26,424 nucleotides of DNA from Promethearchaeota archaeon (GTDB taxonomy: Archaea; Asgardarchaeota; Lokiarchaeia; Sigyniarchaeales; SOKP01). Each line of letters starts with the position of its first letter. Positions within the stretch are counted from its first letter, which is position 1. Under the pieces are notes generated by a model. The model searched no databases. It had not been told where the DNA came from and saw nothing but the letters and a program-made list of their open reading frames with translations. The stretch spans positions 1 through 26,424 of the forward strand of contig JBHLOC010000056.1 of assembly GCA_048940925.1 (NCBI GenBank), written 5' to 3'. Shown in pieces: positions 1-26,424 of this stretch. The position numbers were made by a program, and so were the translations under genes.

Positions 1-479
1 GAATTGATAAACATCAATTTTCCCTTTGCTGTATAAGTAGAATCAGGTATGGAAAAATCTTCATTTAGAGGTATTTCTTTTATTTTTGCATTATAAAGTG
101 TTCCTAATACTTTATATAATCCATAAGAGGGATAAAAAATTATAATTTCATCATTAGGATCAATAAAAACTTTAAAAATGACGTCTAAAATCTCATCTGA
201 ACCATTTCCGATAAAAATTGAATTTCTATTTGTAAGGGTTTCTTTGTCTCGTAGTAATACATTTAGTATTTCTTTTCGAAGTTCAAATGCAGTAGGATCA
301 GGATAAAGTCTAAGTTTATCGTCTATTGCACCTTTAATATCTTCTAAGATTTCTGGAATTGGTGGATATGGATTTTCATTTGTATTTAATTTAATCCATC
401 CTTTTTCAGAAGGCTGTTCTCCAGATTCATATGGTGTAAATTTTTTGAGATTTTCTCTCAATAATGCATTTAAGTCCAT
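1..479 (-). CDS. hisC: Histidinol-phosphate aminotransferase, N-terminal part (runs off window edge)
   Basis: Manual translation from ATG at 479 (alternative in-frame ATG at 491): MDLNALLRENLKKFTPYESGEQP...IKLNTNENPYPP...LRLYPDP...IFIGNGSDEIL...PSYGLY. These are typical HisC motifs, and the gene lies downstream of hisG-hisD. Confidence 0.93.
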   Translation of the reverse strand, partial: MDLNALLRENLKKFTPYESGEQPSEKGWIKLNTNENPYPPIPEILEDIKGAIDDKLRLYPDPTAFELRKEILNVLLRDKETLTNRNSIFIGNGSDEILDVIFKVFIDPNDEIIIFYPSYGLYKVLGTLYNAKIKEIPLNEDFSIPDSTYTAKGKLMFIN

Positions 480-558
480 TTTAAATACCATATATTTTTT
501 ATACCGATATTGAACATTTGGTATAGATTTCTAAAAAATTTTTTGTTAAAACTAAATT

Positions 559-1881
559 TTAATAAAAATTATTACTTTTTTTTAATCTTTTTTCGATAGA
601 TTTTTTATGAGCAGGTAAACCTTCGAAATCAGCTATAATAGAAGAAGATTTACTCAATGCTCTTAAACCATCTAAATCACACTCTAAAACATCAATTATC
701 TTTAAAAAATCATATGAATTCAATCCTGAATAGTTTACAGCATTTCCACCAGTTGGTAATACATGATTTGTTCCTGCAGAATAATCTCCTAATGATACAG
801 GTGTATTTGGTCCTATAAAAATAGCACCAGCATTCATTATTTTCGGCACTATAGCTTTAGGATTTTTAGTCATTATTTCAAGATGTTCTGGTGCAATTAG
901 ATTGCAAATCCTAACACAGTCTTCTAGATCTTTAGCTTCTATAATGAGACTGTTATTTTTTAATGCACTTTTGATTATATCTTTCCTTTCCGATTTGTCT
1001 ACATATGATTCTATGTTATTGATGATATTATCTATTAAATCTGTCGATGTTGATACTATAATTCCTATATTATCAATGTCATGTTCGATTTGGGAAAGTA
1101 AATCAACTATGACAAGGTTATAGTCAGAAGAATTATCAGCAATTATTAAAATTTCGCTTGGACCTGCTGGAGTATCTATAGCTACAATATTAGATAAAAT
1201 TTGCTTTGCAGCATTTACCCATTTATTTCCAGGACCTATAATTTTTTGCACTTTAGGAATTGTATTTGTGCCTAATGCCATCGCAGCTATAGCTTGAGCA
1301 CCCCCGATTTTATATATATTATTAATATTAAATTCACTCGCAGCCACTATAATCTCTGGGGCAATTTTTTTATTTATTTGAGGAGGTGAACATAAAATAA
1401 TTTCTTTAACACCTGCTACATATGCAGGAGTTGCTGTCATTAAGACTGTACTAGGATAAATGGCTCTCCCCCCAGGAATATAAATCCCAATTCTTTCTAA
1501 AGGTCGATATACTTGTCCCGCTTTCACACCTTTTTCTATTTTTATCATCCAATCTTCTCTTATTTGAGCTCGATGGAATTTTATTAAATTCATTTTTGCG
1601 TATTCCAATGCCTTCAGTAAATTCTTATCTATTTTATTATATGCATTAGAAATCTCTTCTGGAGTAACTTTAAGTTCTGATTCAACTAATTCCACACCAT
1701 CATATTTTTTTGTAAACTCAAGAATCGCTTTATCCCCTTTTTTTTTTACCCCTTCAATAATGCCTAGAATTGTTTCTTTAATAGAATTAATTTGAAGAAA
1801 ATTTCGGGGAATAAATTCAGATATATTAATCTCATTTATTACCTCTGATTTAACAATTCTAATAGAATTTATAAAAATCAC
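559..1881 (-). CDS. hisD: Histidinol dehydrogenase
   Basis: Motifs GIYIPGG, PSTVLM, GGAQAIAA, GPGNKWV, AGPSEI, SQIEH, APEHLE, GDYSAGTNHVLPT. GTG start overlaps the hisG stop (GTGA). Confidence 0.97.
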   Translation of the reverse strand: MIFINSIRIVKSEVINEINISEFIPRNFLQINSIKETILGIIEGVKKKGDKAILEFTKKYDGVELVESELKVTPEEISNAYNKIDKNLLKALEYAKMNLIKFHRAQIREDWMIKIEKGVKAGQVYRPLERIGIYIPGGRAIYPSTVLMTATPAYVAGVKEIILCSPPQINKKIAPEIIVAASEFNINNIYKIGGAQAIAAMALGTNTIPKVQKIIGPGNKWVNAAKQILSNIVAIDTPAGPSEILIIADNSSDYNLVIVDLLSQIEHDIDNIGIIVSTSTDLIDNIINNIESYVDKSERKDIIKSALKNNSLIIEAKDLEDCVRICNLIAPEHLEIMTKNPKAIVPKIMNAGAIFIGPNTPVSLGDYSAGTNHVLPTGGNAVNYSGLNSYDFLKIIDVLECDLDGLRALSKSSSIIADFEGLPAHKKSIEKRLKKSNNFY

Positions 1882-2858
1882 CTTGTCCCTTCCAAGGGAA
1901 GTATTTGCCTTGGTTCATGAACTACTAAACCCTGAGCATATTTTCTCAGCAATGGAATTAAATTTAGAAAATCCTGTTTTTTAATTATTGTATTTATAGC
2001 AAACCAATCACCTTCACCAGCTAATTTTGAGATAGTAGGCCGTTTTAAAGCAGGGAGTTCATTTAAAATTTTATTTAAATTTTCCTCTTTTACGTTCATA
2101 AATATATGGAGCTTTTTTGATGCTTCTATAACACCCTTTAGAAGAACAAGAATATCCATTATTTTTTCCTTTTTCCATTCATCTTTTAAAGCATTTTTGT
2201 TTGCAATTAATACGGCAGTAGAAGTATCGATTATATCGATGATTTTTAAATTATTAGCCTCCAATGTAGACCCTGTCGATGTATTATCAATTATAACATC
2301 TACTTCTTCAGGAGGCTTTGCTTCTGTTGCTCCAAATGATAAGAAAATTTTCACTTTCTCATTTTCACCCCAATTTTTCCAAGGAGTAATAACTAAAGGT
2401 TCTTTCTGACCATACAGCTTTTGATAGGTTAAATTATTTTTTAAATAATTCATTGATAATGTTAAATATTCAGTTGAAATTCTCAATGTCTTATTTTCAG
2501 AAGAAAAATTTTGTAGAATATTATCAAGCGACTTAATATCATCCCAATTTTTTGGAACACATAAGACTAATGAAACAGCACCGATTTCTAAATCCAATAG
2601 AATTTGCACATCAGCATTAGATTCTTTAATCCAGTCTCGTCCTGAAATTCCTAGATCAAATTGATTTTCACCTATCAAATAATTCGGTATCTCTTGGGGC
2701 CTTAATAGTTTAAGATATATTTCAGGATCCCCTACAGAAGGTCTATAATCTCGTTTTGATCCAAAAGACAATTTTAATCCTGCCCTTTCAAAAAAAGAAG
2801 ATATATCTTTTTGGAGACTTCCCTTTGGAATAGATATTTTCAATAATTTTTCTTGCAT
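1878..2858 (-). CDS. hisG: ATP phosphoribosyltransferase, long form with C-terminal regulatory domain
   Basis: IPKGSL, RPQEIP, DLGISGRDW, GATEAKP, IIDNTSTGSTLEANNL, C-terminal LPALKRPTISKL; sits in the his operon. Confidence 0.96.
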   Translation of the reverse strand: MQEKLLKISIPKGSLQKDISSFFERAGLKLSFGSKRDYRPSVGDPEIYLKLLRPQEIPNYLIGENQFDLGISGRDWIKESNADVQILLDLEIGAVSLVLCVPKNWDDIKSLDNILQNFSSENKTLRISTEYLTLSMNYLKNNLTYQKLYGQKEPLVITPWKNWGENEKVKIFLSFGATEAKPPEEVDVIIDNTSTGSTLEANNLKIIDIIDTSTAVLIANKNALKDEWKKEKIMDILVLLKGVIEASKKLHIFMNVKEENLNKILNELPALKRPTISKLAGEGDWFAINTIIKKQDFLNLIPLLRKYAQGLVVHEPRQILPLEGTR

Positions 2859-3114
2859 TTAAAATCAATAACCCTTGTATATATAATAATTTAACCATAC
2901 AAAGATTTATAAGATTTAAGTCTAAATCCTCATTTTCTGAAATATAGATAATAAATCAATCTTCCTTTTAAGGGTAGCTAAAAGTGACAATAAAAGAGGA
3001 TTTTTAAATAAAATTAATAGTTTCTTTTAGATTAATCTTTTAAACAAATTATTTTATTATATTATTATAAATATTCGATGATAATATTTTTTGTTGAAAC
3101 AATACATAAGAAAT

Positions 3115-3120
3115 GGTGAT
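3115..3120 (+). promoter_or_regulatory. Archaeal-type Shine-Dalgarno (GGTGAT) before the TTG start at 3126
   Basis: GGTGAT lies 5 nt upstream of the TTG. Confidence 0.55.
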
Positions 3121-3125
3121 CGAGT

Positions 3126-3992
3126 TTGAACCTTGCTCTAATGTTCAATGTTAAACCAGGTGGGGAAATTGAAGTCATTAGATGGAGTAAAGATAATTTT
3201 TTACCAGATACTTCAATAATAGTATTAGATGAGAGCTCTGAATCATTGTATTTATGGCATGGAGTTCAGCAAGGATTAGTCGCTCGAAGGACAGCTCTGA
3301 GACAAGCTGAATCACTTAAAGGACACGGTTATACGGTAGGTAAAAGCATTATTGGACGGGATATCAAACAAATAAAGGAAATAGATGGAAGAAAGATTGG
3401 AAAAGTACCAGAAGATAGTGCTCAAAATGATGAACTTCAAGCTCTATTAGATTTAAAAGTTACAGAATTAGATAACTATATTGTAACGTTCGAAGCAGGT
3501 GCTGTTAAGCCTGTAGTTGCAGTACAAACAGGAAAGGCGGAAGTAAAAGTTGAAGCAAAACCTTCTCCAACTCCTGCTCCCACTGTTTCAAAACCAATTG
3601 AACCTGCAAAACCTGTTGAACTAAAAAAAGTAGTTACACCTGTTAAATCTGTTGAATCTGCTTCTGAATATGAAGAAGCAGAACCCTTACCATCTATTAA
3701 AGTTGAATCAAAACCAGCACCTTCTATACAGGTTTCAAAAACAAGCCTTAAAACTGATGCTAAAGTTGCATTTGTCTTTTCTGGAATCTTAGAACATTTT
3801 GATGACATTTGGATTTCAAAAAAAAAAGATGGAACTTATTCTGTTGAAATGATGGATGGCCCTATCTGCACATTTTCGATAAAAGAGGGAAGTAAATTAA
3901 ATTTCACAGCAGATAGTTTTTCTGGAATTGATACAAAAGTTAAAACCGCAATTCAGAAGAAATTTATAGAACTCTCAAAATTTTTAGGGTAG
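3126..3992 (+). CDS. Single gelsolin-like domain protein with a Pro/Lys/Glu/Val-rich linker and a small C-terminal domain
   Basis: N-terminal FLPDTSIIVLDESSESLYLWHG...VARRTALRQAESL fits the gelsolin-repeat pattern (ILD...IYxWxG...helix) by eye. A low-complexity linker (KPSPTPAPTVSKPIEPAKP) precedes about 75 aa of globular-looking C-terminus. Confidence 0.65.
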   Translation: MNLALMFNVKPGGEIEVIRWSKDNFLPDTSIIVLDESSESLYLWHGVQQGLVARRTALRQAESLKGHGYTVGKSIIGRDIKQIKEIDGRKIGKVPEDSAQNDELQALLDLKVTELDNYIVTFEAGAVKPVVAVQTGKAEVKVEAKPSPTPAPTVSKPIEPAKPVELKKVVTPVKSVESASEYEEAEPLPSIKVESKPAPSIQVSKTSLKTDAKVAFVFSGILEHFDDIWISKKKDGTYSVEMMDGPICTFSIKEGSKLNFTADSFSGIDTKVKTAIQKKFIELSKFLG

Positions 3993-4111
3993 ATCCCAAA
4001 AAGTAATATATTTTTTTATATACAATTTTTATTATTATCTTTTTTTTATATTTATAGGAATGATAATAGAGATATTATTCCTGTTTTTAAAATAAATAGA
4101 AAATTATTATT

Positions 4112-5869
4112 ATGAAATTTAATAAACTAGCACAACTGTTTTCAGAATTAGAAGCTACTACAAAAAGACTTGAAATGATTGATTTATTATCAAGCTTTTT
4201 TAGTAGAATTAAAAAAAAAGGAAAATATGAAGATTTAGACAAGGTTATTTATCTCTTGCAAGGTCAACTAGCTCCAAACATTAAACAATTTCCGAAAATG
4301 GGTTTAGCTGAGAAAATGATAATTGAGGCATTATCTTTGCATTCTGGAATAGAAGCAGAAAGAATTAAAGAAATCTTAATTAAAAAAGGTGATATCGGAG
4401 CAACAGCAGAATTGATTTTATCAAAAAAAAAAAAGCAAAAATCATTATTTGATTATAATAAAGAAAATGAAACTTTAGAAAGTTCTCTAGAGATTTCCGA
4501 TTTGTATTCAGAATTAATGAAAATAGCGTTAACTGATGGTGCTGGTTCTCATGATATTAAATTAGGAATATTAAGAGGATTAATGAGAAAATGTTCTCCA
4601 TTAGAAGTGAAATATTTATTACGGACAATAACTTCTACCTTAAGAGTTGGAGTTCAATCTCCTACAATAATTGAAGGTTTAGCTTTAGCATTCACGGGTG
4701 GAAAAGATAGCAAGGATGTTATCGAAAGAGTTTATACATTACATCCAGATTTAGGTGAGATCTCAAAAATTTTAGCAGAATCTGGTTTAGATGAGGTGAA
4801 AAAGATTGATATAGAATATGGAATTCCTATCCTTAGTATGCTTGCTTCTCGAGAAGTTTATACCGAATTCATTAAAAGATTGGGAGTTCCATTCATTGCT
4901 GAATACAAGTTAGATGGAGAACGACTTCAAATCCATAAAAATGGCGTTAATATATCTTTATTTTCACGACGCTTACTTGATATTTCAGATCAGTATCCTG
5001 ATGTTTGTCAAAAAGTAAAAGAGAGTGTAAAAGCTGAAAATGTAATTTTTGAAGGAGAAGTTGTTGCTATGGATCATTTCTATGAAAAAATGCTTCCATT
5101 TCAAGTTTTAAGTAAAAGAAGAAGAAAGTATGATGTAGATGATATTTCTAAAGAAGTTCCTGTATGTCTATTTATATTTGATCTTTTAAAATTAGAAGAT
5201 GTATCATATGTGAATAAACCACTACCAGAGCGAAGACAAAAACTTGAAGAAATAGTAGAAGAAAGAGACGAATTACGTTTAGTTGAGTCTGTTCAAATTA
5301 AATCTACTGAAGAATTGTTGGATTTCTTTAATAAGGCTAGAAAAGAGGGAACTGAGGGTATAATGGCAAAATCGATCACAGAAGATTCAATTTATCAAGC
5401 GGGAAATCGAGGTTATAAATGGTTAAAGTTGAAAAGTCTAGAAGGTGGTAAACTTAAAGATAATATTGATGTAGTTTTAGTTGGTGCTTTTTATGGTAAA
5501 GGGCGGAGAACAGGAGTATATGGAACGTATATTGGCGCAGTATACGATCCTGAGAATGATATTTATGTTGCGTTTACTCGATTCTTCTCAGGAATAGATG
5601 ATGTATTATCAGATACTCTAACTAAAGATATGAAACAATATCTATTAGAAAAAAAACCTGATAATGTGATTTGTGAAGATAAACCTGATATATGGTTAAA
5701 ACCTGAAGTAGTCATGGAAATAACAGGTGATGAAATAACTAAAAGTGATAAGTTTGCTACACTAGGATATTCAATGAGATTTCCAGTCTATAATAGATTG
5801 CGTCCAGATAAAGGTCCAAAAGATACAACAACAGTAGAAGAAATTAAAGAATTATATGAGACTCAATAA
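4112..5869 (+). CDS. lig: ATP-dependent DNA ligase (archaeal/eukaryal type)
   Basis: Motif I EYKLDGER, FEGEVV, FIFDLL, EGIMAK, WLKLK, GAFYGKGRR, SMRFP, LRPDK; N-terminal DNA-binding domain present. Confidence 0.98.
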   Translation: MKFNKLAQLFSELEATTKRLEMIDLLSSFFSRIKKKGKYEDLDKVIYLLQGQLAPNIKQFPKMGLAEKMIIEALSLHSGIEAERIKEILIKKGDIGATAELILSKKKKQKSLFDYNKENETLESSLEISDLYSELMKIALTDGAGSHDIKLGILRGLMRKCSPLEVKYLLRTITSTLRVGVQSPTIIEGLALAFTGGKDSKDVIERVYTLHPDLGEISKILAESGLDEVKKIDIEYGIPILSMLASREVYTEFIKRLGVPFIAEYKLDGERLQIHKNGVNISLFSRRLLDISDQYPDVCQKVKESVKAENVIFEGEVVAMDHFYEKMLPFQVLSKRRRKYDVDDISKEVPVCLFIFDLLKLEDVSYVNKPLPERRQKLEEIVEERDELRLVESVQIKSTEELLDFFNKARKEGTEGIMAKSITEDSIYQAGNRGYKWLKLKSLEGGKLKDNIDVVLVGAFYGKGRRTGVYGTYIGAVYDPENDIYVAFTRFFSGIDDVLSDTLTKDMKQYLLEKKPDNVICEDKPDIWLKPEVVMEITGDEITKSDKFATLGYSMRFPVYNRLRPDKGPKDTTTVEEIKELYETQ

Positions 5870-5879
5870 ATTTAGTTAT

Positions 5880-7238
5880 CTAGAGGTAGATTTGAATCCC
5901 TCTATTTTCTAAAGTTTTTAAAATATCTGGAGTTTCATCAAAATTGTTTTCCCCAATATATATTTTTTTTAATGATTTTAGTGATACTATTGATTTTGGA
6001 ATGGACTCAAGTTTATTTCTTGATAAATTTAAAGTTTGAAGAGATTTCAATTTTCTTATACTTTCAGGAATTTTTTCCAATTTATTATCACTTATATTCA
6101 AAATTTCTAAAGAGAAAAGATTTCCTATATTTTGAGGGAGATTTACCAATTCATTCCTTTCTAAGTCTAAAATTTTTAAAGAAGAAAGCAATCCTATAGA
6201 TTCAGGTAAAGATTCTAGACTATTCCAACTCAAATTTAAATTCTCAAGGTTAGTTAAAAACTTAATATTTTCTGGTAATTCTTTTAATTGATTATCATGC
6301 AAATTCAATTCTTTTAAAGATACTAAATCTCCTATTGTATCAGGTAACTCAGTTAAATTATTTAATCTAAGATTAATTATTTGTAACTTATGTAAATATT
6401 TGATAGATTTAGGGATTTTATTTAACTCATTTCTCCATAAGTATAAATATTTTAACGATTTTAAGTCTCCAATCGACTCTGGGAGATATTTTACATTATT
6501 AACATTTAGATTAAGATTTTCAAGAGAAGTAAGTGAACCAATCCAATCAGGAAGAATTGATATTTGATTATACCTTAGAATTAATGTTTTTAATGAAGTT
6601 AAATATTTGAGAGGGGGAGGAATAGTTGTTAAATTTTTAAAAATGAAGTCTAATTCGATTATTTTACATTTTCTAATTTTATATTTCAATCGCCAATATA
6701 TTTTCTCAAAAAGAGTTATTGTAAAATAATTAATTAATATATCTGCTAATTTTCGTGGAGTAAACAATTCAATATTTTTAGATTCACACAGAATTTTTAA
6801 TCCTAATTTAAATTCCTTATTCTTTATTTTTTTTACTTCTTTCAGCAATATAGTTTTAATAACTGGATCAGAACTTCTTGACCAATTATTAATTATGTCA
6901 ATAAGTACTTTATGTATCGTTCTTAAACAAGAAGGTGATTCTTCATGCATTAGTGCCCATTTCATTGGTTCAAATGATTTATCTAAAAACACATGTTTTA
7001 GAAAAAGAGCTGCCGCGTTTCTGACTGTTAAACTAGAATCAGAGATAAGCAAATTCTCCACGATATTAAAAACACTTTTATCATTTGTTCCTATACACTC
7101 CAAGTCTTTTATACTATCTACTCTAACCTTACTATTATCACTGCTTTCAATTAAAGATAATAGTAATTTAGTCGCAGAAAACTTATCTAAATTATTTTTT
7201 ATATATTCTTGGTAAATTTTTTCAGGGCTTAATTCCAT
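5880..7238 (-). CDS. Leucine-rich repeat protein with N-terminal HEAT-like domain (about 11 LRRs)
   Basis: 23-aa LxxLPxxIGxLxxLxxLxLxxN repeats; N-terminal helical repeats (LISDSSLTVRNAAALFL). Confidence 0.9.
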   Translation of the reverse strand: MELSPEKIYQEYIKNNLDKFSATKLLLSLIESSDNSKVRVDSIKDLECIGTNDKSVFNIVENLLISDSSLTVRNAAALFLKHVFLDKSFEPMKWALMHEESPSCLRTIHKVLIDIINNWSRSSDPVIKTILLKEVKKIKNKEFKLGLKILCESKNIELFTPRKLADILINYFTITLFEKIYWRLKYKIRKCKIIELDFIFKNLTTIPPPLKYLTSLKTLILRYNQISILPDWIGSLTSLENLNLNVNNVKYLPESIGDLKSLKYLYLWRNELNKIPKSIKYLHKLQIINLRLNNLTELPDTIGDLVSLKELNLHDNQLKELPENIKFLTNLENLNLSWNSLESLPESIGLLSSLKILDLERNELVNLPQNIGNLFSLEILNISDNKLEKIPESIRKLKSLQTLNLSRNKLESIPKSIVSLKSLKKIYIGENNFDETPDILKTLENRGIQIYL

Positions 7239-7339
7239 TATGTTAAGAAATTGATATAAATTTTTTAAATTACCGGGTTTAATTTATTCAAATTGGTCAT
7301 TTAAAAAAAAAGTTTAAAGATGATTAACACTAATATATT

Positions 7340-7771
7340 CTAATTTTGCAGATTAGATTTTTTTACTTGTTTTAGTAGTTTTTTAAAAGCTATTATGTTA
7401 TATTTCCAATTTAGTAAGTTTTTCGCTTCTTTTTCGCTACACCACTTATATTCGTTATGTTCATTGCTTAATTTAACATCAGAAATTTTATCCAATTCAA
7501 CACTAAAACAAATATCTTTCATCAGTTTTCGACTGATTGGTGCTTTAAAAATAAAAGAGTAATTCAAATCGAAAATCCTTATTATATCTTGAATCCCAGT
7601 TTCTTCAAATACCTCCCTCTTAATAGTATCATAAATTTTTTCACCCTTTTCAATTCCTCCACTTATGGGTTGCCAAAACCCACCTTTTTCTTTGGTTCTT
7701 TTTAAGATTAAGACTTTAAATTCCGGATTTCTCGTAAATAGAAATACTTGGACATTAATTCTTTCAATCAT
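7340..7771 (-). CDS. NUDIX hydrolase (NudB-like)
   Basis: WQPISGGIEKGE...IKREVFEETG Nudix box; LSNEHNEYKW. Confidence 0.9.
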   Translation of the reverse strand: MIERINVQVFLFTRNPEFKVLILKRTKEKGGFWQPISGGIEKGEKIYDTIKREVFEETGIQDIIRIFDLNYSFIFKAPISRKLMKDICFSVELDKISDVKLSNEHNEYKWCSEKEAKNLLNWKYNIIAFKKLLKQVKKSNLQN

Positions 7772-7870
7772 TCACAATAGGAGGAATTCTTACTTGAATA
7801 GTTTGATTTTTTAGCTTTATTAAACTAGAAGATATTATTATTCATATCAGAATAAATCTAAATAATTTTT

Positions 7871-8455
7871 ATGGAATCTTTAAAAAACTTTTTTAAATCA
7901 ATTTCGAATAAAATTAGAGAGGGATTCCAAAGAGAACCTAACTATATACAAATGCGATTGTCAGTAAACAAAATCACGAAAAATTTTGAAGATTCACTTA
8001 AAAATAAGATTAAAAATAAAGTGACACAGGTAAGAATCAGAGAAGCGGTTGAAAAAGATATTGATAATTTAATTGCTATACATGACAAAGCATGGCATTC
8101 TACCCCTATGCCTTATCATGCACTTTCTAAAGAAAATTTATTAGAAATAATTAAAGATCCTGACATTACAATATTAATTGCTGAAGAAAATTCCACTGAT
8201 ATTGGATTTATAATCTTATATTTTACAGGAGAAAAAAAGAATGTAGGTGTAATAGCAGGATTAGGCATATTACCAGAACTTCAAAATAAAGGTTTAGGTA
8301 CTTTTCTAGGAATAGCGAGTTGGAATTTTTTTAAAGGTAAGGGTGTTAAGGAACTAAGATGTAAGGTTTTTAAAGATAACAAAATCTCATATAATTTTAT
8401 AAAGGAACTTGGATTTGAGGAATATAATTTAGATTTCCCTATATGGAAACTGTGA
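7871..8455 (+). CDS. GNAT-family N-acetyltransferase
   Basis: IREAVEKDI, acetyl-CoA loop LGILPELQNKGLG, DNKISYNFIKELGF. Confidence 0.88.
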   Translation: MESLKNFFKSISNKIREGFQREPNYIQMRLSVNKITKNFEDSLKNKIKNKVTQVRIREAVEKDIDNLIAIHDKAWHSTPMPYHALSKENLLEIIKDPDITILIAEENSTDIGFIILYFTGEKKNVGVIAGLGILPELQNKGLGTFLGIASWNFFKGKGVKELRCKVFKDNKISYNFIKELGFEEYNLDFPIWKL

Positions 8456-8475
8456 TAGAAAAGGGTTTCATAGCA

Positions 8476-10377
8476 TTAAATAAGATCTTCTAAGTTAAGT
8501 TCTCTGATTTTTGCTTTAGTTGGAGTTCCATATTTTTTATCCCACCCACGTTCATCATAATAATCATCAAGTAATTGATTAGCAATTTCAGGAGTAATTA
8601 TTGTTTCACCAAAAAAATCTTGAAATGGAAGCACACTTTTTCCAAATTTCAATGATTTAAACCATGCTTCTGGAAATTTATCATCTTTTCGAGAAAAACC
8701 TTCTTTCATATTTAGTATTTTAAGTAAGTTCCAAGTCCTTTCAGCTGCTACCCGTAAATCTTCTGTGGAAGAATTAAGGCCTGTTACTGCATTATAGAAT
8801 TCTGTTGTTGACTCTAAACCGTAGAAACGATTCATTTGAGCTCTTGCACATAGACCTAAAGAAGTTAAAACAGTATACCAATCTTCTGAATATCTTGTTA
8901 ATCTTCCTATATTTACAACCATTTCCTTTAATGGGGGAGAAAAAATACGATTAATTGCAGATTTAGGAATTCCCATCCGTGAAAAATGAATGTGAAATTT
9001 TTCTATTGAACTGCCAGCACCTAAATAAGTTGGGGATCCACCAGATGCAACATGAGCTCCTTTAGGATTTACAACTTGCTCAAATTCCATAGTACCAAGA
9101 CGTAAAAGTCTTGGTTCAAATATAACATCTAATCCCTTGACAGTAAGCATTTCATTTTCAATAGAGTCATACAATTCTGTTAATTTCTTCCAACCCTCAG
9201 CTAAAACATTTCCAAATCCTCTCCGATACGTTATCATATCTATCAGTTTAAATAAGGTATTATAATCTGTTTTCCATTCTATTCCTGTATTTTCTTTTGT
9301 GAAAATCCCTTTCTTGTATAGGTATGTACAAAATTTTAGTAAGGATGTAATTGTTAATGAATCTAGTCCATATCTATTGGTTATATCATATCCTTTAATA
9401 GCTTCACTAACTTTACTTAAATCTTCAAGGGTAAACATTAAAAAGGGATTAATTATTGAAGAGGTGTAGGTTAAAAACTCAGAGTAACTTCCTTCCTTAA
9501 TTTCAAGAATATCTTTGTCACCCATCGGGCAAGAAGGACAAGCTATTCGTCTTTTTTTAAACTTTCTAAGATATTCACGCTCACTACATTGTCGAGCTTT
9601 TTGATTTTGACCTGAAGCGTTTAAAATCATAGCTACAGGTAAACTCCTCAACATTCCCAATCTATGCCAAGATTCTCTATGAGGATAGTTTTCAATTCGC
9701 TTGAATAGGTTATTATAAATTTTATTAAATTCGTTAGGGTTAGCAATTGAAACTCCTTTCGTCCCTTTTACAGCAATTGCTTTAAGCATTTTAGAACCCA
9801 TAACTGCGCCAAGGCCCCCTCGTCCAAAAGTAGATGTTCTATCAATTAAAGTTAATGAATTTTTTACAAGATTTTCACCAGCTTGTCCAATTGCGATTAC
9901 TCCACAATCATTATACTTTTTCAGTATGAAATTAGTTGATTCTACTATATCTTGCCCCCAGATATTTTTTGCATCTATTAAATCAATGTATTCATCTAAA
10001 ATTAACAAAAAAACTGGTTTATCTGATTTACCTGAGAGGATTATGTGATCGAATCCTGCTTGTTTTAACTGAAATCCAAAACTCATGCTACCACATGAAT
10101 AAGCAATTGCTCCGGTCGCCGGAAATTTACTTGTGCCAACAGTACGGGAAGATCCTGGAGTAATTGTACCTACCAAGGGACCTACTCCGATTATTATATA
10201 ATTTTCAGGGGATAATGGATCAATATTTGGCTTTATCAATTCAGCTGCAATTTTAGTATTTATTCCAAGTCCGCCAATAAATTGATCAATATCATCAGTA
10301 TTTAGTTTAGTAATATTAATTCTTTTATTTGTCAGATTGACATTGAGGATACTTCCAGTATAACCATTTAATTCCAT
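8476..10377 (-). CDS. aor: Aldehyde:ferredoxin oxidoreductase family (tungstopterin) enzyme
   Basis: GYTGSILNVNL, IDPLSPEN, IGQAGEN, GRGGLGAVMGSKMLKAI, CPSCPMG, YGLDS, GLCARA, YYDERGWD. ATG at 10377 overlaps the ferredoxin stop (TGATG). Confidence 0.92.
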   Translation of the reverse strand: MELNGYTGSILNVNLTNKRINITKLNTDDIDQFIGGLGINTKIAAELIKPNIDPLSPENYIIIGVGPLVGTITPGSSRTVGTSKFPATGAIAYSCGSMSFGFQLKQAGFDHIILSGKSDKPVFLLILDEYIDLIDAKNIWGQDIVESTNFILKKYNDCGVIAIGQAGENLVKNSLTLIDRTSTFGRGGLGAVMGSKMLKAIAVKGTKGVSIANPNEFNKIYNNLFKRIENYPHRESWHRLGMLRSLPVAMILNASGQNQKARQCSEREYLRKFKKRRIACPSCPMGDKDILEIKEGSYSEFLTYTSSIINPFLMFTLEDLSKVSEAIKGYDITNRYGLDSLTITSLLKFCTYLYKKGIFTKENTGIEWKTDYNTLFKLIDMITYRRGFGNVLAEGWKKLTELYDSIENEMLTVKGLDVIFEPRLLRLGTMEFEQVVNPKGAHVASGGSPTYLGAGSSIEKFHIHFSRMGIPKSAINRIFSPPLKEMVVNIGRLTRYSEDWYTVLTSLGLCARAQMNRFYGLESTTEFYNAVTGLNSSTEDLRVAAERTWNLLKILNMKEGFSRKDDKFPEAWFKSLKFGKSVLPFQDFFGETIITPEIANQLLDDYYDERGWDKKYGTPTKAKIRELNLEDLI

Positions 10378-10622
10378 CAATTATCTTCCTCCATTAAAGT
10401 TAATGCTCCATAAAGACAATGTTGAGCACATTGTCCACATTTGACACACGTGTCTAAGAAAAAAATTTCTGGATTTAGTCCATATCTTTCTTTAATTTTT
10501 AGATTGGCTTTTGATGGATTGAATATCTTATAATGAGTATAGGAACACCAAAGCATACATAAAATACACCCACTACATTTTTCCTCATTAATGATTATCT
10601 GAATTTTTTTATTTTGTACCAA
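10377..10622 (-). CDS. Small 4Fe-4S ferredoxin, partner of AOR
   Basis: CSGCILCMLWC and CVKCGQCAQHC motifs; translationally coupled to AOR. Confidence 0.9.
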   Translation of the reverse strand: MVQNKKIQIIINEEKCSGCILCMLWCSYTHYKIFNPSKANLKIKERYGLNPEIFFLDTCVKCGQCAQHCLYGALTLMEEDN

Positions 10623-10648
10623 TGTTAGTTGTACCTTTTCATTATTAA

Positions 10649-12139
10649 TTATAATTTTATAATTAGCCCATTTTTACTTTCTAATTCCTTCAAGAAGGGA
10701 GGTAATCGTTCAAATTTATTAAAATTTAAATCTAAAACTTTTAATGATGATAAAGTAGTAATAGAATAAGGAAGAGTTCCAAGTCTATTACCCCATAAGT
10801 TTAATTCTTCTAAAGCTGATAAACTTCCGATCCATTCTGGAAGAGAAGTGAAGTTGTTCCAGCTAAGGTTTAAATATTTAAGCGACTTTAGAAAAATAAA
10901 AGAGGAGGGAAGTGTTTTTAGGTGGTTATTTCTTAAATTTAATTTTTGTAAAGTAGTAACCGAACCAAGTGATTGAGGTAATTCTTCAATACTATTATCA
11001 TATAATTCTAATTCTTTTAATTGATTTAAGGAACCAATCCATTTTGGAATTTTCTTTAACTTATTTCCACTTATGCCTAATTTTTCTAATGATGTTAGAG
11101 ATTTTATACTAGATGGAAACTCTAGCAGGTTGTTCCATCCTAATTCTAGTTCTCTAATTGAGTTATATAATTTAAGATCGATTGATTTTAATTTATTTCC
11201 ATGGAGGTCTAAAACCTTAAGTTTTTGGAGAGATTTTAATGATTCAGGGATTTTTGCCAATAAATTGTTTCTTAGATTTAGTACTTCAAGTGAATATAAA
11301 TTACCGACAGACTTAGGAAGGGATCTTAATCTATTAGATTTCAAATTTAATATTTTTAAGGTCTTTAATTTTTTAATTGAATGGGTAAGATTAATTAAAT
11401 TATTATAACTTAAATCTAAGGATATAATTGAATCTGATTCATTTGAGATTTCTGACAATTTTATTAAATGATTAAATCTTAAATCAAAAAATCTAAGATG
11501 TTTAAGTGAGAATATTAAATCAAGCAAATTTGGCAAAGAAATACCCTGAGGATCTACATTAGACAAATCTAATTTTGTAATGCAACCCGAATCATCTAAT
11601 TCATATTTTATATAACCAAACTTAATTTTTAGAAATGAGATGAGGTAATAATTCAATAAAATATCTGCAAGATCTTGAATATAAAAATCCTCTAATTTCC
11701 TCGTTTTAAGAATTTCTTTAAAATCATATTTAGATTCTTTTTTGCTAAGTTTTTTGATCTTTTCAACTAAAATTGACTTAGATTCGTAAGTGTCTATCTC
11801 ACTTATAACAGAAATGGCAGTTACGATGCATTTTAAAGATTTTTCATGTTCAAGTAGCCAAGAGATTGGAGCTAACGCTTTACCTAAATAATGATTTTTT
11901 AAAACTTTACAAGTTAATATCTTAATTTCTTTATTCAAATCTGAGATTAAAATATGTTCTAAAAATTTGAAATTAACATCATCCATAAATGGAAGTTTAT
12001 CAAAAATTCTAATGCTTTCTAATCGCGTCTCAATATTTTCTGTGTTTTCTATTAATGTTTTTAATAATTCAATTGCAAAAGTCTTATCGAGTTCATTATT
12101 AATATAATCTTCATAAATTGCGTTAGGAGTTAAAGGCAT
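10649..12139 (-). CDS. Leucine-rich repeat protein with N-terminal HEAT-like domain (about 13 LRRs), paralog of 5880..7238
   Basis: Same N-terminus pattern (MPLTPNAIYEDYINNELDK vs MELSPEKIYQEYIKNNLDK) and 23-aa LRRs. Confidence 0.9.
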   Translation of the reverse strand: MPLTPNAIYEDYINNELDKTFAIELLKTLIENTENIETRLESIRIFDKLPFMDDVNFKFLEHILISDLNKEIKILTCKVLKNHYLGKALAPISWLLEHEKSLKCIVTAISVISEIDTYESKSILVEKIKKLSKKESKYDFKEILKTRKLEDFYIQDLADILLNYYLISFLKIKFGYIKYELDDSGCITKLDLSNVDPQGISLPNLLDLIFSLKHLRFFDLRFNHLIKLSEISNESDSIISLDLSYNNLINLTHSIKKLKTLKILNLKSNRLRSLPKSVGNLYSLEVLNLRNNLLAKIPESLKSLQKLKVLDLHGNKLKSIDLKLYNSIRELELGWNNLLEFPSSIKSLTSLEKLGISGNKLKKIPKWIGSLNQLKELELYDNSIEELPQSLGSVTTLQKLNLRNNHLKTLPSSFIFLKSLKYLNLSWNNFTSLPEWIGSLSALEELNLWGNRLGTLPYSITTLSSLKVLDLNFNKFERLPPFLKELESKNGLIIKL

Positions 12140-12164
12140 ACTTTTTTTTATTTTTATTTTTATT

Positions 12165-13733
12165 CTAAATCTTTTCTAATACCATTCCACCTAATGTTAT
12201 AGGACCTCCTGATGCGTTATATATTTTTTCTGCTTTTTTCAATTTTGATTGATTTTGAGAATAAACTCGAAAAATAAGATCTCCTTCCTTTATTCTTGCA
12301 CCCTGCTTTTTTATGATTTCAACTCCAGAGTTTTTTGAATTAGGACACCCTACTGCTTTCGCAATTTGATTTATTATTGAATTTTTCACTTCTACAATAT
12401 AACCTTCTTTAGTTGCGAAAAATTCTTTGATATAAGGACCTATTATAATATCATCTGGTTTAATATCAGGATTTCCTCCTTGAATTTCAATAATTTTTTT
12501 CATTTTTTCATATGCTTTTCCACTTCTTAATATTTCTTTCGCTAAGTTCTGACCATTTCCTTTTTGAGCTTTACCACCCATTTCTAATAGCATCCCTGCT
12601 AAATCAGTAGATTTTTCAATTAACGAATTTGGACCTGCAGAATAATCCATTAATAACGTTAAAGCTTCTTTAGCTTCTAGAGCAGGTCCAATTGCATGAC
12701 CAATCGGTTGATGGGCTAATGTTAAAGCACATTCTGCTTCGATTCCTACATTAGCAGCAATTTCTTTAAATAAATAAGCAAATTGTTTACCCTTATCTGG
12801 TGTTGGAAATTTGGTTCCACCACCAACAGGTATATCAAGAACTAGTTTTTTTACCCCCAGAGAAAGCTTTTTAGTTAGAATTGATGGAATCATAAGACCT
12901 ACAGGATCCATATGTAAGGGACGTTCAATTTCAATTAAAACATTATCTGCTGGAGCTGTTTCAAGAGCTCCCCCCCAGATTATACACGATTTTTCTTTAT
13001 GTATAATATCATTTAATTCTTCTGGAGTAAATGCTACAGGAGCTAAAACTTCCATAGAATCTGCTGTTCCTGATGGGGATGTGATTGCTCGAGTTGAAGA
13101 TTTAGGTATTGTTAATCCTGCTGCTGCAACAATTGGGACAATGATCAGGGAGACTTTATTTCCTGGAACGCCACCTTTTAACAAAATTTACTAGATGTAA
13201 ATTTTTGTGCTATGTTTATCGTAAACATCCATTCCGAAATAAAAAATCTCTCCACTCCTAGTTTCTGATAAAGTTAGAGCTGTCATCTCCTCATTATCCA
13301 TTCCATTGATTGAGACACCTGTAATAAAGGCTGCTAGATCTATGCGAGATAACGATCCAGAAACAGCATCACTGATTATACTGGAAATCTCTTCACTAGT
13401 TATTTTTAATCCTTTTATCTTTTTTTGGATATATTTAAAAGAATCAGGAGGATCTGCTGGTTTTACAGAAACCACTGTTTTTTCATCTAAATCCTTCTTT
13501 TCTCTTAGAATGTCTAAGAAGATTCCTATTTCGCCAGATTGTACTATAGAATTTGAATAATCTATTTGTATAATTGCTATCCAGTATTTTTCTTCAAAAG
13601 ATTTTGATTTTAAATTTTTAATATATAAGCGTTCTCCCGCTTTTTGTCCTAGTTCCTGAGCATCTTTAATGTTTAATACCACATCTTTAGTGTTTCCTGT
13701 CTCAAAATTAATACTTTTTACTTTTAGCTTCAT
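12165..13733 (-). CDS. deoA: AMP phosphorylase (archaeal thymidine-phosphorylase family), interrupted by a candidate 30-nt intron; exons 13733..13207 and 13176..12165, 512 aa spliced
   Basis: The 5' ORF carries the AMPase N-terminal domain and ends ...DKHST. The 3' ORF continues GGVPGNK...PKSSTRAITSPSGTAD...APAD...LVLDIPVG. The two are in the same frame, separated by 30 nt containing TAG TAA. Confidence 0.9.
13177..13206 (-). other. Candidate archaeal bulge-helix-bulge mRNA intron (30 nt)
   Basis: mRNA reads UAGC-AC^A-AAAAUUUAC-AUCUA-GUAAAUUUU-GUUA-AA^A-GGU: a 4-bp helix UAGC/GUUA, two 3-nt bulges and a 9-bp intron stem. Cutting after the 2nd bulge nucleotide restores CAU AGC ACA GGU GGC (HSTGG). 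Confidence 0.8.
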
Positions 13734-13930
13734 AATTATTATCTGTTTTTATGATATATACAGATATAAAACAAAAATAATTAATAATTTTGTTGTATCG
13801 TTCATAATTCTTTTTCTGATATTTTTGAAATTTCATTTAAAATCATTCTCACCAATTTCTAAAAAGAAAATTAAAATAAATTAACTAATATTTAGATAAA
13901 AATAAAAAAGTAAATTTTAAGTCAAGTAAT

Positions 13931-15070
13931 ATGAATAAGTTTGAAAAAGCACAAGAAAAATTAAAAACGTTAAATGGAGATGGTTGGTTAATAATATGTA
14001 ACGAAGATAGTGATATTCATTCTCGATTCTTATTGGGGGTTGCTTCTCACGCAAGACATTATATTTATGTTGCTGCAAATGGTCAGCATAAGGTGCTTTC
14101 CGTTGAAATGGAAGCTGCTATGATTAAAAAATCTCTTGAAAAAAAAGGTGTGGATGCTCAAGTGATTTCTTATACTACAATCGAGGATTTAGTTACAAAA
14201 TTAAAGCCAATAATTAGTAAACCTAGAATTGCTCTAAATTTTGGAGAAAATGTTCTTACAGAAGATGGAACCGCTTATGCTGATCAAATAAAAACAGGTG
14301 ACTTCTTCTCTGTAAAAGCTTTAGTGCCAAATACAGAATTTATTTCAGCGGCACCTATTATAGAAGAACTGAGGCGTGTAAAATCTCAGGAGGAATTAGA
14401 CGATTTACGCAATGTATGTAAAGCTACTTTAGAAATATTAGAAACTATTCCAGATTGGGTCCAAATCGGTATGACTGAGATGGAGATTAAAGCGAAATTA
14501 GAGTATGAGTATATGAAAATAGGAAAACCATCGTTTGAGGCAATAGTAGCATCAGGAGCTAATTCTGCTGATCCACATCATAATACCTCATCTAAAAAAA
14601 TAGAATCAGGTGTTTTATTGATTGACACAGGACTTCAAATTGATCAGATGTGTTCTGATATAACTTGGACATTTTGGGTTAAAAAAAATCCGCCTGATGA
14701 ATTTTTGCAAGCATATCAGATTCTATATGAATCAAAACAGGTAGCAAATAAATATTATATTGGTGATACACCAAATTACTTACCTGCAAAAATGTGTAGG
14801 GAGTTTTTAGCTGAGAAAGGTTATGACCATGAAAGATTGTTCTTTCATGGATTAGGACACTCTTTAGGCTTTGAAGCCCACGATATTGGTGCTAGAATAA
14901 GTTGGAAGTCATCAAAAGAAAATAAATTGAAGGAAAATATGGTTTATACAAATGAACCAGGTTTGTATTGGCCTAGTAAATGGGGAATCAGACAGGAAGA
15001 TGATGTGATTATTGGAAAACAAAAATGTGAGCAAGTCACGTATAATTATAAAGATCCAATTATAATTTAA
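13931..15070 (+). CDS. Xaa-Pro aminopeptidase / prolidase (peptidase M24)
   Basis: ADPHH, IDTG, SDITWT, HGLGHSLG, NEPG, RQEDD metal-binding motifs; creatinase-like N-terminal domain. Confidence 0.92.
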   Translation: MNKFEKAQEKLKTLNGDGWLIICNEDSDIHSRFLLGVASHARHYIYVAANGQHKVLSVEMEAAMIKKSLEKKGVDAQVISYTTIEDLVTKLKPIISKPRIALNFGENVLTEDGTAYADQIKTGDFFSVKALVPNTEFISAAPIIEELRRVKSQEELDDLRNVCKATLEILETIPDWVQIGMTEMEIKAKLEYEYMKIGKPSFEAIVASGANSADPHHNTSSKKIESGVLLIDTGLQIDQMCSDITWTFWVKKNPPDEFLQAYQILYESKQVANKYYIGDTPNYLPAKMCREFLAEKGYDHERLFFHGLGHSLGFEAHDIGARISWKSSKENKLKENMVYTNEPGLYWPSKWGIRQEDDVIIGKQKCEQVTYNYKDPIII

Positions 15071-15128
15071 TTAATATCAAATTTCACCCATATTTTTCTT
15101 TTAAATAAAGATAATTTGAAAAAAGATT

Positions 15129-16427
15129 TTAGAGTTTTATTGAAAGGGGGAATTCCTTAATATCTTCAATAATATTTTGATCAGGATCATTAAATTTTGT
15201 ATTAATCTTAATAATGTAATCTCCTGCTTCAATAGGTTTAATGTTTATTTCCCATCTTATATTTTCATTGGTTCTTAATGAATATATTTGTTTTTCTAAT
15301 GTACCTCTCATAACTTTGATTTGTTCTGGAAACTCTACATTTATATTTAAATTAAGAGCTTCTCCTTCACTTTTATTTTCTAGGAGAATTTCTAGAGGAA
15401 ATGTCGTATCAATGAGAGGTGTTCGTAAAGTATCAACTGAAATTTCAAGTGAAGGCGGTGGAGATATTAAATTTGGTTTTAATACTTGAGAAATTTCATG
15501 ATAAAATATTAAATTTCCATTTAATTTGGCGTGCAACAACATTGGTCCTATAAATGGATTTTCCATTTGGAAATGAGGTTTAATAAAAAGATCAGTTATG
15601 TGAATCTTTCCTAATTTTATTGTAATTGGAAGGTCTGAGGGTTTTTGTGAAGTTAAATTATCAGAAAGAGTAATACTTATCCTTGATATTTCTAAATCTT
15701 CTATTGTATAATCATAGAAATTATTATTAGAAATTTTTATTAGAGGGTTTGTGTCAATTTCTAAAATTATTTTTATAGTATCATTAGTAGTGTATATATC
15801 TTTGTCAAAATTCAATCTAGTTATTAATGAAATATTGGATTTAGCTAAAACTAATACATGTTTAGCCAATTTAATTTCACCTTCTTTAAATTTAAGGTTA
15901 TCGAAATCGTTTTCAATTCTTTCTAAATGTTTAACGCTTTTTTCTTTTATTGCAAGGGTTAAATTTGTGATAAAATGAACCAATGGATTTTCTTTAAAAT
16001 ATGTGCTATCAATATCACTTCTATATTTCTTAACTACATTGAGACCATCTTCTTGCTTTCCTTCAAGAAATAAGCACATGTAGGATAAACTTGAAAATAA
16101 TATGTAATTGTAATTTCTATCTGAAACATTTCTTAAGCTTGGAATATATTCTAGACTTTTTCTAAAAATTTGATAAGCTTCCGGGAAATCAGAATCTAGG
16201 AGTGCGGCATTTCCAGCATTTCTTAAAAATCCAACACTTACTTGATATTTCTCTTCATTATTAGAACATATGGCAGCATTAAAAAAACAATCTCTTGCGA
16301 GGGTATAATTACCTAAATTTAGATAAGAATCACCAGCAGAACTGTAAACTTTAGCTGCTCTTTTATATTGCATTGCTTTATTTAGTTTGTCAGCTTTTAA
16401 TAATAATTTTTTGGCGTCTTTGCCCAT
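15129..16427 (-). CDS. TPR / alpha-SNAP-like helical domain fused to two probable Ig-like beta-sandwich domains
   Basis: N-terminal YKRAAKVYSSAGDSYLNLGNYTLARDCFFNAA helical repeats; beta-rich C-terminus (LEILLENKSEGEALNLNINVEFP...WEINIKPIEAGDYIIKINTKF). Confidence 0.6.
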   Translation of the reverse strand: MGKDAKKLLLKADKLNKAMQYKRAAKVYSSAGDSYLNLGNYTLARDCFFNAAICSNNEEKYQVSVGFLRNAGNAALLDSDFPEAYQIFRKSLEYIPSLRNVSDRNYNYILFSSLSYMCLFLEGKQEDGLNVVKKYRSDIDSTYFKENPLVHFITNLTLAIKEKSVKHLERIENDFDNLKFKEGEIKLAKHVLVLAKSNISLITRLNFDKDIYTTNDTIKIILEIDTNPLIKISNNNFYDYTIEDLEISRISITLSDNLTSQKPSDLPITIKLGKIHITDLFIKPHFQMENPFIGPMLLHAKLNGNLIFYHEISQVLKPNLISPPPSLEISVDTLRTPLIDTTFPLEILLENKSEGEALNLNINVEFPEQIKVMRGTLEKQIYSLRTNENIRWEINIKPIEAGDYIIKINTKFNDPDQNIIEDIKEFPLSIKL

Positions 16428-16871
16428 TTCAAACTCACTTAGATAAATAATATTACTTCTATTAATTTATTTTAAAATTAAAAATTAAGCAAATAATTAT
16501 CTTAAGAGTTTTTTATTGAAAAAAGAAAAAAAGAATTAGCTTTTTAAATAGGATCAACTAATTAGATCAATATTTACAATAATCTTCTCTTTTATTTTTC
16601 TTGAGTATTAAAATATTAATAAATGGATGAAAAAGCAACCAAAGCTCAAATAATTTTCAAAATTTTAAGGAATGCTAAGTTTTTAAAAAATATTATTTAG
16701 ATTCACTGAGTTTAGTTTAACAGTTGAGGGGATTCATTTTAACAATAATGACTTTTAAAATTGAAAATGTTATGAAATTCAATAAGATTTAAATAATCTG
16801 TGAATAAAATGAACTTAGCAACGAATTTTCCAATAAACTATATTAATAATAAAAAAATTGAGTTGAAAATT

Positions 16872-17360
16872 ATGGTAGATTTTAAGAAAGACATTTGGTT
16901 ATATGTTTTAATTGCTGCTGTCTTAGCAATCATATCGATTTTCACTCCAGTAGGAACTATTGAAGGAGGCTCTTTTCAGGGACAAGATCTTCCAGACTTC
17001 ACCCTTTGGTGGACTACAGTTATATTTTATAGTAAAGATTTAGATCCAAACTGGTTAGGTTATGGAGCTGCAAGTCTTTGGACTTTAGGAATAACTTGTA
17101 TGTCAATTGCAGGACTCTTATTTTATGGAATCCATAATATGAAAGGTATGGAATTTAAATGGGCTTGGTTATTTTATGCACTAATCGGAATTGCACTGAT
17201 TGTATTCCCAATCTTAATGATGGTATTCGATTCAAAAGGTATATTCGGTGATGTGACTGTTAGTTTCGCACCTATTGGGATTCTCATCTCAGGTTGTATA
17301 TCTATAGTCGCATTTGTGCTTGATAAATTCGGAGATAAAATCTTTGGACGCGGCGCGTAA
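16872..17360 (+). CDS. Multi-pass membrane protein of unknown function (paralog 1)
   Basis: About four hydrophobic segments. Start moved from 16800 to the ATG at 16872 by alignment to the paralog (MVDFKKD); ends KFGDKIFGRGA. Confidence 0.8.
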   Translation: MVDFKKDIWLYVLIAAVLAIISIFTPVGTIEGGSFQGQDLPDFTLWWTTVIFYSKDLDPNWLGYGAASLWTLGITCMSIAGLLFYGIHNMKGMEFKWAWLFYALIGIALIVFPILMMVFDSKGIFGDVTVSFAPIGILISGCISIVAFVLDKFGDKIFGRGA

Positions 17361-17430
17361 ACTTAAAATAAGTATTAATTATAAAATATTAAATTTTTTT
17401 TTATTGTTATTATTATTTTTTAATTTAGAT

Positions 17431-17490
17431 ACCGAAACCAGTACTTAATGATTTTTCGTTTTGTGCCTAAAATTTATTCATAAGATTATA
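17431..17490 (-). repeat. Degenerate duplicate of the vhuD SECIS region
   Basis: Ungapped 43/60 identity (manual count) to 18392..18451; the AUGA core and the stem are disrupted. Confidence 0.65.
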
Positions 17491-17858
17491 AATAAAACCG
17501 CAATTAGAGAAATTACCTTTGAGGATGTAGCTTCTTCTTTGAAAATTTCAACCATAAAAATTCTCTTTTTTAAGTTATTTAAAAAAATTGAATTTATGTT
17601 TTGATGCAAATTTAGATTAGAATAAAACTAGATTACTGAGTTTAAAAGATTCTAGATGCTTATTATCAATTTAATAATTTTGTTTGGATCCCTTTTCTGA
17701 AAAAGTAATCAGAATTTCCATAAAAAAATTAAATTTTAAATAAAAAGGTATTTAAATTTGAAGTTGAAAAAAATTTAAATAATTTGAGAATTAAGTGAGA
17801 TTAACACTTAATTTATGAAAATTTTTAGATCTGAAAAAAAAATATGAGTTGAATAAAT

Positions 17859-18323
17859 ATGGTAGATTTTAAAAAAGATACTTGGTTGTATGCCCTAATA
17901 TCCGGAATATTAGGAATTATCTCAGTTTTTACTCCAGCGTTCAGTGGAGCAACGGCAATGTCAGATGAAACAGTGAGTTATTGGTTAGGCGGAATTGTTG
18001 GTTATATGAGCGGTGAAGATGGGGGATGGGGGGGTTTCTATGGAGGAACTCTTTGGTATTTAGGAATAACATTAGTTTCGATAACATTACTTTTAACATA
18101 TGCTATTAATATTTGGAGAGGAAAAGAATTTAAATGGGATTGGTTAATTTATTTACTCTCTGGTTTAGGAATGTTCGTTTTTTCAATTTTGTTCTGGGTA
18201 TATTTTAATACAGATCTCACAATTGGTTTTGCATCCATAGGTATCTTCATTTCTGGCATTATAGCAATTATAGCATTTGTTTTCGAAAAATTTGGAGATA
18301 AAATCTTTGGACGCGGAGAATAA
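17859..18323 (+). CDS. Multi-pass membrane protein of unknown function (paralog 2)
   Basis: MVDFKKDTWLY...SVFTP...EFKWDWL...KFGDKIFGRGE aligns with 16872..17360; upstream and downstream DNA is also similar. Confidence 0.8.
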   Translation: MVDFKKDTWLYALISGILGIISVFTPAFSGATAMSDETVSYWLGGIVGYMSGEDGGWGGFYGGTLWYLGITLVSITLLLTYAINIWRGKEFKWDWLIYLLSGLGMFVFSILFWVYFNTDLTIGFASIGIFISGIIAIIAFVFEKFGDKIFGRGE

Positions 18324-18356
18324 ATGTAAAAAGGAGTATTAATTAAATTATTTATA

Positions 18357-18371
18357 TTTTTTTTTTTTTTT
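18357..18371 (+). terminator. Oligo-T tract, probable archaeal terminator of paralog 2
   Basis: Run of about 15 T some 35 nt after the stop; an analogous T-run at about 17393-17402 follows paralog 1. Confidence 0.5.
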
Positions 18372-18391
18372 CCTATCATATAATTTTAATT

Positions 18392-18460
18392 ACCGAAACC
18401 ATTACAGTATGGTTTGTCATCTTATAACTAGTATTTTTTCATAAGATTCATTCATTCGGT
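18392..18460 (-). promoter_or_regulatory. Eukaryote-like SECIS element in the 3' UTR of hdrA-vhuD
   Basis: ACCG-AAUGA-AUGAA-UCUUAUGA-[AAAAAUACUAG]-UUAUAAGA-UGAC-AAACCAU-ACUGUA-AUGGUUU-CGGU: AUGA/GA kink-turn core, 8-9 bp stem and A-rich apical loop. Starts immediately after the vhuD stop. Confidence 0.8.
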
Positions 18461-18925
18461 TTATTTTCCTTCTTCAGATTTTTTTTCTTTTTTCTTAGAA
18501 GAACTTGAATTTTTTAATGGATTATTGCCTAAATTTTGAATTATTTCAGTAATCCGAGTAGCTTCATTCTGAAATTTTTGTCCCTCAGCAGCACTACAAT
18601 GAAACATTTGTATTCTCTCAGGGGATATTCCTACTGATTTTAATATTTCTTTTGTATACGCAACATTACGTTCAGCTACTAAATTTCCAGTTTCATAATC
18701 ACATTCACCCCGGTATCAAGCTCCAATTGCTACTCCATCCGCTCCTTTTCCTATCGCACGCATCATTAGGCTAGGAGTAACTCTTCCAGTGCAATTAATC
18801 CTTATTGGTCTTAACGTGGCTGGATATTGAGCACGAATGGTTCCTGCCATATCTCCTGCTCCATATCCTCATTTCCAACATAAAAATGCTAATATTTTAA
18901 TATCATTATCTAAAACCTCAGTCAT
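18461..18925 (-). CDS. vhuD: Selenocysteine-containing MvhD/VhuD (hydrogenase delta, 2Fe-2S subunit), 154 aa, Sec19 and Sec70
   Basis: Manual translation MTEVLDNDIKILAFLCWKUGYGAGDMAG...IRINCTGRV...GADGVAIGAUYRGECDYETGN...GISPERI...CSAAEG...EEGK*. UGA at 18869-18871 and 18716-18718 sit at conserved Cys positions; RBS GAGGTGA at 18931-18937. Missing from the ORF track. Confidence 0.92.
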
Positions 18926-18938
18926 TTTTGTCACCTCT

Positions 18939-20900
18939 CTATACCTCTTCCAAGATTGCATCAATTTGTTTTTCATATTGAGGTTCTCTATAGTATCTTA
19001 GAGTGATTGCTTCAGAAGGACAGTTAGCTAAACAAGATCCACATCCTCTACATAATATTTCATTCACTTCAGCTCCATCATCCATAACTGTAATAGCATT
19101 GTAGGGACAATTCAGTTCACATAATCCACATTTTGCACACTTATCTTTATCTTCAACTGCTGCTCGAATTAAAAGAATACGGTATTTGTCCTTCGTCATA
19201 AGTCTAGCTATTGAAGAGGCAGCAGCTCGACCTTGGGCAATAGTTTCTACTATAGATTTAGGTCCCTGACTCACTCCAGCCAGAACTATGCCAGGAATTT
19301 TTGTATCTATTGGGTTTAACCGAGCATGAAATTCTTTGAAAAACCCATCTTGACTAGTTTCAAGCTTTAAAATTTTTTGGATGTTTTTTATGCCTTTAGG
19401 TGGCACCATTGATGCAGAGAGTATAACCAAATCATATTCTAATTCTTTCAAACCTCCTGAGCCTAGGGTATTTTGCATCATTATCTTCAGATTATGAGTG
19501 GTTGGGTCTTCTTTTATACGGCTGACATTTGTTCTTATATATTTAATACCTTCTTTTCTTGAAAGTGTGAAATATTCCTCGTAATCTTTCCCAGCAGCTC
19601 TCATGTCCATATATGCAACAGTAATATCGGCGTCTGGAGAATGTTGTTTTATTAGCTTACTATTTTTTATCGAAATCATACAACATACACCGGAACTGCA
19701 GTATGTATTCATGTTTAAATCCCTAGATCCTACACATTGAATGAATAAAATTTTCTTTGGTTCCTTACCATCAGAAGGGCGGACAATATGTCCTACTGTT
19801 GGTCCATTTGGAGCTAGCATTCTTTCAAGTTTTAATTGCGTAATAACATTTGGATATTTGTTATAACCTAAATATCCTACAGGTGGTTCAAATTCATCCC
19901 ATCCTGTAGCTACAATAATCGAACCAACTTTAAGTTCTACAATTTCGTCTTCTTGGTCAAAATCTATAGCATTTAATTCACAAACGCCTTTACATAATTC
20001 ACATTTTATACATCTTGTCATATCTATCTGAGCTAGTGAAGGGACTGCTTGAGCAAATGCTATGTATATCGCTTTTCTCGAATCCATTCCCTCATTAAAT
20101 TCATTGTATCCATATGCTGGGCATACTTCAAAACAAGCTCCACAACCATTACAATCATTATTAACATATCGGGCTTTTTTTCGAATTTTTACGGTAAAAT
20201 TTCCAACGAATCCATTAACTTCTTCTACTTCACTATATGTGTATAAATTCAATCCTACTGTTCTAGATGCTTGGAGCATAACTGGTCCCAGTATTCATAT
20301 ACTGCAATCATCTGTGGGAAATGTTCGATCCAATTTTGCCATTTTTCCTCCGATTGTAGGACTCTTTTCAACTAAATGTACTTCAAATCCTTCTTCAGCT
20401 AAATCAATTCCTGCAGATAATCCGGCAACTCCACCACCAATAATCAATGCTTTTTTCGTGATATCAACCTCTTTTATTTGAATGTGTTCTAAAACAGACG
20501 CTCTTGCCACTGACGACTTTAATTGGTCTTCTGCAACCTTTTGAGCTCCTACTTTATCTTTTCGATGAACAAAACTAGAATGTTCACGTATATTTACAAA
20601 TTCTAAAAATGAAGGATCTAAATCCATAGATTCTAATACACTTTTAAACACTGGTTCATGTGTTTTAGGAGTGCATGATGCTACTACTAGTCTATTTGCA
20701 TTATTTTCAATCATATTTTCTTTAATAAATTCAGCTCCTGGCTCGGTACAAAGACTAATATATCGTTCTGCCCCAACTACATTAGGAAGTGTTTTTGAGA
20801 ATTCTACTAAGGAATTTGTATCAATAATTTCAGCAATATTTAGGCCTCAATCGCATATAGCAACGAAAATTCGTATTTCTTCACTGTTATCATTTTCCAT
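18939..20900 (-). CDS. hdrA: Selenocysteine-containing heterodisulfide reductase subunit A, 653 aa, Sec18 and Sec202
   Basis: One frame from ATG 20900: MENDNSEEIRIFVAICDUGLNIA...VVASCTP...IIGGGVAG...LDRTFPTDDCSIUILGP...CVGSRD, plus four ferredoxin motifs. In-frame UGA at 20847-20849 and 20295-20297 joins ORFs 20295..20714 and 18939..20279. Confidence 0.93.
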
Positions 20901-21104
20901 TGCAAATCACATCTTTTTTTACCTTTCTTGTAAATTCCTCCAATTTATAAGTTATTTTTCTAAACCTAACTGTATTGTTTTAGTTAAATAAATTTATATC
21001 AAAAATGTTTCTTATATCTTTTATAATATAAATAGTTAAAAGTAGTTTTAAAAATAAATTTAATTTTTAAAATCTAAGAAAATAAGCTTTTAGGTGATTT
21101 TTGT

Positions 21105-21494
21105 ATGATTTTTCAAGGTGGCATGGGAGGAATCGAGATCATTATTATTACACTAGTCTTAATTTTAGGCAGTATTTTATTATTCAAAATTGGGTTGGTT
21201 ATAACAAAAGCTCAAGAAAAAACTAATATGAAATGGGTAGCTGTGAGTTTTGGAATACTATTTGGTGTTACTCTTTTTATTAGTTTGCCCTTATCTATGA
21301 CTTCTTCTGAAAGGGGACCAGACCCTCTTATTATAATACTGGTTATTATCTTTTCTGGTCTCCTAATTACTAATATAATAAACATCATTCATAAAATTGG
21401 CTTAAAACGTTCCTTTGTATTAATGATTTTAATTCTTGCACCTATTGCTTTTACAATGGCTATAATATTTTCGGGAGGAACTGTATTTAGGTAA
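21105..21494 (+). CDS. Small multi-pass membrane protein, unknown function
   Basis: Four hydrophobic segments; RBS GGTGA at 21093-21097. Confidence 0.75.
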   Translation: MIFQGGMGGIEIIIITLVLILGSILLFKIGLVITKAQEKTNMKWVAVSFGILFGVTLFISLPLSMTSSERGPDPLIIILVIIFSGLLITNIINIIHKIGLKRSFVLMILILAPIAFTMAIIFSGGTVFR

Positions 21495-21510
21495 AACTTT
21501 CAAGGTTCTG

Positions 21511-22431
21511 TTAGATTCCAATTTCTTTATTTATCTTTAGATTCATATCAATAATCTCGTCTCTAGCTGCTTTACTGAATTCCCTTTCGGAAAATTTATT
21601 ACTTTTATTATAAGCATATATTATACTTCGAGATGAATTTACTATTCCACCCAATCCTTTTTCAAAAAAACCATATTTAATATCTTGTGCTTGAGCTCCC
21701 TGTCTTCCATAACCTGGGATTAGAATAAATGAATTCTTTACAATATGTCTGATTTCTCTTAATTCATTAGGGTATGTAGCTCCAACTACTGCTCCTAAAT
21801 TCACAAATGAATTAAATTTCTGTAATGGTATTGACCATTCTCTTACCAATTCTGCCATATTAATATAGTTTCTTTTTAAAATCTTTTCTTCAGTTTTATA
21901 TTCGAACTCACGATCAGATATATTTTCTATTCTAGTGCTGAATAAATTTTGAAAATCATTACTGCTTGGATTTGACGTTTTCACCAGTACAAACAAACCT
22001 TTTTCTTTATATTCTAAAAAGGGTTTAACGCCATCAAATCCTAAGTATGCATTTATAGTACACGCATCTGAATTAAAATTTTTAAACATAGAATAAGCAT
22101 ACGCTTCAGAAGTTGATCCGATATCATTCCTTTTTGAATCTAAGATAACTAATAAATCATTTTTATGGGCATATTTTATTGTTTCTTTCAAAGCGGTTAA
22201 AGCTTCGTATTTTTCGTAAAATGCAATTTGAGGTTTTACAACAGGAATTAAATCAAAGGTACTTTCAATTAGTTCCTTATTAAATTCTAATATAATTTTA
22301 TCAGAATTACTGTATTCTTCAATTAAATATCGGGGAATTTCCCCCTCTTTATCCATTCTGGGATCAAGTCCCATAGAAACAACGCTTCGTTTTTCTTTAA
22401 TTAATTGAATTAACTTCTCAATAAAATACAT
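21511..22431 (-). CDS. pyrF: Orotidine 5'-phosphate decarboxylase
   Basis: GLDP, KPQIAFYE, LDSKRNDIGST, VKTSNP, GAVVGATYP, LIPGYGRQG, NSSRSIIYA. Confidence 0.96.
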   Translation of the reverse strand: MYFIEKLIQLIKEKRSVVSMGLDPRMDKEGEIPRYLIEEYSNSDKIILEFNKELIESTFDLIPVVKPQIAFYEKYEALTALKETIKYAHKNDLLVILDSKRNDIGSTSEAYAYSMFKNFNSDACTINAYLGFDGVKPFLEYKEKGLFVLVKTSNPSSNDFQNLFSTRIENISDREFEYKTEEKILKRNYINMAELVREWSIPLQKFNSFVNLGAVVGATYPNELREIRHIVKNSFILIPGYGRQGAQAQDIKYGFFEKGLGGIVNSSRSIIYAYNKSNKFSEREFSKAARDEIIDMNLKINKEIGI

Positions 22432-22471
22432 AATAAGGATAAATTATTTGTATTTTTTAATTAATATTAGC

Positions 22472-22540
22472 TGCAACTTTCAATAAAAAATGAGACTTTT
22501 GCAAAAATAAATGAGACCAATTTCAAAAATAAATGAGACT
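22472..22540 (+). repeat. Three direct repeats CAAWAAWAAATGAGAC at 21-22 bp period after TGCAACTT; possible transposon end
   Basis: Copies at 22481-22496, 22502-22517 and 22524-22539; the last two are identical. Confidence 0.7.
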
Positions 22541-22819
22541 TCCAAATTATACTCCGTTCGAAAACATGTTCTATAATTTTTATGATGTAAGGCCATAAAT
22601 ATCCCAACTTTTCTTAGATTTCTCATTTATATCTTTTAAATTTTACTCAAATAAGCAAAGCTCTCATTTGATTAAATTCTTTTTCTTATATATTTAAATA
22701 ATCTTCATGTATATATCTTTTTCTATTAGATTAAGTCCATAATAACAAAGGTAAGTTTATATGAATTTTCAGCAGACTGAAACATCATTTAAAAATTATG
22801 TTTTTTAAATTTAGAATGA

Positions 22820-23203
22820 ATTAATAATTTCTGTATATATCTCTTTCGAGGTATTATCTCTAATATATTTTATGAAACATTCTCAATTACCGAAAAACAA
22901 GTTTCTAAAGATTTAGGTATTTACATTCAGCCAATTAACCAAGGGACCTCCTATCACTGTGAATTCGATCTTTTTTACGACCCTACTAATAATATGGAAA
23001 AAATGAATGTTAAAGCAAATTTGTTAAAATTGAGTACTAAACTAATAAATTCTGGTGCATTTTTTAATAGACCATATGGTATTTTGACAAAAAAAATTTA
23101 TAAAAATCATGATGATTCAACGAAGATGGCATTAAAAAAAGTGAAAAAGATTTTTGATCCTAATAATGTTCTAAATCCGGGAGTTTTATGTTTTGATGTT
23201 TAA
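22820..23203 (+). pseudogene. 3' fragment of an FAD-linked oxidoreductase (FAD-oxidase C-terminal region)
   Basis: The frame is open from 22820 with no ATG until 22994: ...DLGIYIQPINQGTSYHCEFDLFYDP...GAFFNRPYG...KKIFDPNNVLNPG. The FAD-binding N-terminal domain is absent. Confidence 0.7.
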
Positions 23204-23379
23204 TGGTTACGATTATATCCAATTAACTTATAAAATTTTAAAACTAGATTAGAGATTTTGGGAAAAGCGTGTTATTAATTTTTTAGGGGAAGAGTTGCAC
23301 TAATATTTAGTTTCTGGGCGTGAATCTGTAATTTGAATAAATGTATTTATAATTGACGAGGGATAATATTATAATTGAG

Positions 23380-24204
23380 ATGAAAACAAAGTTTGACAAT
23401 TCTCATATGATGATCTTTTTGTTAGAGGAATGTAATTTTTCATGTAATCATTGTGTACGAATAGATGAACCTATGCCTGTTGGTTATAAATTATCTTATG
23501 AGCAACTTAAGTTGTGTTTATCAGATTGTCGTAAATTAGAAACAATAGAATGGGTTCACTTTTCTGGTGGTGAGCCAACTTTATGGTCAGATGGAGAATT
23601 AAATTTGGTGGATCTTTTAATTGAGATTTCTAAGTCTGATTTCGATCCTGGTTTTACAACAAATGGTAGTAATTTCATTGATTATAAAAAATGTTATGAA
23701 CTTTTTCAAAGATATTTTAATAATGCAAATAAACGCTTACGTCTTTATCTCAGCATTGACACATTTCATCAAAATTTTGATGCTCAAAAAGGAAGAGCAA
23801 AAAGTCTTGACAATGTTATTAAATATAAATCAACTCTCCCATCCGAGAAGAAAAAATTGTTTAATATAATTGTGTTAACTATAATATCTAAAGATTCAAA
23901 GTCATTACTTCCAAAAGAAATGATTGAACATTACCAATCCCTAGGGTTAATATTCTCTTTTCTCCCATTAAGAGCTGTAGGTAGGGCAAAATCACTTAGT
24001 CATTTATGTCCTAATCTTAAAAGTGATAAACGTGAAGAACTGGGGGCCTATTATCCTTTTCATCAAAATAAAGAAAGGAATGAAAGAGTCACATGGAAAA
24101 ATCTTGTTCTTATTGGTAATGATTACTATTTACCTAATCCTTGGTATAAAATTGTAAGTCTTGGACATTTACCACCAAGAATTATTGATATGTATAAAAA
24201 GTAA
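23380..24204 (+). CDS. Radical SAM protein
   Basis: CNFSCNHC, FSGGEP, TTNG, LSIDTFH, VGRA. ATG at 23380; TTG at 23353 is an alternative start. Confidence 0.88.
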   Translation: MKTKFDNSHMMIFLLEECNFSCNHCVRIDEPMPVGYKLSYEQLKLCLSDCRKLETIEWVHFSGGEPTLWSDGELNLVDLLIEISKSDFDPGFTTNGSNFIDYKKCYELFQRYFNNANKRLRLYLSIDTFHQNFDAQKGRAKSLDNVIKYKSTLPSEKKKLFNIIVLTIISKDSKSLLPKEMIEHYQSLGLIFSFLPLRAVGRAKSLSHLCPNLKSDKREELGAYYPFHQNKERNERVTWKNLVLIGNDYYLPNPWYKIVSLGHLPPRIIDMYKK

Positions 24205-24424
24205 AAGGGAAAGTTCAAAGTAATTAATCAGAGAATTTTTTGAATGCGATTACTAAAATAGATTTTAGACTTTTCATACATTATTAATTCATTTTCCTTG
24301 CTTGATTGAATAAACTTTTCTTGTTTATTTATACGATGTAGGGATTTTATCTCATTTATATTTATTGAATTTTTATTGAATTTTTCAGTGGTTATTATTA
24401 TAAATAGAGAAGTAAAATAAATTA

Positions 24425-24706
24425 TTATTGATCTTTCTTAAACTCTTCAAATTCATCAATAATTCTATAGATCTCATCAATTAGATCATCGATTAATATA
24501 GTATTTTGCTCTTCGGATACCATATTTTTTACAGTTACTCGATTCTTTTCCATTTCATCTGGTCCAACAATTAAAGCAATCAGCACTCCTAATTCATTTG
24601 CTCTTTTTAATTGATTTTTTAGATTTTTAAACCTGTAATCAACTAAACAAGGAAAATCTTCATTACGAATAATTCTAATTATTACTTCTTTGGTTGTATT
24701 ATACAT
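24425..24706 (-). pseudogene. Isolated anticodon-binding-domain fragment resembling the histidyl-tRNA synthetase C-terminus
   Basis: LKNQLKRANELG...LIVGPDEMEKNRVTVKNMVSEEQ matches the HGTP anticodon-binding domain. There is no catalytic domain upstream (poly-A, then a divergent SDR gene). Confidence 0.65.
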
Positions 24707-24765
24707 AAGATATTTATTTCCTTTTTTTTTTTAATAAATACCATATATGATTATCAAAACGGTAG

Positions 24766-25563
24766 ATGAAAATGAACAATTCATATGTAGTAACAGGTGG
24801 TGGACGTGGTATAGGAAAAGCGATTGTCCAACAACTTCTTAATAATGCAAATAACTCAGTTGTAATTATTGAACGTGATCAATCTTCTATAAAGTGGATA
24901 GAGAACCATCCAGACAAGTCTTGTATTCAAATCGTATTAGGTAACGCAAGAGAAGAACATATCACTAATCAAGCTTCTGATCAAGCTCAAAAAGTGGGAA
25001 AGCTCGTTGGATGGGTCAACAATGCAGCTGTATTTAATGATTTATCAATTCATTCTTGTCTTATGCATGAAATGTTAAATGCAATAGAAGAAAATCTAAG
25101 TCTTGCTTTAGTTGGTTGTGCAACGGCAGTAAAATGTTATCTCAGGACTAAAACAAGTGGATCTATCGTTAATATATCCTCTCATCAAGCTCAAAGACCA
25201 GTAAGAGGTTCTTTACCATATTCAACAGCCAAAGCTGCAATTGAAGGTCTGACACGAGCACTCGCAGTGGATTATGGCCCTTTAGGAATCCGAATAAATG
25301 CAGTAGCTTTAGGATCAATCACGACTGAACGATTTGAAAAGTATATTTCTGAACAAACTCATGAAGAAGTTGAGCGTATTCAAAGTCAGATTCGAAGAAT
25401 ACATCCAATTGGTAGAATTGGTCAACCAGAAGAAGTCGCAAAAGTAGTCGATTTTCTCTTGTCAAGCGATGCAAGTTTTATTAACGGTGCGGTGATTCCA
25501 GTCGATGGCGGGCGTTCAGTGTTGGGATTTGATCCAGAGGAAAAAGTCAATATAACTGATTAA
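24766..25563 (+). CDS. Short-chain dehydrogenase/reductase (classical SDR)
   Basis: TGGGRGIG, VNNAA, IVNISS, YSTAK, GIRINAV, PIGRIGQPEEVA, VDGG. Confidence 0.93.
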   Translation: MKMNNSYVVTGGGRGIGKAIVQQLLNNANNSVVIIERDQSSIKWIENHPDKSCIQIVLGNAREEHITNQASDQAQKVGKLVGWVNNAAVFNDLSIHSCLMHEMLNAIEENLSLALVGCATAVKCYLRTKTSGSIVNISSHQAQRPVRGSLPYSTAKAAIEGLTRALAVDYGPLGIRINAVALGSITTERFEKYISEQTHEEVERIQSQIRRIHPIGRIGQPEEVAKVVDFLLSSDASFINGAVIPVDGGRSVLGFDPEEKVNITD

Positions 25564-25800
25564 TTTTACTCAATTAAGAAAGTGAATTTGAATGATAAAG
25601 ATATCCAAATTTAATAAAATCATAAATATTAATAAATTAAATTTGAAAATCAAAAATAATTTTGTCTTAAATATAATTAATTATCATTAAAAAAGAGTTT
25701 TCCCAATCAATAATTTAAGGACAACAGGAGAAACCACAAAATGCAGCTCGTAAAAAACAAAAGCAAAAATCAAAGAAATATTAAAATTCGAATTCCAAAT

Positions 25801-26418
25801 TTAGACCCTTAGCGAGCCACGGAACGCCCTAGCGCTATAGAAAGAGGGTGCACTGTTATGATACACGAAAACGTGGTCGTAGCGGCGATCAGCAAAGATA
25901 GCGCCGCCGAGTTTTCTAATATCAGAAGGAGTTTTCACCCAGCTAGACGTCTTCGTATCGAAATTTCCAAGTTTCTGCAACTCTCGATATTGCTCTTCCG
26001 TTAAAAGCTCAATGCCCATGGCAGTTGCTATATCAATAGCGTTTCCTGCTGGATGTACCCCTTTCTTTTCCCTCGCCTCCTGCCCTTTACGGTCATAACA
26101 AACATTTCTGCGTCCTTTAGGACTTTCAGCTGAACAATCATTAAAAATATATTCATCGGTCTTTTTATCATAACCAATAATATCTGGTTCACCCCCAGTT
26201 CTTTCCATTTCATTGAGTGACCACAGTTTTTCAGGATTTACTTCCAGCTTCGCTTGTACTTTAGCCCATTCAAAGTCTTTATGGCGGTTCATGTTTTTTT
26301 CAAAGCGGGCTTTCAATGTTTTAAGTAGTTCTTCACGTTCTTCTGGTGACAAATCTTTTTTGATGATGATGATTTTTTCGATAATTTTTTTTGTCTTTGA
26401 TGGCTTGGGCATAATCAT
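25801..26418 (-). CDS. DUF4256-family protein
   Basis: LKARFEKNMNRH, SLNEMERTGGEPD, CSAESPKGRR, LLTEEQYRELQKLGNFDTKTSSW, FRGSLRV; recognised from memory as this mostly bacterial family. Confidence 0.8.
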   Translation of the reverse strand: MIMPKPSKTKKIIEKIIIIKKDLSPEEREELLKTLKARFEKNMNRHKDFEWAKVQAKLEVNPEKLWSLNEMERTGGEPDIIGYDKKTDEYIFNDCSAESPKGRRNVCYDRKGQEAREKKGVHPAGNAIDIATAMGIELLTEEQYRELQKLGNFDTKTSSWVKTPSDIRKLGGAIFADRRYDHVFVYHNSAPSFYSARAFRGSLRV

Positions 26419-26424
26419 AGTATT

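What the first reader, a model, noticed from the sequence alone, without database searches (positions are those of the whole stretch)
13165..13235. Candidate bulge-helix-bulge intron inside the active-site motif of an Asgard protein-coding gene (AMP phosphorylase)
Seen: the mRNA reads GAU AAA CAU AGC AC^A AAAAUUUAC AUCUA GUAAAUUUU GUUA AA^A GGU GGC GUU CCA. The 30-nt insert is in frame but contains UAG UAA. It forms a perfect 9-bp stem (13205-13197/13191-13183), a 4-bp central helix UAGC/GUUA (13212-13209/13182-13179, one G-U) and two exact 3-nt bulges, ACA and AAA. Known: archaeal tRNA-splicing endonuclease (EndA) cuts after the 2nd nucleotide of each bulge and RtcB ligates. That rule removes 13206..13177 and rebuilds DKHSTGGVPGNK, the phosphate-binding motif, in a 512-aa protein with no other lesion. 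The best-established archaeal mRNA intron is crenarchaeal cbf5; I know of none in AMP phosphorylase but cannot search the literature. Inference: Asgard archaea may splice mRNAs with tRNA machinery, possibly as an on/off switch, and other 'split genes' may hide such micro-introns. Caveat: the exon-exon helix next to the 3' bulge is weak (A-G mismatch, then C-G, A-U; distal GGAAUG/CGUUCC pairing is possible), so the motif is a relaxed BHB.
Basis: partly seen in the sequence, partly recalled or inferred. Interest (0 to 1): 0.95.

Follow-up and report, generated by a model that had tools for sequence, protein, structure and literature searches.

The report
tRNA-type mini-intron in Asgard enzyme gene
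The only AMP phosphorylase gene of this Asgard (Loki-type) archaeon is broken in its active-site motif by a 30-base insert shaped like a tRNA intron. The insert co-varies in 25 related genomes, so the mRNA almost certainly has to be cut and rejoined by the tRNA-splicing enzymes; published work shows this inside the coding sequence of only one archaeal gene, cbf5.

Summary
On the minus strand, 13177-13206 is a 30-nt in-frame insert carrying TAG and TAA, inside the DKHSTGGVPGNK motif of the genome's only AMP phosphorylase gene (TIGR03327). It folds as a 4-bp helix, a 3-nt bulge, a 9-bp stem and a 5-nt loop.

- 25 species-level genomes of Promethearchaeota (Asgard) carry a 30-nt insert at the same codon, and about 50 relatives lack it and read the motif uninterrupted.
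- 97.5% of helix cells pair, against 32-49% in slid controls. Ten of 13 pairs show compensatory double changes, and two deep lineages have entirely different stem sequences.
- Every insert holds a stop codon.
- Both exons stay intact (176+336 aa) with dN/dS 0.065 at dS about 1.4.
- The genome encodes a two-subunit EndA and RtcB.
- The 3' splice site sits in a loose loop, so the motif is the relaxed (HBh'-like) form.
- The gene tree needs at least 8 exact losses.

No RNA data could be obtained, so splicing itself is inferred. My own genome scan found six more such 30-31-nt introns, including a frame-shifting one in methylmalonyl-CoA mutase. This scan had already reported the same kind of intron in other genes of this genome. 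The on/off-switch idea remains untested.

The parts
13207..13733 (-). Exon 1 of the AMP phosphorylase gene (ATG 13733-13731; ends with the AC of the Thr codon); 176 codons counting the split Thr
   Evidence: Intact at 176 aa in all 24 complete intron-bearing genes. dN/dS 0.063.
13177..13206 (-). 30-nt BHB-type intron (third base of the 5' bulge through second base of the 3' bulge); contains TAG 13193-13191 and TAA 13190-13188
   Evidence: present at the same codon in 25 species and absent in about 50 relatives. Every copy carries at least one stop codon.
12165..13176 (-). Exon 2 (starts with the last base of the Thr codon, then GGT GGC...; stop codon 12167-12165); 336 codons
   Evidence: dN/dS 0.065. 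Aligns with T. kodakarensis AMP phosphorylase 4GA5.
13209..13212 (-). Exon half of the 4-bp central helix (UAGC: His third base plus the Ser codon)
   Evidence: 100% paired in 25 sequences; U-A to C-G double change in 10; AGY Ser codon in 25/25 intron-bearing genes against 17/47 intronless ones.
13206..13208 (-). 5' bulge ACA; the cut is inferred after 13207
   Evidence: 3 nt in all 25 copies (ACA or ACU); closed on both sides by conserved helices.
13183..13205 (-). Intron hairpin: 9-bp stem (13205-13197 / 13191-13183) with 5-nt loop 13196-13192
   Evidence: 96.4% paired, 8 of 9 pairs with changes on both sides; the loop sequence varies freely.
13179..13182 (-). Intron half of the central helix (GUUA)
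   Evidence: covaries with the exon half (GUUA, GCUA, GCUG, AUUG).
13176..13178 (-). 3' bulge or loop AAA; the cut is inferred after 13177
   Evidence: The third base is A, U, C or G among species, and the rebuilt codon is always ACN = Thr. The closing exon helix (13215-13214 with 13174-13173) is only 2 bp.

Best explanation
The 30 nt at 13177-13206 (minus strand) are an archaeal bulge-helix-bulge intron inside the coding sequence of AMP phosphorylase.

Proposed mechanism:
1. In the pre-mRNA, four exon bases (UAGC) pair with four intron bases (GUUA).
2. This helix is flanked by a 3-nt bulge and a 9-bp intron hairpin on one side, and by a 3-nt bulge or loop on the other.
3. [quoted passage not shown]
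4. RtcB (contig C40) joins the exons. This rebuilds the Thr codon and the phosphate-binding motif DKHSTGGVPGNK, giving a 512-aa enzyme.

What is shown: the structure, its conservation and covariation, the intact selected exons, the identity of the predicted product with intronless orthologues, and the presence of the enzyme genes.

What is inferred: that EndA and RtcB are the agents, and that splicing is efficient.

Evolution: the intron is inherited vertically, because intron variants are clade-specific. It has been lost exactly at least 8 times.
For: 1. Same codon, same 30-nt length and same 4+3+9+5+9+4+3 layout in 22 species of the genus and 3 more divergent genomes.
2; 97.5% of cells paired against 32-49% when partners are slid; 10 of 13 pairs changed on both sides; 0 of 500 shuffles reach any measure. 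L127 and L128 have wholly different stems that still pair.
3. RNAalifold predicts the helix, bulge and stem unaided.
4. All copies contain TAG, TAA or TGA, and the 10 encoded residues are not conserved.
5. Exons are 176+336 aa in 22 of the 25. Exon 2 reads 330 aa in G046, G048 is cut by a contig end, and L128's upstream frame is open for 186 codons. dN/dS is 0.065 against 0.054 in intronless genes at dS about 1.4. The intron is 77% identical between species, so it is itself constrained.
6. Intronless orthologues read DKHSTGGVPGNK, the predicted product.
7. The cut rule is verified independently in this genome. The 31-nt intron in methylmalonyl-CoA mutase gives SGHGTPEETNKRW only if cut after the second base of each bulge, which is what the intronless orthologues read.
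8. A catalytic EndA alpha and a His-less beta-like paralogue, plus RtcB, are present. Asgard EndA is reported as (alpha-beta)2 with the L1 loop that confers broad specificity (PMC5829648).
9. The gene is single-copy. A RuBisCO-like gene lies next to an e2b2-family gene, the possible pathway partners.
Against: - No RNA evidence: no spliced junction, circular intron or cleavage product has been seen.
- The 3' splice site is not a strict bulge. Its closing exon helix is 2 bp after an A-G mismatch and shows no informative covariation, so the motif is relaxed. Cleavage there depends on a broad-specificity enzyme whose activity was not tested.
- In the single-sequence minimum-energy fold the 4-bp central helix is not formed.
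Confidence: 0.86

Rival explanations
1. Conditional or inefficient splicing. The same BHB intron is removed by EndA/RtcB only under some conditions, so it acts as a post-transcriptional throttle or switch on AMP phosphorylase, in the manner of HAC1/XBP1. This is a refinement of the best explanation rather than an alternative to it.
For: The intron is itself under constraint (77% identity at dS about 1.4) and is kept in many lineages although exact loss is evidently possible. The weak 3' side could make cleavage rate-limiting. A negative-regulator role was proposed for the cbf5 intron (PMC2738675).
Against: Nothing measured here bears on regulation. About two thirds of relatives do without the intron, with the same selection on the protein. 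Conservation of the helices is needed for any splicing at all, so it does not by itself indicate a switch.
Confidence: 0.15
2. Split enzyme. The stop codons are real, and the gene makes two polypeptides (about 180 aa and about 339 aa from an internal TTG) that assemble into an active enzyme. The hairpin would be incidental or a translational coupling element.
For: ORFs 13191-13733 and 12165-13184 exist, with a TTG at 13184-13182.
Against: The break lies between T and GG of the phosphate-binding loop. The C-terminal tails of the would-be N fragment differ (KIYI, EIYI, FIAFSAI, YIEASSI). In L127 and L128 no ATG, GTG or TTG lies between the stop and GGT. RNA-level compensatory changes are not expected of a coding or restart signal. 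The 31-nt intron of the mutase shifts the frame.
Confidence: 0.03
3. Translational recoding. The ribosome bypasses the 30 nt (a hop as in T4 gene 60) or reads through the stops.
For: An in-frame 30-nt gap with a stop codon and a stable hairpin resembles the gene 60 coding gap superficially.
Against: There are no matched take-off and landing codons: ACA against ...UUA AAA in G000, and the flanks vary among species. One or two stops of all three kinds occur. Read-through would put 8-9 unconserved residues into the active-site loop. The conserved feature is the 4-bp exon-intron helix with 3-nt spacing, which hopping does not need.
Confidence: 0.03
4. Dead or dying gene, or assembly artefact. The insert is a lesion in a pseudogene or an error of one assembly.
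For: Read literally, the frame is broken by TAG TAA.
Against: 25 independent assemblies from many projects share the insert. There is no second lesion. dN/dS is 0.065 in both exons at saturated dS. The gene is the only AMP phosphorylase copy.
Confidence: 0.01
5. RNA-level removal by machinery other than EndA/RtcB, such as a self-cleaving element or another nuclease and ligase.
For: No enzyme assay was possible. The 3' site is not a canonical bulge.
Against: 30 nt is far too small for a group I or II intron, and no Rfam family matches in the window. The conserved geometry is exactly the EndA recognition unit. The inferred cut sites obey the BHB rule in this intron and in the mutase intron.
Confidence: 0.04

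Closest known systems
BHB intron in the cbf5 (pseudouridine synthase) pre-mRNA of Crenarchaeota (Watanabe 2002; Yoshinari 2006; Yokobori 2009, PMC2738675)
   Same: A short intron inside an archaeal coding sequence. It is bounded by a frequently relaxed bulge-helix-bulge motif and linked to a hetero-oligomeric splicing endonuclease. Its distribution is patchy, with secondary exact losses. It must be removed to make the protein.
   Different: A different gene (AMP phosphorylase, inside the phosphate-binding motif) and a different phylum (Promethearchaeota/Asgard, Loki-type). Here it is one of at least seven coding-gene introns in one genome, all 30-31 nt with the same 9-bp stem and 5-6-nt loop. 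cbf5 splicing was shown experimentally; this one is inferred.
Archaeal pre-tRNA BHB introns, including the intron-rich tRNA genes of Asgard archaea (PMC5829648; bioRxiv 10.64898/2026.10.13.758758)
   Same: The same recognition unit (4-bp helix between two 3-nt bulges, cut in each bulge) and the same presumed enzymes, (alpha-beta)2 EndA and RtcB. [quoted passage not shown]
   Different: The host RNA is an mRNA with no tRNA body to help folding. The exon half of the helix is made of codons (His third base plus Ser AGY), so protein and RNA constraints overlap. The Asgard tRNA-intron preprint does not mention mRNA introns.
BHB intron in the 5' UTR of Haloferax volcanii HVO_1309 mRNA (PMC7714728)
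   Same: An mRNA substrate of the archaeal splicing endonuclease, confirmed in vivo and in vitro.
   Different: It lies in the untranslated leader, not in the reading frame. It is euryarchaeal, with a homodimeric-type enzyme.
HAC1/XBP1 unconventional mRNA splicing in eukaryotes (IRE1 plus tRNA ligase/RtcB)
   Same: A protein-enzyme-catalysed, spliceosome-independent excision of a short intron from a coding mRNA, followed by RtcB-type ligation. The frame or product changes on splicing.
   Different: The nuclease is IRE1 acting on twin stem-loops, not EndA on a BHB. It is a regulated stress switch, which is not shown here.

Membership tests
Archaeal bulge-helix-bulge (BHB) intron | Central helix of exactly 4 bp formed between exon and intron bases | tested here: met
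   13212-13209 with 13182-13179. 100% paired in 25 sequences, with double changes at two pairs. Predicted de novo by RNAalifold.
Archaeal bulge-helix-bulge (BHB) intron | 3-nt bulge at the 5' splice site, closed by the central helix and an intron helix | tested here: met
   ACA/ACU 13208-13206 in all 25. The 9-bp stem is 96.4% paired, and 8 of 9 pairs covary.
Archaeal bulge-helix-bulge (BHB) intron | 3-nt bulge at the 3' splice site, closed by an exon-exon helix (strict hBHBh' form) | tested here: not met
   Three bases follow the central helix in all copies. The closing helix, however, is only C-G and A-U after an A-G mismatch, with 4 of 22 sequences unpaired at one pair and no double change. 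RNAalifold leaves the site in an internal loop. This makes it a relaxed HBh'/BHL-type motif, of the kind reported for cbf5 (PMC2738675).
Archaeal bulge-helix-bulge (BHB) intron | Cutting after the second base of each bulge restores a functional product | tested here: met
   The cut gives DKHSTGGVPGNK, identical to the intronless orthologues. The rebuilt codon is ACN = Thr in every variant. The rule is uniquely required by the 31-nt mutase intron.
Archaeal bulge-helix-bulge (BHB) intron | The host encodes a splicing endonuclease able to cut relaxed motifs, and an RtcB ligase | tested here: met
   Two EndA paralogues are present, one with and one without the catalytic His context. RtcB scores 556 bits. 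Broad specificity is taken from the literature (PMC5829648), not assayed.
Archaeal bulge-helix-bulge (BHB) intron | The intron is actually excised from the RNA (spliced junction, circular or linear intron) | not testable with these tools
   No RNA run was listed for this gene, so no reads could be laid.
AMP phosphorylase (TIGR03327; thymidine phosphorylase superfamily) | Full-length match above the curated cut-off, with the three domains in order | tested here: met
   550 bits against a cut-off of 535, even with the insert read through as X. Pfam finds Glycos_trans_3N, Glycos_transf_3 and PYNP_C. The best solved relative is 4GA5, the T. kodakarensis enzyme.
AMP phosphorylase (TIGR03327; thymidine phosphorylase superfamily) | Enzymatic activity on AMP | not testable with these tools
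   Only context is available: a RuBisCO-like gene next to an e2b2-family gene (below its cut-off) on C68.
Programmed translational bypass (T4 gene 60 type) | Identical take-off and landing codons flanking the gap | tested here: not met
   ACA before the gap; no ACN at the 3' edge in most species; the flanks vary.
Self-splicing group I / group II introns | A ribozyme core of hundreds of nucleotides | tested here: not met
   The insert is 30 nt, and no Rfam family matches in the window.

The most novel reading that the evidence does not exclude
The AMP phosphorylase intron may be one member of a living population of uniform 30-31-nt, protein-spliced micro-introns in the coding genes of Loki-type Asgard archaea. 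I verified at least seven in this genome, and earlier notes of this scan list more. These introns enter genes, persist under selection and are excised exactly from the DNA again and again. Core enzymes would therefore depend on EndA/RtcB, possibly as a regulated step. That would be an interrupted-gene, mRNA-splicing lifestyle in the closest prokaryotic relatives of eukaryotes, independent of group II introns and the spliceosome.
Probability: 0.3. Interest if true: 0.92.

Novelty: new member of a known kind. Interest (0 to 1): 0.8.

Why it matters
Papers I could search state that cbf5 of Crenarchaeota is the only archaeal coding sequence known to carry a BHB intron, besides one 5'-UTR case in Haloferax (PMC7714728, PMC2738675). 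I found none describing mRNA introns in Asgard archaea.

- Expression: a metabolic enzyme of an Asgard archaeon can be made only after tRNA-type splicing, and the same holds for at least six other genes of the genome. Gene expression in the nearest relatives of eukaryotes would therefore include routine mRNA splicing by protein enzymes.
- Annotation: such genes are called as two fragments or as pseudogenes.
- Intron evolution: exact, repeated intron loss occurs here in a genome where I found no RVT_1-type reverse transcriptase.
- Testability: the junction sequence is known, so a simple RT-PCR on enrichment cultures would test whether splicing takes place.

Tried and rejected
- RNA evidence: the look-up of sequencing runs (kind rna) on the whole gene listed no RNA holder.
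- Rfam and tRNA scans of the window found nothing.
- Hairpin as a repeated mobile element: 11 near-matches in the genome against 11 for the reversed control. Rejected.
RNAalifold proposes a slightly different distal pairing without double changes.
- Genome-wide BHB scan by structure plus ORF joining:
  - The background is high: 3752 passes against 3301 at random positions; 166 against 152 in a relaxed compact scan; 14 against 8 expected at exactly 30 nt.
  - The scan alone is therefore no statistic. Candidates had to be confirmed one by one through domain contiguity or orthologues.
  - C45:90069-90101 turned out to be two adjacent genes.
- aragorn with intron mode gave a noisy tRNA list (22 of 34 'with introns'), which I did not use as evidence.
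- Reverse transcriptase as the agent of exact intron loss: no RVT_1 (PF00078) match in this genome, which is 100% complete by markers. This is a single-family search, not proof of absence.
- Promoter and terminator scan around the gene: nothing above shuffles.

Full report
**Observation.** On the minus strand the window reads GAT AAA CAT AGC ACA AAA ATT TAC ATC TAG TAA ATT TTG TTA AAA GGT GGC. Two ORFs, 13733-13191 (180 aa) and 13184-12165 (339 aa), abut there. Read through with X at the two stops, the 522 residues match AMP phosphorylase TIGR03327 end to end (550 bits, cut-off 535). They carry the three Pfam domains of the thymidine phosphorylase superfamily. The best solved relative is the Thermococcus kodakarensis enzyme 4GA5. 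The 30 extra bases sit inside the DKHSTGG motif, which I know as the phosphate-binding loop of this superfamily. A single-sequence fold recovers the 9-bp stem. The hairpin is not a dispersed repeat.

**Comparative test.** I searched 40 relatives with the protein and then all 54 held genomes of the genus with 201 nt of DNA. Twenty-two species carry an insert of exactly 30 nt at exactly this codon. The other genomes with a match read DKHSTGGVPGNK without interruption. A scan of GTDB species genomes added three more divergent carriers, L109, L127 and L128. It also showed from the record titles that these are Promethearchaeota (Asgard, Loki-type) MAGs from many independent projects. That excludes an assembly artefact. 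Every copy contains at least one stop codon (TAG, TAA or TGA), and the ten encoded residues are not conserved.

**Structure.**
- 97.5% of cells pair, against 32-49% when the 3' partners are slid by 1-3 columns.
- Ten of 13 pairs have changes on both sides.
- No shuffle out of 500 reaches any of the five measures (the 22-sequence version is).
- The central 4-bp helix pairs in every sequence (UAGC/GUUA, UAGC/GCUA, CAGU/GCUG, CAGU/AUUG, CAGC/GCUG).
- In L127 and L128 the 9-bp stem has a completely different sequence and still pairs in 7 and 9 of 9 positions.
- RNAalifold, given no structure, returns exactly helix(4), bulge(3), stem(9), loop(5).

The exon half of the central helix is the third base of His plus the Ser codon. 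All 25 intron-bearing genes use AGY for that Ser, while 30 of 47 intronless relatives use TCN. This count is descriptive only, because the lineages are not independent.

The 3' side is weaker. After the 3-nt AAA there are only two pairs (C-G, A-U) behind an A-G mismatch. Neither that helix nor the distal pairing shows informative covariation. The motif is therefore the relaxed HBh'/BHL type, not the strict hBHBh'. Relaxed motifs are reported to be cut only by (alpha-beta)2 and epsilon2 endonucleases (PMC5829648), and they are frequent in the cbf5 intron (PMC2738675).

**The gene is alive.** Twenty-two of the 25 intron-bearing genes have exons of 176 and 336 codons and no other lesion. The other three: exon 2 reads 330 codons in G046, G048 is cut off by its contig end, and L128's upstream frame is open for 186 codons. 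Pairwise dN/dS among the carriers is 0.065, the same in both exons. It is 0.054 among intronless genes. The median dS is about 1.4, so synonymous sites are saturated. Yet the intron is 77% identical between species, so it is itself constrained. The genome has one AMP phosphorylase copy only. It also has a RuBisCO-like gene next to an e2b2-family gene, the usual partners of this enzyme, although the isomerase match is below its cut-off.

**Machinery.** The genome encodes two EndA-domain proteins.
- The one on C58 keeps the His-Ser context and the Lys of the catalytic subunit.
- The one on C18 lacks that His, as a structural beta subunit would.
- RtcB is present at 556 bits.

This agrees with the report that Asgard archaea have the (alpha-beta)2 enzyme with the L1 loop (PMC5829648), and with two paralogues found in most Asgard genomes (bioRxiv 10.64898/2026.10.13.758758).

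**The cut rule, checked independently.** My own structure-plus-ORF scan of the genome has a high background and is no statistic by itself. It did point to compact 30-31-nt candidates, which I then tested one by one.
- Methylmalonyl-CoA mutase, C71:54629-54659, 31 nt. This intron shifts the frame. Exon 1 matches the Pfam profile at 2-54 and exon 2 at 58-512. Five species carry it. About 35 further same-genus genomes give a match 31 nt shorter, and the five of these I translated read SGHGTPEETNKRWK. Only a cut after the second base of each bulge gives that sequence. A shift by one base either way gives a wrong residue.
- AIR-synthase-related gene, C30:66095-66124, 30 nt.
- Rab-like GTPase, C78:59767-59796; Ras profile 1-58 in exon 1 and 60-157 in exon 2.
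- GH38 mannosidase-like gene, C43:76068-76097.
- Thiolase-like gene, C77:31160-31189.
- Elp3-like radical-SAM gene, C40:183124-183154, 31 nt (for the last four).

All share a 9-bp stem, a 5-6-nt loop and A-first bulges (A[AC]A and A[AU]N). Earlier notes of this scan report the same kind of intron in further genes of this genome: aIF2-gamma, an EF-2 paralogue, an E1-like gene, an FeS protein and a hydrolase. I did not re-test those.

**History.** On the gene's own tree, presence is patchy. At least 8-9 changes are forced by well-supported branches. The outgroup genera and several basal lineages lack the intron, while the deep pair L127/L128 has it. Intron variants are clade-specific. The CAGU/GCUG form occurs in one clade with three intronless genomes nested inside it, and the AAAAYCUAU stem occurs in another. 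The simplest reading is vertical descent with repeated exact losses, as proposed for cbf5 (PMC2738675). Repeated gain at the same site is not excluded for the deep pair. I found no RVT_1 reverse transcriptase in this genome, so replacement by intronless alleles through recombination is at least as likely as RNA-mediated loss.

**Rivals.**
- A pseudogene or an artefact is excluded.
- Two separate polypeptides are unlikely. The break lies inside the catalytic loop, the tails differ, L127 and L128 have no start codon after the stop, and the conserved signal is RNA pairing.
- Ribosomal hopping lacks matched take-off and landing codons.
- Read-through would have to pass one or two stops of all three kinds.
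- Self-splicing is ruled out by size and by the empty Rfam scan.
- A conditional-splicing 'switch' is compatible with everything seen but supported by nothing measured.

**What is missing.** No RNA run was listed for this gene. Excision, the exact cut sites and the ligation are inferred from sequence comparison and from the known biochemistry of EndA and RtcB.

**Verdict.** This is a real, conserved, relaxed BHB intron in the coding sequence of AMP phosphorylase of a Loki-type Asgard archaeon. It is a new member of the kind founded by the crenarchaeal cbf5 intron. It is of high interest because it is one of many in this genome and lineage.

Noticed in passing
G000 contig C71:54629-54659 (+) = L069:1630-1660: A 31-nt, frame-shifting BHB intron in methylmalonyl-CoA mutase. 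Exons match Pfam profile 2-54 and 58-512. Five species carry it; about 35 further same-genus genomes give a match 31 nt shorter, and the five of these I translated read exactly the predicted spliced sequence SGHGTPEETNKRWK.
   Followed up: yes
G000 contig C30:66095-66124 (+) = L068:1596-1625: A 30-nt BHB intron in an AIR-synthase-related gene, with a near-canonical motif (6-7-bp exon-exon helix, bulges AAA and AUC). Exon 2 starts at AIRS profile position 43.
   Followed up: partly
G000 contigs C78:59767-59796 (-), C43:76068-76097 (-), C77:31160-31189 (-), C40:183124-183154 (-): Four more compact BHB-bounded inserts of 30, 30, 30 and 31 nt. They lie in a Rab-like GTPase (Ras profile 1-58 | 60-157), a GH38 mannosidase-like gene (junction THWDRE|WYLPF), a thiolase-like gene and an Elp3-like radical-SAM gene (junction GHKVD|KIELIIMGGTF).
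   Followed up: partly
The seven introns of G000 listed above, plus window 13176-13212: All have the same build: 4-bp exon-intron helix, 3-nt bulge, 9-bp stem, 5-6-nt loop. The 5' bulge is AAA or ACA and the 3' bulge is A[A/U]N. The stem sequences are unrelated between genes, so the introns share a form, not a sequence.
   Followed up: partly
G065: C128:7277-7477 (with intron) and C103:4916-5086 (without): One genome bin holds both an intron-bearing and an intronless AMP phosphorylase fragment. Contamination of that bin is given as 9%, so these may be two strains or a mixed bin.
   Followed up: no
Loci L071-L137: MAGs that GTDB places in one genus carry NCBI submitter labels of five different Asgard 'phyla': Promethearchaeota, Odinarchaeota, Thorarchaeota, Hodarchaeota and Hermodarchaeota. 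Some record labels are evidently unreliable.
   Followed up: no
G000 contig C68:36457-37329 (+) and 37400-38278 (-): A RuBisCO large-subunit homologue (316 bits) lies next to an e2b2-family gene (242 bits, below the ribose-1,5-bisphosphate isomerase cut-off). These are the likely partners of AMP phosphorylase in the archaeal AMP pathway.
   Followed up: partly
Whole genome G000: No RVT_1 (PF00078) reverse transcriptase was found, although coding-gene introns in this genus appear to be lost exactly and often.
   Followed up: partly
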